Assembly: GCA_965153285.1 (NCBI GenBank)
Contig: OZ229115.1
Direction: 5' to 3' (one strand)
Origin: Podarcis tiliguerta
Taxonomy: Eukaryota
Length of the DNA stretch: 64,000 nt
Shown here: positions 1 through 64,000 of the stretch, piece by piece
Numbering within the stretch: the stretch's first letter is position 1
Layout: each line of letters starts with the position of its first letter
Made by a program: the position numbers and the translations under genes
The notes under the pieces: model-generated
The model's database searches: none
What the model was told of the DNA's origin: nothing
The model's input: only the letters and a program-made list of their open reading frames with translations

Positions 1-517
1 TCTGGGGGGGGTCGGGCGGGGGATGCTGAGTTTTAGCAGAGAAATTGCCACACATTTGTAGCACACCGCAGTGGGGGAAACAGCTGAACTGTTTTTGGAA
101 CATACTCAGATGCATATTTAATGTGCATTTGTGATGTTTAGCAGTCCGACAGTAAACTCGTGCAAAGCAGCCTTGGGGTCTTCGGAGGCGACTGGCAGCA
201 GCGGAGAACGTTGGTTCAGCTTGCCAGCAGGTGTTGACAGAAAAGCAGGGTACAAGGGCAATGCTTACAAGAGAGATGGGAACAGAATGGGAACACTTTG
301 CATGTTTACAGACATTTGAGCTGGGAGGAGAAAAATAAAATAAATAAAACTTACATCATTTTATTTTTTTCCCCCCGTGCTAAGATTCAAAAAACGCATA
401 TCCAGTAGGAAATTGGGATTTCCTTCCCCCGCTTGACATAAAAGGAAGAAGGTATCAGTTGATGGAGAGCGGGGAAAAGATGACAGAGAGGGAAGGGACT
501 CTCAAATAGCATCAACA

Positions 518-672
518 GAGCTGTGTATCCACCATACATATAAAGCACATTCCCCGCCTCCTGGCAAAAAAACCAACAACAATCCTGGGAGTTGTAGTTT
601 AAAGGTGCTGGGAACTACAGCTCTCAGGATTTTGGGGGGAGGTGTTTTAAATGTATGGTGTGTACACAGCTC
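518..672. mobile_element. Short non-autonomous DNA transposon (MITE) with imperfect terminal inverted repeats
   Basis: gagctgtgtatccaccataca at the left end mirrors tgtatggtgtgtacacagctc at the right; internal gggagttgtagtt / aactacagctc inverted pair; related copy at about 57088-57284. Confidence 0.6.
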
Positions 673-1270
673 AGGTTAGTTAGCTGCTCAGGGCCATTTT
701 TTAATGGGCTCACTCAGAAAGCGCTTGATCTTTCCTGAACACCTGACTGATCCCGGACAATCGCCCTTTTGTACAAGAAAGTACAGATAAAGGAATGCAA
801 GAGAAGTCTCAGGGGTATTTTATTTTGGATGTGGGCATCAGCTTACATCTCACTGCACACATCTAAGCCAAAATATATCGCCATCAAGCCACTCTCTCGT
901 CAATAAAACGCACAGGAAGGCAACATCCGCTTGGCTCTGAAAACTGGAGTTCTGGGATCATGAATGTTGCCTACGTGAGCAGTCAGACCACTTGCTGCTC
1001 CTCTGCAGCTGCTGTCTGTTATTTAAAGGGGTATCTCTGGGAAGGAATAGGAACTTATATGGAGGGAGAGATAGGCAAGGGAATGTCTCAGCACGTTGCT
1101 TAAAATGTTTTTAGAAACACTGCATAACTTGAAGAAAAAGGACAGCGCCTGCACACACATAACACACACAACAAACAACAAACTTAGTTTTTGAACCTCT
1201 GTTTCGCACTACATCTTGTTTGTGGGCCTATTCAGGAAAGTAGCAGTGAATCAGGAAAAAAAAGTTCTTG

Positions 1271-1718
1271 TAATAATAATAATTTTTATTTATACCCCGC
1301 CCTTCCCAGCCAAGGCTAACAAGCAATAATAAAAACAAGTTGAATGAATACAACTTAAAAACAAGATTAAAATACAACATTAAAATGTTGAAACATTAAA
1401 ATGCAGCCTCATCACAGGAGGAGAAAGGAAAAAGAAAGGGGGGGGGAATCAAATTGGCTCCAAGCCAAAGGCCAGGTGGAACAACTCTGTCTTACAGGCC
1501 CTGCGGAAAGAAATCAGATCCTGCAGGGCCCTGGTCTCATGAGGCAGAGCGTTCCACCAGGCTGGAGCCAGTGTTGAAAAGGCCCTGGCTCTGGTTGAAG
1601 CCAATCTAACTTCCTTAGGGCCCGGGACCACTAGGGTGTTGTTATTTATGGACCTTAAGGTCCTCCGTGGGGCATACCAGGACAGGCGGTCCCGTAGGTA
1701 TGAGGGTCCTAGGCCGTG
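1271..1718 (-). mobile_element. L2-type LINE 3' fragment with (TAA)n tail
   Basis: Minus-strand peptide RAFSTLAPAWWNALPHETRALQDLISFRRACKTELFHLAF fits the L2 ORF2 C-terminal pattern (RAFS..AP..WN.LP..R......F...KT.LF..AF), followed by 3' UTR and a short tandem tail. Confidence 0.75.
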
Positions 1719-1904
1719 AATGTCTCAGGTGCCCTAGCTGAAATCAAACCACTGATTTTATTCTTTCTTTAAAAAAGAAGAACGGTAAGCAAGCAGGAAC
1801 AAGAGTTACCTAGTGTATCTACCCCTGGATTTATTTATTTTTTGCATTGGTGCTTATTTATGCCATTAAAAACCACCATGCACTCAAGAACTTAGGCCCC
1901 ATAA

Positions 1905-2030
1905 TGCAGTAGCTTGACTTATCGAATTTGGACCTGGGAGATTAGGGCTCAAACCCCAACTCAGCCATGAAACTCACAGGATGACCATGGGCCAGAAAGT
2001 CTCAAGCTAGCCTGCGTCTCCAGCTTGTTG
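1905..2030 (+). mobile_element. Degenerate tRNA-derived (CORE/MIR-like) SINE
   Basis: ggacctgggagattagggctcaaaccccaactcagccatgaaactcac...gaccatgggccag resembles a tRNA B-box head plus CORE; similar decayed copies at about 3575-3765 and 54145-54325. Confidence 0.45.
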
Positions 2031-2255
2031 GAACATAGGAAGCTACAATATACTAAGTACCACCAATGGATCTATTAAGCTCGGTACTGTCTACACTGTC
2101 AGGCAGTGCTCTCCAGGGCTTCAGCCAGGGTTTTCTCTGAATTATGCTCACACCCTTCTCAAATGCAACCCGTTCCCCCTTGATCCATGGCTGCGTACAA
2201 AACAGCAGGAAAAATCAGCAACCAGACAATGGCACTCTGCACATGCTTAAGGATA

Positions 2256-2497
2256 CAGTGGTACCTCGGGTTACATATGCTTCAGTTTACATACGCTTCA
2301 GGTTACAGACTCTGCTAACCCAGCCATAGTGCTTCAGGTTAAGCACTTTGCTTCAGGATGAGAACAGAAATCGTGCTCTGGTGGCGCGGCAGCAGCAGGA
2401 GGCCCCATTAGCTAAAGTGGTGCTTCAGGTTAAGAACACTTTCAGGTTAAGAACGGACCTCCGGAACGAATTAAGTACGTAACCAGGGGTACCACTG
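2256..2497. mobile_element. Tc1/mariner-superfamily (Tigger/pogo-like) MITE
   Basis: TIRs cagtggtacctcgggttac / gtaaccaggggtaccactg flanked by TA duplications; same family at 17854, 44726 and 53323. Confidence 0.85.
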
Positions 2498-2964
2498 TAC
2501 TCTTAAAGGGAAAGAGTAGGGATAAAAACTGATGCAGCAGCCACCACGGGCACCTGGACAACAGATTAAGCATTCCTATTATTATTATTTTTAAACTGTG
2601 CAACGATTTCAAAGGGGAGGGGAAACTAGGGGGTTGGTGAAAGGGGGAAGTTCATCTTCGCTAACGAGAATCAAAAGTAATTCTGATTTTGATGGGCTGA
2701 TAAGGCTGCATTCATCTACCGCTTGCTGCTTTTGTGGCCTTCATAGCTTCTTCTCTGCCCTCCAGGAGCCGCACAGAATTTCCCCCTCCTCATTTTTATG
2801 GGAACCCCTGCTTTTCAAACGGGTCTTTTTCCCTCCCCGAGTTGTTGTTGTTGAAAGCAGGTGTGCTAAAAGCTGCTCCCATCTGTCGTGATTAGGAGGT
2901 TCTCAGCAAAAACTCGCGGTTATGGGTCACTAAGCCAGCGGTACTAGGATTGAGAAACAGTCAC

Positions 2965-3049
2965 CTGACACCTCCAGCACTTCGCATTCATTTTCCCCGC
3001 AGTAAATCGCGGCAATCGCAGAGAGCTCCTCTAAAGCCAGGTCCGACAT
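2965..3049 (-). CDS. RWDD3: RWD domain-containing protein 3 (RSUME), coding exon 1; downstream exons lie left of the window
   Basis: MSDLALEELSAIAAIYCGENECEVLEVS is similar to human RWDD3 [34 protein letters not shown] start context; 85-nt phase-1 exon ending at donor AG|GTGACT; downstream of TLCD4 on the same strand as in human. Confidence 0.88.
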
Positions 3050-3270
3050 GGCAGAGAGACGCGCCGCCCCTTCCGCCCGGATTGAAAACGGGGACGGGCT
3101 TGAAAAGGAGTCCCGTGTCCACAAGGGGGCGCTCCGCCTCCTTCGCTCATTAAGGCAAAGGCAAAGGATGCGGCTTCTGCCGCTGACAGCTGATTCCTGG
3201 TTACCTCCGGTTGTCTCAATAACTAAGGTTGTGTACTTTGTGATGAAAAGAAGCCCGTTCCTTCGGGACA
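2990..3270 (-). promoter_or_regulatory. Small CpG-rich promoter / 5' UTR of RWDD3
   Basis: Local CpG enrichment and a GGGCGG box (ccgccc near 3073) directly upstream of the RWDD3 start codon. Confidence 0.6.
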
Positions 3271-6062
3271 AAGCACTGTAAATTTAACAATAAGAACAGC
3301 CAGAGGCTCTGCATTCCTAAAGTGTGAAGCTTTCAGAATTATTATTTTTAACAAAGGACCTTTAAACAAAACTTGTGCATAGGAAACAACATAAACTGAA
3401 AGTGCGCAAATTGGAAAATTATGGTTATATGGTACTTTGTCATTCTTCTCAGGTATCTGAAACCTTCCTGGCCCACTGTCGGCACTGAATTCTGTTGGAT
3501 AGGCAATCTTTAATTCACAGATAAATAATCTTGAACAATTCCAAGAAGTGCTAAAAGTAGTTCAGTCCTAAACATGGCATCGTGGTTAGAGCACTGCACG
3601 TAAAACAGGGTGAGACCCGAGTTCGAATCTTGCCCCCACCTCCATCACAGAGTTCAAATGGTGTGGTGTTTGGGCCCGGTCATCTTGTATCAGCCTACGC
3701 TACCTCACAAGGTTGTTGTGAAAAGAGCTGTTTGAGCTCCTTTGACAAAAGGCTGGATAAAAAGAGAAATAAAAGGTGGCAACTATATATAAAAAAAAGC
3801 AATCCATGGCAAAAATAGACAGGGCAACCCAACCCAAGTAGTAACATCATGTGAGGTGGCTTGAAACCATTACCTACAAAAGAAAAGGCCTTATATGGAA
3901 CGTATCTCGAAAGTCTCCACCAAAAGCCTCTGTCAGCTAAATAGAGACAAGGCTTCCTGTGAAGTTATTCATAGCTAGGAGAGTTCATGGGGAATTAGGT
4001 GCTCCAAGATATGCTGCGCCCATGATTTATATGTGGGCAGGGCAGGGCCCAGGATTGTGCCTTATTGGCAAGAGTGTGGGCAGCGGGAAATCAAGGACAC
4101 ACTTTCTGTTCGTATGGCAGTCCGGTTGAAGGCAGCGCAAAATCCTCACAACCACCGCTGCTTTCAGCTAGTGTCATCCTGGAGCATTGTGGGAAAATAA
4201 ATGGGTGGTTATACACAGCCACCTGCCAGAAATAGCTCACGGCCAGGGTCCACTGGCAGAGGAGGGAACCATCAGCAGCACCTTCTCCCAAGGCTCCCTC
4301 AAATCGTATTTGTATTTTATTGTGGGTGCTTAAAAGTACACAGGCCCACATGCTGCCTTCATAGTTGCTGTGGTGGGCCATGTGGCCTTAGGGTCAGGTG
4401 GGAACAAGCATTTTCCAAGGTACCATGGTCGCAGCTGCCCAAGTGAAAGGGTGCTTAACAAAACCACAGCTTCCTTGCTGCTGCAGCTGTGCAAAGATAA
4501 TTGCACGTAAAGCAGCAGGCCCACAAAAAATTCACTTACAAATACTAAGGCAAAAAAACACAAACTATTAAAAACAGCAGTGTGGCCATGTTTCAGCAGT
4601 CTACATATTTCATACCTGTAAGTATGAAATATTTACAAACTAATAGGGGAATGAGCGGCAGGTGCCAGAAACAGTTGAAGAGAGGCTGTCAAAAGTGCAG
4701 CAAAGTATTGCTTGCTCCTGTCAGAAAGGCCTCTATGAAAATTAGCTGAAACTTACCACCTTCTTCTTTTATGACAATCCTTTCCTCCCGTCGCACTCCC
4801 CCAGCAACCATCTTCCTTTCTTAACAATGCTTTGTTTAATACATTTTATACATTTAAATAATTTTTAAAAAATAATAAGTCAATGTAAATGTCTTTTAAA
4901 CTGACACTATCTAAAGTCACTGAGGTCCCCACACACAAGTTCTTGCACTCTGACATTTGGAAGTCATCAAATGAGACAGCATAATGTCAGTTTGATATTT
5001 GTCACACTATGCAAATATCCGCTTCATGTCAAAGATCTAAATCCCATCTAAACGTAATACATTCTCTTGTAGTCACAGGCTTGTGAAAATGCTAAATATT
5101 TAAATTCAAGATGAATGTCTATTCTTGGCCTTCTGTTGCATTATTACTGTGTAGGAACTATTTTCTATTTAAAAAAAAAAATCCAGTTGTGTGGCTCACC
5201 AAAAACTAATATTATTAGCTGTTCTTATTATTAGCATACCAGCTAATTAGTGTGGCCTACCAATTCCTGGTATGCGAACACTTGTAACTTAGCCCTTTGC
5301 AGATTTAATTCACATATAAAAGATATGTGTGGATAAATGGAGCTTGTTGTAGCCATACGGTTGGGATGTACTGATGCTTAATTGAAAGAGTGCAGTAAAC
5401 ACGCATGTCCCACAGCTAGGGAGGAGAGTATATTTGCACATCCACAGTTGCACTATTCAAGCATAGATTTATATTATATTATATTATATTATATTATCTT
5501 TTCCGCTTTCTTCTACAGAAATTTTATCACTTTAAAACTCACCAATGTTGGCAAGGTCTCAGGACCCAAACAGAAACAATATTAATCCCCAGTAGTCAGA
5601 ATGACTGATTAAAGACGTATTAGTGAATAATACAAGGTTAAGAAATTAATATTACAGCAATGGGGGGGGGGGAGGAAAAGGTCTTCGCTACTGAAGTATG
5701 CAGCGTGTGCTTTTACACCTCATTTATAATAATTGTAACCATTTCATTCACTCCTGATTTTTTATACTTTATTACAAAGCTCATTGTGTTGAACCTATAT
5801 TATTATGTTGTATGATAATTGTTCTCTTTATGTACATTGTCTGCTTTGGTTGTTCAATCATTATATATATGTGATGGAGAAAAATCCATCCTTTTCAAAG
5901 TATTTAACTGGTATCCAATTCAGCTGAAGATGCCATACTTCTGAGAGGATTGAACAAAGTCATTTAATACACTGCACTCATAGCGTATAAAAATGCAGCC
6001 AAAAAATGCATCTGCAGACTGAGAGAATAACACTTTCTGCCAAACATGGCTGTGTTTTAGAA

Positions 6063-6466
6063 CAGGGCTTCCTAAACTGGTCTGCGAACCGAGCTTCATT
6101 CAGGTGGTCTGTGGTGTGTGTATAGATTTGTGGATGAAGACGGGCAACGGCCCATCCATCACATTAAATGTTCTTAATTTTTAATTGCATTTGAATTGCT
6201 TCTTTTATTTCTTATATTGTATTTTGTTGTCTTGCAATTTGAATTCTACGGATTATTTGAATTCTTACCATAAAATACAATATAATTTGAGTTCTATACA
6301 ATAAATTCAGTAAGAAGTAAAAGAAGCAATAACAGCACAATTAAAAAGCAGAGAGTGCATCTAGCACCAGTGCATCACATTTGCTACAGCAGGCAGGGGG
6401 GAAAATTAAGTAGTCTGGTAAGACCCTCAAGTTGTCTTGCAGTTGGGTGGAATTGGGGAACCACTG
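6063..6466. mobile_element. hAT-type non-autonomous DNA element
   Basis: Ends cagggcttcctaaa / ttggggaaccactg with 8-bp target duplication ttttagaa / ttttataa. Confidence 0.6.
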
Positions 6467-8687
6467 TTTTATAATACTGTTTATAGCTGTATCATAGGCA
6501 GCAATTTTAGCAGAAGGGTACTTAATACATTCACTTTTTACCACCATGTAATGTAAAATGCTAATGTGGGTCTGCAGGGGCAATGTCAGGGGCCATATGG
6601 TAAAGATATAATGTGTTCGTAACTTTAGCTGCAAGGATAACACACTTGTTACTTAATCCTTCCCACCTGGGGAATGTATCACTGACTTTCCACACGCAGA
6701 AACTTTCACACCTCCAGAATTTCAGTTCGTTTCGAACAGTTTGAGTGACTTTTTTTCTTTTTAAATGACCTTTATCTAACTGCTCAAACAATCCAAACTG
6801 CTTGTGAAATCAAAAGGATCAGAGGGGTAGGTTTATTTGCAACAAGAACAGATGAGCAGTAGTGCTGAGATGATAGTAAGAGCTCAATATTGTATGCCCA
6901 GAAGTCATGACCTACATGGTGTTTTTGAAATATGTATACCCTAACCTGCATGCTGTACAATAAATGAGACAGGCATTTTTAAAACCACAAAATTCTGCAT
7001 TTCACAGAAACTTGAAACTGTGAGGGTTTTGTCTGAGGAATTTAAAAACTATGCAAAAATATGTTAGATAAACCGTTAAAGAAAAAGTTTTGTTTGAATG
7101 TTTAATTGCTATTATACAGACAGGCAGCATATTTCTTTGGAAAGTAAACTGTACTTTATAAAGGTCAGAGCAGATTTAAATGTTGTAAACAGAGTTTTAA
7201 TCTTTTTCTTATGACTCCTCAACTTTGCAAGTATCTGATGGCCTACCATGACATTTGTGGTGTTAATGCAGTCACAATAGCATCATCCTGTGCAATTAAT
7301 TCATACCTACAATTTGAGAAAGGTCAGATTAAGTGGAGACCATCTGCATCTTCATTAATTCTTAACTACAGGTTTTATTTCATCACAAAAGGAAACATAG
7401 CTGTCATTTTCAGAGGGGGGAAATCAAGTCCCTTATTTTTGCAAGGTAGAGTTAATCATTTAGATCTGAGCAAATGGCTCACAGGTGCTAACATATTCAT
7501 GAATGAACTTAAAAGTGTTAAAAAAAAACCTGACTAGAGGCCCAAAACAAGAACACTGCATTTTTTTTGTTCCAATACAAGCAAGCAAAATATGATCCAT
7601 GTGTCTCCTTTTAAAGGAACAGAAAAGGCACAGAAAATTCTGAGTAAAATGATGAATTAAAAACAAAACAAAATGCAATTTAAGAAACTTATTTTCATTT
7701 GAAAGAATGTCTTTCCTGGTAATATTCATGCCATGAAACAGCTTCTCCTCACAAAATGCAAAGGAGGCAAATACAAAAGTTTGGCATAATGCATTTTTTA
7801 TGAACTCTGCCAAATGGGTACTCAGTAAATACATATTCTGTATAGAGCAAGCATTCCTGGAAATTTTGATGTTACATTTCTGTGCTTAAATGGCCCATAC
7901 TGATGAATTCAGATGCATGTATTTTCAGTTTCAAAGTGTCTGTGCATTTGGCGCAATATATTTCATACTGGAACCTATATAGGTTGTTGTCCTCAAAGAC
8001 ATCCACGCCTACCATACAGATGATGGGGGAAGCCACATAACCTTGAGGGCAGTTTGGTTTTGTACCCTGGCAATCCTGGAGGGGACTTTTCAGGCTGCAC
8101 AAAATCTCCCCAACCCAGCAAGAGCAATGTGCAATTAAAGCAGGCTTCTGCACACATGTATCATGCTTTGTTCCAGCCTTACTGACTTAGTAAAAAAGCC
8201 CACAGGGATGGAAACATTTAAGGAACTCCAAGGCTTTGAATGCTTTGTGCATTGCTAAGGTATCACCAAATCACTGAAGTGTTTACCCCAAGAAAATAAA
8301 ATCTGACAAGCAATAAAGTAAAAAATAGTTTATTAAAACCAAAGACACACCTATGAAGCAGTTGACATGTAACTGAATTCATCTATATACAACGAAGATA
8401 AATGTACACACACTAGAACAATGGATAATTGGACAGCAAGTGCATCTTGTAGACATGCCAAGATTCCTTGAACAACATCAATTAAGATGCAACATTCAGC
8501 ATGTCAAGAGGTAGAATTATTGCATCTACATATCTATATAGATACTCCTTGCTGTTTTATACCTACCCTGTATGCATTTTCAAACACAATTCCAAGATGA
8601 TTTAATTTAGCAAATCAATTATGAATAATGTTGAGTATATAGATCCTTCAACAAAAACATTATTTGATATCCTAATAATATTTCTTT

Positions 8688-8810
8688 TGTGTGTGTGTGT
8701 GTGTTTGTGTGTTTTGTGGTTTTATATCTTTATTTTATTCTGTGAACCACCCTGAGACCCCCATGTATAGGGCAGTATATAAATTCAAATAATAATAATA
8801 ATAATAATAA
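8688..8810. repeat. (TG)n microsatellite, L2-like 3' tail fragment and (AAT)n microsatellite
   Basis: gtgtgtgtgt..., then ctgtgaaccaccctgagacc...gggcagtatataaat followed by an (aat)n run. Confidence 0.55.
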
Positions 8811-10014
8811 TCTATCAATGGTTTTCTCCCTAGCAGCATCCCCCCAAAAAATCCTCTTTGCAAATGTTCTTATTATTATATCTTTATTTTTTGTGCGAAT
8901 AATTCCTTCTTTATTCAAAGGCTCTTGAAGAATATTCTTCCAAGGGATGTGTACAACAGCCTTGCAAACAATTATACAAGAGTGAATTACCCACTCTGTC
9001 TTCACTCACCTTGCTTGTCCTTGTGCTCTGTCCTTTTAAAGCCAAAAGGAGTGGGGGTGAGAAGGACAAACTGAGTGTGCAATCCTCATAACTTTTATTG
9101 TGTTTTCCTAGATACAACCAGCAGCACTGGTATAGAACGGTTATCAACTCAACTGCACCTACGATTGGCCAAGTGACTTGTCTGCATCCATCTGAACAGG
9201 GAAATGGTACACTCAGGTTTTAACTTGGGAGCAGTTGTTACATTTCCAACACAAGCTGAAAGTCTTATTTATGTGTAAGTTTGGATTTAGTGGCAAATGC
9301 TGTCATCTCTGGAGAGCAATATTTTTGCCTACATTCATCAAGCTAAATGAAATGTTTTAAAGGCGGTTCCATTAACAATACATTTTTGCACTGCATAACT
9401 AACTTTGGCATTGATATGTTTTAAGACACCTTTCTTCTTAAAAGGGCAAATACAGGACCACACTCTGACGTAAGTGCATATTTTTTTTCAGAAGAGCAAC
9501 TTAATTAGCCAAGCATCACCTTAATTTCAGCTTAACATAAAAGGCAGGATATAAATGCTGTTGATTCAGATGACTTCTGACTGCTTTTAAACTAAGTCAG
9601 TTACACATATGGTTGTGCATGAATCATGGTTACCTTGAGAACATATACACTCAGTGTAATATAAAATCTATGGACATTTTAGTATGTAAGTCACTCAAAA
9701 AGGATTTTGTGGATTTTTAAAGACTAAATGTCATTTTATTTTTTACAGCAGAAGGTGTAATTTCAAAACAGTTTATGCACTCATCTTTCAGGTTTTATGG
9801 TATCACTGTTAAAAGGTTGTAACTGCTCGTCCACTAAGATTACAGCTACTCCCATTGCATAGTACTGATATACTACATTCACTAGTTGAGTGCCTTCCGT
9901 ATTCCTTATTGAGCATGTTTCCATAGAGTTTTTCTGAAAGGTCAACACTGTTGGGCAACACACACACTGTATTATTTAATGAGAGGCTTGTGTTGACTTA
10001 AGTCACCATAAACT

Positions 10015-10020
10015 TTTATT
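10015..10020 (-). terminator. Candidate proximal polyadenylation signal (AATAAA) of the HCCS-like gene
   Basis: tttatt on + about 60 nt past the stop codon; further candidates at 9735 and 8329, and which is used is unknown. Confidence 0.4.
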
Positions 10021-10078
10021 AAAGTCCAAAGTTAGGGCACCACTCTGCCCAAATAGTGTTCATACCGTGCAAATTTAG

Positions 10079-10277
10079 TTATGAAGTCCAGCGCCACCAA
10101 GCCACTTTCATCCTGTCCCATACTGCAGTTAGGGAATCAAAAGCCGGACGGACATCCAAAATGGTGAACTGATAGTTCTTATCTACTTCTCCTCCATCAT
10201 AATAGTCAATTACATATCGAACTTCCTTTCCACAGCGATCAACAATCCAATCGTGTCTATCGAAAGGTAGTTCATAG
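10079..10277 (-). CDS. HCCS: Holocytochrome c-type synthase, last coding exon
   Basis: [65 protein letters not shown], nearly identical to the human HCCS C-terminus; acceptor tttctttctag. Confidence 0.96.
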
Positions 10278-10487
10278 CTAGAAAGAAATAGAAAGTCTTA
10301 ATGTTGTTGAATTTTAAAAAGTAGTCCAACTGTATATCAATCATTACATATGTCACATGTAGCAAACATGTTAAGGTATCTTAACAAAGACCTGCCTCGT
10401 TCAAGTCCCATTCTGTTAAACACAAAGATTCCAAATTTTAAGACTTTTTGTTTTTAAAATAGACAGCAATCTGCTCTATACAGCTTA

Positions 10488-10586
<99 letters not shown>

Positions 10587-10805
10587 TTAGAAACACATAA
10601 TCAGCAATCAAGGCTAAACAATTACAGTCAAAAGGACTAAGAAGTATTTGTTTGTGACTTAAATATGTCCACTATACAACTATAGATATATTTCTTAACT
10701 TCAATTTCACAACAGCAAAATAAAATATCATAAAATGATATTTATTCTGTGGAGATCACACCTTCCTGTGTCAGAGGCAGCAGATCCCCCCCCTTTTTTT
10801 TACTT

Positions 10806-10838
<33 letters not shown>

Positions 10839-11264
10839 CTCTCCCTTTAATTGTAAACAGCTTCAGAGAAGCAATTTTTGTCAGGGCTGTGGCAGGCTTT
10901 GCATGGCTACTATTTATGTAACAAACAAAATTGTCACGTTAATTGAACTCACAAAACTACCTCATCTAGTGTGACCTTTAGATGCTAACTGCAGAACCCC
11001 AAAGCATCTTTCAACAGTCTCTGTGAGTTATTTGACCTCTATGGTTCAGAAAGTTAAAGAGGAACAAATTAGTTCTGAAAGTAAAAAAAAGCCTAATCAT
11101 GTTAGTGAAAGACCTGCAACAACTTCTCATTTCCATATGTATTTCCTTTCAACACGAAAATGCATAAAACCTAGAATTACTATGAGAAAACAAAAACTCA
11201 CCTGTATATCTTTTATTACAAGATACTGTATCAAAATGTGAATATAAATTGTAGCTGTACTTGC

Positions 11265-11384
11265 CTTGCATGAAGTGCTTCCCATTTTAAAATTTCCTTC
11301 CACGCCTGTTCATTATTCTGATTATGAATCTTGATTATATTATTCATATCTTCAGGTTTTATGTCATCATCTTTCCATCTCCAT
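11265..11384 (-). CDS. HCCS: HCCS coding exon 4 (120 nt), ending in a GC donor
   Basis: [40 protein letters not shown] including the conserved IHNQNNE motif; the frame requires donor AG|gcaagt. Confidence 0.93.
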
Positions 11385-12532
11385 CTACAGAAAGAATATT
11401 GAAAAATGAGGTATCAGAGGGGAACTGTGGAGTTCCAAGTCTTTATTTTATCGTGCGAGGGGGAACTACTTGACTGAAATCAAGTTCCCCATCTCTCCGC
11501 CCTTCCTCCACTGAACAAAGAAATAACTAAGTAGAGATGTTATTTACCAAGCTGGCACAAAACTCAAATATGCCAACAGCGCTAAGTTTCAGTAATATAC
11601 TACTTGCCTGTTTTTTGCTGTGATGGTAAATCTTTGTAGGCTTCTGCATTTTTCAGCTAAACTGGGTGTTTGCATAACAGATTGTGGGCCTTTTCTTCAA
11701 AGCACAGTCAAAAAGCGTAAGTTTAATGGGTTGGTTCCATCAACTCCTTCTGTTTGCAGACTCTAATCCAGAGGAACCTCCTGCTCTGCTAAATGGACAT
11801 CATCCCCACAGGCAGAAGGTGTGATTTCCCCTACAGCCCCAACTCACACTGCTCCCAAGGGTACCCAAAACCCTCCAGAGCAGATTTTCAGGGGGCTAAA
11901 AGATACATGCCATACCACCTGCACATTTTAGTCTTTTACCATAGTTGCCTAACTTCTAAAAAGCTTGAAGACATTTTTGCTCAATCACGCAACTGCCAGT
12001 ATTTTAGAAAGTCTGCATTATAGTCATGTCTAGAATCAAATGCTCATACACTATGGTTAAAAAAAGGAAAGTTGAGAGCTTAAGCATAGCTTCCAAGCAG
12101 ACTGATTGAGAGCATAATCCTATGTATATTTACTCAGACTTATGTCCCTGTGTTCAACAGGGTTACTCACAGATAAGTGTACACAGGACTTTGTAAACTT
12201 AACTAGGCCCTGTTCACACCTGTATGTTAATATTTAATGAAAACAACATCAAGTGGTTACTCAAATAAATAAATGAGCCAGCATAGGCACAGCCTCAAAT
12301 ATATTTCAGGGGGTGGGGGGTGAATAAAATGAAGAGAGCAATGGGAGAGGCAATGGATGAACACCTGGATGTTTATAAATCCACCTTGAATCCCAGGTGT
12401 GCTGAGACAGGTTACAGTTAATCTGAGAGGATGAGAAGCATGAGCAGGGTGATTTCAATGCACTTTTTGTTGTACCTGCATCAGCAGGCTAGTCAGCAAA
12501 CTGATGCTGTACTTAATTTATAATTCACTTAC

Positions 12533-12681
12533 CCTTTTCTAAGCATTGCATTCCAAAACATCTGCTCTGAGGGATAAACCCATTTTTGTTCAGAAGACGC
12601 TCTAGGAATAGTAGACTCTTCTCTCACTGTAGACAATGGAAATGGTTGATCGGGGGCTGGTAGCTGATTAGGTGCTGGCAT
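12533..12681 (-). CDS. HCCS: HCCS coding exon 3 (149 nt)
   Basis: [50 protein letters not shown]; canonical AG/GT boundaries. Confidence 0.96.
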
Positions 12682-13298
12682 CTAAATAAGGAGCAGGAAA
12701 TAAGAACAGTGGATATTCTGCGATAAAGAACCGTATCTTCAGTGATAACTTCCCTCACTCCAGGTATGCTTCTCACCTACTCTACTTAAGACACCCTTTA
12801 ACAAGAGCAAGTTTCATTTAGTCAAACATTTCAAAGAAGAGTGTTTTGTCCAGTGTACTCTGAATGACCCAACACATTGGTTACTTGCTGTTCAACTCAG
12901 GAGTTACTTAACATTTGGAAGCAAGAATTCTGCACTGTTTAAAAATAGACTTCATGGGAAAGATTCGGTAAACCAGCCATGGCAGCAGAAGCCCTGTGCA
13001 AGGACTTCCATTGCACAACAGGCTTCCTTCCTCTTCCCAACCTGCTATCCAAAAAGGAGAGAAGGGGAAGGAGCAGGTTGTGCTGTCTGGAACAGTTGTG
13101 CAGACAGAGCAATTGGAAGAGAGGATTGTTGAATTCCACCCTATACATTTATTTATAAATAAATTATTTTATTCATGCTTTATACGTCTGAGGTTGGCTT
13201 TTCACACTACCTTCTTTTTTGAGCCTTAGGATGCAGAGATTCAAAGGCTCTGAAACCAGGAGGGTGGATGCCATTTACTAATTAAAAAAAATTCTTTT

Positions 13299-13516
13299 AA
13301 GAAGAAGAAGAAGAAGAGTTTGGATTTGATATCCCGCCTTTCACTCCCCTTCAGGAGTCTCAAAGCGGCTAACATTCTCCTTTCCTTTTCTCCCCCACAA
13401 CAAACACTCTGTGAGGTGAGCGGGGCTGAGAGACTTCAGAGAAGTGTGACTGCCCCAAGGTCACCCAGCAGCTGCATGTGGAGGAGCAGAGACGCGAACC
13501 CGGTTCCCCAGATTAA
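13299..13516 (-). mobile_element. tRNA-derived squamate SINE (Squam3-like), 5'-truncated, (CTT)n tail
   Basis: Minus strand reads ...ggggaaccgggttcgcgtctc (B-box-like)...gggtgaccttgggg...ggcgggatatcaaatccaaactcttcttcttc. Confidence 0.65.
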
Positions 13517-14268
13517 ACATTTCTATACCACCCTGCATTCAATTCTTATGTTTCAAGTTAAAAAGGAACTAAGTTAATGCAAGTAAGTAAACTGAGCAGA
13601 TGATTAGCATTTTAAAAACAACTCATCAAATCTCCCAGGATATTGACAGACATGTCCCTGGTAGGAAAGGAAAGGGTGTCCAAAGGTGAATGATAACAGA
13701 AGAGATGATATTAGTTTTAATAAATATTACTGGAAGAAGAACAAAGGAAGGCAGGATCTGAAAGGCTGAAGCGTTCACTTTCTACAGGTGTTAGTCAAGA
13801 TTACTATATTTACAGTCAGAATGGCCTTAAATTAATACAGAGACAATACTATGCCTGTCACAAATGTTCTAACTTGCTTGCAAAAATGATAAACTGAACA
13901 GAAGTAACGATATCAGCCTGACAATTTCAGAAACAACAGATATAGAGAAAATTATATTTTGATGGCTACTGTCTATTGTTGAAAGCAGCCAAATGCAATA
14001 CTGCAATATTAAAAAGCAATATTCAGGGTGACTGCCTTTTCAATCTGAAGACAGGGTGATACTCTGCACTATAGAATAAACAGCTCAAAGTAATCTCAGT
14101 TCAGTTACGTTAACAGATGTCTGCAACATGAAATACCAAGTTTTTAGGCATTACTCTTAAAGGTTGCAGCAGAAACATATCAGAATTCTTGTTGGCCTCA
14201 TAATAATGTTAAAATATCACTTTTATATTTGATAGCAGCACACTAGGGGGAAAAAACTTTGAGGCTAC

Positions 14269-14411
14269 CATATTGCTAGGATCAATCTTCTCATGCATTT
14301 GAGATTTCACAGGGCACTCCACATATTCATATGCTCTTTCTTGATGCGCAGGAACAGGATAGCTCTGGTTCTCACTAAGACTGCCAGCTGACTGCATATT
14401 CATTGGACAAC
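14269..14411 (-). CDS. HCCS: HCCS coding exon 2 (143 nt)
   Basis: GCPMNMQSAGSLSENQSYPVPAHQERAYEYVECPVKSQMHEKIDPSNM; VPAHQERAYEYVECP is conserved with human HCCS; canonical splice sites. Confidence 0.95.
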
Positions 14412-15259
14412 CTGAAACAAAACAAACCATAATTTTGTGCAGCAGAATATGAACTTAATGGCAAATGATCTCGTTCACTGTGCCCTTAATTTGAACTTTA
14501 TTCATGCTTCTATTTATACAGTTTGATGTAGTGTGACTGGAAATGTATTTTGTGAGTCAATATTTATACTGCAGCACAATATACCCTGAGGCACAGGGAC
14601 AGGTGAATGAAGCAAGCATGTCTCTCTGCACAGCTTTGCCTTGCTATGCCAGGCTTCACTGGCAGGAAGGCTGTTCTGCTAGAGATCCCAACCTACTGAA
14701 AGCATGAATAGGTGGAAGTTGCCACTGGCAGCAGCCAATGTAATGTCCTGTAACAGGGTGTTCCAGAGCTAGGGAACCCATGGAAGACAATCTTACTCGG
14801 CTACGAGTGATCACCAAAGAAGAAGAAGAAGGATCAAAATAGATCCTAAGCGAGTTCAACAAGCTGTAAGATCCAGCCCTCGTTTCTGCACATCCCCTGC
14901 CACTGATATACCAAAACAACCTTCTTTTCCTATCAAGCACAAGTGGTAGGGTTGTGTTGGTTGTTTCACTATTCTGTTAAGCCCTGCTGAAGCCCAGCCA
15001 GTGTTAGGATTGGGACCTTGGTTCACATTTTGATTTATGAAAATAAATGTCCTGTATTTCTCTTCTGTAGCTGCAATGGAAAAGTCATTCATGAAGATTG
15101 TTTTTTCTTATTAGATTACTAGCTAGGGTTCCATTTAAAATTCATATAACTTCTGTTTTACAACAGCTGCACTAGTTGCCAGGAAACGTTTAATGTCCTA
15201 ATGATTGGGCCCAAAATATCTGAAGGATCATCTCCATCACTATTATTCTTGGGTGTTAG

Positions 15260-15575
15260 GAGTGGGCTCTCTTGGTAATTGCCTCACCCTCCAAATTGTG
15301 AGGAATGGCAGTCCAAGAGAGAACTTTCTCCCCTAAATTGTGGAACTCCCTCCCCACAAAGTGTGTCTAGCATCTTCATTATGCAGCTTTCAAGGCATGC
15401 TGAAGAGGATTCTCTTTACTTTGGATATTAGGACCTTTGTTTTATGGGACCCGCCTCTTTTGTTGAATTTATATCATTCTCTTCATCTGAAACGGTATTA
15501 CATGTTTTATAATTGCATATTGTAATGCTGTAAACTTAAGATGAAGAGAGGGTAGGCAACCTTATAAATAAATAA
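15260..15575 (+). mobile_element. Old L2-like LINE 3' fragment
   Basis: ttgtggaactccctcccc...gtgtgtctagcatcttcattatgcagctttc is a decayed LWNSLP...FK-type segment followed by an (aaat)n tail. Confidence 0.4.
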
Positions 15576-16262
15576 GTTATCATAATGAGAAGATCGAATA
15601 AGAATTCTAATGCTGGCTAATAAGAGTGTCTAGCCTGAATTCAGAAGCTTCTTAATGAGGAAAAAAAATCCCAACGGCAAAAAACTCTCTTGCTTTAACA
15701 TCCACACATTTAGGGCTTAAAGAACCAGCCATATTTGCTCTGGGTCCACAAATACTGGCTGGCCTTGGAAGCCAAGCCAAACGGTTGTGATTGCCGGGAC
15801 CCCATTTCCCTTTGTCGCAAACCTCATACAAGGTAAGAGATACCCCACTGCTTCCCTTTCCAGCTCCAAGCTTGTTGGTTTCGTCCTACACTTCTAGCAT
15901 GGTCCAGACACCTTGACTCCAAAGACACTACCCTTGTCCACCCCACCTTTTCTTACTCAAGCTGAAAAGACTGGCAGAGCCTTGCTGATTTGGCCTGGTA
16001 TAGCTGAGGCATTTCAGCCACCTCAGAGGCTGAACAATCACCACCCTTCACTCTATGAACCTTTGTGTAGGAGAAAGGGAGAACTACATAGAAACTTTAC
16101 GAACTTCACCCACCTCTGTAGCAGCAAGGCTGCTGGGAGTTCTCATATTTACCAGGCCAACAAAAATGTGGAAACCTATGCTTATTGTTAAATAAGCCTC
16201 TTTGAAGCGATTTTAGAATCATTTTTCACATGCTTAGCTTGTTTAGTTGAGTGAGCAATTAC

Positions 16263-16368
16263 CTTCCATGTTCTTCTGGTGCATTGGACATTGTGAAGGC
16301 ACAGCCTGAGGCTGTTCTGATACATTTGCTTGGAGTGCAATTGATGGAGAAGATGCAGATGAACCCAT
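16263..16368 (-). CDS. HCCS: HCCS coding exon 1 (exon begins in 5' UTR at about 16405)
   Basis: MGSSASSPSIALQANVSEQPQAVPSQCPMHQKNMEG, similar to human [34 protein letters not shown]; Gly2 myristoylation-type start and CPMH heme-regulatory motif; the six exons total 804 nt = 267 aa + stop. Confidence 0.93.
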
Positions 16369-17602
16369 GACAACCTCGTCCTTAAAACCAGATCTGACAG
16401 GGCATCTGAAATGCAAAGTCAAGCATATTAATACAGTGTATTATTTACTAGAAAAATGAAAAAATAAAACCAGAAAGGTGACTTGCTAAGAAAAATTATT
16501 TCAGAGACTGAAAGTGAATAGTTATGGTCAGATATGAAGCATGGCCATAACGGTTATTAAATACTGGAGGGAAGGCTCGGGACAGTGGCCCCAAGTGAGA
16601 GAATGCTCAGAATAGGACAGACAGAGACCCTGAGTGACTTCCAGGCAGTAGCTCCGAGCAAGGGAAGGTGCATTGGGCAGCAGCCTTGGCAGCACACTTA
16701 AATCTCTCTCCTCCACACCACAGGCCCCCCTATTAAAGTGGGGTGCTCCCCATTTTACGTGATTTCAGTTATGCACATGGGGGGCTGGAACATAACCCCT
16801 GCATAAATGTGGGGATGCTTGTAAATATAAACCAGGAACTATAAACTGCACTTCTACCTACTTTCCACATGCATCTTTGAAATTTACCGGGGGGGGGGGA
16901 TGTCTGGGGTACTTCAAGTCTTATTCCTACTCGGAGCGAGGCTTCGCCAAAGGATTCAATGGCAAGACACTCTCAGAGCATTTCATGCAGTGACTACACA
17001 GATTTGATTTTCCACATCAGAAAGGAATTTGGTAACATGCACACCTGTCCATGTCCAAGCGCTTTCAGGTAGTCACAGCCACCATTCACCTGGATGGTGA
17101 GAATTTTCTGTGCGTCAAACGTACAGAAACAGAGAAAGTTACCTGAAGTACATGAACAGTTCTTGAAGCAGTGGAGACTGGTCGATTAGGGGGAAAGGGG
17201 CACTGTTCCACCAGCCTCAGCCTGCCCCCACCTGCCTGCCTTCTTACAACCAGTCTTATGGGTGACAGCGGCTGTCAGTTTCCTCCGCCTTAGTCTGTAT
17301 TGCCCTTGAACTTATCAAGGAGGATGGGAACAAAACTAGAACTGGTTGGTTCCGCTTGTCATTGGCTCTAGCTCCACTTACCATTGTTCTCCCTGCCTTT
17401 CAAGCTTCTATCTCCCGTGGGCGCTAGCCACCACACAGACCTGAAGGCCTCAAAAAGGAGGGGAGAAACAGGACAACTCTTAGGGGATTCTTTTTCTCAC
17501 CCTAAATAGAGAACGGGAGCTAAAAAGGTAACAAGTTTCTTTATCCAGTCCAGCACCTAGCAGTTTAAAAGGTCAAAACCAGAATACAACTACTGCACAC
17601 CT

Positions 17603-17751
17603 GGGATACCTGAGTCAGTGGAGCATGAGACTCTGAATCTCAGGGCCATGGGTTCGAGCCCCACGTTCGGCAAAAGATCCCTGAACTGCAGGGGGTTGGA
17701 CTAGATGGTCCTCGTGGTCCCTTCCGACTCTACAATTGTGTGATTCTGTGA
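17603..17751 (+). mobile_element. tRNA(Lys-like)-headed SINE with CR1-type 3' tail (Squam2-like)
   Basis: tcagtggagcatgagactctgaatctcagggccatgggttcgagccccacg head; ggttggactagatggtcctcgtggtcccttccgactctacaattgtgtgattctgtga tail; copies at 34142-34288 (-) and 48383-48445 (partial). Confidence 0.7.
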
Positions 17752-17853
17752 CTTTTTTTCCATCCTGCTGCTTCCAAGATGAGGCAGCCCGACAGCATTT
17801 GGAGATGCCATGTGAAGGCAGGCAAAGGATCAATGATTTAGCTAATTTTAGTA

Positions 17854-17988
17854 CAGTGGTACCTCAGGTTAAGTACTTAATTCGTTCTGTTCTTAACCTG
17901 AAACTGTTCTTAACCTGAAGCACCACTTTAGCTGATGGGGCCTCCTGCTTACATAAACCTGAAGTTTATGTAACCGGAGGTGCCACTG
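17854..17988. mobile_element. Internally deleted Tc1/mariner MITE
   Basis: TA|cagtggtacctcagg ... ggaggtgccactg|TA. Confidence 0.8.
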
Positions 17989-18299
17989 TATTTTAGTAGG
18001 AAAGGAGATGGGAGGGGGGAAAGCGCAGAATGAGAACCTGGATTTCCGGCTTTTAGGAGGATCTGCCCAGGGTCACCTTGCAGGGGTCCTTGACGGTTAT
18101 AAGACCAATGCAATGCATTAGGGGGAGCTGTATGCGCAGGCACGTGGGGCACCACACACATCACCAGCCACATCCGAGCCTTCACACAACAACACGGGCA
18201 GATCAGGGCGGCCTGAGCAGGCCGAGGCCATGAGATGGGGAGCTGGACTTGTGTAAGGTGGGGGGGGGGGGGGGAGGTGTCTTCTTGGTCACCAAAACC

Positions 18300-18830
18300 A
18301 GCTCATGCGTTCAGTGGGGAAAGCCTGAAGGGCGCTTCTCCCTCAGAGGGAAGGCCTCGCCGCCCACAACGCGAAGCGGAGCCCGGAGGCCTGTCACGCA
18401 AGGCGCGTGACACGCCACTACACACCCACCCACCCGAATTTCACCGATGGCGGGGGGAGGACAACCGCCGCTTACCTCTGTTTCCTCGACCACTTCGGGG
18501 GCCCTAGTCACGAGATGCGTCCCACTTCTCGCGAGAGCCGACGCTGCGAGATCAGGGCGGAGCTCAAAGGGCCAACGGGACTGAACTAAGAAGCGGGTGG
18601 GGAGAATGGTTTGTGCGCGCGTGCGGGAGGTGGGGGGCGGGGCCTGGAACCCAGCGCTCCGCGAATTCAAAAAGGAGAGGGCGCGAGGTAAAAAAAAAAG
18701 CGAGAGACGTTAGGTTCCTCGTTTCCACGGTAACCGCAGAGGCCGCTTCTCTCCCGTCGCGAGCTCCGGGCGTGAGGAGAAGAGTTTCTCTCTTCCCGCC
18801 TTTCCTCCCCCCGAACCTTCAGGCTTCGTT
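18300..18830 (-). promoter_or_regulatory. CpG-island promoter and non-coding first exon of the HCCS-like gene (donor at 18476)
   Basis: High CpG density; donor CAGAG|gtaagc at 18476/18475; TCTCGCGAGA palindrome 18527-18536; GC boxes; NRF1-like gcgcgtgcg near 18617; X-box-like gtttccacggtaac 18721-18734. Confidence 0.75.
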
Positions 18831-19141
18831 TTGAAAGGGGGGGGAGGGAGTGTAAATAATAGCACTGAGCATGCTACGAGTGCCTTTCCTTCTCCATGGA
18901 GTGACTATAAACCTCACAGCTTAGCCAATGGCGCTTAGTTTCCCATGTCAGAGGTTTCAAGGCGAGTAAGCTCGATCATTGTCCCTTTTCACGTGAGGAA
19001 ATTAAGCCTTGGTGGTGACCAATGGGGCAAAATGTGCTTTATCGTGTCAGTCATTTAATCCATAGGGTCCTCTTCATTTACTAGTCGATGCTGACTGTGG
19101 ATAGATAACCACGCCGTCCCCTATTTGCGTGTGTGTAAAGA

Positions 19142-19190
19142 CCAGAGTCGGCCACGACTGGACCTAATGGTCAGGGGTCCCTTTACCTTT
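19142..19190 (+). mobile_element. Sauria SINE 3' fragment
   Basis: ccagagtcggccacgactggacctaatggtcaggggtccctttaccttt is the Sauria SINE 3' end with ACCTTT tail. Confidence 0.7.
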
Positions 19191-19683
19191 AAAGATCACA
19201 CATCTTGGATTTATTGGATCCCCACACACGACCCCCCCCCCTTCTTTCTTCAGATTTCCCCAGACCTGGCTGAAATCTAAACACCGCCCCCAAACAGCAG
19301 CTCGTCCCTGGTGCGACAAATTGCGCCTTAGCTCTGCTGAATCCTAAGAAATGCAAAACCGAAAAGAGTGGTTATTTTATTTGTTCCAGTGTGACACCTG
19401 TTGGTGCTGAAGCGGCCAGGATTTGAAAACTTTCGACCACAGCGTTCCCCGTGATGGCTAAGGACAGAACAGAGAGTAGGTAAGGTCACCCTTCTCCCTC
19501 TAAAACCTCCTTTCTTCCTTTTGCTCTCTTTCTGTTGCCACCCCCTTTCTTTCTCGCTCCCTGCCCAGCGGAAGGCAGGAAGAACAGATCCCCCTTGCAA
19601 CAACTGGTCGTTTGCAGGTGCCCACAGGTTGCCCACCTATGAGGTTTTTCCACCAGTAATGGAAAGGCTGTGAAATTCTAAAG

Positions 19684-19820
19684 CAGGCTTCCTCAACCTC
19701 CACCCTCCAGATGTTTTTGAGACTACAATTCCCATCATCCCTGAATACTGGTCCTGCTAGCTAGGGATCATGGGAGTTGTAGGCTAGAAACATCTGGAGA
19801 GAGGAGGTTGAGGAAGCCTT
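19684..19820. mobile_element. hAT-type MITE (URR1/Charlie-like)
   Basis: TIRs caggcttcctcaacctc / gaggttgaggaagcct; 8-bp TSD ttctaaag / tcctaaag; internal actacaattcccatcatccct / agggatcatgggagttgtag inverted pair. Confidence 0.75.
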
Positions 19821-21474
19821 TCCTAAAGTATGCAAAACCTTGCACCAAAGTAATTAACTTTTTTTTTAAAAAAAAAGGAAAGCAAAACTGGACAAAAATA
19901 CATATTGATGTCAAATATTATTCCACTAGCAGTTCAGCACCAGTGCTGTGGACAGATCAATTAAAACTATGATCCGTTCTGGAAGAACCACCATTCTGGC
20001 AGGTAAAGAAAAAAACACCACCTCAGGTCTTTAATCGGAACTTAGCTTTACAAGTGGCACTGAATGAATTGGGGAACAGATAGGGTACACAACACATTAT
20101 TTTTCCAACTGTTAAAAAATGAAACTATCTGACAACCCTGAAAAATTCAGCTACTTAATTCAGAGTATTACTAGCATTTTATTTATTATTGTGTGTGTGT
20201 CCTTTATTCATTGTAAAATAGTGCTCTGTTAGTTTGCAGCAGCAACAAGTTTAATACTATGGCAGGTAATAAAACTGCCATTAGCTTGTGTAGACTGCAG
20301 TGAATTTCATTAAGCGCACAGAATTAGTCTGTATATGTATAATCAATAATATTGTTTACAAAAGCACTTACAATGTTGCTTTCTACAGTAAAGCAATATT
20401 TAATTGTATCACATCTCTTATTGCTTTGGCATGTTAAGTTCTCGAATTCACAAAATAATTAAGCTTTATAGTCCAGTAGCTTTAAACATCTGTAGAAATC
20501 GTTTATCCATTACTCCTAATGTTTCTACAATTGGAGACTATGAAAAAGAATTATAAGTTTATTCAATGCTGCTATACAGATCTAAATTCTAGAATAGCAA
20601 GTGAGAACAGAAAAAGAATGAACTAAGTGGCTCATAGAAAAACAAACGCCAGTAGTTACACAGTCATATTATTGTATTGCTTTATTATGTCCACATGGAA
20701 CTATAGTGCTGCTATTAAGACTGTTCAAATGAGTAGACAAAATGACAAGATTGCCTACCACTACTAACTTTGCAAGTAGAAGCAGCTGCAGAGGGAATAA
20801 TGGCTCTGCCTACTGAATTACATCCTCAGTTCATGCAAGGTATGTTAATGATACTCAACAAGCTTGACTAGCATCCCACATGAACAATGTATGTGGCTCA
20901 AACATTCCCAGGAACTGATTGCAAGAGGCGCAGGGGTTGTGTGGAAGTCACACAACAATTCATCAACAAACAAGTAAATGTGGAAGAAGGTTCTGCAAAT
21001 ATTTGAAATCTACAGATGTAGAATAATGGAGTGGCACAACAACCAGAAATGATATAAAAATTATGAACACTGCACACTGAGGGAACAACCACTTAGGTAA
21101 GGCCTGCACAAGGTGTCCGCAGATACAAGTTTCTTAGTTGTGAAATTAGTTCCTAAAGGACACTTGGATGACTCTGCTTCGTTTTTTGCAAGCACTTTTA
21201 ATGAATGAAGTTTTAACCTGGATTTCTGCTTATAACTTCAAAGCCCTTACTGAAGTTCTCTGCTTTCAGTGTTGCTGTTTTGTTGTAATTATTTTAGTTC
21301 CATGAATGGATTTTAATTTGTTGTTGCTGTTATATTCTTTATTGTTAGATAAAGAATTCACATACAATAATATATATATATATATATATATATGCTTTCG
21401 TAGATTTTCACGGGTACAGGAATGCAGGTTTTGGTGTCCTCGGGTGTCTTCCCGTGTAAAAGTTGGGGTGTCTA

Positions 21475-21514
21475 GGCGACGTTTCGACGAGGTCTCACTC
21501 GTCATCTTCAGGCT
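21475..21514 (-). ncRNA. Minimal type I hammerhead ribozyme motif in the PLE 3' end (left copy)
   Basis: Mirror image of 24708-24747. Confidence 0.7.
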
Positions 21515-23150
21515 GGTGCTTTCGGCTTCTTGTTACTGGAACAGAGCAGGATCTCAGTGTTTGAGTTCCTATAAATACTGTTGAGGAGGTGTGGTGTATA
21601 GCCTCCAATGTTCTGGGCAGAGAGGAGGTTCCCAGGCTAGTGTGCCTTTTCTTCTTTTGTTCCTTAATTACTTGAGGGATATCTTGAGTGATTTCTTGAG
21701 TGATTTCCTGAATCCCACTTAGGTGGGTCATTAGGTGTGGATTAGTTGCTAAAGCCTTCGTGTCTTGAACTCTTGAACTTTGTGAAGAGTTTTTCTGAGA
21801 AGATGGTTGTACTGCACTTGGCTGTGCTCTGGCTTGGCTTCGTGTATAGGGGCGAGCTGTGGTTTTGTGGCCTGTGCCAGCCAGATCTGTGTAGGGATTG
21901 CAGGGGGGTGCAGCATCCGGAGGTGCCACCCTGGTTTGGCTACTGGATGGTGTCTGTAATTTATCTGTGGAGAGGGTCTGGGTTTGGGTCTGGTGTGGTT
22001 GATTGGTGATGGCGTTCTGTGTGCCTCTGGATCTGGTGTCAGATTTTGTGGGGAGGGCTAATTTCCAGATGTCTGGCAAGCGGGATGTGTCGTCACGCTT
22101 GTTCATGTTGTGAGGGTGTTTCTCTATCTCGATGGCTTCCATGATTATTCTCTTGTGGTGATGTTCCATGTTAAAGAGCAATTTGGAATCTGCAAAATTA
22201 ATTTCGTGTCCTGTTTCTTTCATGTGTTGGAAAAGAGAGGAAGTTTTTTCTTCTTTTTTGACGGCATTCTTGTGTTCTGCGATCCGTGCATTTATTCGTC
22301 TGTTTGTTTGTCCAATGTACGTGGCTGGGCAGACTTTGCAGGGTATTTCATAGACCCCTTGGTTTTCCAACTGAATTTTATCCTTGGGGTTTCTGAGGAT
22401 ATTGGCTATTTTTTGGTTGGTGCAAAAGGCTGTTTTGATATTGTGTTTATGGAGGATTTTGCTAATTTTATCTGTAGTGCCCTTGATATAAGGAAGGAGG
22501 GCTATGCCATTGTTTTCTTCTGTGTCTTGGTTTTTGGGGGGTGTTTCTTTTTGGATTAGCTTCGTAACCCTGTTTTGCTGGTATCCATTGGCAATTAACA
22601 CATTTGAGAGATTCTGTAACTCAGTTGTCAAGTGGTCTTCGTCAGCCAGGCGTTTGGTTCTGGAGATGAGAGTCTTGGCTACGGAGTTTATTTGTGCAGG
22701 GTGGTGGTGTGATTGTGCATGTAAGTAGCGGTTGGTGTGTGTTTTTTTCCGGTAGATAGTGTGTCCTAGGGAGCCATCAGGTTTTTTGTAGATTAGGACG
22801 TCAAGGAAGGGAAGTTGGTTGTTGGCTTCTATTTCCATAGTGAATTGTATTTTGGGGTGTAGGCTGTTGAGATGTGTGAGGAAGCTATCCAGTTTTTCCT
22901 TCCCGTGTGGCCAAATTACAAAGGTGTCGTCAACATATCTGAGCCAAAGTTTGGGTTTGTGTTCTGACTTGTCTAAAGCATTGGTTTCAAAGTGTTCCAT
23001 GTACAGGTTAGCGATGACCGGTGAGAGGGGTGATCCCATAGGTGCTCCTTCTATCTGTTTGTATCTTTGTCCATTGTGGATGAAGTACGTGTTGGTTAGG
23101 CAGTGGTTGGTCAGGTCCAAGATGTATTCGGGGGGATTGTATTTGTTTTG
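21495..23150 (-). CDS. 5'-truncated PLE reverse transcriptase + GIY-YIG endonuclease, left copy
   Basis: YKQIEGAPMGSPLSPVIANLYME, WLRYVDDTF, LPFLDV, YRKKTHT (RT); GVYEIPCKVCPATYIGQT...EH...H...GH (GIY-YIG with CCHH). The first ~10 aa of the 561-aa track ORF come from reading across the inversion junction. Confidence 0.92.
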   Translation of the reverse strand, partial: QNKYNPPEYILDLTNHCLTNTYFIHNGQRYKQIEGAPMGSPLSPVIANLYMEHFETNALDKSEHKPKLWLRYVDDTFVIWPHGKEKLDSFLTHLNSLHPKIQFTMEIEANNQLPFLDVLIYKKPDGSLGHTIYRKKTHTNRYLHAQSHHHPAQINSVAKTLISRTKRLADEDHLTTELQNLSNVLIANGYQQNRVTKLIQKETPPKNQDTEENNGIALLPYIKGTTDKISKILHKHNIKTAFCTNQKIANILRNPKDKIQLENQGVYEIPCKVCPATYIGQTNRRINARIAEHKNAVKKEEKTSSLFQHMKETGHEINFADSKLLFNMEHHHKRIIMEAIEIEKHPHNMNKRDDTSRLPDIWKLALPTKSDTRSRGTQNAITNQPHQTQTQTLSTDKLQTPSSSQTRVAPPDAAPPCNPYTDLAGTGHKTTARPYTRSQARAQPSAVQPSSQKNSSQSSRVQDTKALATNPHLMTHLSGIQEITQEITQDIPQVIKEQKKKRHTSLGTSSLPRTLEAIHHTSSTVFIGTQTLRSCSVPVTRSRKHQPEDDE

Positions 23151-23182
23151 GACAAAGATACAAACAGATAGAAGGAGCACCT

Positions 23183-24727
23183 ATGGGATCACCCCTCTCA
23201 CCGGTCATCGCTAACCTGTACATGGAACACTTTGAAACCAATGCTTTAGACAAGTCAGAACACAAACCCAAACTTTGGCTCAGATATGTTGACGACACCT
23301 TTGTAATTTGGCCACACGGGAAGGAAAAACTGGATAGCTTCCTCACACATCTCAACAGCCTACACCCCAAAATACAATTCACTATGGAAATAGAAGCCAA
23401 CAACCAACTTCCCTTCCTTGACGTCCTAATCTACAAAAAACCTGATGGCTCCCTAGGACACACTATCTACCGGAAAAAAACACACACCAACCGCTACTTA
23501 CATGCACAATCACACCACCACCCTGCACAAATAAACTCCGTAGCCAAGACTCTCATCTCCAGAACCAAACGCCTGGCTGACGAAGACCACTTGACAACTG
23601 AGTTACAGAATCTCTCAAATGTGTTAATTGCCAATGGATACCAGCAAAACAGGGTTACGAAGCTAATCCAAAAAGAAACACCCCCCAAAAACCAAGACAC
23701 AGAAGAAAACAATGGCATAGCCCTCCTTCCTTATATCAAGGGCACTACAGATAAAATTAGCAAAATCCTCCATAAACACAATATCAAAACAGCCTTTTGC
23801 ACCAACCAAAAAATAGCCAATATCCTCAGAAACCCCAAGGATAAAATTCAGTTGGAAAACCAAGGGGTCTATGAAATACCCTGCAAAGTCTGCCCAGCCA
23901 CGTACATTGGACAAACAAACAGACGAATAAATGCACGGATCGCAGAACACAAGAATGCCGTCAAAAAAGAAGAAAAAACTTCCTCTCTTTTCCAACACAT
24001 GAAAGAAACAGGACACGAAATTAATTTTGCAGATTCCAAATTGCTCTTTAACATGGAACATCACCACAAGAGAATAATCATGGAAGCCATCGAGATAGAG
24101 AAACACCCTCACAACATGAACAAGCGTGACGACACATCCCGCTTGCCAGACATCTGGAAATTAGCCCTCCCCACAAAATCTGACACCAGATCCAGAGGCA
24201 CACAGAACGCCATCACCAATCAACCACACCAGACCCAAACCCAGACCCTCTCCACAGATAAATTACAGACACCATCCAGTAGCCAAACCAGGGTGGCACC
24301 TCCGGATGCTGCACCCCCCTGCAATCCCTACACAGATCTGGCTGGCACAGGCCACAAAACCACAGCTCGCCCCTATACACGAAGCCAAGCCAGAGCACAG
24401 CCAAGTGCAGTACAACCATCTTCTCAGAAAAACTCTTCACAAAGTTCAAGAGTTCAAGACACGAAGGCTTTAGCAACTAATCCACACCTAATGACCCACC
24501 TAAGTGGGATTCAGGAAATCACTCAAGAAATCACTCAAGATATCCCTCAAGTAATTAAGGAACAAAAGAAGAAAAGGCACACTAGCCTGGGAACCTCCTC
24601 TCTGCCCAGAACATTGGAGGCTATACACCACACCTCCTCAACAGTATTTATAGGAACTCAAACACTGAGATCCTGCTCTGTTCCAGTAACAAGAAGCCGA
24701 AAGCACCAGCCTGAAGATGACGAGTGA
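23183..24727 (+). CDS. 5'-truncated PLE reverse transcriptase + GIY-YIG endonuclease, right copy
   Basis: 514 aa identical to the left copy; starts at the internal Met of the PMGSPLSP motif, so the RT N-terminal motifs are missing. Confidence 0.92.
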   Translation: MGSPLSPVIANLYMEHFETNALDKSEHKPKLWLRYVDDTFVIWPHGKEKLDSFLTHLNSLHPKIQFTMEIEANNQLPFLDVLIYKKPDGSLGHTIYRKKTHTNRYLHAQSHHHPAQINSVAKTLISRTKRLADEDHLTTELQNLSNVLIANGYQQNRVTKLIQKETPPKNQDTEENNGIALLPYIKGTTDKISKILHKHNIKTAFCTNQKIANILRNPKDKIQLENQGVYEIPCKVCPATYIGQTNRRINARIAEHKNAVKKEEKTSSLFQHMKETGHEINFADSKLLFNMEHHHKRIIMEAIEIEKHPHNMNKRDDTSRLPDIWKLALPTKSDTRSRGTQNAITNQPHQTQTQTLSTDKLQTPSSSQTRVAPPDAAPPCNPYTDLAGTGHKTTARPYTRSQARAQPSAVQPSSQKNSSQSSRVQDTKALATNPHLMTHLSGIQEITQEITQDIPQVIKEQKKKRHTSLGTSSLPRTLEAIHHTSSTVFIGTQTLRSCSVPVTRSRKHQPEDDE

Positions 24728-24747
24728 GACCTCGTCGAAACGTCGCC
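24708..24747 (+). ncRNA. Minimal type I hammerhead ribozyme motif in the PLE 3' end (right copy)
   Basis: CTGAAGA-t-GACGAG[tgagac]CTCGTC-GAAA-CGTC: conserved core boxes, 6-bp stem II, palindromic ACGT in place of helix III; stem I is weak. Confidence 0.72.
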
Positions 24748-27700
24748 TAGACACCCCAACTTTTACACGGGAAGACACCCGAGGACACCAAAACCTGCAT
24801 ATATATATATATATATATATATATGCCCATCTTAATAGATGGATGGAAACAACTGTTGAGTAATCAGTGTATTATGACTTTGAACTCAAAATGGCACACA
24901 CACAAAATCAAATTGGCAGACTAATTAAGACAAAAAAGTACCATACATGTGCAATTCTGAGGTTGTGTACACTATGGGCATAACATCACATTAACAAACA
25001 AGCAAACCCCAAAACAACTTGTTTGATATTAAAGATCTTCTTTCCAGAGCCTTTGGACACACATCCCAGACCTCTCATTTTTCACAAAATCAGCAAGAAG
25101 AAAGGATATCTGATGACACACTTAATCACTGCTATAAGGAAAAAGGTCTCACACAGTATAGTGAGGTCTCACAGGAGAGGAATGGGAACGGAAATCATTT
25201 TCACTTTTCAGAAATCTTCTCATTACCACTATACAGCAAACCCGACCACTTTAGTGCTATAGCACAGCAGAAAAACATTTCAGAAGAAATATACAGAAAA
25301 TGACCCATTTCACCCTTTCCTCACCCCTCACCCCACCCTATGTTCCAAGCAGCACTACAAGATTCCTGTTCCAGATTTGTTGGAGGGGTATTGATACACA
25401 GCAACTCCTGTTGTGGGTCCACAATGATCATGTTTATGTAACCAAATGTATTATATTTGGTTGTAAGAGCTTATCACAATATAGAAGATAACTTTTCACA
25501 CTTCACTATAAAAAATCTACTTAGCTGGTCGCTATTACTTTTTTATAGTGTCTTAATTCTGCCACACGAGGCAGCCATCTCATTCTACCTCACAGTGTGT
25601 TAGGCTTGTATATACAATAATTGAAAAAGTTGTTCGCAGAAGAAAATTCTGGCTACTCCTTTCCCACAGGAAATAAGCCTTTTTATAAAGTAGCCATATT
25701 CAGAAGCTGGCAATGAGTGCCAAGTCATTCCTGTTCGTCATAACAGGAGTAGAGTGTTTTACTTAACATAGTACACACAATTTGAATGAAGAAATTCCAA
25801 GAAATACTGCATTCTCTTCCTTTATTCTTATTTACCAGTGCCTTGAATACACATGCAACTTATTGCTTAGACATTATTGCATATACCTCAAACATGAGCA
25901 GCCTACACAAATTTACACAAACAGCAAGGCTTTCAAATACCACTGAAGAGCAAACCCATTTATACGCCTATCACAAGCAACATTTAAAAATATTCAAGCA
26001 AATGTTAAAGTTCACAAATTGTTTGACCATCCTATAAAGTCAATAGTGCTATCTCACTCTTTTGTGCCATTATCATTATGGGGCTATCAAATCAAGAATA
26101 TTGCAGGCTTTCAATGTAGTGCAATAGGATTCATAGCCCATCATCTTTATTCCATCCCTGTAAGAGACTTTTCAGTGCTGCCTTTATCAAACATTGTGCT
26201 ATGATTTAATAAGGCCCCATATCATAGATTCTATTGCACCCCTTTTCCAGCATGGATTTACAACTCAGCAATGCATCTCATTATACTTATTTCAGTAGTG
26301 TGATTGGGAAAAACATCTGTGAAAACTAATACAGAAATTTGGTTCTTGTAATGTGACCTATTTATTTGAACCAGATTTCTGAACACTTTCCTTAAGAATT
26401 TGGGCACCAGTAGCAACTGCTTTAAAAAATATATATTCTGCAGTACACACTACATTAACTATACATCTGCTTCAGTTTGTAGTAAATATTTACAGATTGT
26501 ATCAGATTGTGTCCCTCCGCTGCAAGAAGGCTCTTTGATGCAGAGGATGCTTCTAGGATCAGAAAAGGGGTTGGGCAATTTCCCCATTTCCTCTTGGAGT
26601 TCCCTGTTGCAGTCCCTAAAGCTGAGCCGCAGGAGAATGTCGTAATTTGCAAAAATCACCTCTCCTCCACCACTTTTTGTTCTCAAAGAAACTTTGCTGG
26701 ATCAAAGTGTTCCAAGACACAATTTGATACAACTCTTAAGATTTCATAACTGACAGACATAATCCCACAAACATGTTCCTGTCAGGAAGAGGGTCAAACT
26801 AGGTGAGATGCTGGAGTTCTATGGCTAGAACTTCAAAAATCTGTTTCTTTAAAAAATCAGCTGTGGCCGGGGGGGCGATCCGAAATAGACAGTGGTGGTG
26901 GTGGTGTTATAACCTGCCTTCATGGTATTTCCCTGCTGGAAATCACTGGCTTTGAACATATTTGCTGCAACTTAAAAATAAAGAACTTTCAGAAACATCA
27001 CCCCATGTGTTTTTTCCCATATGCTGGAGCAAACAGTTGTGGGCCGTGTGTGAGATCATATTCAGCAGAAATTTGGACAGGAAAAACAGGTTAACTCCCC
27101 TGCCTTGCTCAATCCTGATCAGTGTTTCTGCTTCTGCCTTTTTTAAAAAAAGAAAATGTCAGGAATTAAAGTCATGGAGCTTTCATATTATGCCTAATTT
27201 GACCCAGTTTGATTACTCAGAGATATGTCTAATGAAAGGGGGGACCACAATATTAGGCAGTCAAAAGCATAGGTACACATTACATATATTCTCACTTTCT
27301 GTATTTTGGAATTCACTAGCATAAGGGTCTACTTCATAATGCCAGTGTTACCCCAGGCATGATTTGTAGGCTATTACTGGATTAGTAGTATGAATATAAA
27401 ATGATCTCTGTTTTCCCATCAGGCTCATTTGCCTTGCAGGGTTAAAGAAGATGGTGCTGCTAGCATACATGATTTTAATTATAGTACAAAATAACAAAAC
27501 TCACCTTCAACCAGGTATGAGAGAATATATTTATTATTCCATCTTGGGGTTTAAAATTGTTCAAGCAGGACATCAAAAGGGCATATTTTAAGTAAGTATT
27601 TCAAAGGATTTTCAAAGCAGTTAGCAGCACAACCCTATAAATGCCTGCTCAAAGGCAAGTCCCATTGATTTCAATGGAACTTATGGCAAAGTAAGTGAGT

Positions 27701-29707
27701 ATAGGATTGCAGCCTAATTCACCAAGATCCAAACAATTTACTTTAGGATTTGCACACATGTATGAAGTTTCATTTTTCTTTTTTCAAAATGGCAAGCAAA
27801 ATGTTCACAAATAACTTTTTAAAAACTCATCTGAGTTTTAAAAGCAGCAATGTGGCATGGGGTCCCCAGTCCCAGAAACAAATGCAAAGCCCCTACCCCA
27901 CATGCTCTTCAGATGTTTAATCAACTGGCCTTGATTAACAGTTTCTGCTGTGTAGCAAAAAAATCTTCCCTTGCTTCTAGAACATTACCTTTCATTATTT
28001 CTGCATACTGAACTACTATTTTCATTACACAGTGCATTAACTCTCACAGTATTATTTCTCCAAATATTTTGGGGGACAGTATCAGAACGCATTAATAGTA
28101 AAGCTCAAAAGAATCTGTAGTAGATAAAAAGGGCTTGAATCCAAAGCTTATTTAATAGGAGGACCCTCACATAAGAGGGTGCTGTGATCTTGGCTTCCTG
28201 CTAGTAATTCTTCTCTCAGAGCAGCTATAGGGTGTATAAATGCCCTTTTCTACTCATATGTCTCCCAAGATAAATGGAGATGATAACCTTAAAGAAATTG
28301 TGTTTAACTTCTAACCCATATTTTAAACAAGGAAATAATGACTTAAAAAAACAACAACCTTTAAGTTACAACACATTAGGCCACATCAATGTTTGAGTAA
28401 GTTACTTGCTAGACTTTAAAATGTGATTTATAAATGCTAGCATATTTTAAAAGAGGCAATAGGGTATTTTTTACCTTTACCCACAGCAGGGAAAGTCAGC
28501 TTTCTAAGTTTGGAAAGCCGTACCCCCACTCTCACCATCCATCAAGCAACACATACGGAGTTGCTGGAATATTCCTGGCTGTTATCTCAGAGGATAAAGG
28601 AATGTCCTAAGTACACAGATGCAAGCCACCAGGCTTAGAGTAGATGGAAAAGTAATAAAGGAGGCACTTGCTTCCACTGAACCTGGCTTCACCATCCTCT
28701 TTTGTCCTCATGCCATCTTTCTCTTTTGCAGACATCAAATATATGTGCAGTTAGGAAAACCAACTTTCTCCATAAGAATTATCATAATGTTGGAGAAAAA
28801 TAAATAATGTTGAAGGACAAATACAACTCAATAATCATTATTTGGCCCTGATGTACGGTATTACTCCCCCACTGCTCCCCACTCCTTTTCTGAGAGTGTA
28901 AAAGTTTCCCAGCTGTACATGACAGTGTTGTAAAACACAATCGAGTTGAATCCAGGTTAAGTGAGTTAAACTTCAGTCTCAATTAAATCAGTAGCAACTG
29001 ATTTATTCTGGATCCAACCCATTTGATCCAAGATACATATTGTAGCATTAGGAAAGGAAGATGGCATTATAGAGTGATCTATATACAATAATGGATAATG
29101 ACAGAAGCTGCTCAATGCCTCAGTTTTCCAACTCCTTCATATTATAGCATATACTTTATAAGGAAACTTAAATCCAAACAAAGAAATAAGACTACACAAT
29201 GACTGCATATCTGGATCAAAAAACAGCTTAAAAGATTTATGTATAACTGCAATAAATAAGTAGTGAAATTAAGAGGACTCTCCAATTATGCATCTTGTAC
29301 TTTCTGATAAGATACCACAATACCACATCTGCCCAGAAAAATTAAGTTATTTTAAATTCCAAAATATGTAAAGCACAACACAGCCAAAATATATTAAAGT
29401 GCAATTCTATGTATGTCTACTTAGAAGCAAGGGCCACTTAGTTCAGTGGAACCTACTGTATATGTAAATACAGGGTTGCAACTTTAATGGAAAAGAAACT
29501 ATGCATAAGCACAATTGTGATTCACTATTACAGAGTAATTGCAAACAATATTGATAAAATATTTTGAAGGGTACTTTTCCAGCCCAAAGCAAGTGTTCTT
29601 TGAAGTGATTTGCAACATATATAAATAGTGGTCTTCTGCAAGCACAATCTGCTACATGACACTGTTTGGGCAACTATTGAAGTTCCTTCCCCTACCCCCA
29701 GAAAAAT

Positions 29708-29840
29708 CTGAAGAAGTGTGCATGCACATGAAAGCTCATACCAATAACAAACTTAGTTGGTCTCTAAGGTGCTACTTGAAGGATTTTTTAAAATTTTGTT
29801 TCGACTACGGCAGACCAACACGACTACCTACCTGTATCTA
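29708..29840 (+). mobile_element. Solo pseudo-LTR fragment of a second Penelope-like family (Neptune-type) with a minimal hammerhead
   Basis: CTGAAGA-a-GTGTG[catg]CACAT-GAAA-GCTC followed by ataccaataacaaacttagttggtctctaaggtgctac...cagaccaacacgactacc, a reptile PLE terminal repeat pattern. Confidence 0.7.
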
Positions 29841-32685
29841 TAACCCAGAAAAATCAACAGCAAATTAGGGCTGGCCTACTCATTGGGCAAGAATAGATAT
29901 ATTTAAAAATCCTGAGTCTGGTTAAGGGACAGTGGTCAGCCAGCTGCCAAGTTCACGGACATGGATCTTTGCAGTTCAGTAGGATCCTGCTACTTCCCTA
30001 TAAGCAACTGTGCTTCAATTTGTAACTGGGCTATTTTCGCAATCCCAGAGAAATGTGGGATAAGGACATGAAGACGAGCACCTTCACTATTTCCAGGTGA
30101 TTGTAGCACTGTGGAGATACCACTCTGCTATGGCTGCTGGGTGGGGGATGGAAAGCATACCAAACTGGCTTAAGAAGTTGCTGGGTCCTGCTTAATAGCT
30201 ACATTTGAAATGAGTAAGAAGAGTATGTGTAGTTCCTTGAAAAGCTTAGTGGGTAACACTTCATTGAACCAGCAATCTGAGGATAAGTTTGTCTACAAGC
30301 AAGAAGCGCTTTCAAAGCTACTTCCATTATTCTGCATAAGTGGATGATTTCTTCTAACACATAATATTGGATTGCTATTTCAAAAGTTTTTAATTTAGAA
30401 AGTTAAAATGTGTTCAATTTTGTTTCAGGGATAACCCAAAGTAGCTAAGTAATGGTTAACAAATGTGTTAAAAGAAGGCAGTTTACAATCAAAAGAGGCA
30501 AATCAAATTAGAAGGATTAAACAGCACGCAATATTGTTACTGCTTGCACCTAACAGCTGTCTTTTCATAAAAGATGAGTCTAAACTATAAAAATATGTTT
30601 GTTAGCAACTTTCTGTTTCTACCAGGAAAAATTGAATATATTTATGATTTGAATTTCTAGGCTTCTTATCCAGACACTCAAAAAAGCCTCCAGGAAAGAG
30701 AATGACACATGCATGGATATCACTTGATCTCTCAAAATTTGGAGCCTAGGCTGAATGTGTAAAGTGCCACCATGGACAAACATTACATTTGAGGTGACAG
30801 GAAATTTCTATCCCTCTTATTTATGGGGTCTACAATGATCTTTCACAAATGCAAGTCAACACTTAAGTTACAGTTATCAAGGGATGAACATGAGTATCTG
30901 ATCAGGGCCTCTGTGTTTATATTAAATATACAAAAGATTATAACACTAATATGAAGAACAGATCCAAATTGTCTTGATTGTCATGACACTTAAAATGCAA
31001 TTTAAAAGACCTTTGAGAGCAGTCATAATCTTATGAATCCAACAACATTTAGCAAGCTATAAGGAGTTAGAAGCACTCTAAGAAAAGGGGGATTTGCATG
31101 TTGTAATAACTCACTTTTAAAAACCTATACTAACTAGTAACCACAGGCTATTATTTGTTATGTAAGACAAATAACCTTTTGCACCAGGCTTTGTTAACAA
31201 ATAAATATTGGAACTAACACTTTAGGGACCATGAAAGGGACAAACAAAGGTACAGGAAAACAGCTTGTTCTCTACAATACTCCTGCATATTTGCATCACA
31301 AACATGAAAACATGAACACAACCTTATTAGCAAATTATGACACATGGTATTCATAACAATCAGACAAAGACCTGTCAACTGACTAGTTGATCAACACAAG
31401 AATAGAATACACCATAAAAGTGGAGGCCACTATAGCAGAGAACATTTGTAAAATTAATGCAAACAAGTAGATTACCATTATCTGTTCTTGTGTTTCCTTT
31501 TTACATAGTATTCATCAGCAACATGCTCTTGCAAATATGTTGAGAGCTAAGCCACTTGAAGAAAGAAGTTTCTATCATTAGAGAGAAACTATCAACCTAT
31601 CAGTTTTGTAGAGCTGCTCCGAAGTTGAAAATAATAAAATGCATTTACTGTATATATATTTTTAAATAGGGTTTTCCAACTTAGTAAAGCAATGTTTTTT
31701 TAACTTGCTTTAAAGAAAAAAGAGAGCGATAAGAATGTCAGTGAAAATGAATGCATTAGCTACAATTTAAACTTAACAAGCACAGTAGTTCTTGTGACAG
31801 ATTCACATGTTCTAGACTCGTTAGTTTTTTCCTGCTTCAGTGCTGTAGTTCACACCCCACAAAAATCCTTTTGTTATATGACACTACACTAAAAACATAG
31901 ATAGGTTCAAATAGCCATGATAGATAAGGAACACTGGTGCAAGAATTTGCTTATGTCCATACTGTTTACCATGCAAGCATGTGCTAGAATTCACATATAT
32001 TTTAAAAAAACAAAAACCGGGGGGGGGGGGGACACCTGCAGTTTTCCTTTATGTACAGAAAGAATCAATACAAGTAATTGATTTAAAAGAAAAAGAACCC
32101 CTAAACTCTATGGTATGTGTTTATGTAAAACTGTTCTATAAATTAGAAAAGATCATGTGCATGCATACAAGGCAGCAGAAAACGTAGTAAAAGATTATAG
32201 ATTCAAAGCAAAATTCTCGCAAAAATGTAAAAAAGTTGTCAAAAGATGAAACCTCAGTTATGAACACCATACATTAAGAAAGCAGAGAAACATGCCAGGA
32301 AAGTTGCCATATTAGCAGAATGTAAACCAAAGATCCTGACATTCACAGGCATTAAAAACACATTAGTCTAAGAAACCTGAGTGAGAATTCATAGGAACAT
32401 ACTGCTAAAAACGTTTGTTCCTTTACAGGTTCGTTTGTCTATTAAGTGCTTAGAACACACTACCAAGGTTGTATATGCAGCATGTTACTGTTTCCCATTC
32501 CATGTAATACAAGTCTTCAAATGAAGTGGCCCTGGGTGCCCAGGCAGTGCGCCAAGAGGAAGGCTACATTGAACAGAGGTAATACCTTTTTTCCCTTAAC
32601 AGGAGTTTTTTATGGCAAAAGTGTGCATTGTTCTTTCGAAGAACCCAAAGTTCCTGTTATAGATGGTTGTTGCATTAAAAATCTT

Positions 32686-33001
32686 CTAGTTATATTTGCC
32701 ATTCTTATTAGCTTTGGCTTCTCCATGTCCAATAAGACAAATAACTTTGTAACATCCCTTTGTGATTTTGACCATCCACTTTAAGTTCATGATGTCCAAG
32801 ATAATGCTGGAGATAAACCAGGCGCTTTGAGCTGCAAGTCCTAATCTGTCGAAAGCTTCTGTTCCTACCTCAGCAGCAACCTTGGCATAATAAATTGGGA
32901 TGACTATGATCCTCCCCAGGAAAAATGTGATTGTCATTAGTAGTCCATTGATGATGTTAGATTTTGATGCCTTGGAATACCCCAGTACTTCATAGAACCA
33001 T
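32686..33001 (-). CDS. TLCD4: TLC domain-containing protein 4 (TMEM56), last coding exon
   Basis: WFYEVLGYSKASKSNIINGLLMTITFFLGRI...LDIMNLKWMVKITKGCYKVI...NGKYN*, matching the human TMEM56 C-terminus. Confidence 0.94.
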
Positions 33002-33662
33002 CTGCAAGAGAAAAAATATTAACAGAAATTAAATACAATTTTGTGAGTTCAACCTCTGAATACAGACTCAGATTTGGATATAAAGATTCCATCAGCTCTA
33101 CAAGCATTCTGAATTTCTGACTTTTATCATAGTTTCATTTCTCATCACTTTCATGCAGCTAGAAAGCTGCAAAGATATCTGTAAAGATATTCAGAATTGC
33201 TAATATTATGAATTTTTTTTATATATCTATATATACCAAATTGTAAATGTTAGTGTACTTTGATATTTTTTCCCACAGTGCTGCATTTTGTGAAATACTC
33301 TGTTCCAGATCTAAGTGGTTCCTTCATTATTGTAACATAATGTCCTTTATCTTCCTGGCAGATCCAAATGAATGGAACCTTGGTACTGAAATGAAATCCA
33401 TGAAAACTCTAGAAGCAGGGTACAAAGAGTTCAGCACTACTCCATTTTGGCCTGCAAGAAAGGGCATGTGCTGGAAAAGTGAAAGTCACATCTTGCCAAA
33501 TCCTAGACAATATCAAAGCTTTGCCTCTCCCTCTCCACATGTGAGCAGACAAAACATATTTAGGGCAGATGCTTATGTTACAGCAGTTAGCATTGTTACT
33601 ATACTCCACTGGCTGATTTCCACATCACTCTGTTAAAGTAGGATTATATTTCTCTGCCAATA

Positions 33663-34003
33663 AAAGGTAAAGGTAAAGGTACCCCTGCCCGTACGGGCCA
33701 GTCTTGACAGACTCTAGGGTTGTGCGCTCATCTCACTCTATAGGCCGGGAGCCAGCGCTGTCCGGGTCACGTGGCCAGCGTGACAAGCTGCATCTGGCGA
33801 GCCAGCGCAGCACACGGAACGCCGTTTACCTTCCCGCTGGTAAGCGGTCCCTATTTATCTACTTGCACCCAGGGGTGCTTTCGAACTGCTAGGTTGGCAG
33901 GCGCTGGGACCGAACAACGGGAGCGCACCCCACCACGGGGATTCGAACCGCCGACCTTTCGATTGGCAAGTCCTAGGTGCTGAGGCTTTAACCCACAGCG
34001 CCA
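33663..34003 (-). mobile_element. Near full-length Sauria SINE
   Basis: Minus-strand head tggcgctgtgggttaaag...ggttcgaatcccc (A/B boxes), body caagtagataaataggg, (ACCTTT)n tail. Confidence 0.88.
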
Positions 34004-34141
34004 TACCTCTCCCCAATTTAGTTTTCTTACAATGGCATACTTTTCCCTACACTATCCCATGCTCCCAAATAGTTTTTGCATTTTTCCTTAACGAGAGCTA
34101 CATGACATGGGAGTACAAGAGATGCGACTCCACAGTGTACA

Positions 34142-34288
34142 CAGAATCATAGAATTGTTGAGTTGGAAGGGACCACGAGGGTCATCAACTCCAACCCCCT
34201 GCAATGCAGGAATCTTTGGCTCAACATGGGGCTTGAACCCACAACCCTGAAATTAAGAGTCTCATGCTCTATTGACTGAGCTATCCCA
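34142..34288 (-). mobile_element. tRNA-headed SINE with CR1-type tail (Squam2-like)
   Basis: Reverse complement of the family at 17603-17751. Confidence 0.7.
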
Positions 34289-37200
34289 CAGGGTTACATA
34301 TTGGCCCAAACATAAGCAGGATGGTACCAGGGTTTCTAGCAGGCTCTTGATCTTTGCCACAAGTTTATTTAAACAAAGCCTGACTTCCAGATGGTCAGGG
34401 TTCGCAAAGTGCAAGTGGAAAAGACCTATGATTCTATTTTTTATGCACATAAGCATGTCATTTGTTCAAACCACAAAGGCTCCTGCAAAATGATCCACAA
34501 GCTAGAACTACCAAATAGAAAGGAAGGAAGGAAGCTTGGATTTGGTTTGGCTGAGAAATATTCTCCAACACATTAATCAAATATGTTGCTTCCAATTTCA
34601 GAACAGTATCTGGTTAATACTGTGCACACTAGCTTGACATATCAGGCTTTTAAAACTTTTTGTTGACAATTTTAGAAGGATACTTGGGTTGTTTGCAAAG
34701 GTCACTGAGTTCAAAAGTTAAAAATATGACAGAGTAGCATTACTTGACTGCTTCATTTTTGTTAATGATACAAACATGTATATCTGAGCTAGTGTCAACA
34801 GTTTACATTATTTACCATCTGGTTCTTCTCAAATTTAATAAATCTATTTATGAATGCCGATGGGATAGCAAATGCTTCACTCTCTCTCGCCACCTTCTGC
34901 AAACATTTATCAAATAAAGTAGCAAGTTAGTTTTATTTTTAGAACACTGCTTCAAAAAGAGGAATATGTCCTTTTTCACTGATAAGGTTTCACAATCTCC
35001 AAAGTCTCAGTATGAATCTCTCAGGCAGATAGGCATTTTGTATTCAGTACATTAGCAAGATCACAGCTGAACTTTCCTTTCAAGATCTTTTCGCACAAAA
35101 GGCTGTGCATTCGTTGACTGTTCTTGTACTTAAGTGGAAGTCCTGGAGGTTCTTTTATTTTGATAAATATAGCAATTCCTCATTTCAAAGAAGCAACTGC
35201 CAACAGGGTGCAGTATTTATCCGGTTAGCTGTTGCATTAAATTTTAAGTTTAGCCTATAATAAGGCCCCCTTCTGACATTAAGTTCTCTGCATGGGAGCT
35301 TTCACTTCTTCAAGCACTGTATTAGTTACAAAACGCCACCATCAGCACCACATGAGAAATGTCAGCTCCACAGCTTCTTCCCACACCAGTGTTGCCCCCA
35401 CATCTGGGAGCAGCATGGGAAGTAGCCATGGTGATAGTTCATCAAGTACAGTTTGAGGATTCAGACGTTACATTGTGGCATGGGAGTAACTGTCACATGA
35501 TTCCTCCTTACAGTGCAATGGTAATGACAGAAGGGGCCCTCAATTGTCTGCAGAGAGCCTCAGCAGCCTTCTAATAGAAACAATTAAATTATTTGAGCCC
35601 ATTATCTCTTAAGGACATGGCAGAGAAAGCCAGAAAAAATGTGTTGGCACAGTTCTAACATAGCAGAAAGGGGAAGCCTATTTGCCCTTCATTCCAGAGG
35701 ATGAAAAGACACTGCACAGTTTGCTGCCTAAGCCACAGACTGTGGGAAGACAATAACATCAGGGAATACTACAAGAACCAGGTTTTAAAAGACTTAGAAA
35801 GAAACACAAGGGCTGCTGTACTGTATCTAAAAATACCCAGAGAAGCAAATGAGGGTGACGGTATGACCAATACAATATAATGAATTGGCACCCACAAATT
35901 CTAAGCAGTAAGGCTGAACCTTGATTTTTTTTTTTTTAATGTATAAAGCTGCCTGTTTAAGTACAGGAACAGTATTAAACAGAACACTAGTTAGTTAATT
36001 AATGCTGTGACAGCAAAGTATGGTAGTGTGGAATACACTCTTTACATCGACACAGTAAGCCAAACTACAGCTGACCAGGAATGAGTCAATGCAGCCATGT
36101 TAATGCTCAGGCTGCTCATGTTTTGTGATAGATTTTGACTGAAACCTTTGATGTATGCCAAAATTTATCAAAGTGACAGTTTAACAAAAAGCACCACCAG
36201 GAGAGAAAAAATTAGGCTATACCTTGCAAAAGATTAGGATGCACATACACAATACCTGACAATGAATACAAGTGCCAAAATTGCATCAGTTTACTGAGTA
36301 GATTTCAAGTATCCTTGTATAAGGGAATTCCAATCTTGTATGTAACGATTCCTCGGTTTATGTGACTAAAAGTAGTCTTGCTTAGAAATGAAGACTGGCT
36401 GAAAATTGGTAATTGCTAACATTATTTTGTGTTGCAGCTTTGAGAGGATTTATGCCAGTTACAAAAAGGAGAAAATATAATGATACAAAGCAAAATTTTA
36501 TTAAGAAAGTTAATACTCCAGTATTTAAAAATGTTCCTCATTGCTCTGATAGGCTAACAAAAATAATTTATCTGTATGGAAAAGAGTGTCTCTCCCACTA
36601 TCAACCCTACAAACAGCTGCAGAGGCCCTGTTGGTGGTGCCATGACAGGGCCTTATTGGAAGTAGTTCCCATTTATGAAATGCTCGTCCTTGTGGCTGGC
36701 TCTCTTTATTATCAACATTCAGGAAGAATTTAAAAACATACCTGTTCAGCCCAGCATTTGATGGCTGAAATATACTATACCTTGAAATTATTAACTGTGA
36801 GGATATGGGACTGTTTTAAAATGTTTTCACATGTTTTTAAAACATTGTGGGTGTAGTTTTGCTGTTTTGTTGTTTTCCTCCCTGTGCAACTTTGGGAGGA
36901 AAGGTGGAATAAATATAAAATAAACTTAGGAATGCTAGAATTATATAAAATGGCTCCTACCATTAACATTTGTGTTTGGAAACTAGTAAGACAAGATTGA
37001 ATAAAACCAATAGCCTAAATAATTATATTTATTTCAATGGACATACTCTGAGTATAACTTACTTGGATACCTTCCCCAAAGTTTGTTTTCTTTTACAGTC
37101 TTTAACATGCCTGCCTTCACAACAACCCTTTGAAGTGGACTACTGCCATTTCTAATATACTTTGATATGGACTGGAATACTACCTACTGAATGAACCGCA

Positions 37201-37308
37201 TCGGAGCAAAGACCTGACAACAGGTCTTGCTGTATAGTCCCTGAAATACATACTCTTGGCAACAGGCAAGTTAAGAACAGCTTATTAATGTAAGAAAATG
37301 TCACCTAC

Positions 37309-37382
37309 CGCTGATTCACAAAAGGGGTAGATATTTCTGCAAGCAGACGAAAATTAGCAAAGTATGCCAACAGTCCTCTTTC
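37309..37382 (-). CDS. TLCD4: TLCD4 coding exon 5 (74 nt)
   Basis: ERGLLAYFANFRLLAEISTPFVNQR containing the TLC-domain E.STPF.N motif; canonical splice sites. Confidence 0.94.
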
Positions 37383-38612
37383 CTAGATAAAATAAGCATT
37401 ATCACAATCAGATATATATATAGAGAGAGAGAGAGAAAGAAAGTCTCAGAAAAGCAGTAAAAAGATTTATTATACAAGATGAAATATACAAATTGAAATA
37501 TACGGTATATATTTCTACAAAATGCCAAATTAAATGTACATAATTAAACAGAATACACTTCAGAAAAATGCTTAAACTCCCTCAGTTTGGTTCCCACACC
37601 ACCTATGTACATCAAGTACTTAATGCACCTTACATTCTGTTGTTAAAATTGTATAATGTTCAAAACTGAATTATATCTTCTAGCAAGGTCAAACCCAGGT
37701 TGGTGACCTTTTAGGGTACTTGAAATGGTTCAAGAAAGATCAGATGAGATATGAAATTAAGATCTGCTGACAAAATTTTAGTTTTACCTATTAACCCACA
37801 AAACCACATACTCAACAGAAACAAGTTGCATTATCAGAGACCTCTGTAGCCTTGTTTGCAAGAGCTCTGGCTTCAGCTAATGGAGATGAGCCTTCCTTTG
37901 CCATTGGCTCTGCTGCTAAGCTCTTATGTAATGCTTACAAACATTCCGGTTGCTCATAATTTTTTTTAAACTGTCAGCACATCGTCCCAAATAAGACTGT
38001 GCTCTGTAGAAGATAAGTTTTGAATCCTGAGGGAAATTAGTTAAGTTAGTTACAAACAAGTCAAAAAAACAAAAAAAAGTACACAAGTGACAGAGTAGAA
38101 CTACCAAATCTGAACCTCATCAATGCCTCTTCTAAAGGCTCTCTGGACTGGCATTTGAACCAAAGAGGAGCCAATCCAAGTAAGTGGGTCCCTGGTGCCA
38201 CCTGAAAAATAGGAAGCTGCAACACAACTGCTGACAGGAGTGAGGTTCCATCAGCATATTACAACTCTGCTCAAATATTTGCACTGGCTGCTGGAACAGT
38301 CATACGCTATGTAATGTGCAAGTTTTAAATTAGTTTAAAATTATGTTTCTGTGAAGACATTGCTATGATCCCCTAGACCCCAAACTTTCCTATAACTAAG
38401 TATGTGAAGCCCAAATATCTTAATATCCCTCACCTTTTTACTCCACCCCCATTGCCATCCCTTTCTTCTGTCATTAGGGCAAGGACCTCTCCTTTCATTC
38501 TTTAGAAAGCACTATGCACATGGATGGCACTCTGTAAATGACTAATAACGTTCAAATTATGAATCCCACATGGCTCTTTGCTCTGCTATTACAAAAACAA
38601 TACAGCACTCAC

Positions 38613-38707
38613 CAGTACAAAGTAGTAAGCATACAGGGCTACTAAATGGTGAATTACAAAATATATATCCCCAATCGCATTCCAGTAGAAAATAATAAGC
38701 AACAAAT
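38613..38707 (-). CDS. TLCD4: TLCD4 coding exon 4 (95 nt)
   Basis: DLLLIIFYWNAIGDIYFVIHHLVALYAYYFVL with the TLC HH motif; donor CTG|gtgagt. Confidence 0.94.
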
Positions 38708-40522
38708 CTAAAAGAGAGAGAGAAAAATGAAAGGCTCAGTAATTTTCTGCAATCATTGTATTTCATCTTAAAGCATTTAATAGACAATCATTTGGGGGCA
38801 AGGAAGAAGAATTAAAATAGGTATCAAATCATGCAAATACTCAGCAAGTGGCAATGCTTCTCCTAATCTATGCTGCAAACAATCTGTAATAATTCCTGAA
38901 GTGAAAGCTGAGAGCAGAAATATAAATACAGTGTTTGGTGTATCTGTCTGCAATACACACCAGCCAGTGCCAGGCTATAGCATGGTGACACAGCAATGCG
39001 GCACCTCATCCTAAGCAACTACACACTGGCACAGCAACGCTATATAAAACCCTTTCTGCATGAGTAGCCATTATACAATACTTAGCATGTCAAAGCTTTC
39101 CCATGACTCCCTTGTTGCTGCTATGTGTTGACTTGAATGCAGGTGTCCACTGTTTCAGGTAGATTTTGTGTATGTGTGGATAGGACCAGCCTTGGAAGGC
39201 ATTAATGTTGGTCACCATTTTGTCTCAAAACACACACATGCCAATTATCGGGTAGGCTGTTCAAGTTTAGCTCTTCTGCACCAGAGAGTTGAATAATTTT
39301 GTTGCAGAAATTGAATACAATAGTAGTTTCCATTAAGAAATCTTAGGAGGTCATAGCACCGAAACTGAGGACTTGCAATATAAAGTGTACAGGGGATTTC
39401 AATCTTATGCTGAGGGAAATGCTTCATGTACTGCTGACATTTTTAGCGAACGTGCTAAGCTTTCCTCCTTTCACAGAATAAAACTGAAAGCACCCATGAA
39501 CAGAGCCACTAGATGGATACTGGTATAAATCAATTAAAATGATAAAATAATAATAGTCTACTTACCAGTTCCATTGGGGATATCTTTAATACAATCTATT
39601 AAAAAAAAAACCAAGTCCAAACATCCCACTGCAGTGGCACCTCCAGAGAGAGGGCACACCAGTCAAACTACTGACAATGAGAAAAGTGAAGGATTGGCAA
39701 AGGGCAACTATAAAATAGACAGAAACCCTTTTTCATGGTATCAGGGTTATAGTTTCCAGCATACCATCAGGAAATAGAGCCCCAAGCCTGGATTGTGGCG
39801 CCTAATCATATGACAGTGCTGCTTCCCACTAATATGAACCTCAGGTATAAATAATCAAGCCAATTTTAAAGTTGTTTCAAATTCCACATGGTTGTTTGGA
39901 TGTTGCTATCCATTACCCCTGCACAGCATCCACAGTTAGTAATAAATTCCACCCCACAATGCCAAAAGCACTTTTGAAAATTATTTTTGGTTTTGCCATA
40001 TGTTTTAGGGCCCAAAAGAAAAGATGCATATTCACGTATGCATTTTTTGTGGCCCTTTAAGATGGGGGGGGGAGAGGTTCAACTTTCACAGGAACAAAAC
40101 TGAACCGACCAGAAGATGCTTGCCATCTGGTTTAGTTAGCTTCTCTTCCCCTTGGTTGCATTGCTACAGTTATCAAATTACTGGTGCCAGATCAGGGTTA
40201 CTGCAGTAGGGCAGGGGGGAGGGGAGGGTAATTCCTGTTGCTTCAGAGGAATGACTGGCTGTATTCAACCTTGGAGTATTAGAAGCTGGCAGAGGAACTA
40301 TAAGCTTACAACATTACAATATTGTCGGTAAGCATATAATCATATTTCCCACCAGCATGTTCCCCCCACTCCCAACACAAAAGGCAAGGAAGGTAAATTC
40401 TGCTTTCTAAGAAACAGGGTTTCCTAAAGGCTAATACCTTGGTAAATATTATTATTGTAAAAAGTTAAGTTGTGCATGGTGCAAATTACAACAAACTTTA
40501 CAAATAACATTGTATACTTTAC

Positions 40523-40581
40523 CAGAAATGAGGTAGCCTGAAGTAATAGCAAGGTTTAGTTGCACAGTAGAAGGCTCACCC
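40523..40581 (-). CDS. TLCD4: TLCD4 coding exon 3 (59 nt)
   Basis: GEPSTVQLNLAITSGYLIS, compare human GGPSLANVNIAIASGYLIS. Confidence 0.92.
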
Positions 40582-43500
40582 CTATAAACAGTGACACAAA
40601 GGATGCAAAAGTTATAACACGTGCATGACAACTACATATATGTATATTGGTTAACACATATGGAAATATTTGCCTCCTTGCCCCAGAAAAACACCCTGCC
40701 TGCCCTCATGCCTCCTTTTCTACCCTCCCACACAATTTGGGATGGTGTAGGGAATAAGAAATGTTTAACTAACCGTGACATATGACAAAAAGGTAAAGTA
40801 GCAGCTCTTCAACAAATAGATTATTAAGAGTATGGACTATGGAAGATGGAGAAACTCCTCACTCTTCACTGAAAAAGTAAAACTACTTTGGCCTCTCTAG
40901 TCTTGTTCATTATACCAATGGTTTTCAGAGCCATTCTGTGACATTTTTTCTCTTCCTTTCTGCTGCTTTGCTAGTTTTTATGGGGCTGACAAGCAACATG
41001 CTAATCTATTACTAACTGATGGCCAAACCAGTTTGTTAATCTTTCTGCCATCACCTTCACCCTTTATGCGGGTGGGATGGGTTGTGACTCTGTGCGCAGG
41101 AAATGGTAGATTGTCCTCTGTCTTCTGCTTCCTAACCTTCACTGATTAGGCTAGATGTATACATGAAAATGGAGATGGAGAAGCTTTTTCAGCCCAAGAG
41201 TCATTTATCTGCACGGGCAAACATTTGGATTTTGTTGTTGTTTTTTCAAATTTTGAAACATTTTTTATTACGTTTGATAGTACAAAACAATCCCCTGCTT
41301 GTCTCATAGAAGAGACACAGGGAGTCAAAAGCTATTTTATCCTGTCTTTGTAGTTCATCTTTAGTTGCATAAACAATAAAACACAAATCTGCAACAAATG
41401 GGCTACCATTCTAGGGGCTACATGCCAGGAATAGGTGGGGCCAGAGGTAAAAGTGGGTGGAGCAACAGATGTAGAAAGAGTCACATTCCAGCCGCACAAA
41501 AGTCTGAGGCTGGACATACCTCTCCATCCTCCATCCTGGCAAGCAAAAGGCATTATCACACTTCAAGGACACATTCTAGTCAGGCAAAAGCAATTGAGAA
41601 TGATGAGGAGTTTATGAGGAGAGACACACTGCAGATATATCTCACATGTACACAATGATCCCCAATGAAGCAGCATATGAACTTGATAGACAAGACAGAG
41701 GATTAGGCTTCAAATTAATGTAAGACCTATATTTGAGCCTTAAATAAATCTAAGTTTTGTGAATCTTCATTGCAACCTTTTACCTGAAGAATGTAGCCAA
41801 CATAAAAGGAAGAAAAGTGGCTGTGGCATGCTTGTCATTCCCCTATAATTTTCACCTACATTTAAATTGCAATTTCCCAGACTTAATTATATTTGCCTCT
41901 AATTGTTCCAATTCTCAAATGGCAAGAAAGAGTTCCTAATTAAAAAAGAAAATCTTTCATAAACTGACTTTGGAGCTTAAGTCTGCCTTCTCTAGGGACA
42001 AGGCAAATTTTAAACCATGATCATACAATATCGTTTCAATTTCATCAGTGTTTCTTTCAGTGTTTATCATCAGTCATAAAGTCAACTAAAATCAAACCAT
42101 GGCAGACTAATCAAAAAATGGAAAGCAAACTCTTGCTGTACTAAACATCAACAGGAGTGTGCAAAGGGAATTCCAATCGTAGAAAGACCACGTGTCCAGG
42201 TTCTATACAGTGTATAAACGTTGCATTAATGTAAATTGTATAAAACTATTTAGGCCTAATAAGTAGAAGCAAGTTTGTTTCCACTTAAAACAATGTGCTC
42301 ATTTAAAATAAAGTGATCCTAGGTTTCAGTTGCAATCCAATACCCACAGCAGGGATGTACAGAGCTGTGCACAACCGAGAGCAATGAATAGGCCTGGATT
42401 GGGAACCAAAATATACAGGATGGTTCATTCCCTCATCACTTTCACAACACCTCATTTTCTACAGGCTGCTGCCAGCATAGATCCTACAGGCAGTTTTCCC
42501 CAACACACACACACATTGTGGAGAAGGGGGAAGTGAGCACAAAGTGACGCTAGTGTTACTCCAGCAGTAACCAGCTTACCTGGGAAAGCTGGATAGAGGG
42601 ATACCTCCATTCATTTCAACTCTCTCCCCCAAGCCCGGTATAAGGAGGGAGGGCTTAGATTGCTCTGCCCATCATGAATTACATTTCACCTTGATTCTCA
42701 TGATAGCGAGCCAACAGCAAGTTGTAGCTGAATTTTCTCGTGAAGATGTTTGCACAGATTTCTGGCAATTGTTGCTTGATTATTTTTTTAAAAAAGGAAA
42801 GTATGAGAACAAATTGAAACCCAGCAGACATATGCAGATAAGGCATACAAACTGCAGTGCCAAGAACTACTGTCCCACTCCACAAATTAGCTGAAAATAT
42901 GTACGCCTCAAAACCAGCAACAAAAACTTGAAACTTCAAAATTAATGAGAATCTCCAATTTGATCTTCAGCAACTGAAGTGGAATCCTACATTTTATTTG
43001 CTATTAAAAACTTAGTAGCGGTGGTAGGAAAGAATCAGGCACTTTTTACTGCATTAGACAAGTAGATGCTGCTGAAAGAAGAACTTAATATAGCCTTTAA
43101 ACATTCTTCTTATTCCCTAACATGCTAGCTAAATCACAGCCAACTGAAGATTGAAACTATTTCAAAGCTCATCCAAAGAACTCCTAGTCTAACAAAGGAA
43201 ACTAGTTCTCTCCCTGAATAATCAGGCATTTTAAAAAGTTTATGTCAGTAGATTTATGTCAGTTTCTTACTCAATAGATTTAAAATCTGGTAAGTCCTCC
43301 CCCCATCCCCTGTACAGAAATCTAACCCATCATTATTGTAATGCTCCCCAGGTGGAATTAAGAGCAGGTAAAGGGAACACAAAGCACACAATCCAATGAG
43401 TTGCTTCCAATAGCAAGTAACCACATTTCTCTTGTGCTGCTTTTCAGTGAAAATGCAAGATCAATACCAACATTAATTTTCTAGAAAGACCACCCTGGTT

Positions 43501-44226
43501 TTGCAATGCTTTGTGTCATCTTTACAAAACGTTTTAGGAAGCAAAGTGACCTCAAACAGAGATTCTGAAAAAGGGATCTATAATTTCATGGGAGTTTATA
43601 CCAGCAAACCATGCTGAACCTCAGCTACCTGCATCAGCACCTTATTAAGAAAAAGTATGCACAGTATAGGCTGTCTAATTCTTAATGCTGCCACAGAGTT
43701 CTCATCCACACGTTTTATTTGTAGTATCTCATATTATTATTATTTACTTATTAAATTTATATCCCGTTCTTCCTCTCGAAGGATAGCAAACACATCCACA
43801 AGCAAAACACACAAAAAAGGCATTGTAACATTCTCTTATCCAGTGGTCTCATGGTTGCCAGGAGGAGCAGCATCCTTCAGCCATGAAATACCTGGGTAAA
43901 CAATGGTCATAGCGGTAAACAGTATTTATTCGTTCAGAAGGTGGTGATGATGGTATCAGTGAGGAAGCTTACAGGAATTTCATCACTGTAAAGGCAACTT
44001 CAATAAGCAACTCTGATAATCCAGAGCCTCAGAATTCTTCTCCACATTATAGCCAACACAAATAAGAAACAACACTTTAGAACTTTTGTACAATTGGTAG
44101 AGGTAAATGTCTTATGCTTTAAATTAGGCTTGGAAATAATTTGACTAGCAGAGTGAAGAGCAATGGAACAGTCGAGTGGGGCAAGGAAAAGGGGAGAGGA
44201 GATTTACAAGCAAGAATGTGCCTTAC

Positions 44227-44316
44227 CAAACATGGTCAGCATTTACAGCTTCATCGTACAATAAAATATACAAACAAAATACTCCAACCAACAAGGCATG
44301 GAATGATGATACCGTC
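44227..44316 (-). CDS. TLCD4: TLCD4 coding exon 2 (90 nt)
   Basis: TVSSFHALLVGVFCLYILLYDEAVNADHVW; strong polypyrimidine acceptor, donor TG|gtaagg. Confidence 0.94.
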
Positions 44317-44725
44317 CTAAAAAGAAAAGAAAAAACACAACCCAATTAGGAATGAACTGGATTTAAAATTGGGGGAGCTGGGTGCAACAATTATATGCTT
44401 CTAGAAATTCTCAAAATATTTAAACCTCAGTCAGAAAAGCCTGCCATTAATACAGATTGCAAAATAGTATCAAAGGAAAATAGTTTTGAGTTGGGAGTCA
44501 CCTACACTAGAATGTTTCAAAGTGCTTGTTCTGCATGTAGGAAACTGTATTATTATTATACGGCAATGCCATCCAAAAGCTGGGCAGATACGAGTTTCAA
44601 AGAACTCATCCATTGGAGGCCATTATCTAATTTACTTCATAGTGAGAGAGGGAGACCTCAGCTACCAGGCTCCCTACAAACAAAGTAGGATAACACCAAA
44701 AAGGGGGTTCCCCGTTTATTATATA

Positions 44726-44978
44726 CAGTGGTACCTCAGGTTAAGAACTTAATTCGGGTTAAGAACTTAATTCCGTTCTGTTCTTAATCTGAAACTGTTC
44801 TAAACCTGAAGCACCACTTTAGCTAATGGGGCCTCCCGCTGCTGCTGTGCCGCCGCTGCACGATTTCTGTTCTCGTCCTGAAGCAAAGTTCTTAACCCGA
44901 GGTAATATTTCTGGGTTAGCGGAGTCTGTAACCTGAAGCGTCTGTAACCTGAAGCATCTGTAACCCGAGGTGCCACTG
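44726..44978. mobile_element. Tc1/mariner MITE
   Basis: TA|cagtggtacctcaggtt ... aacccgaggtgccactg|TA. Confidence 0.85.
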
Positions 44979-46822
44979 TACTATTCATTTTCAAAAGGCC
45001 ATTGCAGAAGCAGATTTAGGGCAGAGCTATAGTTCTACCATACTGGGCACCAAGTCTAGGGAGTACCACAGGGCGTCACAACTATGACCGTAGACAATTG
45101 AGCAGAACGGAAGACCCGAGGTGGGAAGCACAAAATTTTGGCCTCACAGGGTGCTGCTGAAATTTGAAAGACTGAAGTCCATCTCTGGCCATTGTCATTT
45201 GTGTCCCAAGGTTCAAAGTGCTTCATACACTCTGCAGATAACTGTGCCAGCTTAACTCATCAGGTATATGAAACCTGAATTGATGTTGTTTAAGCTTCAC
45301 TTAAGAATGACAGCTAGCACATTCAGGAACTCCAACACCATGACACATAACTCTAATACATAAACTATGTGTGCTTTTTCATTCAGGCCATTGGTGGCAC
45401 CGACAGCAGCTCTGTGACCACATCCCCAAAACTAAAGCGAAGGAGAAGCCTTGAAAATACAGAGGTTCATCAAATCTTTGGAATGGAGTCATAGATTTCA
45501 GTGCATTGAACCGTCATCTCTAAGAACTCTGGTCAGAGAGAGAAATTTACAGAAAGAAAATTAAACTTTTGTTGGTTCACCACATATCTGTTTGCTAGTG
45601 TTTTCAGAGATAAAACACTGAACAAACATTATCTTCCACTCACTTTGGGGCTTCTGTTAAGAAATGCCTAACACAAACTTTGCCTGTCATAATGCCACTC
45701 CTTTAATGGCAACTGGTAAACAGTCTTCCAATATCCATTCATTTGGCACCACTCCAACAGAGAAAGATGCGCACCACTAAGTATATTCTCTGAGAAATAT
45801 GGAGTAGTATTTTTCCTTACACCACAAGTAGATCTCACATTCAACTGCAATACTTTCAATGTGAAAGATGCATTTAGAGCACTAACTATTTTATAAATTG
45901 CTAAGTAGTTCGTTTTCCCCGTGTCAAATTTTAAAACGGAAATTCCTCAGAGCAGGGACCTGTCCTCTTGAACTCTGTAAAGTGCCGTGCGAATATTTTT
46001 GTATGAGATTAATGGTTTCTCCCACAAGAGTACTGCAAAATATCACTTAGGCAACAAAATGCAAAGGATATCTGCGGGGGGGGGGGCAGGAGGTTCGCAG
46101 GCAAGATGTGCATATCACAAATCAGTTGGTGTGTATATTTTCATAATTAAGAACAAAAGTATACTGCATCTCAGTGGTCAATTCATGGAAGGCAAGAAAT
46201 CAGCAAACAGGATACCATCCAATATTTCCTTATAAGTCTCCTACTAAATTCCATAAAAAGTGCTCTTATCAGTTTATTTAGGACAAGACAACACTGCTTC
46301 AGCTTTGCCCATTTTTGCACATTTAACAGTAAACACTCAGTAGATGAAGTTTTCTAGTACGGAACTGAAGTAACAGAGAAAGCTTACATTAGTTTATATG
46401 CAACCTGACTGCTCTTAAAAGCATAGAAGCAGGGCCAGTAAATAAGATGGCACCCCTAAGTAACCACATATATCTTTCTGCAACTTAGTAATATGCACAC
46501 TATTTAACAAAGTTAAAGACACCGTCAAAATAGCAACCAAGGTTCATTAATATTTTTAAATTTTAACTCAAGTCACTTTAATTTCAAATTTATTCATCAG
46601 TGCTTATTTATTATTTCAATTTATATCTCACTTTTCAACATATAACATCTAAAGCAGCTTTTGTGTAAAGAAAACAAATATTTTTACGGTACCAAAAAAA
46701 TGGAACTAAGATCAATTGAGTTTTGGAAGTATGTTCTTTTGGTAAGTGTGCTAGGAAGCACAACTGAATTGTTACAAGTTTTTGAAAATCTATTGTTGTA
46801 TCCCATTGTTTATAAACATTAC

Positions 46823-46980
46823 CTTGAATTCCATTCGATCTTCTTCTTTTGGTCAAGACTGCTAAAACCAGAAGTTACACGTGCAGAAATCCAAGAACTT
46901 AGCACGTGGAAGAGAAGTTGAGATATAGCAAAACTGCTAACAGTAACACCCAAATTGAGTTTACTGAAGGCAGACATCAT
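46823..46980 (-). CDS. TLCD4: TLCD4 coding exon 1 (exon acceptor at 46988)
   Basis: MMSAFSKLNLGVTVSSFAISQLLFHVLSSWISARVTSGFSSLDQKKKIEWNSR; KKKIEWNSR matches human; the six exons total 792 nt = 263 aa + stop. Confidence 0.94.
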
Positions 46981-47512
46981 TCTTCAGCCTGTTAAGGGAA
47001 GAGGGGGGGGGGAGTTCCTTAATTCAGGTATGGATTGTCAATGGAGTATAAGCAAAGCAACAATCATGTCAATTTAAATAACAAGAAACACAGAAGCTAC
47101 AACTCTCTCAATAGCCATGGGTAGAAGAGAAGCAAGCATGCATAAACCTGGAGGTGTCCAGCAGGGTGATTGGGTTCTAGCTAAAGAAAAACACCTTTTG
47201 CTGCATACACATTTGTCCCCTGCTCACAGTCCAGCTTTCTTGAATTGCAACTATAGTTTTAAAACTTTTGTAATACCAACATACACACTAAATAGATTGG
47301 CCCTGACCTCTCAAGTTATGCCAGCTGAGCAAGGGATATCATTTTCACTACATCCTCTACACCAGGATAACTCAAAAGTAATAGTTATGACAGTGCAGTG
47401 TCATCATTGTGCCATCATAACTTCAAGTCAGCCAGCTACACGGTTGTAACTGTGACAACATAAGGGAGGGAAAGGAAGGGAGTTGAAGAGGAGTGCCCAG
47501 GTAAGTCTGAAC

Positions 47513-47649
47513 TAGGGTTGCCATGCGTCCTCTTTTTCCCAGAACACACCCTCTTTTCCGGGGGTAAAATTTGGGACAAATTGCATTTATTTGCTTTGAA
47601 TGGCCGCCATAGCATCCTCTCTTTTGCTTTTCAAAATATGGCAACCCTA
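47513..47649. mobile_element. hAT-type MITE with TAGGGTTGCCA termini
   Basis: tagggttgccat ... atggcaacccta inverted ends. Confidence 0.65.
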
Positions 47650-47749
47650 GTTGGAAACTTATCCTTCTCCAGGGCTAAGTCCAGTTTCCCCACAACACCA
47701 ATGTGAATTAACGGCAGCAAAATACTCACACAAATAGAAGAATTCAAGG

Positions 47750-47885
47750 CAGTGATGGCCAAACCTGGCCCTCCAGCTGTTTGGGAACTACAACTCCCAT
47801 CATTCCTAGCTAACAGGACCAGTGGTCAGGGATGATGGGAATTGTAGTCCCAAAACAGCCGGAGGGCCAAGTTTGGCCATCACTG
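47750..47885. mobile_element. hAT-type MITE (URR1/Charlie-like)
   Basis: TIRs cagtgatggccaaac / gtttggccatcactg with a perfect 8-bp TSD attcaagg. Confidence 0.88.
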
Positions 47886-49829
47886 ATTCAAGGCAACAAA
47901 CCCCAAAGCCACAGAAGACAAAATTCTAGCTTAGTAGCCAATCACAAGACTTTCCCAGGAACATAAACTAGGAGAGAAGCAGAGCTCACAAACCAAGACC
48001 TACAGCCTACAGTCCCCATGTAGTTTGAACAAGGAAAATACAAGTGGAGTTCCCCAAATGCCGTTGGTGACCACCTCACACTCGTAACTCATTTTTCCTT
48101 GCAGAATATGAAACAAGGCACACTGAGTAAAACAAAGAGAAGTGAGACACATTGTTCAACTCAGTGTTCGAAATTCCCCAAGTGCCAGGCACGTTTTACT
48201 ACTGGCACAGGTCCAATTGCGACTACGTGGCGATTACTGGATACCAGGTTGGCGACCATGGTTTAAAAAACCTCTGCCTTAGTCCATTGTTAATACCATT
48301 TTCCATTTCCACTGTGTGTTTTTCCTCCTCCTTGCATGCTAGGACAAGTGAATTGCTGTAAGAGCAAGCGATGTTGTTGAGATCATAGAATCATAGAACT
48401 GTAGTGTTGGAAGGGACCCCAAGGGTCAGCGAGTCAAACTCCCTGGTGAGTACATTCCGTTGTGGCGACCGTAACCTAGGTTTAAGGTGCCATTTGGTGT
48501 CTAACTTATATATCCGAGTTTCTAAGCCTATTTGTTCTAGAGGTACAGAGTGTTAACTGCATTTCATGAAGCTAAATGTTGTCCTGCATGAACCGAAAGT
48601 TCATCCTAGGATACACCCAACACTCTCAAGTGGTTGTAAATTACAGGGTAGGATCAATAGTGATGTGAAGGAACCTCCATTACTGATCTTATTGGTGAAG
48701 CTTAATAAACCTCCAGAAAAGCCCAAGGTTCCCTATAATACTCTGAAAATCACTGGTGCAGATTAAAAGCACTTCATAAGAACTAGGCTTAGACCTATAA
48801 AAAACAGAGTCTATAACTTGGAAGAGTATCTATGCTTTACATTAAATATGTTTAACAGACGTGATTTGTGCAGCCTACCAAAACAGTGTTGTATCAATTA
48901 GCCATAACCCCGAGAGACTAGATCACAACCCTGTAAGACAATTTCTAATTTCAGCAGGAAATCAAATGAGGTTCTTTGGGGGGCAATTTACAAGACCTTA
49001 TTAAGAAACAATTTCCAAAGAGTGTTGACAAATGAGATAATGTTTTTTCAAGGTGCACTGATTTAATCTGCTAGGCAAAGCAAACAAAATCTGGAACACA
49101 CATGATTGTGTTTAGCTTGTGTTCAAAGTATATGATTCAAAACCATAAAACAAAGTTTGGAGCACAGATCCTTATATGGGACGTATGCTTATCAATTCTG
49201 TGCTAAGAGCACCACTTTTTAGCTAACTCTGTTTTTACCATTTTGCCAATTCCCCATGCAATCCTGATGTCAAGATTGAACTGAAAATAATTAATAGATC
49301 TAGCATGAATTGTCACTGAGGGGATCCAGTCTGCTTTTTAAAACTAAGGGCTGATTTAGTAACTATAAAGTCATGGTCTATCCAACTATAATCAACAAAA
49401 TTCTTAATGCCACCAATATTCTCCCTAAGCTAATGGCTTCCTGTTGATCCATAAAACCCAAAGCTGAAATATATGTGCAGAAGCAGCCTTCTGTACAATT
49501 TTTCCCTTCTGAATTGTTTCTCCCAAATGCAAAATGATGCTGTACAGGCAGTTTATTTTGTTAGTGCCCTGTGCACCTTTACTGTGCACCAGTTCTGTTT
49601 GTTTGAACAAATGCTTATTTCCAATCCTATCGAGCAACACTACACCAATAACATTAGACATGTACCATTTTTAAACTATAGAATTCAGTAATACATTTAA
49701 ACATTATTAACACTTAGAATCTCTAGTAAGCACAGATTTTTAACTAGCTACCAAAAGCAGCCTTTTTTTTTTTTTTTGTTCCAGAGTGCTTATGAATGAA
49801 CTGTTACACTGTAACCCTATGAATAATTA

Positions 49830-49928
49830 GGCTGCAGTCCTGTACAGTATATACATACTTACCTGAGTGCATGTCCTATTGAATTTACTGAGGCTTACTT
49901 CTGAGTAGATATGTATAGGATTGCACTT
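49830..49928. mobile_element. Short palindromic MITE family (about 90 bp)
   Basis: ggctgcagtcctgtac ... gtataggattgcact; related copies near 12110, 27626, 52695 and 58360. Confidence 0.5.
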
Positions 49929-50610
49929 AAGTTTCAAAAAGAGTCTAGTAGCGGTGGACAAATTTACTTCCAAATAAATATGAGTAGGATTAGGCTGTAA
50001 AAGTTACACAAAAATCAAAGGCAATGTTAAACCTTTACCTAATATTCCAACTCCATATCATCAGACAATTATTTTGAGCTACTTTCATGCAACCCAAACA
50101 GCTAACAATTGGCAAAGCCTTGCTAATAAGTTTTTACAAAACAACCATCTAGCTGAACATTTGTGCATGCATTTCAACACCATAATGTAACTCAAGAAAT
50201 GGGTCTTGGCAACAATGAACCACATCACATATCTTCTAAGACTGAAACAGCTCAATACAGAGATACAAATCTGATTCTGGACAGTACATTTTCACAAACT
50301 GGCAAGGCCTCATAATTGTCATTAAGTATTAGGTGGGTAAAGGTTGTCACTCCTGACTTATGTACTGAAATAGTCCATGGCCATTCTCCTCTAAATGACT
50401 TCTGGACCTCTCAACATGCACTTCCTCTGGGGCAACAAAACACAAAGATAATAGGAAATTGTCAAACTCAGCCATTTCAAGTTTTGCCACTGCTTTTTGT
50501 AGTTATAGATATAACATCTCTCATACACACATCTTCTATACTGACCCTAATTCAGTGATAATCAATAATCAGGTGTTTCCATCCCAAGGTCCTTGCATAG
50601 ATTATATATA

Positions 50611-51001
50611 CCGTATTTTTCGCCCTATAGGACGCACCGTCCCATAAGGCGCACCTAGTTTTTTGGGGGGGAAATAAAGGAAAAAAATTATTTCCCCCCC
50701 AGGCGCAGGGTTGGGGAAGCCCGAGCTTCCCCCGACCCCAGCCCCCAAACAGGCAGCTCTCTGCAAGCCGTGGGAGCCCAGTGCTGGCTCCCGCTGCTAG
50801 CGGAGAGGTCCGCGAAGCCTGGGCGCGCTGAGCTCAGCGCGCGCAGGCTTCCGCATGCAGGCACCTCTCCGCCAGCAGCGGGAGCGCTCCTGCTGTTTGC
50901 GGAGAGGTCCGCGAAGCCTGCATTCGCCCCATAGGACGCACCCAGATTTCCCCTTCATTTTTGGAGGGGAAAAAGTGCGTCCTATAGGGCGAAAAATACG
51001 G
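50611..51001. mobile_element. Tc1/mariner-superfamily MITE (CCGTATTTTT termini)
   Basis: TA|ccgtattttttcgccctataggacgcac ... gtgcgtcctatagggcgaaaaatacgg|TA; CpG-rich interior suggests a young copy. Confidence 0.85.
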
Positions 51002-51289
51002 TACATAAACTGTTAAGTGTATACATAAACTGAGAATGAATCTTGGTAAGGCAGAACTATGCTATGAGTAGGTGGTAAACAACCTGTTTTAGGCAGGGCT
51101 GCACTACCTGTGAAAGAGCAGGTTCATAGTCTGGGATACTCCTAGAAACAGGATTGCCACTTGATGCCCAGAAAGCATGAGTGGCATTAAGTTATTTCCT
51201 GCCCAGCTACTGCTGGTTCACCAGCTGTGGCCATTTCTTGACTGACACAGCTTCACCAAAGTAACTTACCCTCTGATCATCTCCAGTTT

Positions 51290-52085
51290 CGTTTATTATC
51301 CTGTGATCTACATGGGGCTACTCTTGAAGACTGTTCAGAAGCTACAACTAGTACAGAATGTGGCAGCCCAAGAGCCAAGTGGGGAGGCTTATTGTAACCA
51401 TACAACAGTAGTTTTATGAGAGTAGCACTGGTTGCTGCTGCTGCTATGCCCAACTCAAGGTGTTGCTGTTGACATATCAAAACCCTGAACAAAATACCGT
51501 ATTTTTCACTCTATAAGACGCACCAGACCACAAGACGCGCCTAGTTTTTGGAGGAGGAAAACAAGAAAAAAAATGTTCTGAATCTCAGAAGCCAGAACTG
51601 CAAGAGGGATCGCAGCACAGTGAAAGCAGCAATCCCTCTTGCTGTTCTGGCTTCTGGGATAGCTGCGCAGCCTGCATTCTCTCCATAAGACGCACACACA
51701 TTTCCCCTTACTTTTTAGGAGGGAAAAAGTGAGTCTTATAGAGCAAAAAATATGGTACTTGAAGGAACACCTGTCCCAGCATCAACCTGCCTGGGCCCAG
51801 AGATCTGTAGGAACGATAATTCCGGGTGCCCATCATAGTTGATATATCATGACTCCTTCCCTGTGGTGGCACCCCAGTGATGGAACTCCCCTCCAATTCA
51901 AAATGCTACTATACACTTTTTAATGGCAATTAAAAAAAGCTGTATCACTTCATCAAAGTTTCTGGTGCAGTCAATCAGTGTTGCCCTTTAATAAGGGGAG
52001 GCGGGGGGGCTGCTTTCTACTATTTTTTGTGGAAATCGCCCTGAAGTACTGCCCAGCTACTGCAATATAGAAATTTGTTGAAATA
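51290..52085 (+). mobile_element. Old L2 LINE 3' fragment interrupted by a MITE
   Basis: ttgaagactgttcagaagctacaactagtacagaatgtggcagcc (LKTVQKLQLVQN.AA L2 motif) ... gtggtggcaccccagtgatggaactccc. Confidence 0.6.
51497..51755. mobile_element. Tc1/mariner-superfamily MITE nested in L2
   Basis: TA|ccgtatttttcactctataagacgcac ... gtgagtcttatagagcaaaaaatatgg|TA. Confidence 0.8.
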
Positions 52086-53322
52086 AAAAAAAAATTAACA
52101 AGTCTTACTCATGGACCTTAGAACTTGAATTCCAAATCTCCCTTAGAACGCAACTGGCTGGTCCAAAACTGCTAAGGCCCTCCGAGATACCACAGTTTTA
52201 AAGAAAAAGGCAACCAAATAAGCTATGACCAAACTAAAGACATCAATACAGACTGATAATGTGATCAAGAGAAGCAATGTCCTGTGGATAAAATTACAAG
52301 AGCGAAAAGTTCAAAGGACAAGAAAAAATTCCATGACACGCTGCCCAGTCAAATGGAAGTACCCTACCAAACAGGTTTCAAAGAAAATAGGAAACTACCC
52401 AAATATCATTTCTTTGCACCATCATATCCTCTCCAAACATAATTATGCCTCATGCAAAGGAATTTTAATTTTAAAGGCATTCATCCCAACAGCTCCAATC
52501 CAAAACTGTCCATATTCAAAAGACATTTTACCTTACAACCATTGCATCCATTTTGCTTACATGATCTCCTAGCACCTGCTTATTGCCAGCATTTCAGGTT
52601 CCCAAAGATGCCTTCATTATGGGGAACTACATATGCACTGCGGATTAGAAGCAATATAATTCCTGAAGAAATTCACATATATTTTAAACCTTAAAGCAGC
52701 CTATGCGCATACTTACCTGAGAGTAAGCACCAGTAGGAATTATTCCTAAATAACCATATATAGACATAGATAGCTGTACTGGACTTTTACATATGAAGAG
52801 CAAAGGAGAATGATATTAACAAAGAAACAGAAATAGAAGGGTCCCCCCCCACGCGCATTGATTCAAACAAATATAAAACTTGTAAGAGATTAGCATCAAA
52901 AGACCCATGTGGAATTAGTATATAGAAAGCAGCAAGGCAATACTCAGTTATGGCAGCAGTGATAGAAAGTATTTTCTCACTTGGAAAACTGAAACTTGAA
53001 GGCAGCACTTAAGTAACAGGCTTGACACAGAAAAGTAAATAGGCTACAATAATACTAGTGTGGCTTGACTGACCAGACACTAAGTATTCTACAGCGCCAC
53101 TAAATTATACCACATAATAGATAAAGATTTAAATACTGCCTTTGAGAACTATGGCATTCTCTCGAGGCAGTTCAAAATAACACTCATAAAACAGATTCAA
53201 AAATAAAATGCATAGTAATAACCACATGAAAACCAGAAATCAAATGACAGCAAAGATTAAAATTACAATGGCATTATGAATCAGTAAAAAGTTGGTGTAA
53301 ACAACCAGATTATTAAAGTGTA

Positions 53323-53548
53323 CAGTGGTACCTCGGGTTAAGAACGTAATTCGTTCTGGAGGTTCGTTCTTAACCTGAAACTGTTCTTAACCTGAGGTAC
53401 CACTTTAGCTAATGGGGCATCCCGCTGCTGCCAGGCCACCACCTCATGATTTCTGTTCTCACCCTGAAGCAAAGTTCTTAACCTGGGGTACTATTTCTGG
53501 GTTAGCGGAGTCTGTAACCTGAAGCGTCTGTAACCCAAGGTACCACTG
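53323..53548. mobile_element. Tc1/mariner MITE nested in a minus-strand L2 fragment (about 53140-53790)
   Basis: TA|cagtggtacctcgggtt ... aacccaaggtaccactg|TA; the flanking minus frame gives FKSLNSLGSGYLKDYL, a typical L2 KAL.GLGP.YLKD.L motif. Confidence 0.8.
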
Positions 53549-54379
53549 TACTTAAAAGCAGGTAATGAGGGAAACAGAAACAGTTCCTGTGGAGCCACAC
53601 GGCTTGACAGCCTGACAAACCTTACGGGTAAATCCAAGAGCAGGGCCTCCACAGCCAATCTTAAAGGCTGCTGCAGATAGTCCTTTAAATAACCTGACCC
53701 CAAGCTGTTTAGGCTTTTAAAAAGGTAACATCTAGCATTCGAAATTGAGCTTGGAAGAGCATTAGGAGCCAGTGCAGCTGGTGCAGAATTGGTGTTGCAG
53801 GCTCTTATCACATGGCCTTCACACCTCTTGTCACACTCTCAAGGTATGCACCTGGCCCTTCAAAAGAAGTGCAACCCAATACAGCACCAGTGACACACAC
53901 CTTCACCCAGATCACATTTCTCCACCCACATTACACCTGTCTTATCTGATCTAAATGCCAGCTTGTTTGCCCTCAGCCATCTCATGCTACCTCCAGACAC
54001 TGTTCAAGACTTCCGCAGCTTCCCTGGGACAAGCAGGTGATGACACAGCAGCCTTTGGCACAAACTTGGGAAGCAGTAAATAGTACTTTGAGCAACTCCA
54101 GCAGGAAGTGGGAGGATGTGCCTTCTCTCATTTTTAATGTGTAGCGTAGTAGTCTTAGTGCTGGATGAATACTAGTGAGGGCTGAGGTTCAAATCCCCAT
54201 TCAGTGAGGAACAGGTGAATGACCTCAGGCCAACCATCAACTCTCAGCCCAAACTACTTTACACTGTAAGTACAAAATGTGAATGGGGAGAACCATGAGC
54301 TCCTCAGAGGAAAGGCATGATATAAACAAGTTCAAACCTCTGGGTCAGTTCAGTCAACAGCTTCATTTAGACGCTGAAA

Positions 54380-54770
54380 AGCATGGGAAATAAGATGGAA
54401 TCCTGAAGCACCCAAAAGGCCACAGGGTGGAGCAGGTGTCTCTCAGCCCTACTTTCTGGGCTTGCCCCTCTAGAAATGGCTCCCAATTCCAGAAGGAAAC
54501 CATAGACAATGGAATCCAAGGCTACTGAGCAATCCAGGAGAACTAACAGCATTGAGTGCAAACCTGGTCGGTTCCTAGCATCATCCACCAGTGTGACGAG
54601 GCTGTTTCTGTCCCCGTATCAGGTCAGAAATCCGGCTGGAATGGATCCAAGTAATCAGCATTATCCACTACTACTTGGAATGCCCAGGAAGCGGTCTCCC
54701 CCTGCTGTAAATAAATTTGTGCGGTACTTAAAAGCATTGAAGTCCAAAAGTGTAAGAAGTCCGGGCCGAA
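54380..54770 (-). mobile_element. Decayed L2/CR1-group reverse transcriptase fragment
   Basis: LDPFQPDF.P..G.ETA and LLVLLDCSVALDSIVYGFLLE resemble L2 RT motifs LDP.QSGFRP..GTETAL and LVLLDLSAAFDTIDH.ILL. Confidence 0.6.
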
Positions 54771-55299
54771 TCTTTGGTGCATTGTTTCAAAGCGGACAGG
54801 CCACTTTCAAAGCAGGGAAACAGCAGCACAGCCTAAGCTACAGTTAACACTCAATTTTTGGTTGCTACCTGGGCCCTCTCTCCTTGTTTACAGGGGTGCC
54901 AACTTAAAATATGGGGGAGGGGCAAGTAAGCCCCACCACACACAATTGATCACATGACATGGCACCCACCCACCATTTGAATGGCAATGTTCATCACCTT
55001 TTTTGAGGGGGGCAGCCCCCTCAAATATTTTATTGGGGCTGCAGAAGGGGCCTTGTCCCCTAAGCGCTGGATCCTATGCGTCAGTTATCTTTGTCCTTAG
55101 TAATTCAACCAGACTCCTGGTCCTGCCCTTTTCTCGTTTCTTCTCCAGCAGCGCCCCATTTTCAGTCCCCAGAAGAGAGGGAGGAAACCAAAGTCAGGCA
55201 TGGTGCTGGGAATAGGAAAGAAAAGAGAGGCCTGAAGAAGAGGGATCTCCTTGCAAAAACAGTTCCTCCCACCCACCCCGAGACTCCCTCACCTTTTCA

Positions 55300-56200
55300 C
55301 CCGCGCGCGCCCGATCCAGCAATTGCAGGTGCTGCTCCTTCCCTTAGCCACACAACGCATTGGGGAGCGAGGCGGTGTGTGTGTGTGTGTCGTGCGCGGA
55401 AAGGTTGCTACGGCATTTCGCCTCCCTCTCCGGCGGCGCTGCGCGCATCCTCACCTGCGCCCCGCTGGCTCCCCTTTGCCTTTAATAAGCCCTATAGCAC
55501 TCGCCCAGAAGCGCGCGCCGCGCACCAGTGTCTGCAGCCGCGCCGAGAGAAAGGCGGCATCCCCGGACACGCCGCGCAAGGGGCCTACGCGCCCGACACA
55601 CGACCCGGTGCCCAGACACGTCTTCTCCCCTTTGTAGATGGGAGAAGCATTCCCCCTCCCCCGCTGCTCACCTGAAGTCTCACCGCGGCCGGCCGGGCGG
55701 CCCTGCCATCCCTCCTGGCGGGTCCCTGCGGCGGGGGAAAAGCCCCTCACACGCCCACGCGGCGCGGCTTCTCCGGCGGAAACGGCCTCCTCCACTGCTG
55801 CTGCTGCTACTGCGGCAGCCGCGACAGGCGCCCACTGCGGGATCGCGTTACGCCGGCCTCAGCCTTAAAGGGGCCGCCGAACCGCCGCCGCCGCCTCGAC
55901 GTTCCCAGTTGCCGCAGGGCGGGAAGGGGGAAGCCGGCCAGCCAGCCGCTCTCACCGCCGCCTCCTGGCCGCCCGCCGAGCGCCCGCGGCGAGAAGCAAG
56001 AAGCAAGCCCGCCTCGCCGGCCGGCCGGCCGGCTCCAAGATGCAAGCAGGCAGGCGGCAGAGGCGGCCACCTGCCTCCCACCGAAGGGCACTTGCTTGCG
56101 GGTTGTTGATGTGGGAAGCGCCCCCCCCCCTTTGGAGACGGGGCAGGAGGCGGGAGTTGGAGACGGACCCAGAAAAATCCACACACACCCCCGTCGCCGC
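55300..56200 (-). promoter_or_regulatory. CpG island with the presumed promoter and non-coding first exon of TLCD4
   Basis: Very GC/CpG-rich; candidate minus-strand donors CAG|gtgagc (55672), GCG|gtgaga (55684) and CAG|gtgagg (55455); 8.7 kb upstream of the first coding exon. Confidence 0.75.
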
Positions 56201-56481
56201 CCAAATATTTCACCTTATGGATTGACCCGGAGGGCCTGGAGATTTCTCACATGTATTATGAAGAAGGTGACACTTTTGCTTCCCTCTCCTCATACTGTCG
56301 AGGATGCGTGCGCCCCAACCCCAAATTTCACTGCTTGTTTCCCACCCTTACAAAAAACCTTATCGCCCCTGTTGTTTGAGAGCCAGCTGGGATTCATAGG
56401 CGGGGTTTTATGCCCATTTGGCAAAGCCAATTTGTCACCACATTTTAGATTCCCATATTTCCTCCACAAGGCTGTGTGCAT

Positions 56482-56605
56482 CAGGGGTGGCTAATGTGGT
56501 GCCCTTCAGATTTTGCTGGACTACAACTCCCATCATCCCGACCATCTGGAGCTGATGGGAGTTGTATTCCAGCACTGGCGAAAGGGCATCACATCACCCA
56601 CCCCT
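56482..56605. mobile_element. hAT-type MITE
   Basis: caggggtggctaatgtggtgccc ... gggcatcacatcacccacccctg with an actacaactcccatca / tgatgggagttgta core. Confidence 0.6.
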
Positions 56606-56713
56606 GAAGTATATGGTATTCCCTTCAACCACCTGCCATTTTATCTTCACAACAATCTGGTGAGGTAGTTTAGGCTGAGAACTCTCAGCCTCACCAGTCC
56701 TAGTCTGATAGAA

Positions 56714-57005
56714 TTAATAATAATAATAATAATAATAATAATTAATGTTTGTACCCTGCCCATCTAACTGGTTTGACTCAGCCACTCTGGGCGGCTTCCA
56801 ACATATAATAAAACATTACACATTAAAAGGCTTCCCCATACAGAGCTGCCTTCAGATGTCATCTAAAGGTTATATACCGTATTGGCCAGAATATAAGCCT
56901 CACTTTTTTTCCAAATTCCGACCGTGAAAAGTTAAAGTGTGGCTTAAATTCGCATCCTTACAAAAATTGGCTTTTATGATATCGCTGCTGAAACAATACA
57001 TTCGG
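56714..57005. mobile_element. (AAT)n tail plus L2-like 3' end (-), followed by a Tc1/mariner MITE (56877-57005)
   Basis: (aat)n then gtaccctgcccatct...cagccactctgggcggcttccaaca; TA|ccgtattggccagaatataagcc ... ttcgg|TA. Confidence 0.5.
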
Positions 57006-58575
57006 TAAAATGGACGGGGATGGTGATAGTTGTAGTCAAACAACATCTGGAAGGCCACAAGTTCCCATACCTAAACTAAAGTCACTTCCACACCACACAT
57101 TTAAAGCACACTTATTCCATTTTTAAGAGTCATGGCTTCCCTACCATCACCAAGAATCCTGGGAATTATAGACTGTTAAGGGAACTAAGTTGTTCGGAGA
57201 CCCTGAAGCTACATTTCCCAGGATGCTTTAGTGAGGAGGGGAGTCATGAATAAGAGTGGTTTTAATGTATGGTGTGGATTTGGCCAAAAGAACTGGTTGC
57301 CAACTGGTAGGTTGGAAGCCTTACCTGCAGTACATCTCATACAAATATATGGTCAAAATTAATTGGCTCCGGAATCGGGCACATTTAGAAATCTGAGAAA
57401 CTGTCATAGGCACCACCAATAAATGGCTGTTGGGGGGGGGTTGCCTAGTCACAAAATGGCTGCCAAGGAAACCTGCCTTGTCACAAATAACTTCCCAAGA
57501 AACTAAGTGCAAGACAAAATTATGAATTGAATCCCAATCCCAAGCCACATATTTGCTACGCAAAAGACAACAAAACAAAAGGAAAAGTGATGATGCTCAG
57601 AGAAAGAGATCCAGTCCAAAAACCATACAAACTCCATCACAAAAGAAATGTACAGGAATAACTGAACCACACACTCCCTCAAAACCACACCAGAAACACA
57701 AAATCCAGCCACCAACAATGCCCCCCTTGCAAAAGAGAGGCAAATTCCACCACAGAAAATTACAAATAACAGGCAAAATCCACCCCAGAATGCTAGCCAC
57801 ACAGAAAGAAAGAAGCAAAACACCCCCAAGGCATTACACAAACAAGTATGTGTGTGCATGCACATATCAAAAAGCAAGCAGACACCTCCCACCAAAGAGA
57901 CAAAACACTCCTTCCATTGCTTACCAAGCAGCAATAGAGTCTCCTTTCCTTTTAAATAAATAAATTGGCAAGCAGGTGGATAGTTAGGCATTAGCATCCA
58001 CCTACCCTGCTCTCTTTGCCTTTGCTGAGAAAAGGCACTCTGAAGAAAGGAAGTGGGTGAGGTGGCTGGAGGCCCGTACTTAGTTTTCCAGCCAATGCAG
58101 CAGCACCACCAAGAAGAAAAACTTGTAAAATTCCAAAACGAATTAAACATTGGGAGAAGAAGGAACTTCAACAGGAACCAAGTAGGGTGTCTGGAATGCC
58201 ACTGTGCCTGTGGGCACCATGTTGGGAACTCCAGATCTGTGAAATATGTAAAGAATGTTGCTTAGGGCAACAATTTTGGCAATTTTAAAGCTCACTATCT
58301 GCTATTTTGTAAGTTTGCTGAGAGGGGAAGATCTGTCTCTTTTATTAACATTGATTTGTAGCACAACCCTAGGCATCCCTTGCTTGGAATAAATTTCCAT
58401 TAAGTTCATTTATCTGGATGTGTCTACAGGATTACAGCCTTAATGGCTAGATTCACACACTGAGCTTAACTGCAACTTCTGGTTTAGGGGCTGAAGTGTG
58501 TGCTGCGTGTAGCAAATAGCGGAGAAACCAAGATTTTAGCAGAACTGTAATTTGGAGGGTGTATTTGTCTATATT

Positions 58576-58894
58576 GGCAGGAGCAGGGACCAAGCAAAGG
58601 GAGTTCACCCCGTAGCTGGGATTTGAACCGCCGACCTTCTGATTGGCAAGCCCTAGGCTCTGTGGTTTAGACCACAGTGCACATCAAAGTGCAAGTAGAT
58701 AAATAGGTGGTACCGCTCCGGCAGGAAGTTAAACGGCATTTCCGTGCACTACTCTGGTTCGCCAGAAGCAGCTTACTCATGCTGGCCACGACCCAGAAAC
58801 TGTATGCTGGCTCCCTCGGCCAGTAAAGCGAGATGAGCGCCGCAACCCCAGAGTCGTCCGCGACTGGACCTAACAGTCAGGCATCCCTTTACCT
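58576..58894 (+). mobile_element. Sauria SINE with an inverted 5' third
   Basis: 58576-58680 is the SINE head in minus orientation; 58681-58894 is the body and tail in plus orientation; 12-bp TSD tttgtctatatt (58564-58575, 58895-58906). Confidence 0.85.
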
Positions 58895-59059
58895 TTTGTC
58901 TATATTATTGCCCAAATACAAACAATAGTAACGAAGATCTGAGATCTTGCAGTTTAGGTCTTTTTTTTGTTTTATTAAGTAATTTTAATTCAAAATAAAT
59001 GCAACATGTCTGCATGAAAATAAATGGAGCATAATACCTGTTTATACATCTCTGTCTGT

Positions 59060-59161
59060 CTATCTATCTACATATATAGGTGTATGTCCATTCCTATCTA
59101 TCTACATATATAGGTGTATGTCCATTCCTATCTATCTACATATATAGGTGTATGTCCATTC
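59060..59161. repeat. Perfect 3 x 34-bp minisatellite
   Basis: Unit ctatctatctacatatataggtgtatgtccattc repeated three times. Confidence 0.9.
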
Positions 59162-60226
59162 CTGTAACATATGGAAAATGAACTGTATTGGAATTAGCAG
59201 GGCAAGTTTTAAATGTTTATACACTCAAATAACTTAATTCCAAATGAAAACATGGCCTGATCTAGATTTGCTGCTTCCTGCCCTGCCCTGCCCCCGGGAG
59301 ATACACTACTTTGCACAATCATAGTTGAATACTGTACTGTTAACTATGAGTTACCTTTGTTGACCTGGAGTGACTTTTCATTCCATGCACAACTGCTCTC
59401 TACCCATTCTCTTTTAGAAATAATGCAGCATACAAGATGTTTGCCTTTTGATTCAGACAGGGGCATCTGCCTGCCTTGAATATTCTCAGATTCGAAATGT
59501 GTCACTATAGTGAATGAATTTTAATTTGCTTCTAGGTGCTTACACATGCACACACACAGGCACACATCACAAATCAAATTAATTTTTAAAGAAACAAATA
59601 ACCTATACTGCCAGCATTACTTTTTCGGTAATGAAAATTGTATAAAATTATTAAATGGAAAGGGTAACCTTGCACAAGAAACTTTGGTAAAACTTCACTG
59701 AAACTATGTTTATTCAAGCCTACATCCCGTAGCCTTAAGGAGAGTTCAACTCCCTCCCAGGTTTCTGGACACCATGCTAAGATGGCCATCTTCTGGAGAG
59801 CTTTTGAGTTGCCCTTAATATCTAATTTTTATGTTTCTGATTAATGTAGCAATGTTTCTACTGATTAGTTCTTAGGAGGTATTTTGGGTTTTTTAAATGT
59901 AACTTTTATATGATTTTATGTTTAATACATCTTATCATCTACCTTGAAGAGTTTGTCGGAATAAAAAAATGGTAGAAGGAAGACAATGCAAACCAAAGCT
60001 TTATTAATCTGGACTCAATACACCAATTATCTGTATTCTGGCACTCTACACATTCATGAGGTTTGGAATTACATCAATTAGAAAATACTTGTGTTGGTAA
60101 ACACAAAAAACACCCAACATACCAATAAAGAAAACATTTTATCAAGTTAACCTGCTTACATCATCATATACGGTAATTCTTATCAATAACACAGCTCATG
60201 GTCTGTACCTATATATATTATATTTA

Positions 60227-60454
60227 CAGTGGAACCTCGGTTGTCGAATGCAATCCATTCCGAAAGACTGTTTAACTTCCGACAACCGAGGTGCAATGGG
60301 CTGTCAGCAAGTTCTATGGGGGAAATTGAGAAACACACCTCAAAAGCTGTTCAACTTCAGAGGCGCATTTGAAAACGGAAGCAATTTTGGGTTTTTGGCA
60401 TTTGGCTTCCGAATTGTTCAGTTTCCGAGATGCTCGAAAACCGAGGTTCCACTG
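60227..60454. mobile_element. Tc1/mariner MITE, related family
   Basis: TA|cagtggaacctcggttgtcga ... tcgaaaaccgaggttccactg. Confidence 0.75.
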
Positions 60455-62449
60455 TGTGTGTGTGTATAAAATAAAATTTATACACCATGATGTACACCAC
60501 GATTTACAAAAAGATGGAGAATAAAGTCAAGAAAAATTAAAAACTTAAAACATACAAAAGTATAAATAAGTATTTTTGTACATTTATAAGCACTGTTGTA
60601 TCTTTATATTTGCTGGTTACTTTGGGGAACCTGGGGTGTATCATACACATATAGTATTATATGTATATTAATGCTGATAATATGCTAGAATTGTTTGCAT
60701 TTTTACTGGAAGCAGGGTGGCTGGGTTTCTGCTTGTTCTTTTGTAAACCATTTTTGGTATAGACTAGCCTAGATAAATAAATTATTCTTGAAGGCTATGG
60801 TCAGGAAGGGGATTGATGAGTGAAGCCTTTGTGCATTTTTTATAAGCCTCAGCACCCTCTGCATATTCAAGTGGCATCAGATACAAATAGGTTAGAGAAA
60901 TAGGTTAGGGAAATTGAGATATATTTGCAATGGTTTAAAACAAACAAACAAAAAAAGCAGGGAAGAAACACAATAAGGCACTAAACTGAAAAGAAATCTC
61001 AACATTTTCCTCATTTCCCTCATTCCCACGCTCCTGGGTAATTCCACAACCGATACATTTATAAACAGCTTTGTACAAGAGCATGCAATAATGGGCAGGT
61101 GCTCAGACACACACCCCAGCAGACAGAGAAGTGGATAAATATCAAGGCAGCCAATGATATAAAGAGATGTCAAAGAATTCCAGCAGGAATGGCAGTGGAA
61201 ATTGCCAATGCCCACATATTCATCTTATGTCTGGAAAGAAAATCAATCCAGTGAATTCAACTGGTATTCACTGTGTTGTTTTCAGTCTGCAAATAATAGG
61301 GATAGGTAATTGATGACATTTGCATTGTCTTTTCTTTTGCATTATGTTTCTCCATAAAGGCTCAGAGAAGTCAGAAAATCCTACAGATACTATAGATACC
61401 AAAAGCGATCTCTGCCCAAGCATTTTATGGTCTAGCTTTACATTGCGCTTCCCAAGTACACAGGTTTTTGCAGACTTCAGCTTAAAACCATGTAATTGAA
61501 CATCAAGAGCCCAAGTTATGACTACTCACCTCAATCATGGGCTGATTTTCCAGTCTGAAGAGTATCCAAAATCTCCCAGAAGCCTTGCTGTGAATATGTG
61601 GTTATTCTGTACTTCTCAGAATGCAACACTGCCACTTCTGCTTGCTTCCCAATAAAAATAAGGTCAGGTTGCTTTTCTCAAGAGAGAACGTGCCAGGCCC
61701 AGAAACCTAGCAATTACATCACACTGTAATATATAATCACATAGCCATAATCTGAGGATTTAACAAACCCTTACATGTTTTGTTTGTATTTTGTTCAACT
61801 GCCACACCCAACCTGCTTCCAGGCTATCATAACATCCTGTGCTTTACTCTCACCGTCCCAGACACGGTGCAAGAAATCCATACCACTTTTTAAACTCCGC
61901 AAGCAAACAGATATTAAAATTCATGCCACATCAAATAGCAATTTATAATTGCTTCTCAGCCTTCTGGCTAATATCAAAGTATCTGTTCTTATCAGTTGAA
62001 TATGTAATACAGTATGTTGTCTATGTAAGGACACAGTGTGAATCCAATTTTGGAACCAGGAGTTGGATATGAGGCTTGGTCCACCCACGACATGCATTGA
62101 CCTGATATTGCAGGGCCCAGTGCAATTTCTTTTTTGGTTTAGGAACAGGTGAGTGAGTTCTTTAACTGTTTTCCATTCTCGTCAATGACCGAAATAAATC
62201 GATTCATTCATTAACTTGTTTTCACAAGTATGTTACGAAAAGTTGGTGTTTTTTTAAAAAAAAAAAGTTGGTGTAAACATAGAGATTAGATTGGCAACTG
62301 ACACGTTTTCCTTTTTCTCCCATGTTGGAGTTTTGTAGTAATTGTTCCTCCATTTCTTTGTTCTTTATGACAGCCATCTTCAAAGGGCCGCCACATGCAA
62401 GATGGATCAAGCTTGTTTTCTCCTGTTTTGGGGGCTGGGACCGGACCCA

Positions 62450-62655
62450 TGAAGGTAAATGGCATTTCCGTGCCCTCTGGCGCTCATCACGGTGTCCTGT
62501 TGTGACAGAAGCAGTTTAGTCATGCCAACGACATGACCTAGAAAGCTGTCTGTGTACAAACACCGGCTCCCTCGGCCTGGAAGCGAGATGAGTGCCACAC
62601 CCCATAGTCACCCTTGACTGGATTTAACTGTCCAGGGTTCCTTTACCTTTACCTA
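62450..62655 (+). mobile_element. Sauria SINE 3' portion
   Basis: gaaggtaaatggcatttccgtg ... gcgagatgagtgcc ... cctttacctttaccta tail. Confidence 0.75.
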
Positions 62656-62665
62656 TTTTACCTAA

Positions 62666-62928
62666 GGGCTTATTCACATCTCCATTTCCCCTGCTGATTT
62701 CCCTCCGGGAAACCCAATCTGTAGAGCTGAATTGGATCAAACAGCAATTGGGCTTTCTGTGGATTGCCATTTGTTCTGATTTAGCATTAAAGAGCAGATT
62801 TTCAAGGGGAAAGTAGTGGGGTAAATGCAAAACTGCTCAGACTTGTGCCTAGAATGCACTGGACCAGTGGAAAATTGCTTGGACCCATGCTTTCTAGACA
62901 CTGGACAAGCAGAAGTGTGATCAAGCCC
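62666..62928. mobile_element. PIF/Harbinger-like MITE
   Basis: Ends gggcttattcacat / gtgtgatcaagccc with 3-bp TAA duplications. Confidence 0.55.
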
Positions 62929-64000
62929 TAAATTGTTGTTCTTCACATGGTTATAATGAAGATTCATTAGAAATGGCCTAGCGTTGATGTAACTTTGACT
63001 TCTTAATTCTGAGGCTGTACAGTGCTCAATATTAGCAGCAGGGTAAGAGCTCTGGGACTTTCTTGTGATAAGCTATCCTGTCTGGCCTGCACATGGAGTC
63101 TTCACTTAACTACCATGGCTAAAAGATGTTAATTAGCTATCCATCAATTTATCAAATTTTCCATCAAAAGTCATTTAAGCTAGTAGTCCCCCACATATTG
63201 TGCTACAGAATTCCCACCTTGAGAAGATGCACTTCCTTTTCTCTACTCTGAACCTACTACTAACTAACTTAAAGCAGTGTTACCAAATAGTATTATAAGA
63301 TAGAGAAAAATATTGTCTCTATCCATTGGCCCAGTTTGCACATAAAGTTAAAAAAATGATTTAATGTAATGAGGACAAGCTGTGCCTCTCCTCCTGGGAG
63401 AGTTTCTGCATTAACCACAGTTTAACATTACATTAACCCTAAACTATGATTAACCTTAACTACAGTATGTTGAAACAAGCCAGCTTCTTAAACTATACCT
63501 TGAAGTAAGTGTCTTTCTGCTAGAGTTTGTTCTGATACAGATGACACAGCAAGCTGCAGTTAATGAACAAAAGCAAAAGCTTCCAACCTCCTAATGGCTG
63601 AACCAGAGGAGGAGCGAGGCACAAGCCCAAGGCTTATCTAGGATCATCCTCATCCTATTAAATCAGGAGTGAGAAACATGTGGCCCACCAAATGCTGTTG
63701 AACTCCTAACCCCCTGCAACCCCAGCCTGAATGGCTGATGGTCAGTGAGGATCAATGTCACCTGGGGACCACAGAATACACACACTCCATCATGTCTACA
63801 CAAACTGCTTACTAAATTAAAATACCATTACATTTTAAAATAGTTAACTGTTATCTGCAATTAATTTTGTATATTAAATCAATTGGCCTTTGCTTTCTAG
63901 TAGGTGAGGTAAGGGAAACAAAAGTATTCCCTTCTCAGGTCACTACCCAATGCATGCTGCACAGGTAGCAACATAATGAACTCCGAGCCAAGTCAGACAC

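What the first reader, a model, noticed from the sequence alone, without database searches (positions are those of the whole stretch)
21392..24800. 3.4-kb palindromic Penelope-like insertion: two 5'-truncated RT/GIY-YIG copies fused head-to-head
Seen: arms 21422-23073 and 23149-24800 (1652 bp each) are reverse complements with no indel, and the sense ORF plus several antisense ORFs translate identically, so identity is at or near 100%. The 75-bp spacer is simply extra RT sequence of the left copy (QNKYNPPEYILDLTNHCLTNTYFIHN). Known: PLEs can carry inverted terminal repeats. Here the duplicated part is not a short pLTR but most of the ORF. Inference: one very recent integration in which both target strands primed reverse transcription from a 3' end and the two cDNAs were joined at their truncated 5' ends, possibly through a TGGA microhomology at 23149-23152. 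This would imply a currently active PLE family that makes long palindromes.
Basis: partly seen in the sequence, partly recalled or inferred. Interest (0 to 1): 0.82.

Follow-up and report, generated by a model that had tools for sequence, protein, structure and literature searches.

The report
Head-to-head Penelope retroelement insertion in lizard
A lizard genome carries a young 3.4-kb insertion made of two identical, front-truncated copies of a Penelope-like jumping gene joined head-to-head inside a (TA)n repeat; this is a real but textbook form of insertion for this kind of element, not a new kind of structure.

Summary
Arms 21422-23073 and 23149-24800 are exact reverse complements (1652 nt, no mismatch), and the 75-nt spacer is extra RT sequence of the left copy. 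Each arm is a 5'-truncated Penelope/Poseidon-type PLE: part of the RT, GIY-YIG endonuclease, minimal hammerhead motif, and the start of the next unit's ORF. The insertion splits a (TA)n microsatellite. A 28-nt "tail" (21394-21421) sits on the left end only. The junction microhomology is TG (2 nt), not TGGA.

Public contigs from another individual of the same species label, and from a second species, join the two flanks with only 74-79 letters between them. The site is therefore empty there and the insertion is young. An assembly fold-back is unlikely, but the central junction of this locus was not confirmed by reads.

Head-to-head inverted 5'-truncated copies, a one-sided 30-40-bp tail, AT-rich or microsatellite targets and pLTR hammerheads are all published PLE hallmarks. 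An Anolis Poseidon protein extends both target strands in vitro.

Fourteen other head-to-head joints in related runs have near-equal arm lengths (rho 0.96). This leaves two mechanisms open: priming on both strands, or fold-back self-priming.

The scan has already noted at least six similar Penelope palindromes in (TA)n tracts elsewhere in this genome. Novelty is low.

The parts
21370..21393 (.). Left half of the target (TA)n microsatellite (12 repeats)
   Evidence: the family's 3' ends abut (TA)n in many contigs (table 7)
21394..21421 (-). 28-nt 'tail': an extension of the left copy's 3' end that is absent from the right copy. It continues the next-unit ORF to codon 37.
   Evidence: A contig of organism B covers 21403-21594 contiguously (record 17), so the tail is element sequence. 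It matches the published one-sided 30-40-bp PLE tail (PMC8557442, PMC3846280, PMC11167929).
21422..23150 (-). Left 5'-truncated PLE copy (1729 nt): RT from QNKYNPPEY onward, thumb/linker, GIY-YIG EN, pLTR-like region, hammerhead motif, first 28 codons of the next-unit ORF
   Evidence: The family sequence continues past 23150 with AATGGCTGTC... in all four runs (table 7).
22863..23108 (-). RVT_1 match (residues 25-106 of the ORF, includes YVDD) in the left copy. The right copy's matching stretch (23149-23359, +) lacks the first 41 nt.
   Evidence: E 1.6e-08, above the Pfam cut-off
22239..22358 (-). GIY-YIG endonuclease core (GVYEIPCKVCPATYIGQT, with two Cys inside the core). Mirror copy at 23864-23983 (+).
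   Evidence: E 6e-04, just under the Pfam cut-off; relatives carry PF01541/PF26215; motif read directly from the ORF
23074..23148 (-). 75-nt spacer: RT sequence present only in the left copy
23149..23150 (.). TG: the only letters that fit both copies at the head-to-head junction (2-nt microhomology)
   Evidence: (loose end at 23150)
23149..24800 (+). Right 5'-truncated PLE copy (1652 nt). It ends at the family's main 3' terminus, directly against (TA)n. The final T is shared with the repeat.
24711..24744 (+). Minimal hammerhead motif: CUGAAGA, an extra U, a 6-bp helix II (G10.1-C11.1), GAAA, palindromic ACGU, C17. The stop codon of the upstream ORF lies in loop II (24725-24727). The ATG of the next-unit ORF is at 24717. 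Mirror copy at 21478-21511 (-).
   Evidence: Sequence read directly. Features as listed in PMC4209133, layout as in PAc (PMC11167929). No Rfam hit.
24717..24800 (+). First 28 codons (MTSETSSKRRLDTPTFTREDTRGHQNLH) of the next tandem unit's ORF, ending in an AC-rich stem-loop where the insertion ends
   Evidence: by analogy with PAc, where RT starts 111-118 nt into the ORF (PMC11167929)
24801..24824 (.). Right half of the target (TA)n microsatellite (12 repeats)

Best explanation
This is a genuine, recent, dead-on-arrival insertion of a Penelope/Poseidon-clade Penelope-like element into a (TA)n microsatellite of a lacertid lizard. It has the classic PLE head-to-head form.

Shown:
- Two identical 5'-truncated copies are joined at their 5' ends by a 2-nt overlap.
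- Both 3' ends face (TA)n.
- One end carries a 28-nt tail.
- The site is empty in other animals.

Inferred mechanism: the dimeric element protein cut both strands of the (TA)n tract. Each 3'-OH primed reverse transcription of the same kind of tandem-unit RNA. The plus strand started at the distal RT start site (ORF +112, giving the tail). The minus strand started at the proximal site (ORF +84, the family's usual end). The two cDNAs grew to similar lengths (1757 and 1652 nt). Their 3' ends then paired through TG/CA, and each was filled in on the other. That produced a perfect palindrome with a 75-nt asymmetric centre.
For: Identity and anatomy.

Empty site: in X1 (same species label, another study) and X2 (another species), one contig covers both flanks with 79 and 74 letters between them (table 8).

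Youth: 0 differences between the arms, and only 1 difference from the high-depth family contigs of X15. The bound is about 0.4-1.1 My at 95% for assumed rates of 0.8-2.4e-9 per site per year.

Family habit:
- At least 24 contigs have (TA)n directly before 21422.
- 14 other head-to-head joints are listed, at about single-copy depth, with 0-5 nt of overlap.

Literature:
- An inverted 5'-truncated copy, a tail at one end only, and a microsatellite bias are described (PMC8557442).
- Head-to-head is the commonest inverted form (PMC3846280).
- The Anolis Poseidon protein cleaves and extends both strands and uses two RT start sites that delimit the tail (PMC11167929).

For this mechanism specifically: the right arm stops to the nucleotide at the family's main 3' end. 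An independent RT start explains that without extra assumptions. The left copy also holds sequence at both of its ends that the right copy lacks, so it cannot have been copied from the right one.
Against: - The central junction and the flank junctions of this very locus were not seen in independent reads. The runs were available only as short contigs, and the listing does not show the junction.
- Arm lengths at 14 other junctions are tightly correlated (rho 0.96, permutation p about 1e-5). Two independent cDNAs would need near-synchronous elongation or a shared stop to give this.
- Perfect arm identity, and the tail and spacer lying on the same copy, are what fold-back copying predicts.
- The in vitro paper does not itself link two-strand extension to inverted copies.
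- The joints in high-copy sequence could in part be library fold-back chimeras.
Confidence: 0.5

Rival explanations
1. Same element and same single event, but the second arm was made by fold-back (snap-back) self-priming. One cDNA was primed on the plus strand from the distal start site and grew to 23150. Its 3' TG then paired with CA at 23072-23073, leaving a 75-nt loop. It was extended back along itself. The hairpin was resolved at the tail boundary, perhaps by the element's endonuclease, and joined to the other (TA)n end.
For: - Arm lengths of 14 other head-to-head joints are nearly equal (median difference 19.5 nt, rho 0.96).
- Arm identity is then automatic.
- Tail and spacer lie on the same (first) copy, as this model requires.
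- Self-priming was proposed for PLE inverted junctions (PMC3846280), and endonuclease-mediated resolution was proposed for the tail (PMC8557442).
- (TA)n is self-complementary, which would ease joining.
Against: - The copied arm would have to stop exactly at the family's usual RT start site, 28 nt short of its template's end. That needs an added cleavage step.
- A 2-bp anchor with a 75-nt loop is weak.
- The length difference grows with arm length (rho 0.77), which simple loops do not predict.
- In vitro, both strands are extended from RNA (PMC11167929).
Confidence: 0.33
2. Assembly or read artefact: the true locus is empty or holds a single copy, and the palindrome comes from a fold-back chimeric long read or a mis-join between repeat copies.
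For: - PLE inverted and tandem structures are known to trouble assemblies (PMC8557442, PMC3846280).
- The site is empty in X1 and X2.
- No listed contig confirms the junction at 23150/23151.
- The exact junction-spanning ORFs are absent from the protein collection.
Against: - Both arms end at the element's own 3' termini, not at arbitrary points.
- The flanks are different unique sequences that are collinear with the empty allele.
- Each flank meets a 3' end, which no single-copy insertion could yield by folding.
- The outer ends differ by a bona fide tail.
- In X15 (0 differences in 1.9 kb of flank) the two flanks lie on separate contigs, unlike in X1 and X2.
- The same architecture recurs at other loci in independent runs.
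Confidence: 0.06
3. Two separate insertions into the same (TA)n tract in opposite orientation, or retrotransposition of an RNA transcribed from an already palindromic master copy.
For: The family strongly prefers (TA)n, and tandem joints through short (TA)n are seen at other loci (table 5c). A palindromic master would explain identical arms.
Against: - No target (TA)n lies between the two 5' ends. They are fused directly with a 2-nt overlap.
- At least 14 different junction positions exist at other loci, so the junctions arise anew each time.
- A 1.65-kb hairpin RNA is a poor RT template.
- The left end carries a 3'-type terminus with a tail, not a copied 5' end.
Confidence: 0.05

Closest known systems
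Canonical EN+ Penelope-like elements with an adjacent inverted 5'-truncated copy (Evgen'ev & Arkhipova 2005 and Arkhipova 2006, as summarised in PMC8557442; Adineta vaga Pen2a in PMC3846280)
   Same: - Single ORF with an RT followed by a C-terminal GIY-YIG.
- Heavy 5' truncation and a head-to-head inverted arrangement.
- Optional tail of about 30 nt at one end only.
- The 3' end includes the first codons of the ORF.
- Hammerhead motif in the pLTR.
- AT-rich or microsatellite target.
   Different: This locus has no full-length unit between the inverted copies, only two truncated copies. The inverted part is long (1.65 kb) and still perfect. The host is a lacertid lizard, and the insertion is absent from other individuals.
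PAc, Poseidon of Anolis carolinensis, characterised in vitro (PMC11167929)
   Same: - Lizard host and Penelope/Poseidon clade (no CxxC linker).
- The ORF starts in hammerhead stem II, and the cut site is about 25-26 nt after the ATG.
- Insertion ends lie in an AC-rich region about 84-112 nt into the ORF (PAc: 111-118).
- Two start sites about 28-30 nt apart define the tail.
- AT-rich target.
- The protein extends both strands.
   Different: An Anolis protein (P0078) is only about 47% identical to this ORF, and whether it is PAc itself is unknown. Nothing was tested biochemically for this family. The target here is specifically (TA)n, whereas a 5'-ATT-3' preference was reported for PAc.
L1 twin priming (5' inversion of LINE-1 insertions; from my own knowledge, Ostertag & Kazazian 2001)
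   Same: Both target strands prime cDNA, and the two cDNA 3' ends join through microhomology and fill-in, giving an inverted junction inside one insertion.
   Different: In L1 the second primer anneals inside the same RNA, so the two segments are different, adjoining parts of the element. Here both arms start at the element's 3' end and duplicate the same 1.65 kb.

Membership tests
Penelope-like elements, EN+ (canonical) | Single ORF with a reverse transcriptase followed by a C-terminal GIY-YIG endonuclease | tested here: met
   Pfam RVT_1 (E 1.6e-08) and GIY-YIG (E 6e-04, slightly under the cut-off) in that order. There are 1039 relatives, most carrying PF00078/PF28514/PF26215 and some PF01541. 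The N-terminal half of the RT is missing because both copies are truncated.
Penelope-like elements, EN+ (canonical) | [quoted passage not shown] | tested here: met
   Read from the ORF: GVYEIPCKVCPATYIGQT ... LFQHMKETGH. By inspection only.
Penelope/Poseidon clade (versus Neptune/Nematis) | No CX2-5CxxC motif in the linker before GIY-YIG (PMC8557442) | tested here: met
   The linker residues before GVYEIPC hold a single Cys. No phylogeny was built, so clade placement rests on this feature and on 47% identity to an Anolis protein.
Penelope-like elements, EN+ (canonical) | Minimal hammerhead motif in the pLTR: extra nucleotide after A9, G10.1-C11.1, long helix II, palindromic 15.2-16.2 (PMC4209133) | tested here: met
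   All listed features are present at 24711-24744 and in the mirror copy. Rfam models give no hit, and self-cleavage cannot be tested here.
Penelope-like elements, EN+ (canonical) | Direct or inverted repeats made of 5'-truncated copies; optional 30-40-bp tail at one end only | tested here: met
   Inverted pair. A 28-nt tail on the left end only, contiguous with the element in another species' copy.
Penelope-like elements, EN+ (canonical) | Target-site duplication of variable length | tested here: inconclusive
   The target is (TA)n: 24 + 24-25 nt flank the insertion, against roughly 43-47 spare letters in the empty alleles. A short duplication can be neither seen nor excluded.
L1-type twin-priming inversion | The two inverted segments are different, adjoining parts of one RNA | tested here: not met
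   Both arms hold the same 1652 nt, including the 3' terminus.
Fold-back read or assembly artefact | Palindrome limits unrelated to element ends; flanks mirrored or unsupported | tested here: not met
   The arms end at the element's 3' termini against (TA)n. The flanks are distinct and collinear with the empty allele in X1 and X2. Reads that span this locus were not available.

The most novel reading that the evidence does not exclude
Together with the family-wide joints, this locus may be in vivo evidence that lizard Poseidon-type PLEs integrate by a concerted reaction of a dimeric RNP on both target strands. In that reading the two cDNAs elongate almost in step: arm lengths are correlated, and their difference grows with length. 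The two strands can also use different RT start sites. This would settle how PLE inverted repeats and one-sided tails arise. It would also mean the family is active now and is seeding kilobase-size perfect palindromes, which are potential fragile sites, that segregate in wild lizard populations.
Probability: 0.3. Interest if true: 0.55.

Novelty: new member of a known kind. Interest (0 to 1): 0.25.

Why it matters
As a structure it is ordinary. Head-to-head truncated copies, a one-sided tail, a hammerhead and an AT-rich target are the published signature of Penelope-like elements.

Its modest value lies elsewhere:
- It is a clean, undecayed insertion that is absent from other individuals, in a vertebrate. 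Every junction can still be read to the nucleotide.
- The family appears very abundant in two species labels and nearly absent in a third.
- A census of such young palindromes could decide between two-strand priming and fold-back self-priming. Useful measures are tail side against spacer side, arm-length difference against length, and microhomology. The PLE literature states this question is open (PMC8557442).
- Perfect kilobase palindromes are also of interest as possible sites of instability.

Tried and rejected
- Rfam at gathering and at E<=1 found no hammerhead family hit. The motif was therefore judged by inspection against the published minimal descriptor.
- blastn and tblastn of the arm and of relatives against the window found no other PLE copy in the 64 kb.
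The Podarcis muralis locus of P0001 could not be read. P0001's first 37 residues match the antisense strand of the RT region, which hints at another inverted pair there. A predicted splice could also explain this, so it was not used as evidence.
- An exact look-up of the three ORFs that cross the central junction found none in the protein collection. This is no evidence either way.
- blastp of the 37-residue N-terminus against the 120 retrieved relatives gave no meaningful match. Reading it as the ORF start rests on analogy with PAc and Pen2a_Av.
- A paper search for Podarcis plus Penelope returned nothing specific. A findings search by words returned nothing.
- ORFs in the flanks show no coding signal, so the insertion lies in non-coding DNA, either intergenic or intronic.
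- The TGGA microhomology was rejected. The family sequence diverges from the window at 23151.
- L1-style twin priming on one RNA was rejected, because both arms contain the 3' end.
- The depth sums were not used as copy numbers, as the tool warns.
- Run and organism names are coded. The species is given only as a lacertid, from the best protein hit.
Full report
**Observation**

The repeat finder reports arms 21422-23073 and 23149-24800 as 1652 nt, 100% complementary, 75 nt apart. A direct string comparison confirms identity with no indel. It also shows that the palindrome stops there. Outside the left arm lie 28 letters with no counterpart on the right. Inside, the 75 letters after 23073 have none either. 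The window has no N and no other copy of the element.

**What the arms are**

- The minus-strand ORF 21495-23180 (561 aa), and its mirror on the plus strand, carry RVT_1 then GIY-YIG.
- The word search found 1039 relatives. The best is a Podarcis muralis protein at 94% identity, followed by snakes, agamids and Anolis, and then many insects. The host is therefore a squamate, most likely a lacertid.
- The endonuclease core reads GVYEIPCKVCPATYIGQT, with the two cysteines typical of PLE endonucleases.
- The linker before it lacks the CX2-5CxxC motif of the Neptune and Nematis clades. This points to the Penelope/Poseidon clade (criteria in PMC8557442; by inspection only, no tree).
- Both copies lack the N-terminal domain and the first RT motifs, so they are dead on arrival.

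**The 3' ends**

The sequence at 24711-24744 is CUGAAGA-U-GACGAG-UGAGAC-CUCGUC-GAAA-CG-UC. It shows every feature listed for the minimal PLE hammerhead in PMC4209133:
- the extra base after A9;
- the G10.1-C11.1 pair;
- a 6-bp helix II;
- a palindromic ACGU in place of helix III;
- C17.

Rfam models do not detect it, so this rests on inspection and on the folded helix II.

The long ORF stops in loop II. An ATG at 24717, at the start of stem II, opens a new frame (MTSETSSKRRLD...). That is the layout described for the Anolis element PAc, whose ORF begins at stem II with the ribozyme cut site 26 nt after the start codon (PMC11167929). Here the distance is 25 nt.

The arm therefore ends 84 nt into the ORF of the next tandem unit, in an AC-rich stem-loop. 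The left copy goes 28 nt further, to ORF +112. In PAc, reverse transcription starts at two adjacent sites 111-118 nt into the ORF, and the stretch between the sites is the "tail" (PMC11167929). [quoted passage not shown]

The 28 letters at 21394-21421 are thus the PLE tail. A contig from another species runs through 21403-21594 without a break (record 17), which shows they are element sequence.

**Target**

(TA)12 lies on each side of the insertion. Across runs, 24 or more contigs have (TA)n directly before 21422 (table 7). (TA)n is therefore the family's habitual target. This agrees with the AT-rich or microsatellite preference reported for PLEs (PMC11167929, PMC8557442).

**The junction**

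- In all four runs the family sequence continues past 23150 with AATGGCTGTCAAGGCTTC...
- On the minus strand this encodes VPINEALTAI ahead of QNKYNPPEY, exactly as in P0001.
- The left copy therefore ends at 23150.
- The right copy cannot start before 23149, because the element has A where the window has T at 23148.
- Only TG fits both copies.

**Is it real and how old**

All runs were available only as short contigs.

- In X1 (same species label as the best holders, different study) one contig covers 20400-21350 and 24842-25800 with 79 letters between.
- In X2 (another species) one contig does the same with 74 letters between (table 8).
- Those sites are empty. Their spare letters roughly equal the two flanking TA tracts together.
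- In X15 the flanks match the window with no difference. X15 may be the assembly's own animal. There the flanks lie on two separate contigs.
- The arms differ from X15's high-depth family contigs at one position only.
- Zero differences between arms gives an upper bound of roughly 0.4-1.1 My, for assumed rates of 0.8-2.4e-9 per site per year (the rates are from my own knowledge). Gene conversion between arms could blur this bound.

An assembly fold-back is unlikely for four reasons. The arms end at the element's own termini. The two flanks are distinct and collinear with the empty allele. Each flank meets a 3' end. The outer ends differ by a genuine tail. Direct confirmation is therefore missing.

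**Family behaviour**

- Depth rises toward the 3' end, which reflects 5' truncation.
- X15 and X1 laid about 330-370 contigs, mostly at least 99% alike. X4 laid about 15,000. X2 laid only 3.
- Table 5 lists 14 joints that pass from the left arm to the right arm. These are other head-to-head junctions, at depths near one or half the single-copy depth, with 0-5 overlapping letters.
- Converted to arm lengths, the two copies of each pair are nearly equal. The median difference is 19.5 nt, 10 of 14 pairs are within 35 nt, Spearman rho is 0.96 and the permutation p is about 1e-5. The difference grows with length (rho 0.77).
- Caveats: these are the 15 best-supported of 55 joints, and fold-back library chimeras in very high-copy sequence cannot be excluded.
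- The scan's own unchecked notes list at least six more Penelope palindromes in (TA)n tracts elsewhere in this genome.

**Mechanism**

Two models fit.

(A) Both strands of the cut (TA)n prime reverse transcription, and the two cDNA 3' ends pair by TG/CA and are filled in.
- For it: the only biochemistry on a related lizard element shows cleavage and extension of both strands, and two start sites used on either strand (PMC11167929).
- For it: the right arm ends to the nucleotide at the family's usual start site.
- For it: the left copy has unique sequence at both ends, so it cannot have been copied from the right one.

(B) One cDNA folds back on itself.
- For it: near-equal arms, automatic arm identity, and tail and spacer lying on the same copy.
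- For it: earlier authors inferred self-priming from palindromic junctions (PMC3846280).
- Against it: an added cleavage at the tail boundary is needed.

I rank A slightly above B (0.5 against 0.33, with identity of the structure itself above 0.9). A census that would separate the two is set out in the next steps.

**Comparison and verdict**

Every feature matches published PLE hallmarks: head-to-head inverted truncated copies, a one-sided tail, a hammerhead at the pLTR-ORF junction and an AT-rich target. It differs from L1 twin priming in that both arms carry the 3' end. It is a new, young member of a known kind. Interest is low to moderate.

**Limits**

No consensus of the family was built.

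Noticed in passing
runs X2 versus X1/X15/X4, laid on window 21422-24800: The subfamily (at least 90% alike) is represented by about 15,000 contigs in organism D and about 350 in organism A. In organism B there are only 2 contigs, at single-copy or lower depth: one longer copy, 98.8% alike, with a tail. Yet B's flanks are as close to the window as those of a conspecific. This suggests a very recent lineage-specific burst, or introgression or transfer of the family.
   Followed up: partly
P0001 (Podarcis muralis LOC144326219), residues 1-37, versus window 22999-23109 (+): The annotated lizard protein starts with 37 residues that are the antisense translation of the PLE RT region, then continues in sense from further upstream in the RT. 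The gene model therefore probably reads across another head-to-head PLE pair, or splices between two inverted copies.
   Followed up: partly
window 61948-62130 (+): Full-length U2 snRNA match (65 bits, E 1.5e-10). It has several non-canonical pairs and internal deletions, so it is possibly a pseudogene or a variant copy.
   Followed up: no
window 34226-34283 (-): Partial tRNA-like match (model positions 8-63, 38 bits). It is likely a tRNA-derived SINE fragment or a pseudogene.
   Followed up: no
window 18001-19000 and 55001-56000: Two GC-rich islands (59% and 65% GC against a background of about 38%). They are probably CpG-island promoters. The PLE insertion lies about 2.5 kb from the first one, in non-coding DNA.
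   Followed up: no
window 23183-24727 (+) and mirror: The PLE ORF stays open for about 190 codons beyond the endonuclease, through the low-complexity pLTR-like region, and stops only in hammerhead loop II. P0001 shares most of this extension. It is unclear whether it is translated or open by chance.
   Followed up: no
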